Origin: Bradyrhizobium sp.
GTDB lineage: Bacteria; Pseudomonadota; Alphaproteobacteria; Rhizobiales; Xanthobacteraceae
Assembly: GCF_035935975.1 (NCBI RefSeq)
Contig: NZ_DASYWN010000058.1
Coordinates: 7,993-71,992 of the forward strand
DNA: 64,000 nucleotides
Direction: 5' to 3'
Shown here one piece after another: positions 1-64,000 of this stretch. The notes under the pieces are model-generated. The model saw only the letters and a program-made list of their open reading frames with translations, was not told the DNA's origin and searched no databases. The position numbers and the translations under genes are program-made. The stretch's first letter is position 1; every line of letters begins with the position of its first letter.

Positions 1-30
1 GCCTCGGTTATTCCCCTGCTGGCGGCTGCG

Positions 31-453
31 GTGTTTGCCCGCGGCGAGATCGGATCGGTCTCGCATCCCTGCATCGCTGTGGGCGACACCTCCGTCGAGC
101 TGACGACCCTGTTCTGGACCGCCGGCGTCCATGTCGCCTTCACCGACGACCCCGACCGCGCCACGGTGCGGGTTCAGATCACCGACGATGCGAACGGTGC
201 GGACTTCGCGGTCGTGGACGATGGTCTCGGCTCCGAGACCGATTCCTGCGAGGCCCATCCGGCCAACCGCCTCATCACCATCGCCGCGCAGCCAGTCGAC
301 GGCGGCCCTGTGATCTACCTCTCCACCGACGGACCGGCCGATTACCGCATCTATGTACGCTCGAAGACGTTCTCGCAGCGCGAGGCGGCGGCGCTGATCG
401 TCGGCGCGCATGGCGGCCACCGCCCGCTCCCGCTCCAGGCGGCCTCGCTCTGA
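31..453 (+). CDS. hypothetical protein (start uncertain, may begin upstream of window)
   Basis: Sense ORF at the window edge with a GTG start. No motif recognised. Surrounded by GC-rich shadow ORFs. Confidence 0.3.
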   Translation: MFARGEIGSVSHPCIAVGDTSVELTTLFWTAGVHVAFTDDPDRATVRVQITDDANGADFAVVDDGLGSETDSCEAHPANRLITIAAQPVDGGPVIYLSTDGPADYRIYVRSKTFSQREAAALIVGAHGGHRPLPLQAASL

Positions 454-572
454 GCCATTAACACCTCGCTAACCCTGTTTGGAGGCAGAAACAAAGCCTC
501 AAGCTGTTCGCAAGGTCGGCGCGACATCGTCGCACGCGGCGGCGGTGGGGTTTCGGAAAAGAGTCGGGGTCG

Positions 573-2804
573 GTGACGATGGGTCGGACATTCCGGATCA
601 AGGTGCGCATGCGCCGTTTCAGGCGGCAGCATCCTCGCATCCACTTCGCGATCCGCTCCTTCATGATTTTCTCGGCGACGTTCGGCGGCGCCTATGGCTT
701 CGTCTCCGGCAGCCGCTCCGAGAATTCCGGCTACGATCCCAACACCTTTGCGATCGGCGCGAGCTTTCTGTTCGCCCTCGCCTGCCTTGGCCTCGCCACG
801 CTCAGCATGCGGCTGCGCTTCGTCAACAAGCGGCTGCGGACGCTCGCCGCCCACAACGAGGCGCTGATCGACCGCAATTGGGAGCTGAAGGAGGCGGAAG
901 AGCGCGCCCGCAGCCTGTTCGAGCAGCAGGGCGACCTCATCGTGCTGCGCGACCACCAGGGCCGCATCACCTTCGCCAATGACGCGTATTGTGCGCTCGC
1001 CGGCCAGGAGCGCGGCGCGCTGGTCGGCACGCGGTTCGATTTCGACGTGGTGGAGCAGGGCGACAGCGCCCGCGAAAGCAACGGCACGCGCATCCACGAC
1101 CAGCGGATCACCACCCCGCTCGGCGCGCGCTGGATCGCCTGGCGCGAAGGCTATGTCCGTCTCGATGCCGGCCAGGCGGCCGAACTGCAGAGCGTCGGCC
1201 GCGACGTCACCGACCGCACCGAGACCGAGCGCGCGCTATCGGAAGCGCGCGACCAGGCCGACGCCGCCAACCGCGCCAAATCGCGCTTCCTCGCGATGGC
1301 CTCGCACGAAATCCGCACGCCGCTCAACGGCATCATCGGCATGGGCGGCCTGCTGCTCGACACCACGCTGACGCCTGAGCAGACGACCTATGCCCGCGCG
1401 GTGAAAACCTCCGGCGAGGCCCTGATGGCGCTGATCGAGGAGTTGCTCGACTATTCCAAGATCGAGGCCGGCAAGCTCGATCTCGAGCAGCGCCCCTTCG
1501 CGCTCTCGACCCTGATCGAGGAGATCACCGAGCTGCTGGCGCCGCGGGCGCAGGCCAAGCAGCTCGAGATCGCCGCCTATGTCGACGAACGCCTGCCGCT
1601 CGAAGTGGTCGGCGATTCCGCACGGCTGCGCCAGGTGCTGCTCAATCTTGCCGGCAACGCCATCAAGTTCACGGCTCATGGCGGCGTCGCGCTGATCGTC
1701 GAGCCCGGCATCTGGCCGAACGAGATCAGCTTCCTGGTCCGAGACACCGGCATCGGCATCGCGCCGGAAGCGCAGCAGCGCATCTTCCGTGAATTCGAGC
1801 AGGCCGACGAGCGCGTCGCGCGCACCTATGGCGGCACCGGGCTTGGCCTTGCCATCAGCGAACGCATCGTCAAGCGCATGGGCGGCCGCATCACACTCAC
1901 CAGCGAGCCGGGCAAGGGCGCGACCTTCGAGGTCGCGGTGCCGCTCACGCTATCGCAAACCGGCGCCGGCCAGACAACATTCCCGAGCCCCGAGCTCGCG
2001 GGCAAGTCGATCCTCGTGGTTTCCGACGGCATCGAGGCCTCGCTGATCGCGCGGCGTCTGGAGCGCTGGGGCAGTCAGACCTGTCTGGTCTCGGATCCCG
2101 CCGTGGCAGAGGCGCTGCTGCCGGAACGCTCATGGCACGCGGTGCTGGTCGACCGCGCAATCGGCGCTGCTATCGCCGACCATCTCGGCGAAGTCGCCCG
2201 CGCGCACGCGCCGCAACGGCTGGTGCTGCTGACGTCGAGCTCGCGCCACGAAAAGCTCTCGCCGGCCTTCACCGGCTTTCTGGTGAAGCCGCTGCGTGCA
2301 GCCTCGCTCGCCGCCCGCCTCGCGCTGACGCCGGAGGTGGCCTCGCCCGACCTTGCACCGGAGCCGCCGGCTGAAGCCAAGCCCGCGACACCGGCAAAGG
2401 GACTCTCGATCCTCGTTGCCGAGGACAACGAGATCAACGCGCTCTTGATGCGCTCGCTGCTGACCAAGCTCGGCCACCGCGTCGTCATCGCCGTCCATGG
2501 CGAGGCTGCGCTGGAATCCTGGCTGGCAGCGTCGTCGGCCGGCACGCCCTATGATCTCGTGCTGATGGACATCCAGATGCCGCAGCTCGACGGCATCGAG
2601 GCGACCAAACGCATCCGCGCGCACGAGGCCGCCACGGGCGGCCACCACACGCCGATCCTCGCCCTCACCGCCAATACGCTGGTGGAAGATCGCTACGCCT
2701 GTTTCGAGGCCGGCATGAACGGGTTTCTGATCAAGCCACTCGATCGCGACAAGCTGGACGAGGCGCTGGCGGGACTGGCTGCATCACGGCATCTGGCGGT
2801 GTAG
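573..2804 (+). CDS. hybrid sensor histidine kinase/response regulator (TM, PAS-like, HisKA, HATPase_c, two receiver-like domains)
   Basis: H-box [14 protein letters not shown] boxes [11 protein letters not shown] and [17 protein letters not shown]-terminal receiver [10 protein letters not shown]...[10 protein letters not shown]...FLIKP. Exact start uncertain. Confidence 0.85.
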
Positions 2805-2938
2805 CCCGAGCGCGCTCGCAATGACGATGTGGTGAGAGGCGCGCCCCATGGGTCTCTCGCCGACCATAGGCAATTGAAATCCAACGCAGTGCGCGTCATC
2901 ATCCTTCGGGGGCCCGGTTTCCGACGAGGATATCGCGC

Positions 2939-3568
2939 ATGAATGTGCTTTACCGCCTCTCCGTCGTCGTCCTGCTCGCCGTTTGCTCCCAGGCCGCCGC
3001 AGCGGACACGTCGCAGCTCATCGCTTCGTTGAAGCAAGGTGGCTACGTTCTGGTATTTCGGCACACCGCAACCGACGACAGCCAGAAGGACGTCTATCCC
3101 TTCAAGTTCGACGACTTGAGTGCCCAGCGCCAGCTGAGCGAGAAGGGCAGGGATATGGCGCGTCAGATCGGAGCGGCAATCCAGGCGCGCGCGATTCCGA
3201 TCGGGGATGTCTACACAAGCCGTCTGAACCGCGCGATCGAAGCCGGCAAGCTGATCACCGGCAAAGAGTGCAAGCCGGTCGACGCATTGACGGACAGCAA
3301 CAACGCCAGCGCATCGGGAATGGCAAACCCCACCGCTGCGAACGCAAAGGCCGGAGCGGCCGTGCGCCAGCTGGTCGATCGGTCGCCGACGGCCGGCACG
3401 AACAACGTCCTCGTCACTCACAAGACGAACATTGCCGATGCCTTCGGCAAGGAGGCCGGAGACGTTCAGGAAGGCGAAGCCTTCGTTTACCGGGCGAACG
3501 GCTCCGGGCCCGCGACTTTCGTTGCACGCATCAGGGCCGCGGATTGGACGGCGAAGGCCGACCAATAG
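2939..3568 (+). CDS. secreted histidine phosphatase (phosphoglycerate mutase-like) family protein
   Basis: Signal peptide MNVLYRLSVVVLLAVCSQAAAA. VLVFRHTATD resembles the RH(G/A) catalytic motif of branch-1 histidine phosphatases. Confidence 0.5.
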   Translation: MNVLYRLSVVVLLAVCSQAAAADTSQLIASLKQGGYVLVFRHTATDDSQKDVYPFKFDDLSAQRQLSEKGRDMARQIGAAIQARAIPIGDVYTSRLNRAIEAGKLITGKECKPVDALTDSNNASASGMANPTAANAKAGAAVRQLVDRSPTAGTNNVLVTHKTNIADAFGKEAGDVQEGEAFVYRANGSGPATFVARIRAADWTAKADQ

Positions 3569-3579
3569 GAGACCGCGAC

Positions 3580-4536
3580 CTACAGGCGCCGCAGCGCCAC
3601 GCTTTCCACCACGTGATCCGCGCCCTTCTTCAGGATCAGCGTCGCGCGCGGTCGGGTCGGCAGAATGTTGTCCTCGAGATTGGCGAGGTTGGTGCGCTCC
3701 CAGATCGCGATCGCGGTCGCGGTGGCTTCCTCGTCCGACAGCAGTGCGTAGCGGTTGAAGTAGGACTTTGGATTGGTGAACGCGGTGTCGCGCAGGGCCA
3801 GGAAGCGCTTGATGTACCAGCGCCGCAGCGCCGCCTCGTCGGCGTCGATGTAGACCGAGAAATCGAAGAAGTCGGAGACGACGGGCACCGCCTTGCCGTC
3901 ACGCGGCAGCTTGCCGGTCTGCAGCACGTTGACGCCCTCGACGATCAGGATGTCGGGCTGGTCGATCTCGGCCCACTGGTTCGGCACGATGTCGTAGGTG
4001 AGATGCGAATAGACCGGCGCGCGGACATTGCGGCGACCGGACTTGATGTCGGAGAGGAAGCTCAGCAGCAGCGGCAGGTCGTAGCTCTCCGGAAAACCCT
4101 TCTTCTGCATGATGCCCTGCCGGTCGAGCACCGCGTTGGGATAGAGGAATCCGTCGGTCGTGATCAGCTCAACCTTCGGCCGCGGCGACCAGCGCGCCAG
4201 CAGCGCCTGCAGCACGCGGGCCGTGGTGGACTTTCCGACCGCGACCGAACCGGCGACGCCGATGATGTAGGGCATCTTGCGGTCGCGGATGTTGAGGAAC
4301 TGGCGCTCGGAGTAATACAGGCGCTGCATCGCATCGACGTAGATCGACAGCAGGCGCGACAGCGGCAGGTAGATGTCCTCGACCTCCTGCAAGTCGAGGC
4401 GGTCGTGCAGCGAACGCAGCCGGTCGAACTCGCCTGGCTCCAGCGTCATCGGCGTGTCGTCGCGAAGTCGCGCCCATTCTTCCCGCGTGTAAATGCGGTA
4501 GGGATTATATTGCTGCTCGGGTGCGCGGATATCCAT
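3580..4536 (-). CDS. coaA: type I pantothenate kinase
   Basis: P-loop [17 protein letters not shown] and full-length similarity to CoaA as I remember it. Lies downstream of hisE. Confidence 0.9.
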
Positions 4537-4563
4537 GACGCGACCTTTCCGTTGGGGCTTATA

Positions 4564-4884
4564 CTAGCCCTTACGCGAAGCTTTCTCTTCCAACCCTGAC
4601 ATATTCGTACGCTTGTCGAGCGCTGACTCAACCTCCTCCAGCTTTACGCCGCGGGACTTGAGCAGCACAAGGAAGTGATAGAGCAGGTCGGCGCCCTCGG
4701 CGATCAGATGCGCGCGATCGTTTTCGACTGCTGCGATTACGGTTTCGACTGCTTCCTCACCGAACTTCTTGGCGCAATGCTCGGCGCCCTTGTCGAGGAG
4801 CTTTCGGGTGTACGAGGCCTCCCCACCTGATGCCGCGCGGGCGTCGATGGTCTCGGCCAGATCGTGGATCGTAAAACGCGGCAT
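4564..4884 (-). CDS. hisE: phosphoribosyl-ATP pyrophosphatase
   Basis: 106 aa containing [10 protein letters not shown]...EEAVE...[10 protein letters not shown], typical of HisE. Follows hisF. Confidence 0.9.
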
Positions 4885-4962
4885 CGGACTTACTCAGAAA
4901 CACATGAGGCCGTGGAGGCCATTCCCCGCCGGCCTGTGTAGCATTTTTAGGGGCGGGAGTCG

Positions 4963-5736
4963 TCAGGCATCCAGGCGCATGGGCAGCCCGCGCCGCGCCA
5001 TGTGCTCCTTGGCTTCACGGATGGTGAATTCCCCGAAGTGGAAGATCGAGGCGGCCAGCACGGCGGTGGCATGCCCGTCGCGGATACCGTCGACGAGGTG
5101 GTCGAGATTGCCGACGCCGCCCGAGGCGATCACGGGAACGGGAACGCTGTCGGCGATCGCCCGGGTCAGCGGGATGTCAAAGCCCTGCCTGGTGCCGTCG
5201 CGATCCATCGAGGTGAGCAGGAGCTCGCCGGCGCCGAGCGAGACCACTTCCTGGGCATATTCGATGGCGTCGATGCCGGTCGAGTTGCGGCCGCCATGGG
5301 TAAAGATCTCCCAGCGGTCGCCGCCGGGGCGCTTGACGCGCTTGGCGTCGATCGCGACCACCACGCACTGCTCGCCGAATTTTTCGGCAGCTTCCTTGAC
5401 GAACTCGCGCCGCGACACCGCGGCACTGTTGATCGAGACCTTGTCCGCGCCGGCACGCAGCAGCGTCTTGATGTCGTCCACCTTGCGCACGCCGCCGCCG
5501 ACGGTGACGGGCATGAAGCAGGCCTCCGCCGTGCGCCGGACCACATCCAGCATGATGCCGCGGTTCTCATGGGTCGCGGTGATGTCGAGGAAGGTCAGCT
5601 CGTCGGCGCCGGCGGCGTCATAGGCGATCGCGGCTTCGACGGGATCGCCGGCGTCGCGCAAATCGACGAAGTTGACGCCCTTGACGACGCGGCCGTCCTT
5701 GACGTCGAGGCAGGGGATCACGCGCACCTTGAACAT
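4963..5736 (-). CDS. hisF: imidazole glycerol phosphate synthase, cyclase subunit
   Basis: [15 protein letters not shown]...[12 protein letters not shown]...ASGGVG, canonical HisF. Confidence 0.95.
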
Positions 5737-5739
5737 GTG

Positions 5740-6492
5740 TCAGCTCCCCGGCGCGCGCGCGTTGCGGATCAGGGTGAGGGCGGCGGCGGGATCGAGCCGG
5801 CCATCATAAAGCGCGCGGCCGGCGATCGCGCCGGCGAGCTTTTTCGCGCGTGGCATCAGCATGGCTTTCACATCCTCGATCGAGGCGAGGCCGCCGGAGG
5901 CGATCACCGGAATGGAGATCGCGTCTGCCAGCGCGATGGTTGCATCGAGGTTCAGGCCCTTGAGCAGGCCGTCGCGCGCGATGTCGGTGAAGATGATGGC
6001 AGCAACGCCGGCATCCTCGAATCGCTTGGCGATCTCCAGCACCGTCACCTGCGAGGTCTCGGCCCAGCCTTCGACCGCGACCTTGCCGTCGCGCGCGTCC
6101 AGCCCGACCGCGACACGGCCGGGGAATTTCTTCGCCGCGGCCTTCACCAGCTCGGGATCGCGCACCGCGGCGGTGCCGATGATGACGCGGGTGATACCCT
6201 TGTCGAGCCAGGCTTCGACGGTGGCGAGATCGCGAATGCCGCCGCCGAGCTGCACCGGGATCTTGATCGTCTTCAGCATCGCCTCGACGGCCTGCGCATT
6301 CACCGGCTTGCCGGCGAAGGCACCGTCGAGATCGACGACGTGGAGATACTCAAAGCCCTGCTCGACGAAGCTCTGGGCCTGCGCCGCTGGATTGAGGTTG
6401 AACACGGTCGCGCGCGCCATGTCGCCCTGCTCGAGGCGCACGCACTGGCCGTTCTTGAGGTCGATTGCCGGAAAGAGAATCACGGTTTCCAT
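5740..6492 (-). CDS. hisA: 1-(5-phosphoribosyl)-5-[(5-phosphoribosylamino)methylideneamino]imidazole-4-carboxamide isomerase
   Basis: [15 protein letters not shown]...HVVDLDGA...IASGGL, canonical HisA, between hisH and hisF. Confidence 0.95.
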
Positions 6493-7130
6493 CGCAAAAA
6501 GTTCGAGATCAAAGCGAGGCCGAAGCGCTGGCTTTTCTCGGGGTGAAACTGCGTGCCGATGGCGGTGTCCTTGCCGACGATCGCGGTGACAGGCCCGCCA
6601 TAATCGGCGCGCGCGAGCACGTCCGCCTCGTTGGCGGCATTGAGGTGGTACGAGTGCACGAAATAGGCGTGCTGGCCCTTGGCGCCGAGCGGCAGCTTGT
6701 TCAGCACCGGGTGCTCCTGCAGCAGCTCGAGCGTATTCCAGCCCATGTGCGGGATCTTCAGGCTCTCGTCACGCGGCGTGATCTTCTCGACGTCGCCGCC
6801 GATCCAGTTCAGACCCTCGGTGATGACATGCTCCTTGCCGCGGCTCGCCATCAACTGCATGCCGACGCAGATCCCGAAGAACGGCCGCGCCTTCACGCGC
6901 ACGGCTTCCGTGATCGCCTCGACCATGCCGTTGACGGCATCGAGCCCGCGCCGGCAATCGGCGAAGGCGCCGACGCCCGGCAGCACCAGACGGTCAGCCT
7001 CGTAGGCCTGATCGGGATCGCTTGTGACGAAAACCTTTTGCGGATTTTCGAGGCTGCGCGCGGCGCGCTCGAAGGCCTTGGCCGCGGAATGCAGATTCCC
7101 GGAACCGTAATCGATGATGGCGACGCTCAC
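6480..7130 (-). CDS. hisH: imidazole glycerol phosphate synthase, glutamine amidotransferase subunit
   Basis: [15 protein letters not shown]...GICVGMQL...HSY. I place the start at the GTG at 7130, preceded by GGGAGGG. The ORF-track start at 7253 adds an Arg-rich extension I consider unlikely. Confidence 0.9.
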
Positions 7131-7657
7131 CTTGACCCTCCCGGTTCTGGAAACAAACCAATGATGCCGCCGGCCGGAAGCGGCGGCGGGTTCGAGAATT
7201 GCTGACCCGGCGCGGTGCGGGTCGGCGGCGGACCGCCGCGATCGACGGCCCATTGATCGTTGACGATGCCGTGCTGCTTCTGGCTCCAGCGCTCAAAGAA
7301 GCGGCGCTCGGCGGTGTCTTCGTCGTCGGCAATGACGACGTCGAGCTGACGCCACTTGCCGCGCGACAGCGTCCAGCGGCGCAGGCTGGAGGCTTCAAAG
7401 CCCATCAGCAGCGCGATGATGAGATTAGCAAAGAAGATCCCGCTGCGGCCGACCCCGAGGCTATGCAGCCCGGCATCGAATGCAGCCAGGAAGATCACCC
7501 AGCCGATCAGCGCCAGCCAGAGCCTGTTCCAGAGCAGCCAGAACGGACCGAGCACCATCGCCCAGAAATGAAAACCGTCGCGCACGAACACGAACTTGTC
7601 GGTCGCACGCAGATCGGCTCCACCAGGGAAGGGAGCGTGAACTGTGTAGACAGGCAT
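7127..7657 (-). CDS. DUF2628-like small membrane protein embedded in the his operon
   Basis: Start at ATG 7657 ([10 protein letters not shown]...). Two hydrophobic helices and a Pro-rich tail. 4-nt overlap with the hisH start. Confidence 0.6.
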
Positions 7658-7721
7658 GGTGATGCCCCGTTCTCGAGAATTCAGTGATGCCGCCCGCAGC
7701 GTTTGCCGCAAAACGGAAATG

Positions 7722-8315
7722 TCAGCCGCCCAGCGAGCCCTTGGTGGACGGGATCTCGCCCACCGCCTTCGGATCGATCGCGACCGCGGTGCGCAGCGCC
7801 CGTGCCAGACCCTTGAAGCAGGACTCGGCGATATGGTGGCTGTTATCGCCATATAGGGTCTCGACGTGGAGAGTCACGCCGGCGTTGATGGCGAAGGCCT
7901 GGAACCACTCGCGCACCAGCTCGGTGTCGAACTCACCGATCTTGTCGCGGGGGAAGTCGGCCTTGAACACCAGGAACGGGCGGCCCGAAATGTCGATGAC
8001 CACGCGCGACAGGGTCTCGTCCATCGGCATGTGCACGCCGGCATAGCGGGTGATGCCCGCCATGTTGCCGAGCGCCTGCTTGACCGCCTGGCCGAGCGCG
8101 ATGCCGGTGTCTTCGGTGGTATGGTGATAATCAATGTGCAGGTCGCCCACCGCCTTGACCGTCAGGTCGATGCGGGAATGGCGGGCGAGGAGATCGAGCA
8201 TATGGTCGAAAAAGCCGATGCCGGTGGCGATATTGGCCACGCCGGTACCATCGAGGTTCACGGAGACCTCGATGTCGGTTTCCTTGGTCTTGCGCTTGAT
8301 CGTCGCTGTGCGCAT
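7722..8315 (-). CDS. hisB: imidazoleglycerol-phosphate dehydratase
   Basis: [10 protein letters not shown]...GIGFFDHML...HHTTED...HHIAES, canonical IGPD motifs. Confidence 0.95.
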
Positions 8316-8340
8316 TGAAAGCTGGCTTTCGCTTCTTTTT

Positions 8341-8390
8341 GAGCATGATCTTCACCGGAAAACCGGTACCCACTCTTCCGGATCATGCTC
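8341..8390. repeat. REP-like hairpin, family H (gagcatgatc...gatcatgctc)
   Basis: Inverted repeat in the hisB/hslV divergent spacer. A second copy lies at 34713-34761. Confidence 0.6.
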
Positions 8391-8579
8391 GGGGCCGAAA
8401 ACGCCAGTCTCTTAACAGCCAAATGACACCTTCGCTACTGCGGGAACGGCTGGCGGGGCCTCTACTTCCGCCTATGGTGAGCGAAATTGGGCCCGGAGCG
8501 GCCCGTTATGCCCTGGTTGTCCCGCTGGTTGTCCCCTTGGCCCCGACCGCCTAAATCAGGCCGGACAACGAGGTACTTC

Positions 8580-9140
8580 ATGCAGGATTCCCAGAACAGC
8601 TCGCCGGGCTGGCACGGCACCACGATTTTGACGGTCCGCAAGGACGGCAGGGTGGTGGTCGGCGGCGACGGCCAAGTCTCGATCGGCCAGACCGTGATCA
8701 AGTCCAACGCCAAAAAGGTCCGGAAACTCGGCAAAGGCGACGTGATCGGCGGCTTTGCCGGCGCCACCGCCGACGCCTTCACCCTGTTCGAGCGGCTGGA
8801 AGCCAAGCTCGAGCAATATCCGGGGCAGTTGACCCGGGCCGCGGTGGAACTGGCCAAGGACTGGCGCACCGACCGCTATCTGCGGCGGCTGGAAGCCATG
8901 ATGATCGTGGCCGACAAGGACGTCTCCCTGGTGCTGACTGGCACCGGCGACGTGCTCGAGCCCGAGGCCGGCGTCATGGCGATCGGCTCCGGCGGCAATT
9001 ACGCCCTGGCGGCGGCGCGGGCCCTGCTCGACACCGACAAGGACGCCGAGACCATCGTCCGCCGCTCGCTCGACATCGCCGCCGACATCTGCGTCTACAC
9101 CAACCGCAATCTGACCATCGAGAGCCTGGCGACCGGCTAG
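8580..9140 (+). CDS. hslV: ATP-dependent protease subunit HslV
   Basis: Start at ATG 8580. [23 protein letters not shown] carries the N-terminal Thr nucleophile context. [14 protein letters not shown]. Confidence 0.9.
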
Positions 9141-9157
9141 GTCAGACCGAACAGGAC

Positions 9158-9643
9158 ATGCCGCCCGCCTACGCCTTCCGCCCGATGACCGTGGCCGACC
9201 TGCCGCTGATCCGGCGGTGGCTGGGCGCGGCGCATGTGCGGGAATGGTGGGGCGATCCGGACGAGCAGTTTGCGCTGGTCAGCGGCGACCTCGACGAGCC
9301 CGCCATGGACCAGTTCATCGTGTTGGCCGGCCAGCAGCCCTTCGGCTATCTTCAATGCTACCGCCTGACCGCCTGGAATACGGGCTTTGGGCCGCAACCG
9401 GAGGGCACGCGTGGGATCGACCAGTTCATCGGCGAAAGCGACATGATCGCGCGCGGTCACGGCTCGGCGTTCATCCGCCAGTTTGTCGACGAGCAGTTTG
9501 AGAACGGCCTGCCGCGCATGGTCACCGATCCCGATCCGCGCAACGCACGCGCCTTACGCGCCTATGAGAAGGCCGGCTTTGTCGGCGACCGCATGGTCGA
9601 GACGCCGGATGGAGCGGCGCTGCTGATGGTGCGCCAACCATGA
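9158..9643 (+). CDS. GNAT family N-acetyltransferase (aminoglycoside 6'-N-acetyltransferase-like)
   Basis: 161 aa. ...[12 protein letters not shown]...[13 protein letters not shown] is typical of the GNAT acetyl-CoA binding region. Confidence 0.7.
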
Positions 9644-10272
9644 CACTGACGCACGCACACCCGAGCAAGGTCGCAGTCCCGCCGCTCGCCTGGGTCGGCA
9701 TCGCGCTGCTCTTGCTGGCGCTGCAGGCTTCGATCCTGTTCGCAATGGGGCGGGTGCCGATCTGCACGTGCGGCTACGTCAAGCTCTGGCATGGCGCGGT
9801 GAACAGCTCGGAAAATTCGCAGCACATCGCCGACTGGTACACCTTCTCGCACATCCTGCACGGCTTCCTGTTCTACGGCCTGACCTGGCTGCTGTTCGCG
9901 CGCCTGCCGTTCGTGCAGTTGCCTCTTCCAAGTTTGTCCTGGCCGGCGCGGCTGATCATCGCGATGCTGATCGAAGGCGCCTGGGAGATCGTCGAGAACT
10001 CGCCGTTCATCATCGAGCGCTACCGCGCCGGCACGATCTCGCTGGATTATTATGGCGATAGCATCGTCAATTCGGTCTCGGACAATCTGGCCATGGTGCT
10101 GGGGTTCCTCGCCGCGCGCGTGCTGCCGGTATCGGTCACGGTCCTGATCGGGCTCGCCTTCGAAATCATGCTGGCGCTCCACATTCGCGACAATCTGACG
10201 CTCAATATATTGATGCTGATCCACCCGATCGATGCCGTGAAACAATGGCAATCGGGTCCGCCCATCATCTGA
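9640..10272 (+). CDS. UPF0314/DUF2585-like integral membrane protein
   Basis: About 5 TM helices. 4-nt overlap with the GNAT gene. From memory, this position between hslV and hslU is typical of Rhizobiales. Confidence 0.55.
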
Positions 10273-10321
10273 CCCAAAATGCGGCTTGTCCTTGGCCGCC
10301 TCCCGCCCTAGCTAAGCAGAC

Positions 10322-11626
<1,305 letters not shown>

Positions 11627-11640
11627 TTCGGCCGGGCTCG

Positions 11641-11820
11641 GCTATCTATCCGCTGTCGTCCCCGCCTGGTGCGCAATTGCGCACGTGGGCGGGGACCCAT
11701 AACCACCGGCGGTCCTTGCTTAAACAGATGTCGACCACGATCCCGACTCAAACGGCCGCCTGTGGTTATGGGTCCCGGGTCGCGCTTCGCTTGCCCGAAA
11801 CGACAGCGACGATAGATCGC
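11641..11820. repeat. about 180-bp imperfect palindrome (REP-like, family G)
   Basis: Outer arms gctatctatccgctgtcgt / acgacagcgacgatagatcgc. Inner arms gggacccataaccac / gtggttatgggtccc. An internal gtgcgcaattgcgcac palindrome. Confidence 0.55.
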
Positions 11821-11837
11821 GCCAGCTCGGGTGCGGC

Positions 11838-12962
11838 GTGATCGCTCAGATCCAGAAGAACCCCTGGCGGCTGCTGCTCGCGATCAACGCGGCGGTCATC
11901 GTCGGCGTGTTCATTCACAAGATCCAGCTGCCGCCTTACGTCCCCTACATCCATCTCCTGGTCGACTACCATCTCGGCTTCATCAAGCGGGCGCTGATCG
12001 GGGCGATCGTCGCGCTGTTCACTGACAAGGTGCCGGTCTGGCTGGTGTTCGCGCTCGGTGGCGCGACCTGGCTGGTGACGCTCGGGCTCTACGCAAGACT
12101 GTTTCGGAAGACCTTCGGCTTCACCGCGAAGACGCTGCCGCTGTTCGTGTTCATCGCGGGCTCGCCGTTCTTCCTGAAGAACTTCATGCATACGCTCGGC
12201 CATTTCGACATTTATGGCTGCGCGCTCGCGATCATCCTGCTGTTGATGCCGGCGGGTTCATTGCTGTTCGTGGCGACGGCCGCGCTGTTCTCGATCGTCC
12301 TCGTACTGATCCACCACATCCATCTCTTGATGTATGTGCCGACGATCATCACTATCGTCGTGGTCAGGCACTACCTCGCCCATGGCTGCAATCGCACCAA
12401 TGTTGTCTTCGGTATCGTCGCCTTCGCCATCGTCTCCGCGCTGTTCTTCGCGGCGCAATTCCTGGGAACGATGCCGATCCCCGAGGCGGATTTCGTTGCG
12501 TATCTGAAGACCCGGATGGCCGATCCGTCGCGCACCGACCTGCTGCAATTCGCCTATATCTGGTACCAGCCGCTGGCGAAGGAGATCTCGGATACCTGGG
12601 GCCGGCTGCCACACAACATTCTCGGCGTGCCCATGTTCGCGCTGCTGATCTGGCTGCACACGCCGCTGTGGCGCTTCTTCGCCAATTTGATCGGCGCGCT
12701 CGCAAGCGAGCTGCATCGCCGTCTCGTCATCGCCGCGCTTGTGGGCGTCAGCCTTGCCTATCTCGTGATGTTCGCGATGGTGTTCGACTATTCGCGCTGG
12801 ATCTCGAACTGGGCGGTCTGCATGTTCCTGATCCTGCACGCGGTGAAGATGCTGCCTGCCGCGCGGGAGACGGCGTTGATTCCGTCGGAGGATCAGAAGA
12901 CAAACATCTTCGGCCTGATCATCACGCTGATCCCGCGCGTCGGAATCGTCCGGCCGTTCTAG
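11838..12962 (+). CDS. polytopic membrane protein, family not recognised
   Basis: 374 aa with about 9-10 hydrophobic helices and a GTG start. Codon usage looks coding. I recognise no motif. Confidence 0.55.
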   Translation: MIAQIQKNPWRLLLAINAAVIVGVFIHKIQLPPYVPYIHLLVDYHLGFIKRALIGAIVALFTDKVPVWLVFALGGATWLVTLGLYARLFRKTFGFTAKTLPLFVFIAGSPFFLKNFMHTLGHFDIYGCALAIILLLMPAGSLLFVATAALFSIVLVLIHHIHLLMYVPTIITIVVVRHYLAHGCNRTNVVFGIVAFAIVSALFFAAQFLGTMPIPEADFVAYLKTRMADPSRTDLLQFAYIWYQPLAKEISDTWGRLPHNILGVPMFALLIWLHTPLWRFFANLIGALASELHRRLVIAALVGVSLAYLVMFAMVFDYSRWISNWAVCMFLILHAVKMLPAARETALIPSEDQKTNIFGLIITLIPRVGIVRPF

Positions 12963-13561
12963 AACCTGGCGCGCCGAATCCGCACATACAGCGCGCCCTC
13001 GCCGCCATGACCGATGGCGGCCTCCTCGAACCCGACCACGAAGGTGCGGAATTCCGGCAGGCTCAGCCATTCCGGCACCTGTCGCCGCAGCACGCCGCTG
13101 TCGCCGCCGCTGCGGCCCTTGCCGGTGATGACGAGCACGAAGGTCATGCCGTCATGATGGGCGCGGTGCAGGAAGCCGGTGAGGGCGCGATGGGCGCGCA
13201 TCTGGGTCATGCCGTGCAGGTCGAGCCGCGCCTCGATCTCGCTGCGTCCGCGCGACAGTTTGGTCCGCTCACGCTTGCCGAGCGGCGCCAACGGCGGCAT
13301 TGCGGGTTTCGCCACCCGCGGCGCCGGCGCGGCAGCAATCGGACGGGGCGATGATGCAGGTCGCGTGACCGGTGCGGCGGACGAAGGCTCGGCGCGCGGC
13401 ACGGCCTGCGGCTTCGTCGCCACCTTGGCCGCGCGAAGCTTCTTCAGCGGCTTGACCTGTTTTGCCACGAGATCCCACAGCTCGCGCTCTTCCTCGCTCA
13501 GCACGCGGCGGCGCTGCGGGGGGCGAGGCTCCAGCACGGGCGGACGGGACGATCGCTTCAT
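12959..13561 (-). CDS. Smr/MutS2-family domain protein
   Basis: C-terminal LDLHGMTQMRAHRALTGFL...VLVITGKG is the Smr domain signature. 4-nt overlap with the mltA stop. Confidence 0.8.
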   Translation of the reverse strand: MKRSSRPPVLEPRPPQRRRVLSEEERELWDLVAKQVKPLKKLRAAKVATKPQAVPRAEPSSAAPVTRPASSPRPIAAAPAPRVAKPAMPPLAPLGKRERTKLSRGRSEIEARLDLHGMTQMRAHRALTGFLHRAHHDGMTFVLVITGKGRSGGDSGVLRRQVPEWLSLPEFRTFVVGFEEAAIGHGGEGALYVRIRRARF

Positions 13562-15078
13562 TGCTGTCGATGGGATCGATTCTTCACCGGCCGCCGCGGC
13601 TCCTGATCCGGCTCGATCGCGGGACGCGGCACCGGCAGCGGCACGGGGTTGGCGACGGCGACCGTCTCACTTTTGCCTTGCGCCACGACTGCGCCCGGCT
13701 TGGCCGGATCGGTCTGCGGAAACAGTTTTGCGATCTTCTCCGAGGGCCGCGGGTCCGGAACCGGCAGCTTCGCGCCACGCGCTGAGGGATCGACACCCTT
13801 CGGCACCAGCATGACGAAATGCATGGGATGGCGCAGCCGGCCCGAGACGCGGCCCGCCTCCTGGCCGGCACCAAAATAGAGATCGGCGCGTGCGGGGCCG
13901 ATGATAGCCGAGCCGGTGTCCTGCGCGATCATCAGCCGGTGGAACGGCGTCCTGGCGCGTTCGGAATCGATCGGCAGCTCACCCTCGATGAAGAACGGCG
14001 TGCCGTAGACATGCAGCGCCTTGTCGACCGCGATCGAGCGGCCGGCAGTCAGCGGAATGCCTTGCGCGCCCACCGCCTCGTCCTTGTCGGAGAGATTGAC
14101 CTCGCGGAAGAAGATGTAGGAGCGGTTCTGCCGCCGCAGCTCCTTGGCGCCGTCAGGATTCTGCGCCATCCACTCCCTGATCTTCTGCATCGACATCTCT
14201 TCCTTCGGAATGATGCCGCGCTCGATCAGGATGCGACCGACGGCGGTGTAGGGAAAACCGTTATAGGCGTCGTAGTTCAGCCGGACCGTGCCGCCGTCGT
14301 CGAACTTGATCCGGGCCGAGCCCTGGATCTGCGCGAACAGGAGATCGGTCGGATCCTTCAGCCAGGCGATCTCCAGCCCACGGCCGGCGATCTTGCCGTC
14401 CTCGATTTCACCCCGATCGTAATAGGGCACGAGCTTGCGGCGGCCGATCTTGCGATAGACCGGGCCCTTGTTGGGCAGGCTGACGGAATCCTGCTTGTAG
14501 CCGCGCACGAACAGGTTCGACGGACGGCGATAGACCGGCACGTTGAAGACATCGGTCTGCGTCCGCGAGCCCTCCAGCACCGGCTCGTAATAGCCGGTGA
14601 CGAAGCCGTCGGGCTCGCCCAGGCGCGAAATCCGCAGCGGCGAGAAATTCTCTTCGAAGAAGGTTTTTGCTTTCGCGTCGTCGCTGAGCTCGAGTGATTT
14701 GACGGCGCGGCAGGGCTCGCTCAGCGAAGCGCCCAGCGCCTTCGGCTCGGGCGCGCCGGTCTGCGCATTGATCGTCTTGCAGCTGGCACGGAACGTCTTG
14801 TACGCGGCGAGATGATCGTCGTCGCTCCAGCCCTTCACGTCGGCCCAGGCCAGCGGCATATATTGCGCGCCGGGAATCTCGAACGGCAAAGGAAGCTGCG
14901 GATAAGGCAACGCCCGCGGCGGAGCGGCGGGCAGTTGTGGCAAATGATGGTGGTGGCTGCGATAGTGACGCCGCGCCGCCTCGGCACCGAGCGAGAACGA
15001 CGAAAGCACGACGGCACCCGCGCAAAGCGCCGTCGCGCCGTTCTTCAGAAAGAGCTTAATTCGCGCTTCCGGTGCCAA
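13558..15078 (-). CDS. mltA: membrane-bound lytic murein transglycosylase A
   Basis: MltA/3D domain residues (...VTGYYEP...GRSIAVD...DTGSAI..). Signal peptide present. Start uncertain because it overlaps the Tim44 gene by 23 nt. Confidence 0.8.
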   Translation of the reverse strand: MAPEARIKLFLKNGATALCAGAVVLSSFSLGAEAARRHYRSHHHHLPQLPAAPPRALPYPQLPLPFEIPGAQYMPLAWADVKGWSDDDHLAAYKTFRASCKTINAQTGAPEPKALGASLSEPCRAVKSLELSDDAKAKTFFEENFSPLRISRLGEPDGFVTGYYEPVLEGSRTQTDVFNVPVYRRPSNLFVRGYKQDSVSLPNKGPVYRKIGRRKLVPYYDRGEIEDGKIAGRGLEIAWLKDPTDLLFAQIQGSARIKFDDGGTVRLNYDAYNGFPYTAVGRILIERGIIPKEEMSMQKIREWMAQNPDGAKELRRQNRSYIFFREVNLSDKDEAVGAQGIPLTAGRSIAVDKALHVYGTPFFIEGELPIDSERARTPFHRLMIAQDTGSAIIGPARADLYFGAGQEAGRVSGRLRHPMHFVMLVPKGVDPSARGAKLPVPDPRPSEKIAKLFPQTDPAKPGAVVAQGKSETVAVANPVPLPVPRPAIEPDQEPRRPVKNRSHRQQ

Positions 15079-15790
15079 CCAGCTTCCAGTTCGGATCGCG
15101 AGAGGTGATGTCGCGGGCGAAAGTCCAGATATCGGTGATATCGGCCACCGTGTCGGCGCTGCCGTCGACGATGTTGCCGGTCTTGTCGCGGGTCGCCGAG
15201 ATCATCTGCGAGACGAAACGGATCGTGAGCTGGGCCGTGCGGTCACGCAACTCGGCGCCGACCAGCTCGGCTTTGTCGATCGAGACGAAGCGCGTCTCGG
15301 TCTTCTGCTCGTTCTTCTCGCGCTCCTTGATGGCGGCGTCGAAGCTGTCATAGACCTCCGACGACAGCAGGTCGCGCAGGGCGCGGCGGTCGCCATTGGC
15401 GAAGGCCAGCACGATCATCTCATAGGCGCCGCGGGCACCCGAGATGAAATGGCGCGGATCGAAAGTGGAATCCTTGTCGACGATGGCGTCGAGACCCTGC
15501 GCCAGCACAGTGCCCGGTTCCGCCAGGCCCTTCCAGCGATCGGAGGGCGGGGTCGGCTCGACCGTCGGCGCCAGCGGGGCCTGGTCGATCACCTTGCCCG
15601 GCATGGTCACGACGTTCGGCTCCTGGGCACCACCCAGCGCATTCCGGGCGGCGGTGCGGTCGAACGGCGGCCGTTCGTTGCCGGTGCGCTGCCCCAGCAC
15701 GCTGCGCAGCCTCAGGAAGATGAAGACCGCCAACGCCAGGAAGATGATGGTGTAGATGTCCACGTCGTATTCGCTTTCTGGTCTTCTCAA
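15056..15790 (-). CDS. Tim44-like domain membrane protein
   Basis: N-terminal TM helix and a C-terminal Tim44-like fold region (FISGARGAYEMIV...WTFARD..DPNWKLV). Confidence 0.75.
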   Translation of the reverse strand: MRRPESEYDVDIYTIIFLALAVFIFLRLRSVLGQRTGNERPPFDRTAARNALGGAQEPNVVTMPGKVIDQAPLAPTVEPTPPSDRWKGLAEPGTVLAQGLDAIVDKDSTFDPRHFISGARGAYEMIVLAFANGDRRALRDLLSSEVYDSFDAAIKEREKNEQKTETRFVSIDKAELVGAELRDRTAQLTIRFVSQMISATRDKTGNIVDGSADTVADITDIWTFARDITSRDPNWKLVGTGSAN

Positions 15791-16180
15791 GAAGGGCCGA
15801 CTAGAAGGGGTCGTCGCCGGGAAAATCGATCCGGCCAGTAGACCGTTCCATACGGGAACGGCAAGTCTACATCACCATTTTTGGGTCCGAGCGTCAGGTC
15901 CGTGGGATGTAGGCACGAAATCTTGCCCGGCCAATGGCGCCTTTTGGCACAGCACTGATTGTAGCGCGTTTTATGCTTAAGGGGAAACCCGATCCTGCCC
16001 GGAAATCGCGCATCTTCAATCGTTTAAGGTGCGATTTCGCCGAAAGGCCGGCCTGAACGTCACAGTTGTGGGCACGGTCCGGAACCCCCGTCCGGGGCCG
16101 TTCGTCCTTGTGGAATGAGGCGGCCCTATGTTAGCCAACCGCCGCGAAATTCAGCCCCAATCGGGTAAGGAGAGACATTC

Positions 16181-16669
16181 ATGACCAACGGTAACGGCAC
16201 CCCTCCCGAGGCGGCCCAGGCTCCCCAGCTCAACGTGCTGGCGCAGTACACCAAGGACCTTTCGTTCGAAAATCCGAACGCGCCCACCTCGCTCCAGCAG
16301 CAGAGCCAGCCGCCCCAGATCAACATCCAGATCAATGTCGGCGCCAACAATCTCAGCGAAACCGAGTTCGAGGTGACGCTGTCGGTCGAGGGCAAGGCGG
16401 AGACCGCAGGCAAGATCATGTTCTCGTTCGAGCTCGCTTATGCCGGCGTGTTCCGCATCACCAACGTGCCGAAGGAGAACCTGCATCCGCTGGTCATGAT
16501 CGAATGCCCGCGCCTGCTGTTCCCGTTCGCCCGCGAGATCATCGCGACCGCCGTGCGTGATGGCGGGTTCCCGCCGCTGATGCTGGATCCGGTCGACTTC
16601 GTCGGTCTCTATCGTCAGAACATGGAGCGGCAAATGGCCGCCCAGGGCGGTCAGACCGGCCAGGCCTGA
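16181..16669 (+). CDS. secB: protein-export chaperone SecB
   Basis: [14 protein letters not shown]...[13 protein letters not shown]..., canonical SecB. RBS aaggagag upstream. Confidence 0.9.
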
Positions 16670-16678
16670 TTAACGGGC

Positions 16679-17398
16679 CTAACCAGCCGGATTGGCGGAA
16701 GCTGGAGCGGGCAGAAACTCGTTCCAGATCGCCTTCTCGCCCATGGTTGCGATGAAGGCACGATGGGCCTCGCGCTCGGCATCAGTCACCCGCGGCGCGA
16801 GCGGCACAGACCGCTGCCGCCGCGGCGCATCGCCGGCGGCATTGATCCTGATTTCTTCGCTCTCCGAAGCCAGCAGCAGCTGCGACTGCCGCGCCCCGAC
16901 CAGATCGACATAGACTTCGGCCAAAAGCTCGGAGTCGAGCAACGCGCCGTGCTTGGTGCGGTGTGAATTGTCGATCGAATAGCGCGAGCAGAGATCGTCG
17001 AGCCGGTTCGACACACCCGGATGCTTGCGCCGCGCCAGCAGCAGCGTATCGACCAGCCGCTCGCGCGGGATCGCCGGGCGCTTGATGCGATCAAGCTCGG
17101 CATTGATGAAGCTGATGTCGAACGAAGCATTGTGGATCACCAGCGGCGCATCGCCGATGAACTCCAGAAACGCATCGACCACTTCGTGGAACAGCGGCTT
17201 GGTCGAGAGGAACTCGGCCGACAGCCCGTGCACCGCGAAGGCTTCCGCCGGCATGTCGCGTTCGGGATTGATATAGACGTGATAGGTCTGGCCCGTCGGC
17301 ATGCGGTTGAAAATCTCGACGCAGCCGATTTCGACCAGGCGATCGCCGCGGAGCGGATCGAGGCCGGTGGTTTCGGTATCGAGAACGATTTCACGCAT
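16679..17398 (-). CDS. dnaQ: DNA polymerase III subunit epsilon
   Basis: Exo motifs IVLDTETTGL (ExoI), HNASFDISF (ExoII) and HGALLDSELLAEVY (ExoIII). Confidence 0.9.
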   Translation of the reverse strand: MREIVLDTETTGLDPLRGDRLVEIGCVEIFNRMPTGQTYHVYINPERDMPAEAFAVHGLSAEFLSTKPLFHEVVDAFLEFIGDAPLVIHNASFDISFINAELDRIKRPAIPRERLVDTLLLARRKHPGVSNRLDDLCSRYSIDNSHRTKHGALLDSELLAEVYVDLVGARQSQLLLASESEEIRINAAGDAPRRQRSVPLAPRVTDAEREAHRAFIATMGEKAIWNEFLPAPASANPAG

Positions 17399-17427
17399 GA
17401 TCTGGGATGCCGTCTGAAGCCGGCGAA

Positions 17428-18027
17428 TCAGCTCCGCCGCTGCGGCATCTTAACCACCTCGGCCAGGATGTGCGTGATTTGGGCGCGCACCGGTTCAAGT
17501 CCGTGTGACGTATCCACCACGAAATCCGCGCGCTTGCGCTTCTCGGCATCCGGCGTCTGCTTGGCGATGATGGCATCGAGCTTGGCCTCGTCCATCGTGC
17601 CGCGCGCCAGCACCCGCTGACGCTGAACTTCCGGCGAGGTCGAGACCACGACGACGGCATCGACCCGCTTCTCGCCGCCGGTTTCAAACAGCAGCGGGAT
17701 GTCGAGCACCACCACCGGCGCCTTGGCGGCTTCCGCATCGGCGAAGAATTTTTTCCGGGACGCACCGAGCATCGGGTGGACGATCTGCTCGAGCTGCTTG
17801 ATCGCGGCGGGATCGTGCACGACGCGCGCCGAGAGTTTGGTCCGGTCGACCTTGCCGTTCGCGGTAGTGCCGGGGAAGGCGGCCTCGATCGCAGGCGCGG
17901 CCTCGCCTTCATAGAGCTGATGGACGGCGGCATCGGCGTCATAGACGGGCACGCCCGCCTCCGCGAACAATTTCGCGGTGGTGGATTTGCCCATTCCGAT
18001 CGAGCCGGTCAGTCCGAGGATCCGCAT
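17428..18027 (-). CDS. coaE: dephospho-CoA kinase
   Basis: [14 protein letters not shown]-loop and IPLLFE motif. Confidence 0.9.
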
Positions 18028-18049
18028 CAGCGCCCAGCCATTTTATCGT

Positions 18050-18658
18050 TCAGACCGCAACTAGCCGCTCGCGCCGCAGGAACGCAAGCAGCGGCAGCAG
18101 CGGCAGGCCGAGAATGGTGAAATGGTCGCCCTCGATGCGCTCGAACAGATGGATGCCGAGCCCCTCGAGCTGATAGGCGCCGACGCTGGTGGTGACGGCA
18201 TCGCGCGCGGCATCGAGATAGGTCGAGAGCTCGGCGTCGGTCATCTGCCGCATGGTCATGCGGGCGATCGAAACATCCTCGAAGACAATCTTGCCGTCAT
18301 GCGCCACAGCCACCGCGGAGTTCAGCTCATGGCTGTTGCCGGCGAGATCCCGCAACTGCGCCAGCGCCTGCGCGCGGCCGGCGGGCTTGTTGAAGAGGCG
18401 GTTGCCGAGCGCCAGCGTCTGGTCGGCACCGATCACGTAGCTTCCGGGATGATTGACCGAGACCGCCTTCGCTTTCTCGCGGGCCAGCAGCAGGCCGATC
18501 TCGCGCGGATTCGAAAGCTTGGACGCGGCCTGAATGCCGCGCTCGTCGATGTCGGCTGTGATCGCCTTGAATTCGAGCCCGGCATTGGCTAGCAGCATCT
18601 TTCGTGCGCTGCTCTGCGACGCCAGGATCAACGGAGATGTGCCGCGCCAGAGAGCCAT
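18050..18658 (-). CDS. maf: Maf-like nucleoside triphosphate pyrophosphatase
   Basis: LILASQSSARKMLL...GADQ...GAYQLEG, typical Maf. Abuts the PDRP stop. Confidence 0.85.
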   Translation of the reverse strand: MALWRGTSPLILASQSSARKMLLANAGLEFKAITADIDERGIQAASKLSNPREIGLLLAREKAKAVSVNHPGSYVIGADQTLALGNRLFNKPAGRAQALAQLRDLAGNSHELNSAVAVAHDGKIVFEDVSIARMTMRQMTDAELSTYLDAARDAVTTSVGAYQLEGLGIHLFERIEGDHFTILGLPLLPLLAFLRRERLVAV

Positions 18659-19498
18659 TTATTCCGAAGGCCGGTTGCGCTGGCGATCGCTGTAGAGCTT
18701 CATGATCGCGGCTGCGGTTTCCTCGATCGAGCGGCGCGTCACGTCCAACAGCGGCCAGTCGTGCTTGGCGCTCAGCTTGCGCGCGAACGCGACTTCCTCG
18801 GTGACCGACTGTCTGTCCGTATAGGTATCGCTGCCGGACTCGGCGCCCATGGAGAGCAGGCGGTTCTGGCGGATCTGGATCAGGCGCTCCGGCGTCGCAT
18901 GCAGGCTCACCACCAGCGGCCGAGTCAGCTTCTCCAGTTGTTCGGGCACCGGAATGCCGGGAACCAGCGGCACGTTGGCGGTGCGGATGCCGCGATTGGC
19001 GAGATAGATCGACGTCGGCGTTTTCGAGGTGCGGGACACGCCGACCAGCACCACGTCGGCATCGTCAAGGCCTTCGACATGCTGACCGTCGTCGTGGATC
19101 ATCGTGTAGTTCAGCGCGTCGATGCGCTTGAAATATTCCGCATTGAGGACGTGCTGGGCGCCGACGCGGCCGGTGGTCGCTGCGCCAAGATAGGCTTCGA
19201 ACAACTGCATCACCGGCCCGATGATCGACAGGCTCGGAACGTTGATCCCCTTGCACTTGTCCTCGAGCCTGGAGACCAGATCCTTCTCCAGCAGCGTGAA
19301 CAGCACGATGCCCGGCGCTTCCTCGATCTCATCGAGCACGCGATCGAGCTGCTTCTGGCTGCGCACCAGCGGATAGACATGCTCGACCGGCGTCACATTG
19401 GCGTATTGGGCCGCGACCGCCCGCGCCACGGTGATCAGCGTCTCGCCGGTGGAGTCGGAGACCAGGTGCAGATGGAAATAATTGTTCGAGGTCGGCAC
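18659..19498 (-). CDS. pyruvate, phosphate dikinase / PEP synthase regulatory protein (DUF299, PDRP)
   Basis: [11 protein letters not shown]...[13 protein letters not shown]-loop-like motif. From memory, homologous to Caulobacter CC_0001 and Rickettsia RP001. Confidence 0.85.
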
Positions 19499-19800
19499 AG
19501 AAACTCTTTGTATGAAGGCGGTGTGATTTGTGGATTTCTGTGGAGCTTAACCCCTCGGAAAGGGATGTGCGACACCAGGGGCGGGACAAGTGCCAATTTT
19601 CTTCACACCACTGCCCGTCAGAACAAGTCCGGCGCCTCGCCAAAAGGGAAGCGGGATTGCGCGGACAACCCCCTTGATAAGCTGCCGACAGAAACGCGCA
19701 AGCCTTTGAAGCTGGCCGAATTATCGCAAATCGCAGCAGCGCCTCGGGATATGTTGAGAGATGTGAACAAGCACGCACGAACGCGCGGATGGAATTGCGT

Positions 19801-19849
19801 GAGTCCAATCCACGGTCACTAAGACTCAAACCTTAAGAATCTAAGATTC
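19801..19849. promoter_or_regulatory. cluster of four GANTC (CcrM-type methylation) sites in an AT-rich palindromic patch
   Basis: gagtc at 19801, gactc at 19823, gaatc at 19837 and gattc at 19845, within ccttaagaatctaagattctagatt. Confidence 0.5.
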
Positions 19850-19897
19850 TAGATTTGAGGAAGGCGCTACGGACGGATATGTGTGCAGGGTAAGACC

Positions 19898-19912
19898 TTA
19901 ACGGGTTCTTAC
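19898..19912. promoter_or_regulatory. CtrA-box-like site TTAA-N7-TTAC
   Basis: ttaacgggttcttac, one mismatch to TTAA-N7-TTAA. Lies about 45 nt upstream of the hemJ ATG. Confidence 0.3.
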
Positions 19913-19954
19913 TATCCCCAGTTCCCTTTGCGGGCAGACATCCGGGCGCAAGAT

Positions 19955-20389
19955 ATGTTCGAAGACGTCTATCTCTGGATCAAGGCGCTGCATGTGATCG
20001 CGGTCATCGCCTGGATGGCCGGCATGCTCTATCTGCCGCGACTGTTCGTTTATCACTCCGAGGCCGAGATCGGCTCGAAGCAGTCCGAAACGTTCAAGGT
20101 GATGGAACGCCGGCTGCTCAAGGCGATCATCAACCCCGCCATGATCGTCACCTGGCTCGCCGGGCTCTATCTCGCCTGGGCCGGCCACTGGTTCACATTC
20201 GGCTGGCTGCACGTAAAACTGGCACTGGTCCTGGCGATGTCGGCGGTCCACGGCTTTTTTTCCCGCTGGCTGAAGGATTTCGCTGCCGACCGGCGTCCGC
20301 GGAGCCAGAAATTCTATCGGATTATCAATGAGGTGCCGACCGTCCTGATGATTTTTATCGTCATCATGGTGATCGTGAAGCCGTTCTAG
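19955..20389 (+). CDS. hemJ: protoporphyrinogen oxidase HemJ (UPF0093 family membrane protein)
   Basis: Start at ATG 19955. YLWIKALHVIAVIAWMAGMLYLPRLFVYH is the conserved HemJ N-terminus. 4 TM helices. Confidence 0.75.
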   Translation: MFEDVYLWIKALHVIAVIAWMAGMLYLPRLFVYHSEAEIGSKQSETFKVMERRLLKAIINPAMIVTWLAGLYLAWAGHWFTFGWLHVKLALVLAMSAVHGFFSRWLKDFAADRRPRSQKFYRIINEVPTVLMIFIVIMVIVKPF

Positions 20390-20639
20390 GCAGACCGCGC
20401 GACGAATCGCTCAGTGCTTCGTCTTGCGGAGCGGGAAGCGATTTTCTATATTAGCGATATCCCACCCAACGCAGGCGGATGTGGTTGTGTCTGAGCTTTC
20501 CAGAGGCCGGACACCGCATCAGGTTTGAAGCCTCACCCGGCACTCACCTTGCCAGACCTGCGGACCTAATCTTCTCACGTCCGCATTTCAGAGCCTCCTC
20601 GCATCCCCTCCCCAAAGGTTACCCCACAGGACCACCCCA

Positions 20640-21905
<1,266 letters not shown>

Positions 21906-21928
21906 GCCAGGGTGCGGCAAGACATCAG

Positions 21929-21955
21929 AGGGCGCCTTCGGGCGCCCTTTTTGTT
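21929..21955 (+). terminator. intrinsic terminator after rho
   Basis: Stem agggcgcc-ttcg-ggcgccct followed by tttttgtt. Confidence 0.65.
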
Positions 21956-22220
21956 GTGCAGCTTTGCTGCGGTAATAGTGCAGCATGGCTGACAGATTGC
22001 CCGGGAACTTGGAATCACGATAAGCTGTTGATATCTTTATGGTATGATTGACTTCGGCCGGCCGAATGGTTCCGAGCCAAGCCAGTTTTGCAGCAAAATG
22101 CTGCGTCTTATATTGCACTGCAATAAGGTGATTGCTGCGGACCAAAGCGCAGCAAAAGGTGGCGCCGGCCGCGCAAGAACGAGCTGTTTGCCTTTTCTTC
22201 GCCAGCCGGACAAATAGGCC

Positions 22221-23576
22221 ATGCATCCGCGAGACCAGACCATCTTTGCGCTGTCGTCCGGCCGTGCGCCGAGCGCGATCGCCGTGGTGCGCGTCTCGGG
22301 CCCGCAGGCCGGCCTGGTCCTGACGACGCTCGCGGGCAAGCTGCCGGCGCCGAGGCAGGCGAGCCGCCGGCTGCTCCGCGACGTCCAGGGCCAGCCGATC
22401 GACGATGCCGTCGTACTCTGGTTTCCAGGGCCGGGCAGCGCGACCGGCGAGGACATCGCCGAATTTCACGTCCATGGCGGCCGCGCCGTGCTGGCGGCGT
22501 TGCTTGCAGATATTTCGATAATTCCGAATACGCGCGCGGCCGAGCCCGGCGAGTTCACGCGGCGGTCCTTCGAGAACGGCAAGCTCGACCTCACCGAGGC
22601 CGAGGGCCTCGACGATCTCATTCACGCCGACACCGACCGCCAGCGCCGCCAGGCCCTGCGCCAGTTGCAAGGCCTGCTCGGCGATCGCGCGCGCGACTGG
22701 CGCGAGCGCATCATCGAAGCGTCGGCGCTGATCGAGGCCGGAATCGATTTTTCCGATGAAGGCGATGTGCCTGCCGAATTGAGGGCGCCGGCCGTCAAGG
22801 CGATCAGAGCCCTGCATGATGAAATCACAAAAGTCCTTGCGGCACAGGGACATTCTGAACGCCTGCGCGAGGGCTTGGTGGTCGCGATCGCAGGCGAGCC
22901 GAATGTCGGCAAGTCGACGCTGATCAACCAGCTCGCGCGCCGCGAGGTCGCGATCGTCTCGCCGCACGCGGGCACCACGCGCGACGTGATCGAGGTGCAG
23001 CTCGATCTCGACGGTTATCCGGTCACAATCATCGACACCGCCGGCATCCGCGAGACCGACGATCCGGTCGAGCAGGAAGGCGTGCGCCGGGCGCGGGCGC
23101 GCGCCGAAGACGCCGACCTGGTGCTGTGGCTGGTCGAGGGCGAGCAGGCCGCCGATCCGGACGCGCTGGGGTCCCTTCGGAAGTCCGGAGACGGCGAGCA
23201 GCCGGACGGGCCGGTCTGGATCGTGCGCAACAAGATCGATCTCGACGAGCCCGGGGGCGCTGGGCCGCGCGACGAGTTCGGGATCTCGGCGAGCCGGGGC
23301 GATGGTATCCCCGAGCTCGTCGAGGCCCTTGTGGAATTCGCGTCGAATTTTTTCGGAGCCAGCGAAGGCGCGGTCGTGACCCGGGCCCGTCAGCGAGACC
23401 TGTTGAGCCGGGCGTCAGAGAGCTTGCGCCGGAGTCTCGAGCTTGTAGAAGAGGGCGAGGAACTCGCTGCCGAAGAGCTGCGCGCCGCTGCCTATGCCCT
23501 CGGCCGGCTGCTGGGGCGGGTCGACGTCGAGGACGTCCTGGGCGCCATTTTCCAGAAATTCTGTATCGGAAAGTAG
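22221..23576 (+). CDS. mnmE: tRNA modification GTPase MnmE
   Basis: TIFALSSG..., G1 [18 protein letters not shown]-terminal FCIGK. Confidence 0.95.
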
Positions 23577-23619
23577 TGCTAGTTCTTCAATCTAGAACTA
23601 ACGCTTGTTCCATTACTTG

Positions 23620-23635
23620 TGTTTCACGTGAAACA
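23620..23635. promoter_or_regulatory. parS site 1 (TGTTTCACGTGAAACA, 16/16)
   Basis: Perfect match to the ParB-binding consensus TGTTNCACGTGAAACA. Confidence 0.85.
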
Positions 23636-23675
23636 GGGCCGCCTATTCCGCGTAGAGCATGCTGCGGCTTTCTTC

Positions 23676-23764
23676 GTAGCCTGGATGGAGCGCAGCGCAA
23701 TCCGGGACCTCTTTCGCTCCGGCGGACGCCTGTCCCGGATTTCGCTGCGCTCCATCCGGGCTAC
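23676..23764. repeat. REP-like hairpin, family A copy 1
   Basis: Arms gtagcctggatggagcgcagcgcaatccgggac / gtcccggatttcgctgcgctccatccgggctac. Further copies at about 37.3, 40.2 and 56.7 kb. Confidence 0.75.
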
Positions 23765-23774
23765 GGGTCCCGCT

Positions 23775-23790
23775 GGTCTCACGTGAAACA
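23775..23790. promoter_or_regulatory. parS-like site 2 (ggtctcacgtgaaaca, 14/16)
   Basis: The right half-site is perfect and the left half is degenerate. Confidence 0.5.
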
Positions 23791-23809
23791 GCAGCAACTG
23801 ATTCCATCC

Positions 23810-23825
23810 TGTTTCACGTGAAACG
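23810..23825. promoter_or_regulatory. parS site 3 (tgtttcacgtgaaacg, 15/16)
   Basis: One terminal mismatch to consensus. Confidence 0.75.
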
Positions 23826-23925
23826 CCAATTGCGCAGGTCAGCCGCCTGATGTCGTAAGACGAGCGGAAGACTGTGTCTCTCCGCGAGCGAGATGGTCAT
23901 TCGCAATGGCGAGACGCCAGCCGGG

Positions 23926-24008
23926 TCATTGCGAGGAGCTCTTGCGACGAAGCAATCCAGACTGCTACTGGGAGGGGATTCTGGATTGCTTCGCGACGCT
24001 CGCAATGA
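23926..24008. repeat. REP-like hairpin, family B copy 1
   Basis: Arms tcattgcgaggagc..gcgacgaagcaatccaga / tctggattgcttcgcgacgctcgcaatga. Second copy at 29078-29163. Confidence 0.7.
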
Positions 24009-24121
24009 CGAGTGTCGCGCGAGCTGTTGCTCCTTGATCGGCCGGCCTGCGGCGAGACAATCCGAATTGACGGGCTCGCTCCAGTTCCGCGGGACCTATC
24101 TTTCGCCCTCTGCGGCCCATT

Positions 24122-24137
24122 TCGTTTCACGTGAAAC
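24122..24137. promoter_or_regulatory. parS site 4 (cgtttcacgtgaaaca, 15/16)
   Basis: One terminal mismatch. Confidence 0.75.
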
Positions 24138-24218
24138 AGTAATCTCTTCAACACTCCTCCTACTGTGCATGGGGTTGTTTTCAGGAAAATGCTTTGCTGG
24201 CCTCCGAAGCCTGTCGTC

Positions 24219-24234
24219 CGTTTCACGTGAAACA
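24219..24234. promoter_or_regulatory. parS site 5 (cgtttcacgtgaaaca, 15/16)
   Basis: One terminal mismatch. Lies about 55 nt upstream of the mnmG ATG. Confidence 0.75.
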
Positions 24235-24289
24235 CCCTCTCACCCAGTTTCTACTTCCGGCTTTCATACCTCTGAGCTAGAAGTCCGCC

Positions 24290-26170
24290 ATGCGAACAGA
24301 GCGAGAGAGTTTCGACGTCATCGTCATTGGCGGCGGCCACGCCGGCTGTGAGGCCGCGGCTGCTTCTGCCCGGATGGGCGCGGCGACCGCTCTGGTGACG
24401 CACCGTTTCTCTACGGTTGGCGCGATGTCCTGCAACCCCGCCATCGGGGGTCTCGGCAAGGGTCATCTGGTCCGCGAAGTCGATGCTCTCGATGGTCTGA
24501 TGGGCCGTGTCGGCGATGCCGGCGGCATCCAGTTCCGCGTTCTCAATCGTCGGAAGGGTCCCGCTGTGCGTGGTCCCCGGGCCCAGGCGGACCGGAAGCT
24601 TTATGCGGCCGCCATGCAGGCCGCGATCCGGGAGACCGAGGGTCTTTCCGTCATCGAAGGCGAAGCTGACGAGCTGCTTGTGGTCGACGGGCGGGTTACC
24701 GGACTGCGCCTGGCGGATGGCCGGGAGCTTCGGGCAGGGGCTGTCGTCGTCACCACCGGCACCTTCCTGCGTGGTCTGATCCATCTCGGTGAGAAGAACT
24801 GGCCCGCTGGCCGGGTCGGTGAGGCTCCGGCAATGGGCCTTTCCGCCTCCTTCGAGCGTGCCGGCTTTACCCTCGGACGGCTCAAGACCGGCACGCCCCC
24901 GCGTCTGGACGGTACCACGATCGACTGGTCTGCGGTCGAGATGCAGCCAGGAGACGAGCCGCCGGAGCCGTTCTCGGTCATGACCGAGCGGATCACGACC
25001 CCGCAGATCCAGTGCGGGATCACCCGGACCACGTCCGCTACCCATGAGGTGATCCGGGCCAATGTCCATCGCTCCCCGATGTATTCCGGCCAGATCAAGA
25101 GCTCCGGACCGCGCTATTGCCCCTCGATCGAGGACAAGATCGTCCGCTTCGGCGACCGCGATGGCCACCAGATCTTCCTGGAGCCGGAAGGTCTCGACGA
25201 CAGCACGGTCTATCCCAACGGCATCTCAACCTCGCTCCCGGAGGAGGTCCAGCTCGCGATCCTCGCCAGCATCCCCGGTCTGGAGCGGGTGAAGATGGTC
25301 CGTCCGGGCTACGCCATCGAATACGACCACCTCGATCCTCGGGAGCTCGATCCGACCCTGCAGACCAAGCGTTTGCGTGGTCTCTTCCTGGCCGGGCAGA
25401 TCAACGGCACCACCGGATATGAAGAAGCCGCCGGGCAAGGCATCGTGGCCGGCCTGAACGCGGCGCTATCGGCCAGTGGGGCAGTACTGACGGTGTTCGA
25501 CCGCGCGGACGGCTATCTCGGTGTGATGATCGACGACCTCGTGACCCGCGGGATCAGCGAACCCTATCGGATGTTCACCTCAAGGGCCGAATACCGGCTG
25601 ACACTGCGGGCCGACAATGCCGATCAGCGCCTGACCGAGAAGGGGATCGCTTTGGGATGCGTCGGCATCGCTCGTACCCAGCATCACCGTACCAAGATGG
25701 ACGCCCTGAACGCGGCCCGGACGCTCTCGAAGTCGCTGACGATCACCCCCAACGAGGCGATCAAGCACGGGCTGTCCCTGAACCGGGACGGCCAGCGCCG
25801 GTCGGCCTTCGAACTGATGGCCTATCCGGATATCGGCTGGAGCCAGGTCCGGGCGATCTGGCCGGAGCTGTCCGCGATCGATCCCGTCATCGCTACCCAT
25901 CTCGAGATCGACGCCAAGTACGACGTCTATCTGGAGCGCCAGAGCGCCGACGTCGAAGCCTTCCGGCGAGACGAGGGGATGGTGCTGTCGGAGGTCGACT
26001 ACCAGCAGGTCCCAGGTCTTTCCAACGAGGTCCGCGCCAAGCTGGAGAAGGCACGACCGTTCACGGTCGGCCAGGCCGGCCGGATCGACGGCATGACGCC
26101 GGCAGCGCTCGGCATCCTCGCGGCCTATCTCCGCCGCGAGGCGCGGAAAACTTCCAAGGCAATCGCATAG
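24290..26170 (+). CDS. mnmG: tRNA uridine 5-carboxymethylaminomethyl modification enzyme MnmG (GidA)
   Basis: [19 protein letters not shown] motif and full-length GidA similarity. Confidence 0.95.
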
Positions 26171-26171
26171 G

Positions 26172-26187
26172 CGTTTCACGTGAAACA
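26172..26187. promoter_or_regulatory. parS site 6 (cgtttcacgtgaaaca, 15/16)
   Basis: Sits in the 9-nt mnmG/rsmG gap. The ORF-track GTG start of rsmG lies inside this palindrome. Confidence 0.75.
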
Positions 26188-26953
26188 GCGCGGACCGGGC
26201 GGGGACAGGCCGCTATCCCGACGACCCGGAGCAGGTGAGGGCGGCGGTCGTCGGCCTGAGCCGGCGCCGGCCAAACCGAGGATCGACAAGGCCAGCGCCA
26301 ACGATCAGGCGCTCGACTCCATCATCGCCGCCGACAAGCGCGCGGCGTTGAAGCTCGCTCCCGTTTCACATGAAACAGAGGCACGGCTCGATCGCTACAT
26401 TGCGCTGCTGCGGGAATGGCAGGCCAAGACCAATCTGGTCGCGCCCTCGACCCTGCCAAACCTCTGGACCCGGCACATCGCCGATTCGCTTCAGCTCGTC
26501 GATCTCGCGCCAACCGCAAAGCGCTGGGCCGACCTCGGCAGCGGCGGCGGCTTTCCCGGCGTCGTGCTCGCCTGTGCCATGGCAGGGACGCCGGATGCCA
26601 AGGTTCATCTGGTCGAGCGAATCGCCAAGAAGGCTGCGTTTTTGCGCGAAGCAATCCGCGTCACCACATCTCCGGGAGTCGTACATCTCGCTGAGATCGG
26701 GGATAATGTGGATAGAATCACCGGCCCCGTCGATTGCGTCACCGCGCGTGCGCTGGCTCCGCTACATCAACTTATCGGCTTTGCGGAGCCGCTGATGCGC
26801 CAGGGCGCAAAGGCGTTGTTTCTCAAGGGTCAAGATGTAGAGGTTGAATTGACCGAAGCCGCTAAATATTGGAATATTCAGCCGCAGCTCCACCAAAGCC
26901 GCACCGGCGATGGGTGGATCGTCGAGCTAACTTCAGTTGAACGGCGCGGGTGA
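26180..26953 (+). CDS. rsmG: 16S rRNA (guanine527-N7)-methyltransferase RsmG (GidB); true start probably downstream
   Basis: SAM motif DLGSGGGFPGVVLA and typical LREWQAKTNLV. The first 45 or so codons are Arg/Gly/Pro-rich and overlap parS sites. An in-frame TTG near 26346 is an alternative start. Confidence 0.85.
   Translation: MKQRGPGGDRPLSRRPGAGEGGGRRPEPAPAKPRIDKASANDQALDSIIAADKRAALKLAPVSHETEARLDRYIALLREWQAKTNLVAPSTLPNLWTRHIADSLQLVDLAPTAKRWADLGSGGGFPGVVLACAMAGTPDAKVHLVERIAKKAAFLREAIRVTTSPGVVHLAEIGDNVDRITGPVDCVTARALAPLHQLIGFAEPLMRQGAKALFLKGQDVEVELTEAAKYWNIQPQLHQSRTGDGWIVELTSVERRG
26362..26377. promoter_or_regulatory. parS-like site 7 (cgtttcacatgaaaca, 14/16)
   Basis: Central CG changed to CA and one terminal mismatch. 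Lies within the rsmG 5' region. Confidence 0.5.
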
Positions 26954-26981
26954 GACGTTCAGGGGTTGAGTGGGGATTTCG

Positions 26982-27836
26982 ATGACCGTGATTGACGAGC
27001 CGCAGCAAGAGCAGACCGCAGAAGTCCCGCATGGCCACCCGCGCATCCTGGCGCTGGCCAATCAGAAGGGCGGCGTGGGGAAAACAACCACAGCGATTAA
27101 CCTCGGCACGGCGCTCGCAGCGATTGGCGAGCGCGTCCTGATCGTCGATCTCGATCCGCAGGGCAACGCCTCGACCGGCCTCGGCATCGATCGCCGCAAC
27201 CGCTCCTGCTCGACCTATGACGTGCTGATCGGCGAAGCCCCGCTGCGTGAAGCGCTGGTCTCGACCGCGGTGCCGCGGCTGCACATCGCGCCCTCGACCA
27301 TGGACCTCTCCGGCCTCGAGCTCGAGCTCGGCACCACGCCCGGCCGCGCCTTCAAGCTGCGCGATGCGATCGGCGCGCTCAACAACAACGTCTCGCCGGA
27401 GGCCGACTACACCTATGTGCTGATCGACTGCCCGCCCTCGCTCAACCTGCTCACGGTGAACGCGATGGCCGCGTCGGACGCGATCCTGGTGCCGCTGCAG
27501 TGCGAGTTCTTCGCGCTCGAAGGTCTGTCGCAATTGCTGCAGACGGTGGAGCAGGTGCGCTCGACGCTGAACCCGAACCTGTCGATCCACGGCATCGTGC
27601 TGACCATGTTCGACTCGCGCAACAACCTGTCGAACCAGGTCGTCGCCGACGTCCGCCAGTTCATGGGCGAGAAGGTCTACAAGACCATGATCCCGCGCAA
27701 CGTGCGCATCTCGGAAGCGCCGTCCTACGGCAAGCCGGTGCTGGTCTACGATCTCAAATGCGTCGGCAGCGAAGCGTACCTGCGGCTCGCCACCGAAGTG
27801 ATCCAGCGCGAGCGCGAGCTGCGCGTCACGCATTGA
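26982..27836 (+). CDS. parA: chromosome partitioning ATPase ParA
   Basis: Deviant Walker A ANQKGGVGKTTTAINL. DCPPSLNLLT. ATG at 26982 preferred over the GTG at 26970. Confidence 0.95.
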   Translation: MTVIDEPQQEQTAEVPHGHPRILALANQKGGVGKTTTAINLGTALAAIGERVLIVDLDPQGNASTGLGIDRRNRSCSTYDVLIGEAPLREALVSTAVPRLHIAPSTMDLSGLELELGTTPGRAFKLRDAIGALNNNVSPEADYTYVLIDCPPSLNLLTVNAMAASDAILVPLQCEFFALEGLSQLLQTVEQVRSTLNPNLSIHGIVLTMFDSRNNLSNQVVADVRQFMGEKVYKTMIPRNVRISEAPSYGKPVLVYDLKCVGSEAYLRLATEVIQRERELRVTH

Positions 27837-27850
27837 AGCGACGTTGATTC

Positions 27851-27930
27851 GTAGGATGGGTAGAGCGCAGCGAAACCCATCATCGCACGTACGAACAGCG
27901 ATGGGTTTCGCTTCGCTCTACCCATCCTAC
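27851..27930. repeat. REP-like hairpin, family C
   Basis: Arms gtaggatgggtagagcgcagcgaaacccatc / gatgggtttcgcttcgctctacccatcctac in the parA-parB spacer. Confidence 0.7.
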
Positions 27931-27985
27931 AAGTTACGACAATTCAGTTCTGGAGTGCTGCACCGTGAATCCAAGGGAGCTGGCG

Positions 27986-28873
27986 ATGGCCGATGAAGCG
28001 CGTTCGCGACTGGGCCGGGGTCTTGCAAGTCTGATCGGTGATGTCGGCGGCGAGGCCCAGCATGTCGATCGTCCGCGCGCGCAGCGCAAGGTGCCGATCG
28101 AGTTCATCAAGCCGAACCCGCGCAATCCGCGCCGCACGTTTTCCGACACCGAGCTTCGGGAGCTCAGCGATTCCATCAAGCAGCACGGCGTGATCCAGCC
28201 GATCGTGGTGCGTCCGGTGAAGGGCGCGCAGGATCGCTACGAGATCATCGCCGGCGAACGGCGCTGGCGCGCCTCGCAGATCGCCGGCCTGCACGAAGTG
28301 CCGATCGTGCCGGTCGACATCAGCGACAGCGATGCGCTGGAGTTCGCGATCGTCGAGAACGTGCAGCGCGAAGATCTCAACCCGATGGAAGAGGCGCTCG
28401 GCTATCACGCGCTCGCCAACGAGTTCAAACGCAGCCAGGACGACATCGCAAAGGTCGTCGGCAAGAGCCGCAGCCACATCGCCAATATGATGCGGCTGAC
28501 CAAGCTGCCGGCCGAGGTGCAGGCCCTGATCACGAGTGGCGACCTGACCGCCGGCCACGCCCGCGCGCTGATCGGCGTGCCCGATCCGGTTGCGTCGGCC
28601 AAGCGCATCGTCGAGGAAGGCCTCAACGTCCGCCAGGCCGAAGCGCTCGCGCATGAAGAGGGCGTGCCCGAGCGCAAGCCGCAGAAGGCGCGCGCCAGCG
28701 GAGGCAAGGAAAAGGACCCCGACACGATTGATCTCGAGAAGCGCGTCAGCGATGCGCTCGGTCTCAAGGTCACCGTCAATCACCGCGACCCCGGCGGCTC
28801 CGTGCAGATCAACTATCGCAACCTCGACCAGCTCGACGAGGTGATGAAGCGGCTGGCCAAGGGCGCGTTGTAG
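27986..28873 (+). CDS. parB: chromosome partitioning protein ParB
   Basis: RLGRGLASLI, NPRNPRR, IVVRP...YEIIAGERRWRA (ParB box), and an HTH region. ATG at 27986; a GTG at 27965 is also possible. Confidence 0.95.
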   Translation: MADEARSRLGRGLASLIGDVGGEAQHVDRPRAQRKVPIEFIKPNPRNPRRTFSDTELRELSDSIKQHGVIQPIVVRPVKGAQDRYEIIAGERRWRASQIAGLHEVPIVPVDISDSDALEFAIVENVQREDLNPMEEALGYHALANEFKRSQDDIAKVVGKSRSHIANMMRLTKLPAEVQALITSGDLTAGHARALIGVPDPVASAKRIVEEGLNVRQAEALAHEEGVPERKPQKARASGGKEKDPDTIDLEKRVSDALGLKVTVNHRDPGGSVQINYRNLDQLDEVMKRLAKGAL

Positions 28874-28944
28874 TCTCGGCTTCCGTTCCGGGCTCGCGAC
28901 GCGGGACCCGGAATCTCCCGCGATATAAGCAGTCTATCCCCTCA

Positions 28945-29032
28945 CCCTGAGGAGCCGCGAAGCGGCGTCTCGAAGGGCGAGGGCCCGGGCCTTCCATCCT
29001 TCGAGACGCGCGCAAAAGCGCGCTCCTCAGGA
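28945..29032. repeat. REP-like hairpin, family D
   Basis: Arms cctgaggagccgcgaagcggcgtctcgaagg / ccttcgagacgcgcgcaaaagcgcgctcctcagg. Confidence 0.6.
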
Positions 29033-29077
29033 TGAGGAACTAACGCCGTCATTGAGACGCGCATCTCTCTCCACATC

Positions 29078-29163
29078 GTCATTGCGAGGAGCGCAAGCGA
29101 CGAAGCAATCCAGAGTCTCTCCGCGGAGGGTTTCTGGATTGCTTCGCTTCGCTCGCAATGACG
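29078..29163. repeat. REP-like hairpin, family B copy 2
   Basis: gtcattgcgaggagcgcaagcgacgaagcaatccagag ... ctggattgcttcgcttcgctcgcaatgac. Flanking tctctccac / gtggagaga extends the stem. Confidence 0.7.
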
Positions 29164-29177
29164 TGGAGAGACTGCGC

Positions 29178-30206
29178 CTACCCCCGCCGCTTCGCATTCG
29201 CGGCGATCGCCATCAGCGTGCGCTGGGCGATGGCGGCGGCGAGCGTGGACTGCTTGCGGGTGTCGAGCGCGGCGGTGGCGAGCTGCTCGATCACGGCGGC
29301 GAGCCTCGTTACACTGAAATTGCGCAGCGCCGTCTCCACTGCGGGCTTCCTTGAAAAATGCAGCCGTGGATATCCGCCGTCGAGCACGGCGGAGGCCGGC
29401 GTGCCGTCGGCGATGGCGAGCGCGGATTTGTGCAGCCACGCGGCCTGGCGCTGTGCTGCGGAGATGATCACGCCGGGATAGGTGCCGGCGATCATGGCCT
29501 TTGCGAATTCGGTCTCGACGATGTCGGGCCGGCCGGCGAAGGCGCCGTCGACGATTGGATCGAGCTTCAGCTCGGACGCATCGGCGACCACGGCCATCAC
29601 GTCGTCCAGCGTGATCTCGCCTTTGCCATGGGCATAGAGCGTCAGCTTGCGCAGCTCATTGCGCGAGGCCTGGCGGTCACCGCCGAGGAACGACATCAGC
29701 GCGGCGCGGGCATCCTGTGCGATCCGCAAATTCGCGATGCGGAGTTCGTCTTCCATCAGCTTGGCGAGGTCGCGCTCGGTGTCGGGATAGCAGCCGATTG
29801 CGACCGCCGTCTTGGCCTTCTCGCAGGCCTTGCGCAGCGGCGATTCCGGGCGCAGCTCGCCGGCCTCGATCACGATGCGGCAATCCTTCACGTTCATCTC
29901 GGCCAGCGTATCGACGCCGCTGGCAAAGCTGCGCGAGCCGGCGCGGATGCGGATGGCGCGGCGGCCGCCGAACAGCGGCACCGTCATGGCTTCGTCGACC
30001 AGGCGCGACGGCTCGGCGGAGAGTTCGTCGCCGTCGAGCTTGACCATTGCGAACGGATCGTTGGGATCGTCGACGGCGGAGGCGATCAGCGCATCCGCGC
30101 GCTCGCGCACGAGGCCGGCATCGGGACCGTACAGCAGGATGATCGGACGGCCCGCATCGGGGCGGGCGAGGAAGGCGTCGATCTCTTTTCCGCGCAGCGC
30201 GACCAT
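29178..30206 (-). CDS. holA: DNA polymerase III subunit delta
   Basis: 342 aa. ILLYGPDAGLVRERA and overall HolA-like layout. Conserved leuS-lptE-holA order. Confidence 0.8.
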   Translation of the reverse strand: MVALRGKEIDAFLARPDAGRPIILLYGPDAGLVRERADALIASAVDDPNDPFAMVKLDGDELSAEPSRLVDEAMTVPLFGGRRAIRIRAGSRSFASGVDTLAEMNVKDCRIVIEAGELRPESPLRKACEKAKTAVAIGCYPDTERDLAKLMEDELRIANLRIAQDARAALMSFLGGDRQASRNELRKLTLYAHGKGEITLDDVMAVVADASELKLDPIVDGAFAGRPDIVETEFAKAMIAGTYPGVIISAAQRQAAWLHKSALAIADGTPASAVLDGGYPRLHFSRKPAVETALRNFSVTRLAAVIEQLATAALDTRKQSTLAAAIAQRTLMAIAANAKRRG

Positions 30207-30216
30207 GATCTAGATC

Positions 30217-30304
30217 GTCGTTCCGGGCGCGCGCAGCGCGAACCCGGAATCCAGAGGTTAGGGATCGAGATTCCGGGTTCGCCCTTCGGGCGCCCCGGAA
30301 TGAC
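30217..30304. repeat. REP-like hairpin, family E
   Basis: Arms gtcgttccgggcgcgcgcagcgcgaacccggaatc / gattccgggttcgcccttcgggcgccccggaatgac. Confidence 0.6.
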
Positions 30305-30313
30305 AGGTGTGAC

Positions 30314-30865
30314 TTACGTGCCCGCGGTGAAGAACGAGGCGAGCCGGGTCGTGATGTTCTCGGCGATCTCGTTGGCGGCACGATCTTCCGCATCGCGCAC
30401 GGCGCGGTTGCGGGCGAAGCGCTGGTAGGAGCCGGGCATGTCATAGGACACGCGCGAGAACGTGGTGCCGGTCATCACCGACTTGCCGCTGACGACCTCG
30501 ATCAGATTGTACTGGGCGTCGATGCCATAGTTTTCGCTGTTCGGCAGGCCGGTCGCGGGGTCGAGGATCAGCGACGATTTGCTGGAGGTGAAGCGGATCT
30601 CCAGACGGTGGGTCGGCGGCATGCCCGTGGCGGTGCCGTAGAGCTTGAAGGCGAGGGCGTTGCGGACCTCGACGCCGACGCGGGCTTCGCGGGAGGCATT
30701 CGGCTTGTTGATCGGCGGAAGGTCGACCCCCATCAGCTTCTCGCGCAGGCCGGGGGTGCCGTCGGTATGCTCGGCATACATCGGCTGGAAGCAGCCAGCC
30801 GTCAGCGCCGCCAGAGCGGCGACCGCCAGCAAGCGGGCTGCGATGCGGATCCTAGCCGACAACAT
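30314..30865 (-). CDS. lptE: LPS-assembly lipoprotein LptE
   Basis: Lipobox LTAGC after a signal peptide. Size and position directly downstream of leuS (14-nt overlap) fit LptE. Confidence 0.7.
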
Positions 30866-33476
30866 TCACGATCCTCTTGGGGACGATAATCACCTTGCGG
30901 ACGGGTTTGCCGTCCAGGGCCAGCTTTACCGCATCGAGGGCCAAAACGGCAGCCTCGATTTCCGGATTCTGGGCCGCTGTTGCAACTGTGACCTCACCCC
31001 GCTTCTTGCCGTTGACCTGGACCACCAGGGTCACGCTGTCTTCAACCAGCAAATCGCGTTCGATTTGGGGCCAATTGGCCTCCGAAACCAGCCCGGAGTG
31101 GCCCAGAACCTGCCAGCACTCCTCGGCCAGATGCGGCATCATCGGTGAGAACAGCTGGACCAGGATCTGGCTGGCTTCCCGGATCGCCCAGGCCAAGTCC
31201 GCGGCCGGCTGGCCGGGGCGCTGGAGCACCTCCGAGAAAATATTCGTGAACTCGCGAATATGGGCGAGGCAGACGTTGAAATGCAGCCGCTCGACGCCGG
31301 TGGTGACCTTGTCGAGCGCACCGTGGGCGGCCTTGCGCAGGAGGAGCGCGTCGTCGCTGAACGAGGACGGCCGGGCCGCGGGGGCGGCCTTGCCGAGTTC
31401 CACCGCATCGTTCACCAGCCGCCACAGCCGCTGCACGAAGCGCGAGGCGCCCTGGACGCGCTCGTCGCTCCAGATCACGTCGCGGTCGGGCGGGGAGTCC
31501 GACAGCATGAACCAGCGGGCGACGTCGGCGCCGTAGGTTGCGATGATGTCGTCGGGGTCGACCGTGTTCTTCTTCGACTTCGACATCTTCTCGATCGGAC
31601 CGATCTGGATGTCTTCGCCGGTCGCAAGCAGGCTCGCGCGGCGGTCATTGCCGGCGCCTTCGATCTTCACCTCGGCCGGCTGCACCCAGCTGCCGTCGGC
31701 CTTCTGGTAGGTCTCGTGCACCACCATGCCCTGCGTGAACATGCCGGCGAACGGCTCGTCCAGCGTGACGTGCCCGGTCGCCTTCATCGCGCGGGTGAAG
31801 AAGCGGCTGTAGAGCAGATGCAGGATCGCGTGCTCGACGCCGCCGATATACTGGTCGACCGGCAGCATCCGGTTGACGACGGCGGGCGTCGTCGGCGCGG
31901 TCTCGTTCCAGGGATCGGTGAAGCGCGCGAAGTACCAGGACGAGTCCACGAAGGTGTCCATGGTGTCGGTTTCGCGTTGCGCCTTGCCGCCGCATTTCGG
32001 GCAGGTGACGTGCTTCCACGTCGGATGATGATCCAGCGCGTTGCCCGGCTTGTCGAAGCTCACATCCTCCGGCAGCACCACCGGCAGGTCTGCATCCGGC
32101 ACCGGCACCACGTCGCACTTCGGACAATGGATCACCGGGATCGGGCAGCCCCAATAGCGCTGGCGCGAAATGCCCCAGTCGCGCAGGCGGAAATTCACCT
32201 GCCGCTCGCCGACCGGCGCGTTGCCGCGCAGCTCATTTTCCAGGCGTTTTGCGACTTCGTCCTTGGCCTGGTCGATCGTCATGCCGTCGAGGAAGCGCGA
32301 ATTGATCATGCGGCCGTCACCGTCATAGGCGGTGTCGGTGATGACGAACGTCTTCGGGTCCTGGCCCTCGGGGCACACAACGGGCGTGTTGCCGAGATTG
32401 TACTTGTTGACGAAGTCGAGGTCGCGCTGGTCATGCGCGGGGCAGCCGAAGATCGCGCCGGTGCCGTATTCCATCAGCACGAAGTTGGCGACATAGACCG
32501 GCAGCTTCCAGCTCGGATCGAACGGGTGCACCGCGCGGATGCCGGTGTCGAAACCCTGCTTCTCCGCGGTGTCGATGATCGACTGCGCGGTGCCGATCTT
32601 CTTGATGTCGGAGATGAACTCCGCAAGCTTTGGGTTCTTCGCTGCGGCGGCCTGCGCCAGCGGATGATCCGCCGAGATCGCCATGAACTTCGCGCCGAAC
32701 AGCGTGTCCGGGCGCGTCGTGAAAATCTTCAGCTCGCTTTCGCCGGCGGGCGTGGTTGCCGCATCCAGCGCGAAGCGGACCAACAGGCCCTCGGAGCGGC
32801 CGATCCAGTTGCGCTGCATCAGCCGCACCTTGTCGGGCCAGCGGTCCAGCCCATCCAGGGCCGACAGCAGTTCCTGCGAGTACTTCGTGATCTTGAAGAC
32901 CCACTGGCTCATCTCGCGCTGTTCGACAACGGCACCGGAGCGCCAGCCGCGGCCGTCGATCACCTGCTCGTTGGCGAGCACGGTCATGTCGACCGGATCC
33001 CAATTGAGCTTGCGCTTCTCGCGCTCGGCGAGGCCGGCGGTGAGCATGTCCAGGAACATCTTCTGCTGATGCTTGTAGTAGCTGGGGTCGCAGGTCGCGA
33101 ATTCGCGGCTCCAGTCCAGCGACAGCCCGATCGAGCGGAGCTGCTTCTTCATCGCGGCGATGTTGTCGTAGGTCCAGGCCTTCGGGGCGACCTTGCGCTC
33201 GATGGCGGCGTTCTCGGCCGGCAGGCCGAACGCGTCCCAGCCCATCGGGTGCAGCACGTTGAACCCCTTGGCGCGCATGAAGCGGGCCAGCACGTCGCCG
33301 AGCGTGTAGTTGCGGACATGGCCGATATGGATGCGCCCGGACGGGTAAGGGAACATCTCGAGCACATAGTATTTCGGGCGCGAATCGTCGTTCTTCGAGA
33401 CGAAGATCGCCTGCTGGTCCCAGGCAGCCTGCCAGCGCGGTTCGGCGTCGCGGGCGTTGTAGCGTTCGGAGGTCAT
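30852..33476 (-). CDS. leuS: leucine--tRNA ligase
   Basis: HIGH-type motif [16 protein letters not shown], 874 aa. Confidence 0.97.
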
Positions 33477-33669
33477 GGAATCGTTGGGTTTTGTTGGATT
33501 CGGCCGTCTAAAGAGGCCGGACTAGGCCATAGAAGTCCTCGGGGGGTCAATGGGTTGCCGCAGGCGCTGGCGCCCCGCAATGCTGCTCCGCAAAAGTACG
33601 GAGGAGGGTATTGGGATCGGATTAAGGGGTCGGTGCGAATTTGGCCGCCAACAGCACCCGCGCCAGGCG

Positions 33670-34713
33670 ATGGATTCAGGCTTCGACGATCCCGATTACG
33701 ACTATGCCGCGTCCATCGCCGGACGGGCGATGCGGAGCATGGCCGAGCAGCAGATTCCGCCGACGCCGACCAATTTCGCGATCTGGTTCCAATATTTCGC
33801 CGGCAGCCATGACGATCTTCGCAACGCCGTCGATCTCCTGATCGATCACAACCGTCCCTTCGACACCCGCACCAATCAGGACCTGTTCGAGACCTACGTC
33901 GCCCCCCAGGTGAGCGCCGTCGTCGTCACGTCCGAGCGGCTGCACGCCCTGATGGGGACGGCGAAGGAGTTTCTGGCAACCGCGATCGCCGACAACCACT
34001 CGCAGATCAAGGCGATCAGCGAGGTCGCCGACCAGGGCAAGGCCGGCGTCGATCCGAAGGCGCTGGTGGCCCAGCTCATGAACGAGCTGGCGCGCGCCGC
34101 CACGCGGGCGACGCGGCTCGAGGCGGGCTTTGCCGAAAAGACCCGCGAGCTCGACGTGATCCGCGATTCGCTCTCGAGGTCGGAGGAGCGCGCCCGGACC
34201 GACACCCTGACGGGCCTTGCAAACCGGCGGGCGCTCGACGAGTTCCTGCGCAAGGCGCAGACGACGGCGGACTGGGGCGAGCCGCTCAGCGTGCTCCTGC
34301 TCGACATCGATCACTTCAAGACCTTCAACGACAGTTTTGGCCATGGCGTCGGCGATCAGGTGCTGCGCCTGATGGCCAAGGTGCTGCGTGAAAAGGTGCG
34401 CGAGCAGGATCTGCCGGCCCGCTATGGCGGCGAGGAGCTGATCGCGGTACTGCCCGATGCCGATCTCGCCACCTGCACCGAGATCGCCGAGCGCATCAGG
34501 TGCGCGATCGCCGAATGCACCATCACGCGGCGCTCGACCGGCGAGACCCTGCCCGGCATCAGCGTGTCGATCGGCGTGGCGCAGTACCGGGCGGGTGAAT
34601 CCGTCACCGACCTCATCGAGCGCTGCGACCGCGCGCTCTATCTCGCCAAGGGTGGCGGCCGTAATCGCGTGGTGACGGAGATCGAGCTCGATCGCGCGGG
34701 AGCTGCGGGCTAA
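33670..34713 (+). CDS. diguanylate cyclase (GGDEF domain; GGEEL variant with RxxD I-site)
   Basis: Start at ATG 33670. DTLTGLANRR, REQDLPARYGGEELIAVLP (I-site REQD plus GGEEL), RALYLAKGGGRNR. Confidence 0.8.
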   Translation: MDSGFDDPDYDYAASIAGRAMRSMAEQQIPPTPTNFAIWFQYFAGSHDDLRNAVDLLIDHNRPFDTRTNQDLFETYVAPQVSAVVVTSERLHALMGTAKEFLATAIADNHSQIKAISEVADQGKAGVDPKALVAQLMNELARAATRATRLEAGFAEKTRELDVIRDSLSRSEERARTDTLTGLANRRALDEFLRKAQTTADWGEPLSVLLLDIDHFKTFNDSFGHGVGDQVLRLMAKVLREKVREQDLPARYGGEELIAVLPDADLATCTEIAERIRCAIAECTITRRSTGETLPGISVSIGVAQYRAGESVTDLIERCDRALYLAKGGGRNRVVTEIELDRAGAAG

Positions 34714-34761
34714 AGCATGATCCGGAAAAGTGCGCAGCGGTTTTCCGAAAAGATCATGCTT
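34713..34761. repeat. REP-like hairpin, family H copy 2
   Basis: aagcatgatccggaaaag...ttttccgaaaagatcatgctt. Confidence 0.6.
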
Positions 34762-34771
34762 AAACAACAAC

Positions 34772-34814
34772 CTAAAGCGCGATGACGATTCATCCTAATC
34801 TCATCGCGCTTTAG
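34772..34814. terminator. hairpin between the convergent GGDEF genes (possible bidirectional terminator)
   Basis: ctaaagcgcgatga...tcatcgcgctttag. Overlaps the stop codon of the minus-strand gene. No clear U-tract. Confidence 0.35.
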
Positions 34815-36514
34815 GCGCTGGCCGCGAGCATCATCGCGGTGCCGCCGTTCTCGATCGCCTGCACGCCGTGCTCGACGACGTTGTTGCGGCCGCGGTGCTT
34901 GGCGGCGTAGAGCGCGGCGTCGGCGGCTTCGATGAGATCGCCGGGGCGCAGCGTCTCGTTGGGCTTCGTCGCGGCAACGCCGATCGAGACCGTGACGATC
35001 ATGTGGGCCGAAGTGATGTGCGGCAGGCAGAGCTTCAGCACCGCCGCGCGCACCAGCTCGCCGATCTCGACAGCGCGGTTCACATCGGTGTTCGGCAGCA
35101 GCAGGCAGAATTCCTCGCCGCCATAGCGGGCCGCAAAGCCCATCGTGTCGGCGGCAATACCGGAGAGCGACTCGCCGAGTCTCGTCAGGCAGGAATCGCC
35201 TTCGAGATGGCCGTAGGTGTCGTTGAACAGCTTGAAGTGATCGACGTCGATCATCAGCAGTGCGAGCTCGCTGTTATATTGCTGTGCGCGCATCCATTCG
35301 AAATCGAGCCGGCTCTGGAAGCCGCGGCGGTTGGCGAGGCCCGACAACATGTCGATTGAGGCCATCACCGTCAGGCGGTCGTTGCTGGCGATCAGCTCGC
35401 GCTCGCGCTGGCTGAGCTGCGCGGCCATCGCGTTGAAGGCGCGGGCCAGCGGCACGAATTCGGACGGCAGGCGGTTGCGCGCGGCGCGCGCCGAGAGGTC
35501 GCCCTCGCCAAGGCGCTTGGCCATGTCGGCCAGCATCTCGATCGGCTTGATCACGAGTTTCTCGGCGGCGATCAGCGCGCCGAGCAGGACGAACAGCACG
35601 ACGAAGGCGAGCTGAAGATAGGCGGTGCGGATGTCGCGGCTCACCGCCGCGGACACCTTGTCCTCGTCGATGCTGGCGATCAGGCGGGCATTGGTGCCGG
35701 CGATGCGGATGTAGCTGACCGCGCGGCGGGAGCCGTCGGCGGCGAGGAAAGACAACGATCCCTCGTCCTGGTCCGACCGCAGCGCCTTGTCGGCGATCGC
35801 CGACATCAGCGGCATGTTGTCGAGCGGGCGGCCGATCGCGCCGTGCTGATCGGCCGGTGCGGCTAGCACGGTCCCGGCGCTGTCGACCAGCACGGCGGTA
35901 ATGCCGGCGCGGCCGCCGAGATTGTTCATGACCTTCGACATCCAGTCGAGGTTCACGGTGGCGAGCACGACGGCGTCAGTGACGCCGCTGAACGCGGACA
36001 CCGGATAGACCGCCATGACTGTCGGCGACGGCACCGGGCGCGACAGGATGAAATCGCTCAGCACGAAACGGCCGGTTTCCTGCGCCTGCTGAAAGTACGG
36101 CCGGTCACTGAGATCGAGGCCGACATACATGTTGTTGGTGGCGCACTGGATGCGTCCGTCCTGGCCGGCGATCAACAGCGTGCGGATCCAGGGAAGGTTC
36201 GACGGCAGGCTCGCGCGCAGCACGTCGCAGCTCTTGGTGATGCCGCCGGCGGACGCGCGAATGAAGGCCTCGGATTTAAGGATGGTCTCGACCGACGAGA
36301 TCACCTCGCGCTGCGCATCGGCGCTGTGCCGTGCAATATTGGTGAACTCAGCAGCGGCCTGCGCGATCTGCTTGGCGCGCGTGTCCTCGAGTGAGCGGAT
36401 CCGCTCGAACATCAAGGGCGTCACCAGAATCACCGCGAGCAACGCAAGCCGCGCCCGGATTCCGAGAAGCTGCTTGAGTTTCACTCGTTTGCGGTTGAAA
36501 CTGACGTTTGCCAT
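34811..36514 (-). CDS. sensor diguanylate cyclase (TM, Cache-like periplasmic domain, HAMP, GGDEF)
   Basis: GGEEFCLLLP active site. HAMP-like KPIEMLADMAKRLGEGDLS. Two TM helices flank an extracytoplasmic domain of about 270 aa. ATG at 36514 preferred; TTG at 36538 is possible. Confidence 0.85.
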   Translation of the reverse strand: MANVSFNRKRVKLKQLLGIRARLALLAVILVTPLMFERIRSLEDTRAKQIAQAAAEFTNIARHSADAQREVISSVETILKSEAFIRASAGGITKSCDVLRASLPSNLPWIRTLLIAGQDGRIQCATNNMYVGLDLSDRPYFQQAQETGRFVLSDFILSRPVPSPTVMAVYPVSAFSGVTDAVVLATVNLDWMSKVMNNLGGRAGITAVLVDSAGTVLAAPADQHGAIGRPLDNMPLMSAIADKALRSDQDEGSLSFLAADGSRRAVSYIRIAGTNARLIASIDEDKVSAAVSRDIRTAYLQLAFVVLFVLLGALIAAEKLVIKPIEMLADMAKRLGEGDLSARAARNRLPSEFVPLARAFNAMAAQLSQRERELIASNDRLTVMASIDMLSGLANRRGFQSRLDFEWMRAQQYNSELALLMIDVDHFKLFNDTYGHLEGDSCLTRLGESLSGIAADTMGFAARYGGEEFCLLLPNTDVNRAVEIGELVRAAVLKLCLPHITSAHMIVTVSIGVAATKPNETLRPGDLIEAADAALYAAKHRGRNNVVEHGVQAIENGGTAMMLAASA

Positions 36515-36621
36515 CTTCGCTACCCACCCCGCGGGCAAGGTAAAGCGAAGGGTTCAAAAACTCTTTCTTGAACTCGGTAAAATTGGACTTACCTCGGTTA
36601 CGATCGTAAGCAATCGTCGTC

Positions 36622-37311
36622 ATGACAGATGAAAACGTAGCGCCGGTAACCGGCCATTCACCAAACGCGCTCGCCGCGGTCGAGGCCGAAATTGCACGCG
36701 CCTGCAAGGAAGCGCGCCGGGATCGCGCCTCCGTCACGCTGATCGCGGTCTCGAAAACGTTCGACGCCGATGCAATTATCCCGGTCATCGCCGCCGGACA
36801 GCGCGTATTCGGCGAGAATCGCGTGCAGGAGGCCAAGGGCAAGTGGCCGGCGTTAACGTCCATCCACCCCGATATCGCGCTGCATCTGATCGGGCCGCTG
36901 CAATCCAACAAGGCCAAGGAGGCGGTTGCGCTGTTCGATGCCATCCATTCGGTCGACCGCCCGAGCATTTGCCAGGCGTTAGCCAAGGAAATCGAATCCC
37001 AGAAAAAGCACCCGCAGCTCTTCGTCCAGATCAACACCGGCGAGGAGCCGCAGAAGGCCGGCGTCGCGCCTGGCGAGGCCGACGCCTTTCTCGCGAGCTG
37101 CCGCGACACCTACGGGCTGACGATTTCAGGCCTGATGTGCATCCCGCCGGTGGACGAGCCGCCGGCGGCGCATTTCGCGCTCACGGCCAAGATCGCGGAG
37201 CGCAACGGCTTGAAGAACCTGTCGATGGGCATGAGCGCGGATTTCGCGACAGCCATCATGTTGGGCGCCACCCATGTGCGCGTCGGGAGCGCGATCTTCG
37301 GGCATCGGTAG
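36622..37311 (+). CDS. yggS: YggS-family pyridoxal phosphate homeostasis protein
   Basis: LIAVSKTF (PLP Lys), FGENRVQE, HLIGPLQSNK, LSMGMS.DF, typical YggS. Confidence 0.9.
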   Translation: MTDENVAPVTGHSPNALAAVEAEIARACKEARRDRASVTLIAVSKTFDADAIIPVIAAGQRVFGENRVQEAKGKWPALTSIHPDIALHLIGPLQSNKAKEAVALFDAIHSVDRPSICQALAKEIESQKKHPQLFVQINTGEEPQKAGVAPGEADAFLASCRDTYGLTISGLMCIPPVDEPPAAHFALTAKIAERNGLKNLSMGMSADFATAIMLGATHVRVGSAIFGHR

Positions 37312-37330
37312 AAGCTATTTGCGCCGGTGC

Positions 37331-37420
37331 GTAGCCCGGATGGAGCGAAGCGAAATCCGGGACCGGCATCGCTTCCAGCTACCAGCGTCCCCGGATTGCG
37401 CTTCGCTCCATCCGGGCTAC
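37331..37420. repeat. REP-like hairpin, family A copy 2
   Basis: gtagcccggatggagcgaagcgaaatccgggac ... gtccccggattgcgcttcgctccatccgggctac. Confidence 0.75.
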
Positions 37421-37453
37421 GGGTCGTCGCTTCGTTCGCAATGACGGCGAGGC

Positions 37454-38239
37454 CTACACAAACCCCACCGACGCCTTCCCCAGCACGCCAAAGTCCACCG
37501 CAAAATGATCGCCGGCCTGGATCGGCAGCGGCGGATGGCATGTGCCCGTCGTCACCACCTCCCCTGCCCGCAAAATGATGCCGAGCCCGCGCAGTTCGTT
37601 GGCGAGCCAGGCGAGCGCGACGCGGGGATCGCCGAGCACGTTCTTGCCATGACCGGTGTAGTGCTGGCCGCGCAGCGTGATCTGCGGCCGCTCCTCGACG
37701 AGATCCATCGCGCGCCAGTTCGCTGACGTTGCTGCGCCCAGCACGAACAGATGCGCGCACGCATTGTCGGCGATGAGCTGCGCTTCGCCGGCGCCGGCGA
37801 AGTCGGCAAAGCGCGAGTCGGGAATCTCGATCGCGGGATGCAAGGTCTCGACGGCGGCGAGCACCTCGTCGACGCTGTACGGTATCGCGCGCGGCGGCAG
37901 ATCGCGTCCCATGCGGAAGGCGAATTCGGGCTCGCCGACGCGCATCTCGTTGCCCTTCATCGACGCGGTGCCGCCATCGGCGATCACGGTGTCGCTCATG
38001 ATGCGCCCCGCGAGCGGTCCCGCGACATTGATGTGCTTCTGTCCGGCTTCGCTGGTTGCGGCGATCTTCCAGCCAAACAGTTTTCCGAGCGATTGCGTTT
38101 CGAGGACGGCCTGGATCGCATAGCCATCAGCGCGGCTCTGTGGCCGCAACTTGGGCTCAAGCGCGTCGAGCTTGGTGCCGTCACGCCAATGCTTGACCAG
38201 GACGTTGGATGCTGTGGCGATCTGATCCCTGTCGAGCAT
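37454..38239 (-). CDS. 2-keto-4-pentenoate hydratase / fumarylacetoacetate hydrolase-family hydratase
   Basis: GYAIQ..., GWKIAATS, EPEFAF, VVTTGT are MhpD/HpcG-like motifs. Confidence 0.7.
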   Translation of the reverse strand: MLDRDQIATASNVLVKHWRDGTKLDALEPKLRPQSRADGYAIQAVLETQSLGKLFGWKIAATSEAGQKHINVAGPLAGRIMSDTVIADGGTASMKGNEMRVGEPEFAFRMGRDLPPRAIPYSVDEVLAAVETLHPAIEIPDSRFADFAGAGEAQLIADNACAHLFVLGAATSANWRAMDLVEERPQITLRGQHYTGHGKNVLGDPRVALAWLANELRGLGIILRAGEVVTTGTCHPPLPIQAGDHFAVDFGVLGKASVGFV

Positions 38240-38245
38240 GTGTCC

Positions 38246-38839
38246 TCACCCGATGATGATTTTTGTTCTTGGTCCCAGTCGTCGCAGCAATTGTAGCATC
38301 GCCGCCCTGGTCATCGAGACGCAGCCCGCGGTCGGTCCGAAATTATCGCGCGCCAGATGCAGGAACACGGCGCTACCGCGGCCGGCGATCCGAGGCCTGG
38401 TGTTGTGGTCGATTTCGATGATGAAGTCATAGAGATGGTCGGCCCGCTTGAGCCGGTCACCGCCCTGCTCCCGGCCCAGCCGGATCGCCTGATTGTAATG
38501 GCGGTCTTTGGGGTCCTCGCACCAGGCGTCGGTGTCGCCAATCGGCCTTGCCGGTAAAAAGGTCTGCGGCCGGCTGTGCCGGTCGCCCCGCCACCACAAT
38601 TGCCGGGGGTGGAAGCTGCCCCTGGGGGTGCCGCCATCGCCCTCGCGCTTGTTCGCCAGGATGCCGCCGCGCCCCAGCGCCACCGGAGTCGTCAGCGCTC
38701 CGGCGGTCAGCCAGCCCCGGCGCGGATTCCCGGCGGCAGGCTTAACGCGGATCGCGGACAGTGGTCCGGAGCTCCGATTTCGGGTATAAGCGGCTGACAC
38801 AGCTTTGTTTTTCATGTGAACGGGCGATGTCGAATTCAT
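38246..38839 (-). CDS. L,D-transpeptidase catalytic-domain family protein
   Basis: GSAVFLHLARDNFGPTAGCVSM matches the YkuD H...G-C active-site pattern. Start uncertain; an alternative ATG lies at 38815. Confidence 0.6.
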   Translation of the reverse strand: MNSTSPVHMKNKAVSAAYTRNRSSGPLSAIRVKPAAGNPRRGWLTAGALTTPVALGRGGILANKREGDGGTPRGSFHPRQLWWRGDRHSRPQTFLPARPIGDTDAWCEDPKDRHYNQAIRLGREQGGDRLKRADHLYDFIIEIDHNTRPRIAGRGSAVFLHLARDNFGPTAGCVSMTRAAMLQLLRRLGPRTKIIIG

Positions 38840-39018
38840 TACAGGACATTCATCAAAACGCCCTGCTATTTTGAGTTAGAGTGGTTCTGGCTTGTGAATC
38901 GGTAACAGCCCACTACTTCAACACGAATAACAATAATAAGCGCGACCCCTAAACTTCCCCTCGCGGCTTGGTGCAGCATGGTTGCGCGCCTCGTCGGACT
39001 CCAAAAGGATGACCCCCT

Positions 39019-39705
39019 ATGGCCAATGCCCGCAAGATCCTGATCGTGGATGACGATACCGATCTGCGCGACACGTTGGTGGAGCAATTATCGCTGCACG
39101 AAGAATTTGAAGCCTCTGCCGTCGATACCGGCGCCAAGGGCGCCAGCGCCGCAAAGGCCAATTCCCCCGATCTCGTCCTGATGGATGTCGGGCTTCCCGA
39201 CACCGACGGCCGCGAGGTGGTTCGCTCCCTGCGCAAGGGTGGCTTCAAGGCCCCGATCATCATGCTGACCGGGCACGACACCGATTCCGACACGATTTTG
39301 GGCCTTGAATCCGGCGCCAACGACTACGTCGCAAAGCCCTTCCGTTTCGCGGTGTTGCTGGCCCGCATCCGCGCGCAGCTCCGCCAGCACGAAGCCAGCG
39401 AGGACGCTGTGTTCTCGGTCGGCCCCTACTCCTTCCGTCCCGGTTCGAAGATGCTGACCGCGGCCAATGCGCGCAAGGTCCGCCTCACCGAGAAGGAAAC
39501 GGCGATCCTCCGCTTTCTCTACCGCGCCGGCCAGATGCCGGTGTCGCGCGAGACCCTGCTCCAGGAGGTCTGGGGCTACAATTCCGGCGTCACCACCCAC
39601 ACGCTGGAAACCCACATCTACCGCCTCCGCCAGAAGATCGAGAAGGACGCCGCCAACCCGGAAATCCTGGTGACGGAAGCCGGTGGCTACAAGCTGGTGC
39701 CGTGA
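39019..39705 (+). CDS. OmpR-family response regulator (CenR-like)
   Basis: Receiver ILIVDDD...DLVLMDVGLPD...AKPF. Winged-helix LTEKETAILRFL...THIYRLRQKIE. Confidence 0.85.
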   Translation: MANARKILIVDDDTDLRDTLVEQLSLHEEFEASAVDTGAKGASAAKANSPDLVLMDVGLPDTDGREVVRSLRKGGFKAPIIMLTGHDTDSDTILGLESGANDYVAKPFRFAVLLARIRAQLRQHEASEDAVFSVGPYSFRPGSKMLTAANARKVRLTEKETAILRFLYRAGQMPVSRETLLQEVWGYNSGVTTHTLETHIYRLRQKIEKDAANPEILVTEAGGYKLVP

Positions 39706-39765
39706 TACGTTCCGGAAACGCGCGATTCGTCGTAAATTCGCGCGTTCCTCGAGCTTCGGACCGGA

Positions 39766-40209
39766 ATGTCAATCGACGACGACGTAGCGCTACTGGAGCG
39801 TGTCCCGACACTGCGCCTGTTGGGAGACGCCTCGTTGCGCATGCTGGCGATCGGCTCGGAGCAGCGTAACTTCGTTCGCGGCGATGTCCTGTTCAATCTC
39901 GGTGACGACGCCGATGCCGGCTACGTGGTCCAGCGCGGCGCCTTCCGCGTCGATGATGGCGCCGGCGCCGAGATGATCGCAGGTCCCGGCGCGCTGATCG
40001 GCGAGCTTGCGCTGGTGGTGCCGATGAAGCGGCCGTCGAGCGCGACTGCGCTGGAGCATTCCTCCGTCATCCGCGTCGCGCGCAGCCTGTTCCAGCGTGT
40101 GCTCGAAAGCGATCCCGCCGCCGCGGTTCGTCTTCGTGATGAATTCGCAGTGCGCTCCAGCCAGATCGCCAGCGATATCCTGATGGCGGGCGCGAAGCTG
40201 ACGAGCTGA
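39766..40209 (+). CDS. cyclic nucleotide-binding domain protein
   Basis: A single cNMP-binding-like beta-barrel (GDVLFNLGD...GALIGELAL), 147 aa, with no DNA-binding domain. Confidence 0.6.
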   Translation: MSIDDDVALLERVPTLRLLGDASLRMLAIGSEQRNFVRGDVLFNLGDDADAGYVVQRGAFRVDDGAGAEMIAGPGALIGELALVVPMKRPSSATALEHSSVIRVARSLFQRVLESDPAAAVRLRDEFAVRSSQIASDILMAGAKLTS

Positions 40210-40222
40210 AGATCGCAGCCTC

Positions 40223-40308
40223 GTAGCCCGGATGGAGCGCAGCCGTAATCCGGGATTCGCGCCTCCGGAAAGACCGTCCCGGATTTCGCTGCGCTCCATC
40301 CGGGCTAC
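40223..40308. repeat. REP-like hairpin, family A copy 3
   Basis: gtagcccggatggagcgcagccgtaatccggga ... gtcccggatttcgctgcgctccatccgggctac. Confidence 0.75.
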
Positions 40309-40314
40309 GGAACC

Positions 40315-41130
40315 TCAAACGTCCAGCGTCACCGTCACGGGCACATGGTCCGACGGCCGTTCCCAGCTCCGCGCATCGCGCAGAATCTTGAAATCCTGGA
40401 CCGCTTCCTTCAGCGCGCGCGACACCCAGATGTGGTCGAGCCGGCGGCCGCGATCGCCGACGGTCCAGTCGGCGGAGCGGTAGCTCCACCAGGTATAGAC
40501 CTTCTCCGACAACGGAATGCGGTCGCGCGCGACGTCGATCCACTCGCCGGCTTCGAGCGCGGCCTTCAGCTTCTCGGTTTCGACAGGCGTGTGCGAGACG
40601 ACTTTGAGAAGCTGCTTGTGCGACCACACGTCGTTCTCGTGCGGCGCGACGTTGAGGTCGCCGACCAGGATGTGGCGATCCTCGCCGCGCGGATGCAGCG
40701 GCTCGCACGCCTTCATCTCGTCGAGGAAGCGGAGCTTGTGGTCGAACTTCTCGTTCAACGCGGGATCGGGAATATCGCCGCCGGCGGGCACGTAGAAATT
40801 ATGCAGCACCAGCGGCTTTGCGATGTTCGCCTTCTCGCCGAACGACACCGAGATGTGGCGCGAATCCACCTTGTCGCAGAAGGTTCGGATGTCGGTGGAT
40901 TCGAATGGAATCTTCGAGACGATGGCGACGCCGTGATAGCCCTTCTGTCCGTTCAGCGCGACGTGCTCATAGCCGAGCCGCTTGAAGCGCTTCAGCGGAA
41001 AGGCATCGTCGATGCACTTGGTTTCCTGCAGGCACAGCACATCCGGCCGCGCGCTCTTGAGAAACTTCGCGACGAGATCGATGCGCAGCCGCACCGAGTT
41101 GATGTTCCAGGTTGTCAGGGAAAAACGCAT
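40315..41130 (-). CDS. xthA: exodeoxyribonuclease III
   Basis: TWNINSVR, LCLQETK, GDLNV, SDHVPV, canonical EEP/ExoIII motifs. Confidence 0.9.
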   Translation of the reverse strand: MRFSLTTWNINSVRLRIDLVAKFLKSARPDVLCLQETKCIDDAFPLKRFKRLGYEHVALNGQKGYHGVAIVSKIPFESTDIRTFCDKVDSRHISVSFGEKANIAKPLVLHNFYVPAGGDIPDPALNEKFDHKLRFLDEMKACEPLHPRGEDRHILVGDLNVAPHENDVWSHKQLLKVVSHTPVETEKLKAALEAGEWIDVARDRIPLSEKVYTWWSYRSADWTVGDRGRRLDHIWVSRALKEAVQDFKILRDARSWERPSDHVPVTVTLDV

Positions 41131-41223
41131 GGGAAATGCGTCTTAGCAAGCTCTCGCAGGGTGGGCAAAGGCGCAAAGCGCCGTGCCCACCGTCTTTTCC
41201 CTGCGAATGGCCGGACGAACTCT

Positions 41224-41347
41224 CTCGTGCCCCGGACGCTGCGCGGCACGAAGTGACGCGCTGCAGAGCCGGGGCCCGTCTGCGCGGCATTCTGGGTCCC
41301 GGCTCTGCGCCGCACCGCTGCGCGCTGCGCCGCGTCCGGGACACGAG
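41224..41347. repeat. REP-like long hairpin, family F (preceded by small hairpin 41161-41190)
   Basis: Arms ctcgtgccccggacgctgcgcggcac...gcagagccggggccc / gggtcccggctctgcgcc...gcgtccgggacacgag. Upstream hairpin gtgggcaaaggcgcaaagcgccgtgcccac. Confidence 0.6.
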
Positions 41348-41353
41348 ACCGAG

Positions 41354-42166
41354 CTAACCCGGCGACGGGCCGTAATTGGTGAAATCGATCTTGAACATGC
41401 CGGGATCGAGCTTCTTGGTCGAATCCAGATTGTAGACCGCGATCGTGGTGTCGTAGCCCTGCGGATCGGTGACGGTCCACTGCTTGAGCTGGCCGTCCTT
41501 GGCGCCGAACATCAGCAAGAGACGACTGGTGCCAACCAGCGCCTGCTTCTCCTCGATGGTGACGCTGACGAAGACGTCGTCGGCCGAGACGTTGACGACG
41601 TTGGTGTCCTTCATCAGGTCGATGCGGTCGGACAAGAGAAAGCGCAGCGGCGTCTGCGACAGCGGATAGACGTCCTGGGTCGCGAGCTTGCGGTCGCGCA
41701 CCACCAGCGAAGATCCGTCTGCGACGATGTCGATCGGGCTTGGCGCGTCATATTCGAAGCGCACCTTGCCGGGCTTCTGAATGTAGAAATCGCCCTGCGT
41801 CTTGCTGCCGTCCGGCCCGACCTGGACGAAATTGCCGACCAGCGTCTGGAGCGAGGACAGATAGGCGCTGACCTTGGCGGCCTGCGCCTTCTGGTTGGCG
41901 TCGAAGGTCTGGAAGATGCTGCTCGGCACGTTGCGGCGCGGGTCCGGGATCACCGGATTCGGCGGCGCCTGCGTCGCGCCGGTGACGGAGGGCCCGCCGG
42001 CGGAGGCTCCGCCATCACGGCCCTTCGGCGCGGGTTTGGGCACGGGGACGCTCTGCGCGAACGACGCGGCAGTCACCATCGCGGCGGTGACGAGAAGCAC
42101 GCCGGCCACGCGCGCGCTTCGCGCAGCAATGGTGGCAGCGAATCGAATGTCCGGATGTCTGATCAA
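41354..42166 (-). CDS. LolA-like outer-membrane lipoprotein carrier family protein
   Basis: A TTG start at 42166 gives the signal peptide ...VLLVTAAMVTAASFA-QS. LolA-like body (GDFYIQKPGKVRFEY). Sits directly downstream of ftsK, as in many proteobacteria. The rest of the 590-aa ORF is an out-of-frame shadow of ftsK. Confidence 0.65.
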   Translation of the reverse strand: MIRHPDIRFAATIAARSARVAGVLLVTAAMVTAASFAQSVPVPKPAPKGRDGGASAGGPSVTGATQAPPNPVIPDPRRNVPSSIFQTFDANQKAQAAKVSAYLSSLQTLVGNFVQVGPDGSKTQGDFYIQKPGKVRFEYDAPSPIDIVADGSSLVVRDRKLATQDVYPLSQTPLRFLLSDRIDLMKDTNVVNVSADDVFVSVTIEEKQALVGTSRLLLMFGAKDGQLKQWTVTDPQGYDTTIAVYNLDSTKKLDPGMFKIDFTNYGPSPG

Positions 42167-42261
42167 CGCGTCGTCCTGTGTGGCTGGGCGCCTTTTTAAC
42201 GTGATTTCGGGCAAAAGCAGATAACGATTTCGCGTGAAATTATGTTTTGAAGCCCCTCGCC

Positions 42262-44751
<2,490 letters not shown>

Positions 44752-44760
44752 GGGCCCCGC

Positions 44761-45975
44761 CTAACCCAGAGTTTCGACCAGCCGGTGCAGCGCCTGCGCC
44801 GTGGTCTCGCTATCCTGCACCAGTGCGAGGCGAATGTAGCCGGCACCGGGATTGAAGCCGTCCGGCTGCTGCCGTGCCAGGAAGCTGCCGGGCACCACGC
44901 GCACGCCTGCTTCGGTGAAGAGCTTCAGGCACACCGACACGTCGTCGCCGATCTCGGACGTGTTGAGCCAGACGCAGAAGCCGGCGTCGGGCCGGCGATA
45001 GCCGTAGCGGTTGCCGATGATCTGGTCGGCGAGATCGAACTTGATCCGGTAGAGCCTGCGGTTCTCCTCGACATGCGCTTCGTCGCCATAGGCAAAGGTC
45101 GCGACATGCTGAAGCGGCACCGGCACCTGCGGCGCCGCGATGTTGCGCAGCTCCAGGAACATGCCGATGAACTTCTTGTCGCCGGCGGCGAAGCCGACGC
45201 GCAGGCCCGGGAGGTTGGAGCGCTTCGACAGCGACTGGAACGCAGCCACGCGGGTGAAATCGGGGCCAGCGCATTCGAGCGCGCTGCCCGGTGCTTCGCG
45301 GGTGTAGATCTCCGAATAGCACTCGTCGCTGAGGATCATGAAGCCGTAGCGATCGGCGAGCTGCTTCAATCGCCTGAAATAGTCGGGCTTGGCGACCGAG
45401 CCCTGCGGATTGGCGGGCGAAGCCAGATAGAACGCCACCGTGCGCGCCAGCGTCGCCTCGTCGATGGCGTCGAGATCGGGCAGAAAACCGTTTTCGACGG
45501 TGGTCGGCAGATAGACCGGCTCGCAGGCGGCTGCGAGGGCACCGGCGCCATAGACCGGGTAGAACGGGTTCGGCATCAGGATGGCCGGCTTGCCCGGACG
45601 CGGGCCGACATAGCGCGCGGCTGCGATCGCGGCGAGGAACAGCCCCTCGCGGCTGCCATTGAGGACGAGAATCTCGGCCTTGGGGTCGAGCGGCCGCGGC
45701 AGCCTGAAGCGCGACGACAGCCAGGCGCTCGCGGCCTGGCGGAACGGCTCGGTGCCCTGGTTCATCGGGTAACGGCCGAAATCGGCGATGTGCTTGGCCA
45801 GCACCGGGCCGACGAAGTCGGGCACGGGATGCTGCGGCTCGCCGACCGCGAGCGAAATCAAGGGCTTGCCGGGTTGATGCGGCGCCAGCAACTCGTTCAG
45901 CCGGACGAAGGGCGAGCGTGCGTTGTTGGAGCTTCCACCGTCCAGCGGCGCACGGGTTGAAGCGGTCATGACCAT
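44761..45975 (-). CDS. class I/II PLP-dependent aminotransferase (DapC/AspC-like)
   Basis: SLSKRSNLPGLRVGF (PLP Lys context) and NPxNPxG (SPANPQG). Start ambiguous among 46011, 45975 and 45969. Confidence 0.8.
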   Translation of the reverse strand: MVMTASTRAPLDGGSSNNARSPFVRLNELLAPHQPGKPLISLAVGEPQHPVPDFVGPVLAKHIADFGRYPMNQGTEPFRQAASAWLSSRFRLPRPLDPKAEILVLNGSREGLFLAAIAAARYVGPRPGKPAILMPNPFYPVYGAGALAAACEPVYLPTTVENGFLPDLDAIDEATLARTVAFYLASPANPQGSVAKPDYFRRLKQLADRYGFMILSDECYSEIYTREAPGSALECAGPDFTRVAAFQSLSKRSNLPGLRVGFAAGDKKFIGMFLELRNIAAPQVPVPLQHVATFAYGDEAHVEENRRLYRIKFDLADQIIGNRYGYRRPDAGFCVWLNTSEIGDDVSVCLKLFTEAGVRVVPGSFLARQQPDGFNPGAGYIRLALVQDSETTAQALHRLVETLG

Positions 45976-46249
45976 TCTGGGCGCCAGTACTCTTGGAACG
46001 GCCGGTCGCACGAAAGCGCCGGCGGGAAACGGTTCAGTTCACCATAGATAGGGCGAGGTTAAGACGCGATTAACCATCGGCTTTCCGCGCCATCAAGAGT
46101 CATTTCCGTAACCCAGATGAGAGGTTCCGGCCCGGCGGGCGGAGCCTTGCCGGTGATTGTATACGGAACAGCCGCCACCCCGCTCGCGCGGCGGCATGAT
46201 CGGCCGCGCGTCGGTCGTCGTCTGGTGATGTGCCGATCGCGGTCTCGGC

Positions 46250-46654
46250 CTAATGCCCCGGCAGCTTCTCGAACGTCGCCATGCCTGCGGGGATCGCGTG
46301 GAACTCCTGCTTGTCGCAGGTGTAGATCGCCATCTGCGGGTGGAACTGCTCCGGCTCGTCCAGCGTGCCGACCTTCAGGATCGCGGCAGGCAGGCCTGGA
46401 ACCTTGGTCACCAGATGCGTGCCGCATTCGGGGCAGAATTCGCGCGTCACCGCCCGCTCGAGATCCTTGCGCGTGAACTGCTTGGGTTGTCCGATGATGT
46501 AGCTGAAGCCGTCCGCCGGCATCGCGATGAAGGTGTTGGGCGCGCCGCCCGAGATGTACTGGCACTCGCGGCAATGACACTGGGCCTGCATCATCGGATC
46601 GCCCTCAGCCACGTAGCGCACTTCGCCGCAATAGCATCCGCCTTCCAAACGCAT
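46250..46654 (-). CDS. GFA-family (glutathione-dependent formaldehyde-activating/CENP-V-like) zinc protein
   Basis: Start at ATG 46654. GGCYCGEVRY...CHCRECQ...FCPECGTHL cysteine pattern. Confidence 0.8.
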   Translation of the reverse strand: MRLEGGCYCGEVRYVAEGDPMMQAQCHCRECQYISGGAPNTFIAMPADGFSYIIGQPKQFTRKDLERAVTREFCPECGTHLVTKVPGLPAAILKVGTLDEPEQFHPQMAIYTCDKQEFHAIPAGMATFEKLPGH

Positions 46655-46740
46655 GACGACCTCCCGTTTTGTTGTTCGTTGTGGTCGATATTTCTGCGCC
46701 GGCAATCTGGAATGGCAATCCTTTTCTTCTTCACACCCGC

Positions 46741-46777
46741 CAAAAAGAAAGGGGCTCCAACTTGCGCTGGAGCCCCT
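46741..46777 (-). terminator. intrinsic terminator after amtB(1)
   Basis: On the minus strand: ggggctcca-gcgcaagt-tggagcccc followed by tttcttttt. Confidence 0.65.
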
Positions 46778-46859
46778 CAACGGTCGGGGCATTGCCGGGT
46801 ATGTGCCCAAACCGTAGTTGTGGACGCGGCCCCGAGGAGAGCCGCGCCCGGGAGGAGAG

Positions 46860-48308
46860 TTACATGTTGTAGGCGCGCTCGGTGTGCTCGGTGATGTCGA
46901 GGCCTTCACGCTCGCTCTCGACATTGGCGCGGAGGCCAACGATCACATCGACGACCTTGTAGAGGATCGCCGAACCGATGCCCGACCACACCAGCGTGGT
47001 GCAGACGCCCCAGATCTGGGAGATCATCTGCGCCGCGAAGTCGTAATCGGCAACCTTCGGCGGGATCGCGGTGTAGTCGATGATGCCGGCGCCGCCGAGG
47101 GCGGGGTTGACGAGGATGCCGGTGCCGAGGGCGCCGACAATGCCGCCGACGCAGTGCACGCCGAACACATCGAGGCTGTCATCGTAGCCGAGCGCGTTCT
47201 TCACGACGGTGCAGAAGAACAGGCAGACCACGCCGACGATCAGGCCGAGGACGATCGCGCCCATGACACCGGAGAAGCCGGCGGCAGGCGTGACGGCCAC
47301 GAGGCCCGCGACAGCGCCGGAGATGACGCCGAGCACCGACGGGTGACCCTTCACGATCCACTCCGCGAACATCCACGACAGCGCGGCGGCTGCGGTGGCG
47401 ACGAAGGAGTTGGTCATGGCGAGGGCAGCGCCGCCGTTGGCTTCGAGGTTGGAGCCGGCGTTGAAGCCGAACCAGCCAACCCAGAGCAGCGAGGCGCCGA
47501 TCATCGACATGGTCAGCGAGTGCGGAGCCATCAGCTCCTTGCCGTAACCGACGCGCTTGCCGATCAAGAGAGCGCCGACGAGGCCCGCGATGCCGGCGTT
47601 GATGTGCACCACGGTGCCGCCAGCGAAGTCGATCGCGCCCTTCTTGAAGATCCAGCCGGCGTCGGCGTTGATCTCGTCGAGCTTGGCCTGAGCCGCAGTC
47701 TTCGCCGCCGCATCACCCGCCGCAGCCAGAGCCTTGGCAGCGTCCTGGATCGCGTCCGGGCCCGGCCAGTACCAGACCATGTGCGCGATCGGGAAGTAGA
47801 TCAGCGTGACCCAGAGCGGGATGAACAGGGCGATCGCCGAGAACTTCATGCGCTCGGCGAAGGCGCCGACGATGAGGGCGGGCGTGATCGCCGCGAAGGT
47901 CATCTGGAAGCACATATAGATGAGCTCCGAGATGTTGGCGTCGACCGAGAAGGTCGCGGCCTTCGAGTCGGTGGTGACGCCCATCATGAAGGCCTTCGAG
48001 AAGCCGCCGATGAAGTCGGAACCGCCGGTGAAGGCGAGGCTGTAGCCGTAGACGGCCCAGATCACGGTGACGACGCAGACGGTGTAGAACACCTGCATCA
48101 GAACGGAGAGCATGTTCTTGGAACGGACGAGGCCGCCGTAGAACAGCGCGAGGCCGGGGATCGTCATCAACAGCACGAGCACTGTCGATGTCAGCATCCA
48201 GGCGTTGTCTCCCTTGTTGACCGTTGGCTCGGCATAGGCTGCGGTCGCAGCGAACAGGCCGACTGCAAGAGCCGCCAATCCCGCGCCATAGGGACGCTTA
48301 AACGTCAT
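46860..48308 (-). CDS. amtB: ammonium transporter AmtB (copy 1)
   Basis: Start at ATG 48308 with a signal peptide. DFAGGTVVHINAG and VHCVGGIVG are Amt signatures. Downstream of glnK. Confidence 0.92.
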   Translation of the reverse strand: MTFKRPYGAGLAALAVGLFAATAAYAEPTVNKGDNAWMLTSTVLVLLMTIPGLALFYGGLVRSKNMLSVLMQVFYTVCVVTVIWAVYGYSLAFTGGSDFIGGFSKAFMMGVTTDSKAATFSVDANISELIYMCFQMTFAAITPALIVGAFAERMKFSAIALFIPLWVTLIYFPIAHMVWYWPGPDAIQDAAKALAAAGDAAAKTAAQAKLDEINADAGWIFKKGAIDFAGGTVVHINAGIAGLVGALLIGKRVGYGKELMAPHSLTMSMIGASLLWVGWFGFNAGSNLEANGGAALAMTNSFVATAAAALSWMFAEWIVKGHPSVLGVISGAVAGLVAVTPAAGFSGVMGAIVLGLIVGVVCLFFCTVVKNALGYDDSLDVFGVHCVGGIVGALGTGILVNPALGGAGIIDYTAIPPKVADYDFAAQMISQIWGVCTTLVWSGIGSAILYKVVDVIVGLRANVESEREGLDITEHTERAYNM

Positions 48309-48348
48309 TTTATTCACTCCTGATTGGATAAGAAGGTTGAGCGCGAAA

Positions 48349-48687
48349 TCAGAGGGCCGCCGCATCGGCCTCGCCGGTGCGGATGCGAACCGCATGGTCG
48401 AGGTTGATGACGAAGATCTTGCCGTCACCGATCTGTCCGGTTTTCGCGGCGGACGTGATGGCGTCGATGGTCTTGTCGACCTGGTCGGAGGCGACAGCGA
48501 CCTCGATCTTGATCTTGGGCAGGAAGCTCACGGCATATTCAGCGCCGCGATAGATTTCCGTATGGCCTTTCTGGCGGCCATATCCCTTGACTTCCGTCAC
48601 CGTAAGACCGTGAACGCCGATGGCGGTCAGGGCGTCACGGACTTCTTCCAGCTTGAATGGCTTGATAATCGCCATAACAATTTTCAT
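48349..48687 (-). CDS. glnK: P-II nitrogen regulatory protein GlnK (copy 1)
   Basis: 112 aa. [18 protein letters not shown]-loop [17 protein letters not shown]. Start at ATG 48687. Confidence 0.95.
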   Translation of the reverse strand: MKIVMAIIKPFKLEEVRDALTAIGVHGLTVTEVKGYGRQKGHTEIYRGAEYAVSFLPKIKIEVAVASDQVDKTIDAITSAAKTGQIGDGKIFVINLDHAVRIRTGEADAAAL

Positions 48688-48793
48688 GGGTCCTATCCCC
48701 GCTTGGGCCCGGTCCGGACGTGGCCGGGCGTTTCTCGACTGGTTCGCCACGAGGGAGAAGTTCACTACGCGGGCACAGCCGGGACCCTTAGAA

Positions 48794-48809
48794 TCAAATG
48801 CCGTGCCAG
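48794..48809 (-). promoter_or_regulatory. sigma54-type promoter candidate for glnK-amtB(1)
   Basis: The minus strand reads TGGCACGgcatTTGAt against the consensus TGGCACG-N4-TTGCW, about 110 nt upstream of the glnK ATG. Confidence 0.45.
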
Positions 48810-48997
48810 ATCGGACGTGTTGCCTAACGGACTATGAAAACGGGTGTTTTCGCGTTTGGCGCGTATTGCGGTGCAGTGCGCTATTACGTCGCGCTCAAAA
48901 CGTGGTCAGGTCTGCTCAAAATACCGGCATGACAGGCCGCCGACACAATGTTGCACAGGCGTCGGGCAGTCAAAAGGTAATTAAGTAGGGCGATCGC

Positions 48998-49078
48998 CTA
49001 TTGCAGGGCTTCGCCGTGCCGCGAAATATCGAAGCGGCTCGCGGCGTGCTCACGGGATATGCGCAATCGACCTGGACG
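48998..49078 (-). pseudogene. relic of an amtB 3' end (last ~25 codons plus stop)
   Basis: Minus-strand translation ..LRISREHAASRFDISRHGEALQ* compared with the AmtB(2) C-terminus ..LRVSREHELEGLDISQHGEALQ*. About 75-80% nt identity to 50435-50512 by eye. Confidence 0.65.
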
Positions 49079-49079
49079 A

Positions 49080-49682
49080 TCAGGCGGCCTCGCGCTCAGC
49101 AAAGACCCGGTCGATCAATCCCCACTCGACCCCCTGCTGCGCGGTCATGAAGTGGTCGCGGTCCAGGGTCCGTTCCACCTCCGCCTCGGTGCGCCCGCAG
49201 TGCTGCGCGTAGAGCCGGGTGATGCGTCGCTTGGTTTCCTGCATTTCGTTGGCGTGGATCAGGATGTCGGACGCCTGGCCCTGGAAGCCGCCGAGTGGCT
49301 GATGGACGTGAAGGCTGGCATTGGGCAGGGCGGCGCGGTGACCGGGCTCGCCGGCCATCAGCAGGAACGAGCCCATCGAGCGCGCGGTGCCCATGCACAG
49401 CGTGTGAACCGGCGCCTTGATGAACTGCATGGTGTCGTACATCGCGAGCCCGCTGGTGACCACGCCGCCATAGGAGTTGATGTAGAGATTGATCGGCCTG
49501 TTCGGATTCTCCGCTTCCAGGAACAGCAATTGCGCGCAGACCAGTCCGGACATGGCGTCATTGACCTCGCCGTTGAGGAAGATGATGCGCTCGCGCAGGA
49601 GTCGCGAGTAGATGTCGAAGGATCGTTCGCCGCGGGCGGATTGTTCGACGACCATAGGGACGAGCTGAAGCATGTCGCGCAT
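49080..49682 (-). CDS. clpP: ATP-dependent Clp protease proteolytic subunit (orphan paralog, no clpX nearby)
   Basis: [23 protein letters not shown]. Ser in [11 protein letters not shown], His in HVHQPLGG and Asp in LDRDHFM, so the triad is retained. Confidence 0.9.
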
Positions 49683-49724
49683 CGGCGACCTCCATGTCTG
49701 CAGGTGATGAAAGGTTGGTTGGTG

Positions 49725-50081
49725 TCAGGCCGCGGCGCGCATCAGGCAGCAATTGCTGTTGGCCGGCTGCGGCAGCTTCGTGTCATCGTCGCAGGCCTGC
49801 TGGATGATGCTGATGCGGGTGCCTCCGTCTTCGTTCGGCTCGATCCGGAAGATGACGTGGCTTTCGCGAAATGGCGGCTCGGAATCGCGCAGCCGGTAGC
49901 GCACCTCTTCGCCTGTGATCGTTGCTTCCGGCTCGGCATCGGCAAGGTCGCAATCCGGCAGCCAGCGCTCGCGCAAAGCCGGAATGGTCACGGCGCGCCA
50001 GACCTTTGCCGGTGGCGCATCGAATTCGTATTCGAGCACGAGGTCTGCGTCGGGACGATCGGGCTTCACGGCGTCGCTCAT
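49725..50081 (-). CDS. SRPBCC (AHSA1/START-like) domain protein
   Basis: 118 aa. ..LEYEFDAPPAKVWRAVT.P..RERW is typical of the Aha1-like SRPBCC N-terminus. 4-nt overlap with the arsR-like gene. Confidence 0.65.
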   Translation of the reverse strand: MSDAVKPDRPDADLVLEYEFDAPPAKVWRAVTIPALRERWLPDCDLADAEPEATITGEEVRYRLRDSEPPFRESHVIFRIEPNEDGGTRISIIQQACDDDTKLPQPANSNCCLMRAAA

Positions 50082-50392
50082 TGATCCATGTCCTTCAGGA
50101 GGTCAGCGAGTGCTTCCATGCGCTTCGGCCAGTAGGCGCGATAACGCGCGAGCCATGCCGCGATGGCGACGATTCCGTCCGGGTCGACTTCGTAGTTCAC
50201 AAAGCGGCCCTGCCGCTGCTCGCGCACGAGGCCTGCCTCGCGCAGCACGGCGAGATGCTGCGACATCGCCGGCTGGCTGATCTCCAAACCGTCGCGTAAG
50301 GCGCTGGCATTCAGGCTGCCGCCAGCGAGCTTCTCAAAGACCTTTCGGCGCGTCGGGTCGGCCAGTGCCTTGAAGATGTCGGCTTCAATCAT
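50078..50392 (-). CDS. ArsR/SmtB-family transcriptional regulator
   Basis: FKALADPTRRKVFEKL...ISQPAMSQHLAVLREAGLV winged HTH. Confidence 0.85.
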   Translation of the reverse strand: MIEADIFKALADPTRRKVFEKLAGGSLNASALRDGLEISQPAMSQHLAVLREAGLVREQRQGRFVNYEVDPDGIVAIAAWLARYRAYWPKRMEALADLLKDMDQ

Positions 50393-50434
50393 GTCGACAC
50401 ATAAGCACGTGCTTATGTGTCGCGCAAGCCCCGA

Positions 50435-51736
50435 TTACTGCAGCGCTTCGCCGTGCTGCGAAATATCCAGCCCCTCGAGTTCGTGCTCACGGGACACGCG
50501 CAAGGGCACGAACAGGCCGACCAGCTTGAGCAGGATGAAGCTGACGCCTGCCGCCCAGACGAAGGTGACGGCGACCCCGTAGAGCTGGATCAGGAGCTGC
50601 TGCGGATGGCCCTCGAGCAGGCCGGCGGTGCCGCCGATCGCGCTAGTTGCGAACACGCCGGCCAGCAAGGTTCCGGTCAGGCCGCCGATGCCGTGGACGC
50701 CGAACACGTCGAGGGAGTCGTCATAGTTGAAGCGGTGCTTCAGCCAGGTGCAGGCCCAGTAGCAGACCGCGCCGGCGACGATGCCGATCACGATGCCATG
50801 CCAGGGCGCGACGAAGCCAGAGGCCGGCGTGATGGTGCCAAGGCCGGCAACAGCGCCGGAGATCATGCCGAGCACCGATGGCTTGCGCCGGGTCGACCAT
50901 TCGATCGCACCCCAGGTCAGCGCGCCGGAGCAGGCGGCAAGATGCGTCGCGATGATCGCCAGCACCGCGCGCGAATTGGCCGCGCCCGCCGAGCCGCCGT
51001 TGAAGCCGAACCAGCCGACCCACAACAGGCCGGTGCCCATCACGGCGAGCGACAGGTCGAACGGCGAGAGATTTTCGGTGCCGTAGCCGTGGCGGCGTCC
51101 CATCACCTTGGCGGCGACGAGGCCGGCGGTGCCGGCCGACAGATGCACGACGAGGCCGCCGGCGAAATCCATCACGCCCATGCTGGCGAGGAAGCCGCCG
51201 CCCCACACCCAATGCGCCAGCGGAATGTAGACGAAGATGAACCAGGCGACGGAGAACAACAGATAAGCGGAGAACCGCATCCGGTCGGCCACGGAGCCCG
51301 CGACCAGCGCCACCGTGATGATCGCAAACGTCATCTGGTACAGCATGAACAACGCTTCCGGGATGGTCTTCGCCGCCGGATTGACGCTGTCCATCGTCAT
51401 GCCTGCGAGGAACCAGCGGTCGAGCGAGCCGATCCACGGCCCGTCGCCGACGAAGCAGAGCGAATAGCCGAACGCGACCCAGAGAATGGAGATGATCGTC
51501 ACGGCCGCGAGGCTCTGCGCCATGGTCGCGAGCACGTTCTTCTTGCGCACCATGCCGGAGTAGAACAGCGCGAGCCCCGGGATCGTCATCATCAGCACCA
51601 AGGCGGTGGCGACGATCATCCAGGCGGTGTCGGCGGTGTTGATCTCGGAGCTCGCTGCGTGCGCTGGAGCGGCGAAAGCGGACACAAATCCGATCGGCGC
51701 AGCCATAGCAGCTGCGCGGCGCAACAATCCCGCCAT
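50435..51736 (-). CDS. amtB: ammonium transporter AmtB (copy 2)
   Basis: Signal peptide, DFAGGLVVHLSAG, VHGIGGLTG, 433 aa. Confidence 0.92.
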   Translation of the reverse strand: MAGLLRRAAAMAAPIGFVSAFAAPAHAASSEINTADTAWMIVATALVLMMTIPGLALFYSGMVRKKNVLATMAQSLAAVTIISILWVAFGYSLCFVGDGPWIGSLDRWFLAGMTMDSVNPAAKTIPEALFMLYQMTFAIITVALVAGSVADRMRFSAYLLFSVAWFIFVYIPLAHWVWGGGFLASMGVMDFAGGLVVHLSAGTAGLVAAKVMGRRHGYGTENLSPFDLSLAVMGTGLLWVGWFGFNGGSAGAANSRAVLAIIATHLAACSGALTWGAIEWSTRRKPSVLGMISGAVAGLGTITPASGFVAPWHGIVIGIVAGAVCYWACTWLKHRFNYDDSLDVFGVHGIGGLTGTLLAGVFATSAIGGTAGLLEGHPQQLLIQLYGVAVTFVWAAGVSFILLKLVGLFVPLRVSREHELEGLDISQHGEALQ

Positions 51737-51807
51737 GTCGTTCCCCCCGGCATCAATTGGCGTCGCACGCTGTGGCGTCGTTGCCCGGTGCGATCGAAAG
51801 AAGTTTT

Positions 51808-52197
<390 letters not shown>

Positions 52198-52384
52198 TCA
52201 ATCTGGCATCTTTCCGGGCAAATGGCATAAAAAAGTTGCAGATTGAAGCGGAAAAACGTTTGGCCATGTGAACGGCCGCCTCTGTACAGGGCATCCGTTC
52301 ATCCCTCACAATGCGTTTTTGGCATGGATGCGGTGAACCGAAGCGTCCCAGCCGGTACATAAGTATGTTCGAGGGGGACGTTTC

Positions 52385-53284
52385 ATGGCGAGTTGGTTCT
52401 ACGCATCCGAGGGCAAGCAGCAGGGGCCCTATCCGGAAGCGCAATTCCGCGACCTGATCGCGCAAGGCGTGGTTCGCCCCGATACGCTGGTTTGGTCGGA
52501 AGGCATGGCCGGCTGGCAGAAGGCCGCCGAAATCCCGGGCCTCATCAGCGGTGGCGGTGCGCCCCCGATGATTCCCGCCGGTGCTCCCCCGATGATGGGT
52601 GGCGGTGGTTATGCCGGCGCACGCAGCGCCTCCGGCGGATCGCTGTCGGCTGATTTCAGCGTGTTCGGCCTGCTCGGTCGTACCATTGTGTTTGTCATCG
52701 GCATGCTGCTCGTGATTCCGGCGCCCTGGGTCGCCGTCTGGTTCTACAAATGGATCACCTCGCATATTCAGGTGCCGGGTCGCCCGAACTTCGGCTTTGC
52801 GGGTCAGCCGATGGACATCTGGTGGGCGCTGATGGGCAACGCGCTCCTGACTTATGCCGGCGCAACCGGAATTTCGTACGCGCCGCTCGTTGCCATGATC
52901 GTCAATGCCTTTTTCGGCTGGGTCATTATCCGCTGGATCGTGGCCAATCTCACCTCGAATGGCGAGCGGCTGCCGATCTCGTTCAATGGCAGCGCAATCG
53001 GCTATGTTGGCTGGTATCTGCTGATGCTCGTTTCGACCATCACCATCATCGGCTGGGCCTGGGTCCTGGCGTTCTGGATGCGCTGGATATGCAGCAATAC
53101 CGAGGGCACGCGGCGCGAGATCGTGTTCAACGGCAGTGGCTGGCAGCTCCTCTGGCGTACGGTGGTCTTCTCGCTGGCCTGTAGCTTCATCATCCCGATT
53201 CCCTGGATGCTGCGCTGGTATGGCGGCTGGTACGTGTCGCAATTCGCGCTCGTCGACCGTGGGGTTGCCGCTCGCGGCTTCTGA
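52385..53284 (+). CDS. GYF_2 (DUF4339) domain membrane protein, DUF898/YjgN-like body
   Basis: N-terminal WFYASEGKQQGPYPEAQFRDLIAQGVVRPDTLVWSEGMAGWQKA, a Gly/Pro linker, then about 6 TM helices with repeated F.G. motifs. The family call is from memory only. Confidence 0.6.
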   Translation: MASWFYASEGKQQGPYPEAQFRDLIAQGVVRPDTLVWSEGMAGWQKAAEIPGLISGGGAPPMIPAGAPPMMGGGGYAGARSASGGSLSADFSVFGLLGRTIVFVIGMLLVIPAPWVAVWFYKWITSHIQVPGRPNFGFAGQPMDIWWALMGNALLTYAGATGISYAPLVAMIVNAFFGWVIIRWIVANLTSNGERLPISFNGSAIGYVGWYLLMLVSTITIIGWAWVLAFWMRWICSNTEGTRREIVFNGSGWQLLWRTVVFSLACSFIIPIPWMLRWYGGWYVSQFALVDRGVAARGF

Positions 53285-53430
53285 CGAACTCTCCTTCTGC
53301 GCGGAGCTTCCTCCGCGCAGAACGGAAGCCCAACCTCCGTCGCAGGCGGCCTGCATTGCATCTTGTGCAGCTCGGGCCGGTTGCCCTAGGTTGGTCCTAT
53401 TGCAAGATACAACTCATTGGGGGCATTGCA

Positions 53431-54042
53431 GTGGGCGATATTTCGAATCCGCCACCAAGTGGCGGTGGGCGTTCGGTGGCTCCGCCGCCGCGCAACACGA
53501 GTTCCGACCTGCCGCCGCATCCGCTCGATAGCGAATGGCACATTCACATCAATGGGCAGACTTACGGGCCCTATACCGGGTATCGCATTGACGAGTTCAT
53601 CAAGGAGGGCCGTGTCGATGGCGCGACTCAGGTGTTACCCGTCGGCAGCGAGAACTGGACGCCCGCCTCGCAGGACCGCTATCTGTCGTCCCTGTTCAGA
53701 TCGAACAAGCAAACTCCGCCGCCGATCAATGCGGCGGCCGGCGCGACCGTGGTTCATGTGGTCAATCAGGTGAATCCCGCGCTCCTTCTCGATGACACCG
53801 GAGCGTTCGGGGCGAAGTCGCCCGGCGTCGCGCTTCTGCTGTCGTTCCTGATTTGCGGTGCCGGACAGATGTATTGCGGACGGGTGGGCAAGGGCATTCT
53901 GATGTTGATCGGATGCATTGCCCTTTGGGTCGTGTTCCTGGGCTGGACGATCTGGATCTGGTCGATGATCGATGCCTATTCGACGGCGAAGGACATGAAT
54001 CTTCGCTACCTCCGGAGGCTTCAGGCCGGCCAGCCCGTATGA
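53431..54042 (+). CDS. GYF_2 domain + TM2 domain membrane protein
   Basis: GTG start at 53431 after gggggc. WHIHINGQTYGPYTGYRIDEFIKEGRV...W. TM2-like GVALLLSFLICGAGQMYCGRVGKGILMLI.... Confidence 0.6.
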   Translation: MGDISNPPPSGGGRSVAPPPRNTSSDLPPHPLDSEWHIHINGQTYGPYTGYRIDEFIKEGRVDGATQVLPVGSENWTPASQDRYLSSLFRSNKQTPPPINAAAGATVVHVVNQVNPALLLDDTGAFGAKSPGVALLLSFLICGAGQMYCGRVGKGILMLIGCIALWVVFLGWTIWIWSMIDAYSTAKDMNLRYLRRLQAGQPV

Positions 54043-54509
54043 CCAATGCGCTGCATCGCTTGCCGGTTCGAACCTGTCCTGCGTGCGGGTCGGCGGTCAA
54101 CACCGGCGCGCTGACCTGTAATGCGTGCGGGGGCGTGATCGCGGTCGAAAGCGTTCTCAGCCGTCTGAAACAGGAATTCAGGCACCAAGCCGAGAGAATC
54201 GGCTGGTCGATCCGCGATCCAGAGGTGCTGATCTGGGTGCTGGCGGCGTGCCCCATCCTGATCCTGCCGCCGCTGCTGGCGCTCTTCATGAGCGTCCGGT
54301 CGCCAAAGCTGTCGGCATCCGATGGTCCGGCGTCGAAGTCCAATCAGAGCTTGTTCGTCGCGATCGTCGCCGTCTGCAACATCGTTCTCAGCATCATGTT
54401 CTGGCGCTGGCTCAGCGAGCTCTCGCTATCCGGACTTTCGATCGGAATGTTCCTCCGGTCCCTCGGGGTCAACGTCCACCCGCCTGCAAGTTCGGCGGGC
54501 CAGATCTGA
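54039..54509 (+). CDS. zinc-ribbon membrane protein (CxxC-N10-CxxC, 2-3 TM)
   Basis: ATGA overlap with the preceding gene. CPACGSAVNTGALTCNACG followed by hydrophobic helices. Confidence 0.5.
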   Translation: MTNALHRLPVRTCPACGSAVNTGALTCNACGGVIAVESVLSRLKQEFRHQAERIGWSIRDPEVLIWVLAACPILILPPLLALFMSVRSPKLSASDGPASKSNQSLFVAIVAVCNIVLSIMFWRWLSELSLSGLSIGMFLRSLGVNVHPPASSAGQI

Positions 54510-54511
54510 TA

Positions 54512-55375
54512 TCAGCTGCGCCGCTCGCGCACGGAACCTTCCTGCGCGACGGATGCCACCAGCGTGCCGTCGGGCTTGAAGATCGAGCCGCGGGTCAGGC
54601 CGCGGCCGCCGCGCGCGCTCGGCGAATCCTGCGCGTAGAGCAGCCATTCGTCGGCGCGGAACGGGCGGTGAAACCACATCGCGTGGTCGAGGCTCGCCGG
54701 CATCATGCGCTTGTCGAACAGCGTGCGGCCGTAGCGCGCCATGATCGCGTCGAGCAGCGAGAAGTCCGAAGCATAGGCGAGCGCGCACATGTGCAGCGCC
54801 GGATCATCCGGCAGCGTTGCCGCGGTCTTGATCCAGACATGAATACGCCCGTCCTCGATCTTCTGGCCGAAGTAACGGCCGAGCTCGACCGGGCGCAGCT
54901 CGATCGGACGATCGGATTCGTAATAGCGGCGGATGAAATCCGGCATCTCGCGGAACATCGGCTGCTTCGCCACTTCTTCCGCCGTGAGTTTCTCCGGCGG
55001 CGGCACATCGGGCATCTTGTCCTGGTGATCGAACGCGCTCTCCTCGTCGGCATGGAACGACACCATGATCGAGAAGATCGCATTGCCGTGCTGAATCGCG
55101 GTGACGCGGCGGGTCGAATAGCTCTTGCCGTCGCGCAGCCGCTCGACCTGGTAGATGATCGGGATCTGCGGATCGCCCGGCAGAATGAAATAGCAATGCA
55201 GCGAATGCGGCAGCCGGCCCTCGACGGTGCGGCAGGCCGCGACCATCGCCTGCCCGATCACCTGGCCACCGAACACCCGTTGCCAGCTCGTCTTCGGGCT
55301 GTTGCCGCGGAACAGGTTCACCTCAAGCTGCTCGAGGTCGAGGATCGAGATCAGGTCGATCAGGCTCTTGGACAT
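54512..55375 (-). CDS. tesB: acyl-CoA thioesterase II
   Basis: Start at ATG 55375. LEQLEVNLFRG...VFGGQVIGQA...HSLHCYFILPGD...ERLRDGKSYSTRRV parallels E. coli TesB. Confidence 0.9.
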   Translation of the reverse strand: MSKSLIDLISILDLEQLEVNLFRGNSPKTSWQRVFGGQVIGQAMVAACRTVEGRLPHSLHCYFILPGDPQIPIIYQVERLRDGKSYSTRRVTAIQHGNAIFSIMVSFHADEESAFDHQDKMPDVPPPEKLTAEEVAKQPMFREMPDFIRRYYESDRPIELRPVELGRYFGQKIEDGRIHVWIKTAATLPDDPALHMCALAYASDFSLLDAIMARYGRTLFDKRMMPASLDHAMWFHRPFRADEWLLYAQDSPSARGGRGLTRGSIFKPDGTLVASVAQEGSVRERRS

Positions 55376-55496
55376 GACTTGCGCTTTCGCATCGCCCCGG
55401 AATGACACATTCGGGCCGTTCCGCCCTTGTTTCACCGCACTGTTTCGCCCAGCTCAAGTCTGCTAGCAAGACCGAGAATTGACCGGGAAGCTTGGT

Positions 55497-56717
55497 ATGT
55501 CGGTACAGGGTAGCATTGTCATCGGTGGCGGCGCGTTTGCCGGCCTCGCACTGGCTCTGGCGTTGCGCCAGGGGCTGGGGCCCGAGATTCCCGTCATCGT
55601 CGCCGACCCCGCGCTGGGCACCCGGCCGAGCCGCGATCCCCGCGCGACCGCGATCGTGGCCGCCTGTCGCCGCCTGTTCGAGGTTGTCGGCGCCTGGGAC
55701 GACGTCAAAGGCGATGCCCAGCCTATCCTCGACATGGTCGTGACGGATTCGAAGCTGGAAGATGCCACCCGTCCGGTGTTCCTGAACTTCGCCGGCGACG
55801 TCGCGCCGGGCGAGCCGTTCGCGCACATGGTCGAGAACCGCCGGCTGATCGATGCGCTGGTCGTGCGCGCCGAGGCCGAGGGCGTCGATCTGCGCGCCAC
55901 CACCGTGGCGTCCTACGACGCGCGCGACGAGGGCATCGACGTGACGCTCGGCGACGGCAGCGTGATCGCAGCCAGTCTCCTGGTCGCCGCCGACGGCGCG
56001 CGGTCGAAGCTGCGCGAGCGTGCCGGTATCGCCACCCATGGCTGGGAGTACGACCAGTCCGGCATCGTCGTCACCGTCGGCCACGAGCGCGATCACGAGG
56101 GGCGGGCCGAAGAGCATTTCTTGCCGGCAGGTCCGTTCGCGATCCTGCCGCTCTCCGGCAAGCGATCGTCGCTGGTGTGGACCGAGCGCCGGGCTGAGGC
56201 CGCGCGCATCATTGCGCTTGGCGACGACGAGTTTCACGCCGAGCTCGAGCAGCGCTTTGGCCTGCATCTCGGCGAGGTGAAGGCGCTCGACAAGCCGCGC
56301 GCGTTTCCGCTGTCCTATTTCGTCGCGCGCTCCTTCATCGCCGAGCGCCTCGCGCTGGTCGGCGATGCCGCCCATGTCATCCATCCCATCGCGGGCCAGG
56401 GCCTCAACATGGGGCTGAAGGATGTTGCGGCGCTGGCCGAGGTCGTCGTCGATGCCGCGCGGCTCGGCATGGATCTCGGCGGCGGCGACGTGCTCGAGCG
56501 CTATCAGCGCTGGCGCCGCTTCGACACCATGGCGATGGGCGTTGCCACCAACTCGCTGAACTTCCTGTTCTCCAACCAGTCGACGCTGCTGCGCACCGTG
56601 CGCGACATCGGCCTCGGCCTCGTCGACCGCGCCCCGCCGCTGAAGAACCTCTTCATCCGCCAGGCCGCCGGCCTGACCGGCGAGGTGCCGCGGCTGTTGA
56701 AGGGCGAGGCGCTGTAG
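55497..56717 (+). CDS. UbiH/UbiF/VisC/COQ6-family FAD-dependent ubiquinone hydroxylase
   Basis: IVIGGGAFAGLALAL (GxGxxG), DGARS, GDAAHVIHPIAGQGLNMGL. Confidence 0.85.
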   Translation: MSVQGSIVIGGGAFAGLALALALRQGLGPEIPVIVADPALGTRPSRDPRATAIVAACRRLFEVVGAWDDVKGDAQPILDMVVTDSKLEDATRPVFLNFAGDVAPGEPFAHMVENRRLIDALVVRAEAEGVDLRATTVASYDARDEGIDVTLGDGSVIAASLLVAADGARSKLRERAGIATHGWEYDQSGIVVTVGHERDHEGRAEEHFLPAGPFAILPLSGKRSSLVWTERRAEAARIIALGDDEFHAELEQRFGLHLGEVKALDKPRAFPLSYFVARSFIAERLALVGDAAHVIHPIAGQGLNMGLKDVAALAEVVVDAARLGMDLGGGDVLERYQRWRRFDTMAMGVATNSLNFLFSNQSTLLRTVRDIGLGLVDRAPPLKNLFIRQAAGLTGEVPRLLKGEAL

Positions 56718-56737
56718 CGAGGATTCGCGCGGCCTTC

Positions 56738-56825
56738 GTAGCGCGGATGGAGCGCAGCGCAATCCGGGGCCGCTGTATCATGGGCGTGAGGTGTCCCGGA
56801 TTTCGCTTCGCTCCATCCGGGCTAC
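56738..56825. repeat. REP-like hairpin, family A copy 4
   Basis: gtagcgcggatggagcgcagcgcaatccgggg ... gtcccggatttcgcttcgctccatccgggctac. Confidence 0.75.
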
Positions 56826-56832
56826 AAGATCC

Positions 56833-57030
56833 TCAATCGATCTTTCTCGCCTCTTCCGGCAGCATGATCGGAATGCCGTCGCGGATCGGATAGGCGAGCT
56901 TGGCGCTACGCGAGATCAGCTCCTGCTTGGCGGCATCAAACTCCAGCGGACCCTTGGTCAGCGGGCAGACCAGAATCTCCAGCAATTTGGGATCGACACT
57001 GGCTTCGGGGCGTTCGGTGGGCGTGTTCAT
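56833..57030 (-). CDS. Trm112-family small zinc-less protein
   Basis: Start at ATG 57030. [14 protein letters not shown]...[16 protein letters not shown]. Confidence 0.8.
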
Positions 57031-57090
57031 TTCGGTCTCCGGCGGTCGGTTGCCTCTAACACAGAAATTCGCCACCGCCCATTGGTCGGC

Positions 57091-57621
57091 TCAAGTGGAA
57101 ACCATCCGCAGGATCTCGTCGAGCAGGCCCTGCAGCCGCGCCGCCGGTACCGGCGTGCCCGACAGGGCAAAGCCGAGAAACGTCCAGTACAGGATCTGCG
57201 CGCGGGCCTGCGCCATCGCAGGCGCGAGCCCGCGCTTGGCGAGCAAGGCCTCGATATAGTCGATCCTGCGGCGGTCGATGGCGCGGACCGCGCCTTGCGC
57301 GGCTGCATCGAATGCCGCCCAGTTCCGCACCGCGCGTTCGAGATCGAGCCGCGCGCCGAACGACCTGCGCAGCAACGCCTTCAACGCTTCGTCGCCGGCG
57401 GCCTCGACGTCGGCGATGATCTGCTCCGCGGCGATCTCGCGCCAGCGCTTCAGCACCGCCGCGTGGAATGCGCCGAGATCGGCAAAATGCCAATAGAAGC
57501 TGCCGCGCGAGACGCCCATGGTCTTCGCGAGCGGATCGGCCTTCAGGGCCGTGAAGCCGCTTGCTGCGAGCGCCTTCAGGCCTGCGTTGATCCAGTCGTC
57601 GGCGGAGAGCTGCTCGGTCAT
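57091..57621 (-). CDS. TetR/AcrR-family transcriptional regulator
   Basis: Start at ATG 57621. HTH LAKTMGVSRGSFYWHFADL. Confidence 0.85.
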   Translation of the reverse strand: MTEQLSADDWINAGLKALAASGFTALKADPLAKTMGVSRGSFYWHFADLGAFHAAVLKRWREIAAEQIIADVEAAGDEALKALLRRSFGARLDLERAVRNWAAFDAAAQGAVRAIDRRRIDYIEALLAKRGLAPAMAQARAQILYWTFLGFALSGTPVPAARLQGLLDEILRMVST

Positions 57622-57699
57622 GTCGGTCCCCAGGATCCGACCATACACTAGTGTATTGACAGGCCGTACGCGAGCGCATAATCAACCATACATATATGT

Positions 57700-58062
57700 A
57701 TGGAGACATCGATGCGTGATCTCTTGCTGCAGTGCGCCGGCGTCCTGACCATTATCGTGGCCCTGATCCACGGCTATCTCGGCGAAGCCAAGGTGTTCCC
57801 CCGCGCCAAAATCGAGCCGGAGCGGCTGCGCACCCTGATCCGCCTGGTCTGGCAGGCCTCGACCGTCGCCTGGATCGGCGGCGGCGTGCTCCTGATCGCG
57901 GCGCCCTGGATGGGCTCGGAGCCGGCGCGCCACTGGATCGTCGTCACCCTCGCATGCGTGTACGGCTTCTCCGCCCTCGCCAACGCATGGGCCACGCGCG
58001 GCCGGCACTTCGGCTGGATGATGCTCAGCGTGGTCGTCGTGCTGGCGGCGGCCGGCTACTAG
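57700..58062 (+). CDS. small 4-TM membrane protein, divergent from the TetR gene
   Basis: 120 aa with four hydrophobic helices. Family not recognised. Confidence 0.5.
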   Translation: METSMRDLLLQCAGVLTIIVALIHGYLGEAKVFPRAKIEPERLRTLIRLVWQASTVAWIGGGVLLIAAPWMGSEPARHWIVVTLACVYGFSALANAWATRGRHFGWMMLSVVVVLAAAGY

Positions 58063-58278
58063 GTGCGGCGCGTCCGGATGACGCGCGATCGAAGTTGTGA
58101 GGCGTAAGGCCGCAGCGGCCGTTCAAATCCATGCTGCGCACGGAGCGCGCTGATGTTTTTCGGATCGTTAGAATAACTCTAAACCCCGATAGCCCCGAAC
58201 CGGATTGACTTCATCATCCCCTTTGCTTCCTTCGGTCCCGCTTCGCGCCGCGCGCGCACGACAGAGGAGGAGACGTTC

Positions 58279-58557
58279 GTGAAGGTCATTCGTGTTGTTG
58301 CAATTGCACTGACGGTCGGCATGGGAATGAGCACCGCGGCCATGGCCGACGGGTTCAAGGATTGCACCAAGCTCGACAAGGCGTCGTGGAAACCGGCGAG
58401 CGAAGCCGAAGCCAAGGCCAAGGCGCTCGGCTACGAAGTCCGCCGCTCGAAGATCGAAGGTTCGTGCTATGAGGTCTACGGCGTCAAGGAAGGCAAGCTC
58501 TACGAGCTGTTCTACAGCCCCGAAGATCTCAGCCTGAAGCACACCATCGCCAAATGA
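58279..58557 (+). CDS. secreted PepSY-domain protein
   Basis: GTG start after gaggaggag. Signal peptide ...STAAMA. PepSY-like ALGYEVRRSKIEGSCYEVYG..GKLYELFY. Confidence 0.65.
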   Translation: MKVIRVVAIALTVGMGMSTAAMADGFKDCTKLDKASWKPASEAEAKAKALGYEVRRSKIEGSCYEVYGVKEGKLYELFYSPEDLSLKHTIAK

Positions 58558-58592
58558 TCTGCGCCAAGTAAGGCTTTTAGGATAGTCACGGC

Positions 58593-59192
58593 TTGATCGA
58601 CGAAGCGGTGCCAGACACGCGCGGGGCGTCCGACAGGACCCCCGCGGATCGAACCGCACCGCGGACCGTTGCAGTCTGGGATCTCCCGCTACGCCTGTGG
58701 CACTGGGCCCTCGCGGTCAGCATTCTGGCCGCGTGGTTCACTCCCACCGTCTATGACAGGGCTCATCGCATCGTCGGCTACACGGTGCTCGCTCTCCTCG
58801 CCTTTCGCCTGGCCTGGGGTGTTTGGGGCAGCCGCTATTCGCGCTTCCGCATGGTCGGCGTCAGGCTGCGTGTCGCGCCGCGCTATCTCTGGAATCTGCG
58901 CCGCGGCATCACCGGCCGCTATATCGGACTCAACCCTGCCGGCACCTTGATGCAGGTGGCGCTGCTGCTCGCAATCGCCGTCTCGGCGATCACGGGTGCG
59001 ATGTCGGTGACGGTGACCTTCTTCGGCATATGGTGGATCGAGGACACCCACGCGATCGCATCGGACGCGGTCATGGTGCTGGTCGTACTGCACATCGCGG
59101 GCGTGGTGCTGATGGGGCTTCTTCAGCGCGAGAACCTGATCGGCGCGATGTTCACCGGCCGCAAGCGCATCCGGCATCATCAGGGAAGTTAG
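58593..59192 (+). CDS. cytochrome b561/Ni-hydrogenase b-type cytochrome family membrane protein
   Basis: LRLWHWALAVSILAAW, HRIVGY and HIAGVV place His residues in 4 TM helices. TTG start uncertain. Confidence 0.65.
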   Translation: MIDEAVPDTRGASDRTPADRTAPRTVAVWDLPLRLWHWALAVSILAAWFTPTVYDRAHRIVGYTVLALLAFRLAWGVWGSRYSRFRMVGVRLRVAPRYLWNLRRGITGRYIGLNPAGTLMQVALLLAIAVSAITGAMSVTVTFFGIWWIEDTHAIASDAVMVLVVLHIAGVVLMGLLQRENLIGAMFTGRKRIRHHQGS

Positions 59193-59274
59193 GTAAGCGC
59201 AGTCGAGCTGCGGGCTTGGTCTAACCTCTCCCGCAAGCGGGAGAGCACCGTCATCGCGGAAGCCTAGTCGTCCC

Positions 59275-59952
59275 TCACTGCAACGGTGGATCGCCGCTGG
59301 TGCGCTTCTTGGCGAGGTCCATCTCGGTGACCGCGATCAGGATCTCGGCGCGGGTCTTCAGGTCGGGCGCCTCCAGCATGGCCTGCTTTTCCGCGGGACC
59401 ATAGGGCGACATCATCGCCAGCGCGTTGACCAGCGCCTCGTTAGGTGCGCTCTCGACGCCCTCCCAATCGACCTTGAGATTGTTGGCCTTCAGGAAGTCC
59501 GCGAGCACCGCCAGCAGCGCCTCGCGATCGACCTGCTCCTCGCCCATGCGCGCGGTGAAATCGTCGATGAAGGCGAAGAAATCCACCTTGCACTGCCGGT
59601 AGGCGGTGAGCACCGCGAGCTCCTCGACCACCTTGAAGCGCGAGACGCCGGTAAGCTCGAGAATATAGCGGCCGTCGCCGGATTCGGCGAGCTGGGTGAT
59701 GCGGCCGACGCAGCCGACGCGGAACAGCGCCGGCTTGTTGGAATTCTTCGGCGAGTGCGCCACGTCGGGCTGGATCATGCCGATCAGGCGATGGCCGTCG
59801 CGGAAGGAATCGTCGACCATCGAGAGATAGCGCGGCTCGAAGATGTTGAGCGGCATCTGCCCGCGCGGCAGCAGCAGCGCGCCCGGCAGCGGAAATACCG
59901 GAATGATCTCGGGGAGGTCGGCGGGCCCGCGATATTCGATGTTGATCGGCAT
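59275..59952 (-). CDS. LON substrate-binding (N-terminal) domain protein
   Basis: IPVFPLPGALLLPRGQMPLNIFEPRYLSM is typical of the LON N domain. No ATPase or protease domain. Confidence 0.75.
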   Translation of the reverse strand: MPINIEYRGPADLPEIIPVFPLPGALLLPRGQMPLNIFEPRYLSMVDDSFRDGHRLIGMIQPDVAHSPKNSNKPALFRVGCVGRITQLAESGDGRYILELTGVSRFKVVEELAVLTAYRQCKVDFFAFIDDFTARMGEEQVDREALLAVLADFLKANNLKVDWEGVESAPNEALVNALAMMSPYGPAEKQAMLEAPDLKTRAEILIAVTEMDLAKKRTSGDPPLQ

Positions 59953-59986
59953 CTGGTCCCCGCTGACCGCGCTAGCTCATCGCGCT

Positions 59987-60910
59987 TCAGGAAAACAGGA
60001 TCGTCGACAAGCGCTTGCGACCCTCGACGGTTGCATCATCCGTGCCACCCCAGGCCTCGAAGAACTGCACGAGCTGCTTGCGGGCGCCGTCGTCGTTCCA
60101 TTTGCGGTCGCGCTTGACGATCGCGAGCAGTTGCTCGGTGGCTGCGGCGCGGTCGCCTTGCGCGTTGAGCGCGGTCGCGAGGTCGAAACGTGCCTGATGA
60201 TCGAGCGGATTTGCGGCGACTTTCTGTTCCAGCTCGGCCACGGGACCGAGCGATTGCGCCTGCTCGGCGAGATCGATCGCGGTCTGCACGGCCTTCACGG
60301 CGGGGTCGTTGCGCTTGGATTCCGGCACCATGGCCAGCGTCTGCTTGGCCTGCTCCATCGCGCCGGAGACGGCGTAGCACTTCGCAAGGCCGGCAAGGGC
60401 TGCGATGTTGGTCGAATCGTACTGGAGCACTTCGGCATAGATCTGCGCGGCGGCTGAGGCGTCGCCCTCGGCCAGCACGGCTTCGGCCTCTTGCAGGATT
60501 TCAGCGATATTCGGCTCACCCGGCGCGGTGACGCCCTTCGTCAGCTTTTCAATGAAGGCGTTGACCTGGCTCTCCGGCACCGCGCCCATGAAACCGTCGG
60601 CCGGCTGGCCGTTGACGAAGGCGATCACGGCCGGGATCGACTGGATGCCCATCTGGCCCGGGATCGCCGGGTGCTGGTCGATGTTCATCTTGACCAGCTT
60701 GACCTTGCCCTTGGCCGCCTTGACGGCCTTCTCCAGCACGGGGGTGAGCTGCTTGCAGGGGCCGCACCACTCCGCCCAGAAGTCGATCAGCACCGGCTGG
60801 CGCTTCGATTCCTCGATGACGTCCTTCACGAAGGTCTGGGTGGTGGTGTCCTTGATCAGATCGGCCGCAGCCGGGCCCGCCGCTCCGTTACCCTGGTCGA
60901 TGATCGTCAC
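59987..60910 (-). CDS. thioredoxin-domain + TPR co-chaperone (YbbN/CnoX-like)
   Basis: VLIDFWAEWCGPCKQL thioredoxin motif followed by a TPR-like helical C-terminus. Confidence 0.85.
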   Translation of the reverse strand: MTIIDQGNGAAGPAAADLIKDTTTQTFVKDVIEESKRQPVLIDFWAEWCGPCKQLTPVLEKAVKAAKGKVKLVKMNIDQHPAIPGQMGIQSIPAVIAFVNGQPADGFMGAVPESQVNAFIEKLTKGVTAPGEPNIAEILQEAEAVLAEGDASAAAQIYAEVLQYDSTNIAALAGLAKCYAVSGAMEQAKQTLAMVPESKRNDPAVKAVQTAIDLAEQAQSLGPVAELEQKVAANPLDHQARFDLATALNAQGDRAAATEQLLAIVKRDRKWNDDGARKQLVQFFEAWGGTDDATVEGRKRLSTILFS

Positions 60911-61185
60911 GGGATTCCCTCGTCTGATGTCTGGAATGGCGGCTCTTTAGCACGTCGCCATCACATGTGCTTCGTTTCAGGCCCTAAAATTGGGCCGGGT
61001 CGGCCGAATTTCAATCCATCGGGGCCGATTCGCTGGTTCCGGGGCGTTTCCGGTCGATCTGGCCACTTTCGGTGCCCATATTGGGCCTCGAAACTCGAAT
61101 CTTAGCTGCCGGTAGCTGTTGCATTCGCCGCCCGCTTTTGGCATACGACAGCCGTTGCCGGCGCGTCACGCGACCGACACAGGAT

Positions 61186-61260
<75 letters not shown>

Positions 61261-61336
61261 ATTTTTCCCAGAGCATCCAGCCAAACCGGGTCGGGCCGTG
61301 GTTCTCCACGCCGCTGGCGGCTGGCTTGGGTGTCAC

Positions 61337-61590
61337 ATGACAATTCTGGTTACTGGCAGCGCGGGTCATCTCGGGGAGGCAGTTCTGCGGTCCCTCCAGG
61401 CGCCTGGCTCGCTAGTGTGCGGGATCGATCTGAAAGCGTCACTCTTCTCCGATGCCGTTGGCTTGATCGCCTATCCGGCATTCGTGCGGCGCCAAATGGA
61501 CGGCCCGAGGGCCCTGATCCGGACCGCGACGTGCATAATCGCCTCAAGCGCGATCAAAGCGCTGCCGACATGTGGCGCCGGAGCCGCTTG
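61337..61590 (+). pseudogene. decayed 5' fragment of an NAD-dependent epimerase/dehydratase (SDR) gene
   Basis: MTILVTGSAGHLGEAVLRSL...GIDLK...FVRRQMDG parallels residues 1 to about 65 of the intact gene at 62848. Similarity decays with indels and then stops. Confidence 0.7.
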
Positions 61591-61717
61591 TGACCAAAAG
61601 AAACTTAGTATTACAAGTTGCCAACTCGCTCCGGGATCAGTTGTAGTAGCTTTCGCTTGCTCGCAGCCGCAACAGAATTTGATAATATCTTACTCAACAC
61701 GCGTTCATGCGGACCCA

Positions 61718-62131
61718 ATGGAATTGTCCTTTCCGATCGAATTCATAGTTCATGGAACTGCTGTCTCACTTCAGGCAAAGCGGGCCGAATCCAGGAACGA
61801 GTGGAAAGCGCGCGTCAAGGCTGCAAGCACAGCTGTCATTCCTCAGCCGCATTTCGCCAGCCAAGAGCCGATCGGCGTTACCTTGTATTATTTGCCTGAT
61901 GAGCCAATGACTGGCGACATCGACAACATCGTAAAACCAATTCTCGACGCCCTTTCAGCTCACATTTACGTCGATGATCAACAGGTCGAGAGACTTGTTG
62001 TTCAGAAATTCGAACCGGGCATTCCGTTTAGGGTCGAGAATCCGACCGAAATGGTGGCAGTCGCCGTCAGTGGACCTCGCCCCGCGTTGTATGTGCGTCT
62101 CTCGAACAAGCCACGCGAGGAGTTGCGATGA
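61718..62131 (+). CDS. RusA-family endodeoxyribonuclease-like protein (137 aa)
   Basis: TGDIDNIVKPILDALSAHIYVDDQQV matches the RusA acidic motif (D-x-D-N...DAL...DD). Lower-GC codon usage. The ORF is open upstream into the epimerase relic, but ATG 61718 is the plausible start. Confidence 0.7.
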   Translation: MELSFPIEFIVHGTAVSLQAKRAESRNEWKARVKAASTAVIPQPHFASQEPIGVTLYYLPDEPMTGDIDNIVKPILDALSAHIYVDDQQVERLVVQKFEPGIPFRVENPTEMVAVAVSGPRPALYVRLSNKPREELR

Positions 62132-62769
62132 CCGACAAAGTTTCAGAGGCCGAGTTTCTGCAAGGCCTTATTCCGCAGCTCCGTTCGGAAGGCTATGAGG
62201 TATATCTGCATCCAACTGCTCCGGTTGTGCCACCGTTCCTTGCTGATTTGCGACCCGACGCAATTGCGATCGGAAAAGGCAAGAAGCTAGTTATCGAACT
62301 TGTTACATCGGAAAGTACCCAACAGAAGAAGACGCGGGCGCTTGCGAACCTGATCAAAGAACACCCCGATTGGGAACTACGAGTCCTTGTCGTAACGTCA
62401 GCGAGTCGCGGTAACGAACTTCAGGTGCAATCTCGCGAGCAGATTCAGAACTTTCTCGACGAAATCAAATTGCTGCAGGACTCAAACCATGTTTCAGCCG
62501 CCTTCATCCTTGGCTGGGCCACGTTTGAAGCTATCGCCCGACGGCTGATGACGGCAACATTTGAGAAGCCGCAGACGCCCGGTCGCATTGTGCAGCAGCT
62601 AGCTCAAGAGGGTTATGTCACGCCATCCGAAGGCGATTTCCTCCGCATTCTTGCGGCGAAGCGCAACGCGTTAATTCACGGGAATCTTCATGATTTGCCG
62701 CAAAAAGGAGAGGTTGAGTTCTTCCGCGAAATATCAGAGAGGCTCGCAGCGGAATCCGCAGCCGCCTAG
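62128..62769 (+). CDS. PD-(D/E)xK-like N-domain + HEPN-like (RNALIH, Rx4H) C-domain protein (213 aa)
   Basis: ATGA overlap with the RusA-like gene. N-terminal EGYEVYLH...RPDAIAIGKGKKLVIELVTS is a restriction-endonuclease-like strand pattern. C-terminal ILAAKRNALIHGN gives R179/H184. The domain calls are motif-level inference only. Confidence 0.6.
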   Translation: MTDKVSEAEFLQGLIPQLRSEGYEVYLHPTAPVVPPFLADLRPDAIAIGKGKKLVIELVTSESTQQKKTRALANLIKEHPDWELRVLVVTSASRGNELQVQSREQIQNFLDEIKLLQDSNHVSAAFILGWATFEAIARRLMTATFEKPQTPGRIVQQLAQEGYVTPSEGDFLRILAAKRNALIHGNLHDLPQKGEVEFFREISERLAAESAAA

Positions 62770-62847
62770 CGCGATGGCTGCGGATATTGGCATTACGATC
62801 GTGGCTAGGACTAGAAGGCTCTGTCCGGAACGTACGTTAGACATGTA

Positions 62848-63834
62848 ATGGCAATCCTGGTTATTGGCAGCGCGGGTCATCTCGGGGAAGCCATTCTCCG
62901 GACGCTCCGCGGGCGCGGTTCACCCGCGCGCGGGATCGACCTGAAGCCCTCGCCCTTCACCGATGCCGTCGGCTCGATCGTCGACCCCGACTTCGTGCGG
63001 CGCCAGATGGACGGCGTCAGCGCCGTGATCCACACCGCGACGCTGCACAAGCCGCATGTGGCGACACACGGCAAGCAGGACTTTGTCGACACCAACGTCA
63101 CCGGCACGCTCAACCTGCTCGAGGCGGCGGTGACCGCGGGCGTGCGCAGCTTCGTCTTCACCAGCACCACCAGCGCGTTCGGCTCGCAGCTTCGCCCCGA
63201 AGCCGGACAGGCCGCGGTGTGGGTGACCGAGGATCTGTCGCCGGTGCCGAAGAACATCTACGGCACCACCAAATTGATGGCGGAGACCCTGTGCGAGCTG
63301 TTCTTCCGCGAGCGTGGGCTGCCGGTCGTGGTCCTGAGGACCTCGCGGTTCTTTCCGGAGGACGATGACGATCCGGCGATGCGGTCGGCCTACCCGCTGG
63401 ACAACGCGCAGGCCAACGAGCTGCTTTATAGACGGCTGGATATAGCGGACGCCGTGAGCGCCCATCTGCTCGCCGCCGAGCGAGCGCCAAAGATCGGCTT
63501 TGGGCGTTACATCGTCTCCGCCACCAGCCCGTTCGAGCCGCGCCATCTCGCCGCGCTCCCGCGCGGCGCGGCCGGTGTCGTGCACGAACTCTATCCGGAT
63601 TGCGCCGAGCTCTATGCGGCGCACGGCTGGCGGCTCTTCCCGGAGATCGACCGCGTCTATGTCAACGAGCGCGCGCGGCGTGAGCTCGGTTGGCGGCCTG
63701 AATTCGACTTCGCCCATGTGCTGCGCAGCCTTCGCGACGGCCGCGATTTTCGCAGCGCGCTGGCGCGCGAGGTCGGGTCGAAAGGCTATCACGACGAGCT
63801 GTTTGACGATGGATCCTATCCCGTCGCCCCGTAA
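62848..63834 (+). CDS. NAD-dependent epimerase/dehydratase family (extended SDR) protein
   Basis: ILVIGSAGHLGEA Rossmann motif (GxxGxxG), YGTTK (YxxxK), 328 aa. Confidence 0.85.
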   Translation: MAILVIGSAGHLGEAILRTLRGRGSPARGIDLKPSPFTDAVGSIVDPDFVRRQMDGVSAVIHTATLHKPHVATHGKQDFVDTNVTGTLNLLEAAVTAGVRSFVFTSTTSAFGSQLRPEAGQAAVWVTEDLSPVPKNIYGTTKLMAETLCELFFRERGLPVVVLRTSRFFPEDDDDPAMRSAYPLDNAQANELLYRRLDIADAVSAHLLAAERAPKIGFGRYIVSATSPFEPRHLAALPRGAAGVVHELYPDCAELYAAHGWRLFPEIDRVYVNERARRELGWRPEFDFAHVLRSLRDGRDFRSALAREVGSKGYHDELFDDGSYPVAP

Positions 63835-64000
63835 TCGCCGCTTTTGCGAATTCGCACGATGCGTCAGATGTGTGGCCGGCGTCGCCGGGCGCAAACCGGC
63901 CCGCGCCGTTCTACTGTGCATGGGGTTGTTTTCGCACTTTTTGTTTGACGCAGGCTTTTGCCGTCCGCGCTTGAGCCGCATGCGCGTTTGATTCCGCGCT

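Follow-up and report, generated by a model that had tools for sequence, protein, structure and literature searches.

A low-GC chromosomal cassette pairing a RusA-family protein with an Hjc-like/HEPN fusion protein: a candidate two-gene conflict module of mainly alphaproteobacterial distribution

Lambdoid and cryptic prophages are where RusA is mostly encountered, and the presence of a RusA-like gene in a small low-GC islet of a Bradyrhizobium chromosome, coupled to a gene for a nuclease-like/HEPN protein, raises the question of what such a pair is doing there and how it arrived. The islet lies in a contiguous stretch of 64,000 nucleotides from Bradyrhizobium sp. (contig NZ_DASYWN010000058.1), which is called the window hereafter. 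Its GC content of 0.53 contrasts with about 0.65 on the flanking DNA, and 300-nt windows over 61550-62900 give 0.51-0.55 with 0.63-0.70 on both sides, in agreement with the AT-rich stretch of about 1.25 kb first reported in an earlier note made from the sequence. This dip is not due to chance, because in 77 of 78 genomes the homologous pairs stand below all of the flanks available, with a mean difference of 9.5 points. The layout described at the time, that is two overlapping genes on the same strand, is also borne out: gene 1 (61718-62131, + strand, 137 aa) and gene 2 (62128-62769, + strand, an ORF of 213 aa) share an ATGA stop/start overlap (62128-62131, + strand), as read in the sequence and expected of translational coupling. 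A longer ORF of 277 aa (61298-62131) was considered as a real fusion protein and rejected as an artefact joining a pseudogene fragment to gene 1, since the homologues are 137 aa long with the same Met start and the upstream part is a decayed epimerase fragment with a 1-nt indel.

The first gene encodes a RusA-family endonuclease. It passes the Pfam RusA model (PF05866) with 42.6 bits for a cut-off of 22.8, the same domain being carried by all 957 homologues found, and its AF2 model (pLDDT 80) retrieves RusA structures alone with Foldseek at E<=1e-3 (TM 0.56-0.74; for E. coli RusA, E 3e-5 and TM 0.61-0.74); a single-sequence search of the PDB returned nothing useful and the RusA match there came from a profile search. 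Upon alignment to PDB 1q8r, D67, D69, N70, K73, D86 and D87 correspond to D70, D72, N73, K76, D90 and D91 of E. coli RusA, among which D70, D72, K76 and D90/D91 are catalytic (PMC1636454), and these positions are at least 97% conserved across the 78 genomes. The motif GDIDNIVKPILDAL...YVDDQQV, from which a RusA protein with its catalytic Asp residues had been proposed, is present and the proposal holds by Pfam, fold and alignment. The dN/dS of gene 1 is 0.09. The product is most likely still active as a nuclease, with branched DNA as its specific substrate, and the invariance of the active site argues against a simple protein antitoxin. With E. coli RusA (PDB 1q8r/2h8c; lambdoid and cryptic prophages), gene 1 has in common the Pfam family, the fold and the catalytic set plus N73, but it belongs to a separate clade of 137-aa proteins that are extended at the C-terminus, and it has Gly66 in place of the DNA-binding R69; its substrate preference may differ from that of E. 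coli RusA. Unlike prophage RusA/Rus, it is chromosomal, stands in a non-phage context and always has the Hjc-HEPN gene immediately downstream.

The second gene encodes a fusion of two domains. The N-terminal one (residues 1-117; 62128-62478, + strand) is an Hjc-like PD-(D/E)xK domain, matching Pfam REase_AHJR-like (PF18743) over residues 6-117 with 63.4 bits for a cut-off of 26.1; a profile search of the PDB leads to Hjc 2eo0 and, in the AF2 model (pLDDT 91), Foldseek aligns this domain to the archaeal Hjc/Hje structures 2eo0, 2wj0, 4tkd and 1gef with a probability of 1.0. In the structures of BFVD, gene 2 finds domain-level PD-(D/E)xK matches alone. Among the gene 2 homologues, E7 is kept in 67/78 (86%), D44 in 77/78 (99%) and E57 in 70/78 (90%). 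The canonical Lys, expected at position 59, occurs in just 12/78 and is missing in the other 66; the window protein has V59 and so lacks the full E...PD...ExK catalytic motif. The loss of this Lys makes nuclease activity of the Hjc-like domain doubtful. A PD...E-x-K core devoid of the canonical Lys is what had been recognised in RPDAIAIGKGKKLVIELV, which is indeed present. The C-terminal domain (residues 122-213; 62491-62769, + strand) is an HEPN domain of HepT-like type, and its Pfam match is sub-threshold (PF01934, DUF86; 15.2 bits for 23.5, residues 143-185), as is that to NCBIfam HepT_toxin (12.8 against 60), with PF01934 matches present in some homologues. Foldseek relates it to the HEPN structures 2hsb, 2q00 and 1o3u as well as to the HepT toxins 7bxo, 5yep and 6m6w. 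The helical C-domain carries R179-NALI-H184-G185 (R179 at 62662-62664; H184 at 62677-62679), which conforms to Rx4-6H; across the 78 genomes, E134, R138, R173, H184 and G185 never vary, and 77/78 have R179. The HEPN signature formerly read in KRNALIHG is therefore genuine, and the profile and AF2/Foldseek searches that had been called for on both proteins confirm the RusA, Hjc-like and HEPN folds. The family is homogeneous in length, its 519 representatives at 50% identity with E<=1e-30 all being full-length proteins of about 210-220 aa.

These two genes form essentially an obligate pair. In a genome set made of the 80 best loci, they are neighbours in 78, the two unpaired loci corresponding to one contig end and one IS110 insertion, and conservation was scored on the 78 genomes with both genes. 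The overlap is of 4 nt in 52/78 loci and of 1 nt in 14/78, either one being found in 66/78. The pairing persists in distant branches with homologues just 33% identical, so the suggestion that the pair might never be conserved side by side in unrelated genomes is answered by its being kept as neighbours. The two proteins diverge in a correlated manner (r 0.76), the dN/dS of the pair is 0.05-0.09, indicating purifying selection, and the mean identity is 59% for the RusA-like protein vs. 37% for the HEPN protein. With at least 200 genomes at species level carrying it and over 500 clusters of its proteins at 50% identity, the cassette is a widespread and previously undescribed two-gene operon, mainly of Alphaproteobacteria.

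The reading favoured here, to which we would give about an even chance, is that of a toxin-antitoxin-like or abortive-infection module, in which an HEPN RNase would carry out the effect and the folds of junction nucleases would sense or regulate. The HEPN domain would be a growth-arresting RNase effector, and the Hjc-like domain, its catalytic Lys mostly lost, would bind DNA structures in a sensing or regulatory role. The obligate partner, the RusA-like protein, would either silence the RNase by forming a complex with it or recognise or process branched intermediates that arise as an invading replicon replicates and recombines, and would in the latter case supply the trigger. From such a scheme, we infer that the effector would be toxic, that the two proteins would associate physically, that branched DNA would set off the response and that the host would gain an anti-phage benefit. 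The sensor-effector design of immune HEPN proteins is established knowledge. By analogy, gene 2 would resemble CARF-HEPN Csm6/Csx1, AbiJ-NTD-HEPN and ApeA in joining an N-terminal ligand or nucleic-acid binder to a C-terminal HEPN RNase, though its N-domain is modelled as a DNA-junction-binding nuclease fold and it stands in no CRISPR or Abi context; more broadly, the prokaryotic HEPN Rx4-6H families covered by a published survey are mainly described there as RNase toxins in toxin-antitoxin, Abi, CRISPR and restriction-modification contexts (PMC3710099).

Among the known systems that come closest is the type VII toxin-antitoxin system HepT/MntA, likewise a small operon whose two genes overlap and in which the partner is encoded upstream. 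The HEPN fold and the Rx4HG motif are common to both, the HepT toxins 7bxo, 5yep and 6m6w being among the closest HEPN structures of gene 2. In contrast to HepT/MntA, the partner is a RusA-family nuclease and not a nucleotidyltransferase, the HEPN protein bears an additional N-terminal Hjc-like domain, and the Pfam and NCBIfam HepT models match gene 2 below threshold only. No NTP-transferase occurs among the neighbours, and the gene upstream of gene 2 is RusA in the window and in 78/80 loci. The N-domain is akin to archaeal Hjc/Hje by profile and fold and retains E...PD...E, whereas the catalytic Lys of Hjc/Hje is missing in 66/78 members. The fusion itself is on record as an HEPN/Hjc-like REase combination, the AHJR-like REase-DUF86 HEPN architecture listed by Anantharaman et al. 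in 2013 corresponding exactly to gene 2 (PMC3710099). The text of that paper makes no mention of RusA; in the literature searched, no paper citing PF18743 and no link between RusA and HEPN in defence or toxin-antitoxin systems was found, the REase-HEPN fusion being noted solely in PMC3710099. The fusion was already known; new are, among other points, the near-obligate pairing with RusA, the islet nature of the cassette, the empty sites and the chimeric repeats.

Some observations were counted against the module reading. Neither protein matches any model of PADLOC-DB 2.0 at E<=1, and the cassette does not reside in classical defence islands. Antitoxins rarely look like its upstream partner, in which the nuclease site is complete and conservation exceeds that of the HEPN protein; the MNT nucleotidyltransferase that normally accompanies HepT is absent; and no genome contributes two of the 80 best loci, unlike many multi-copy toxin-antitoxin families. 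As for the surroundings, residence in defence islands, which the earlier note had asked to be checked, is not borne out by the 115 non-redundant nearest neighbours. According to Pfam, these are overwhelmingly metabolic or housekeeping genes; the specific defence matches are isolated (PD-Lambda-3_B, PDC-S36, PD-T4-1 and Aga_HEPN) and the others are generic enzyme folds. There is no conserved third gene, the neighbour clusters merely mirroring the synteny among close relatives.

The same neighbourhoods bear on an unlikely alternative, namely an accessory DNA-repair or recombination module in which the RusA-like protein would resolve junctions or reversed forks and the Hjc-like/HEPN protein would bind the same branched structures and clear associated RNA, e.g. 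R-loops or stalled transcripts, for a housekeeping-type benefit rather than conflict. Such a role would suit two proteins with Holliday-junction resolvase folds that retain acidic active-site residues, as well as a single-copy cassette under strong purifying selection outside defence islands. On pTi_CFBP2177, besides, the pair adjoins imuA-imuB-dnaE2 and ligD; this repair-gene neighbourhood is nevertheless found at one locus only, and no repair family recurs among the 115 neighbours. The patchy distribution, the low GC of the islet everywhere and the empty sites in close relatives are unlike core repair genes, and the HEPN Rx4H families are mainly described as RNases of conflict systems (PMC3710099).

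Rather unlikely is a plain addiction cassette deprived of any immunity role, wherein the toxin would be the HEPN RNase or the RusA-like DNase, neutralised by its partner, and loss of the cassette would kill the cell. It differs from the favoured module solely by the absent immune role, and it accounts for a small overlapping two-gene operon that stands alone among housekeeping genes and has spread via recombination; in such a cassette, junction DNA could be contested between RusA and the Hjc-like domain devoid of its Lys. Plasmids, the usual home of addiction modules, rarely carry the cassette, however, with 6 occurrences in 72,556 plasmid records, mostly chromids. At two loci (L044 and L079), the RusA gene appears truncated beside an intact gene 2, which also speaks against addiction, though these are MAGs and the truncations are possibly assembly errors.

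How the cassette reached its present place can be read from the flanks. Upstream lies a tRNA-Gly(GCC) gene (61186-61260, + strand; ARAGORN; Rfam tRNA 67 bits), which is native flank and possibly served as a conserved homology anchor for the recombinational acquisition of the cassette. Downstream is an intact NAD-dependent epimerase gene (62848-63834). In more than 25 close relatives of the window contig the site is empty, the tRNA-Gly being directly followed by the epimerase ATG, and the cassette is therefore accessory and horizontally acquired. On both sides of the islet stands a copy of the epimerase 5' end, forming an imperfect direct repeat of 203 nt, a feature absent from the earlier description of the islet. 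The right copy (62848-63050, + strand) is the 5' end of the epimerase gene itself and the left one (61337-61538, + strand; repeat search and gapped alignment) is a truncated, decayed copy of its first 202 nt. The left repeat is 70-78% identical to the orthologues and the right one 84-90%; the differences in the left copy affect every codon position and change 23 of 67 aa. The left copy is chimeric, native-like in nt 1-42 and foreign or decayed in the remainder, and the right one is native-like from nt 45 on with 4 non-consensus bases in nt 1-42. Together with a 9/10 microhomology joint at another locus (L043), the chimeric repeats point to homologous or illegitimate recombination, not transposition, and the cassette was placed between the tRNA-Gly and the epimerase gene by recombination via flanking homology.

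Between the left repeat and gene 1, a spacer (61539-61647) has no homologous counterpart in the 80 genome loci, and the next stretch of about 70 nt (61648-61717, + strand) is common to the closest other copy, in Bradyrhizobium sp. BR13661, with which homology begins at 61648 and ends at 62757. This stretch is presumed to hold the promoter and 5' UTR. A TTGACA-N16/17-TAGCAT element occurs in the corresponding region of related Bradyrhizobium copies; in the window, a strict consensus scan gave no promoter, and the upstream sequence of the cassette is kept among close relatives only. From the gene 2 stop to the right repeat (62770-62847), neither a terminator nor an Rfam family was detected, and scanning the islet for regulatory RNAs, promoters and terminators recovered only the tRNA.

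Elsewhere, the cassette is found at many different housekeeping sites and at different positions inside one Mesorhizobium neighbourhood. Comparison of neighbour genes and loci reveals no integrase, recombinase or transposase of its own and no conserved termini. Close flanking direct repeats of 32-203 nt occur at six loci including the window, at five different sites; they exceed the null in 5/72 genome loci and 67/72 have no repeat. A transposon-like target-site duplication was rejected in view of this range of lengths, the frequent lack of repeats, their chimerism in the window and the one microhomology joint. So was a tRNA-targeting integrative island, for which no integrase is present, a tRNA adjoining the cassette in 2/60 genome loci scanned plus the window. 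Very unlikely, on the same evidence, is a recombinase-free self-mobilising element whose two junction nucleases would drive its own capture, integration and excision via short flanking homology, leaving target duplications of variable length behind, with the HEPN RNase enforcing retention. The repeats, chimeric in the window, the varied Mesorhizobium positions and the two resolvase-type folds encoded by the cassette would suit such an element, which would, if true, represent a new mode of bacterial gene mobility; host-mediated homologous and illegitimate recombination would nonetheless yield the repeats and the microhomology joint anyway, most loci have no repeat, the ends and upstream sequence are not conserved, and the invariant HEPN site would be left without a role. 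Finally, an origin as the decayed recombination module of a lambdoid prophage, hinted at by the habitual company of RusA and by weak matches of gene 1 to PHROG RusA families, is effectively refuted, the outcome that would have undone the initial interpretation being ruled out by a lack of phage, integrase or transposase genes for at least 6 kb on either side of the islet, as claimed at the outset, by the absence of any gene 2 relative from 50,697 phage records and from IMG/VR, where the RusA matches are distant and partial (31-63% identity), and by the pair itself, which in about 80 genomes remains intact and coupled and evolves under purifying selection.

As the cassette lies outside defence islands, it would escape guilt-by-association screens. 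With only 137 + 213 aa, the pair is compact, and it comes with clear point-mutant predictions. Its empty sites and chimeric repeats offer a clean natural example of a two-gene cassette free of mobility genes that spreads among related soil bacteria. If it functions as proposed for the toxin-antitoxin-like or abortive-infection module, it would be an uncharacterised conflict module coupling an RNase effector to proteins recognising branched DNA, and recombination and replication intermediates would then be the signal by which invading DNA is perceived.

The two-gene islet lies between a tRNA-Gly gene and an NAD-dependent epimerase gene of the window, itself a metagenome contig, and the AT-rich character ascribed to it in the earlier note is borne out by a GC content of 0.51-0.55 over ~61550-62900, compared with 0.63-0.70 on either side. 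The sequence contains the two same-strand reading frames described there, overlapping by ATGA at 62128-62131, as well as the quoted motifs; the frames are gene 1 (61718-62131, + strand, 137 aa) and gene 2 (62128-62769, + strand, 213 aa). A 277-aa ORF (61298-62131) was rejected as a single gene; it corresponds to a decayed epimerase fragment in frame with the RusA gene, the true start of which is at 61718. In L082 (L-numbers designate other loci with a homologous cassette), a near-identical contig, an automatic gene call of 264 aa fuses the epimerase fragment and RusA in error.

Regarding gene 1, the proposal of a RusA-family nuclease with its catalytic aspartates finds agreement between a Pfam RusA match above threshold (42.6 bits for a cut-off of 22.8), alignment of the core to E. 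coli RusA (PDB 1q8r) using a profile built from gene 1 relatives, and an AF2 model (pLDDT 80) whose structural matches are RusA structures only (E down to 3e-5, TM 0.61-0.74). The core aligned in a first comparison with E. coli RusA was confirmed against PDB 1q8r. In this alignment, D67, D69, N70, K73, D86, and D87 correspond to E. coli D70, D72, N73, K76, D90, and D91, for which a critical role in catalysis and cation binding is reported (PMC1636454), and these positions are conserved at 97% or more across 78 genomes, as is the Gly that replaces the DNA-binding R69 of E. coli RusA. Within the RusA family, gene 1 falls in a distinct non-phage 137-aa clade, and its active-site residues are intact, predicting a RusA-type DNase.

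As for gene 2, the nuclease core lacking the canonical Lys and the Rx4H HEPN signature are both upheld by domain and structure searches. Residues 6-117 pass the Pfam threshold for REase_AHJR-like (63.4 bits), residues 143-185 give a HepT-like Pfam match below threshold, and the AF2 model (pLDDT 91) resembles archaeal Hjc/Hje in its N-domain and HEPN/HepT structures in its C-domain, in agreement with a PDB profile search. Among 78 genomes, E134, R138, R173, H184, and G185 of the HEPN domain are invariant and R179 is found in 77; the residues of this second active site are intact, predicting a HEPN RNase. The Hjc-like domain retains E7 (67/78), D44 (77/78), and E57 (70/78) but has the canonical Lys in 12/78 only, and represents a degenerate third site.

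The coupling of the two genes is essentially obligate. A k-mer-seeded search returned 957 close homologues for gene 1 and 100 for gene 2, many of which match up in pairs by the length of their contigs, and an exhaustive HMMER search with the gene 2 profile yielded 2,633 representatives at 50% identity (519 with E<=1e-30), the best 150 being all full-length at about 210-220 aa. A RusA profile scan of one genome per species gave 200 relatives, the best 80 loci of which, mostly from Bradyrhizobium, Mesorhizobium, Rhodopseudomonas, Methylobacterium, Acetobacteraceae, and other Alphaproteobacteria, were retrieved for locus comparisons. In 78 of these best 80, the Hjc-HEPN gene lies directly 3' of RusA, with a stop/start overlap of 4 nt in 52/78 and of 1 nt in 14/78. 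The two unpaired loci are a contig end and L063, the sole clearly disrupted copy among the 80, where an IS110-family transposase (10424-11869, - strand) interrupts the Hjc-HEPN gene immediately past the stop codon of RusA. Distant gene 2 homologues, only 33% identical, likewise lie behind a RusA gene. Purifying selection acts on both genes (dN/dS of 0.09 for gene 1 and 0.05 for gene 2 relative to the closest genome copy, L002, Bradyrhizobium sp. BR13661); RusA is the better conserved partner (mean pairwise identity 59% vs. 37%), and their divergences are correlated (r 0.76). Many of the loci are MAGs, in which some taxonomic labels are doubtful and apparent frameshifts may stem from misassembly; the latter concerns RusA truncations in L044 (5604-5891) and L079 (10001-10291) and a split gene 2 in L056 (10411-11054), all in MAGs. 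In L016 and L169, the cassette is on contigs labelled as Flavobacteriaceae MAGs, bins that are probably contaminated or mislabelled because their GC of 66% is atypical of this family.

We give about even credence to the pair being a toxin-antitoxin-like or abortive-infection module, in which the HEPN RNase would be the effector, the Hjc-like domain would be a sensor or regulator that binds DNA structure, and the RusA-like nuclease would act as the partner, either silencing the RNase or providing a trigger via the branched DNA of invaders. We argue that the RusA-like protein is probably more than a passive antitoxin, because its active site is invariant and its conservation is higher than that of its partner. 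That the pair is an accessory module repairing branched DNA and RNA is unlikely. Marginally less likely again is a pure addiction cassette; if the RusA truncations of L044 and L079 are real, the HEPN gene would stand intact without RusA, which would argue against RusA as an essential antitoxin.

Besides its putative role in conflict, the cassette is recombinationally mobile. In the window, an imperfect direct repeat of 202/203 nt (61337-61538 and 62848-63050; 78% identity) flanks it on both sides, each copy corresponding to nt 1-203 of the epimerase gene. When metagenomes were scanned with the epimerase protein, >25 related contigs (epimerase 85-91% identical) without the cassette emerged; here thioredoxin is followed by the intergenic region with tRNA-Gly and then directly by the epimerase ATG, and the epimerase 5' end is present only once. 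These are empty sites. Compared with orthologues, the right copy is 84-90% identical, on par with the remainder of the epimerase gene, and the left copy 70-78%, with changes over all codon positions. Where the copies differ, the left one matches the orthologue consensus at 4/4 sites in nt 1-42 and the right one at 36/39 sites in nt 45-198, the switch falling within a 24-nt block identical in both (Fisher p ~3e-4 over 43 informative sites, uncorrected for a breakpoint chosen after seeing the data). The two copies are thus chimeric, the pattern expected if homologous recombination brought in the cassette through crossovers within the repeats, and the donor could be an allele already repeat-flanked or a circle with one repeat copy.

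Elsewhere, significant close flanking repeats (32, 37, 97, 134, and 77 nt; 83-100% identity) occur in 5/72 genome loci. In two Bradyrhizobium species, the cassette is just past the fliP stop codon with duplications of different extent (L004, 32 nt, 9860-9891/11088-11119; L006, 37 nt, 9880-9916/11086-11122), and four further Bradyrhizobium-group genomes have the same left junction with different right flanks. In Mesorhizobium sp. M0587 (L043), the cassette stands next to an alternative 440-nt segment in a tandem arrangement that has two overlapping repeat pairs (9774-9907/11167-11300 and 11066-11176/11781-11891), and the joint between cassette and segment falls in a 9/10 microhomology, GTCGC(G/C)ATCG; L032 and L024 have the cassette on the opposite side of this segment, where a 50-nt remnant of the end of the upstream gene precedes it. 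Such repeats and microhomology joints are the scars expected of homology-facilitated illegitimate recombination, not transposition. A self-mobilising element using its own resolvases is improbable. In the locus comparison, the cassette lacks both ends and a recombinase, and the sequence upstream of it is not conserved. A tRNA gene is found just 5' of the cassette in the window (Gly-GCC, 61186-61260) and in the otherwise unrelated L016 (9804-9879) and L037 (9821-9896), both Thr-CGT; none lies close to the cassette at the 58 remaining genome loci scanned. Acquisition may use tRNA genes as conserved homology anchors.

The cassette is accessory, solitary, and not phage-borne. The DNA common to the window and the closest genome copy is restricted to 61648-62757, and in 77/78 genomes the GC of the pair lies below that of all available flanks (mean gap of 9.5 points). 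In the window, its neighbours are PepSY, cytochrome b, LON-domain, and thioredoxin-TPR proteins and tRNA-Gly on one side, and epimerase, sugar dehydrogenase, cytochrome c, ApbA, DSBA, and MatE on the other; no third conserved gene accompanies it across the 80 loci, common neighbours reflecting only synteny of close relatives. A prophage remnant is highly implausible, viral RusA matches being partial and distant and no gene 2 relatives being present in 50,697 phage records or IMG/VR. The pair occurs in six plasmid or chromid records only, among them the Agrobacterium Ti plasmid pTi_CFBP2177 (L164, 868-7577), where its neighbours are imuA-imuB-dnaE2 and ligD on one side and, on the other, a GHKL-type (HATPase_c_3) ATPase gene. 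Regarding the defence role suggested in the earlier note, the co-occurrence with RusA-like genes that it asked about was recovered, in the 78/80 loci and the distant homologues alike, but neither gene has a PADLOC match and the 115 non-redundant nearest neighbours (ORFs picked by a GC3 heuristic, the 25 commonest families listed) are overwhelmingly metabolic or housekeeping, with few plausible defence proteins.

A fusion of Hjc-like REase and DUF86-type HEPN was listed in a 2013 HEPN survey (PMC3710099), the text of which makes no mention of RusA, and underlies Pfam PF18743; our literature search found no RusA-HEPN link in defence or toxin-antitoxin systems. The cassette is similar to HepT/MntA in size, operon layout, and effector fold, but differs in its partner and falls short of the profile threshold. 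As read from sequence, it is a HEPN-based two-gene cassette, putatively involved in conflict, with a novel partner whose catalytic residues are intact.
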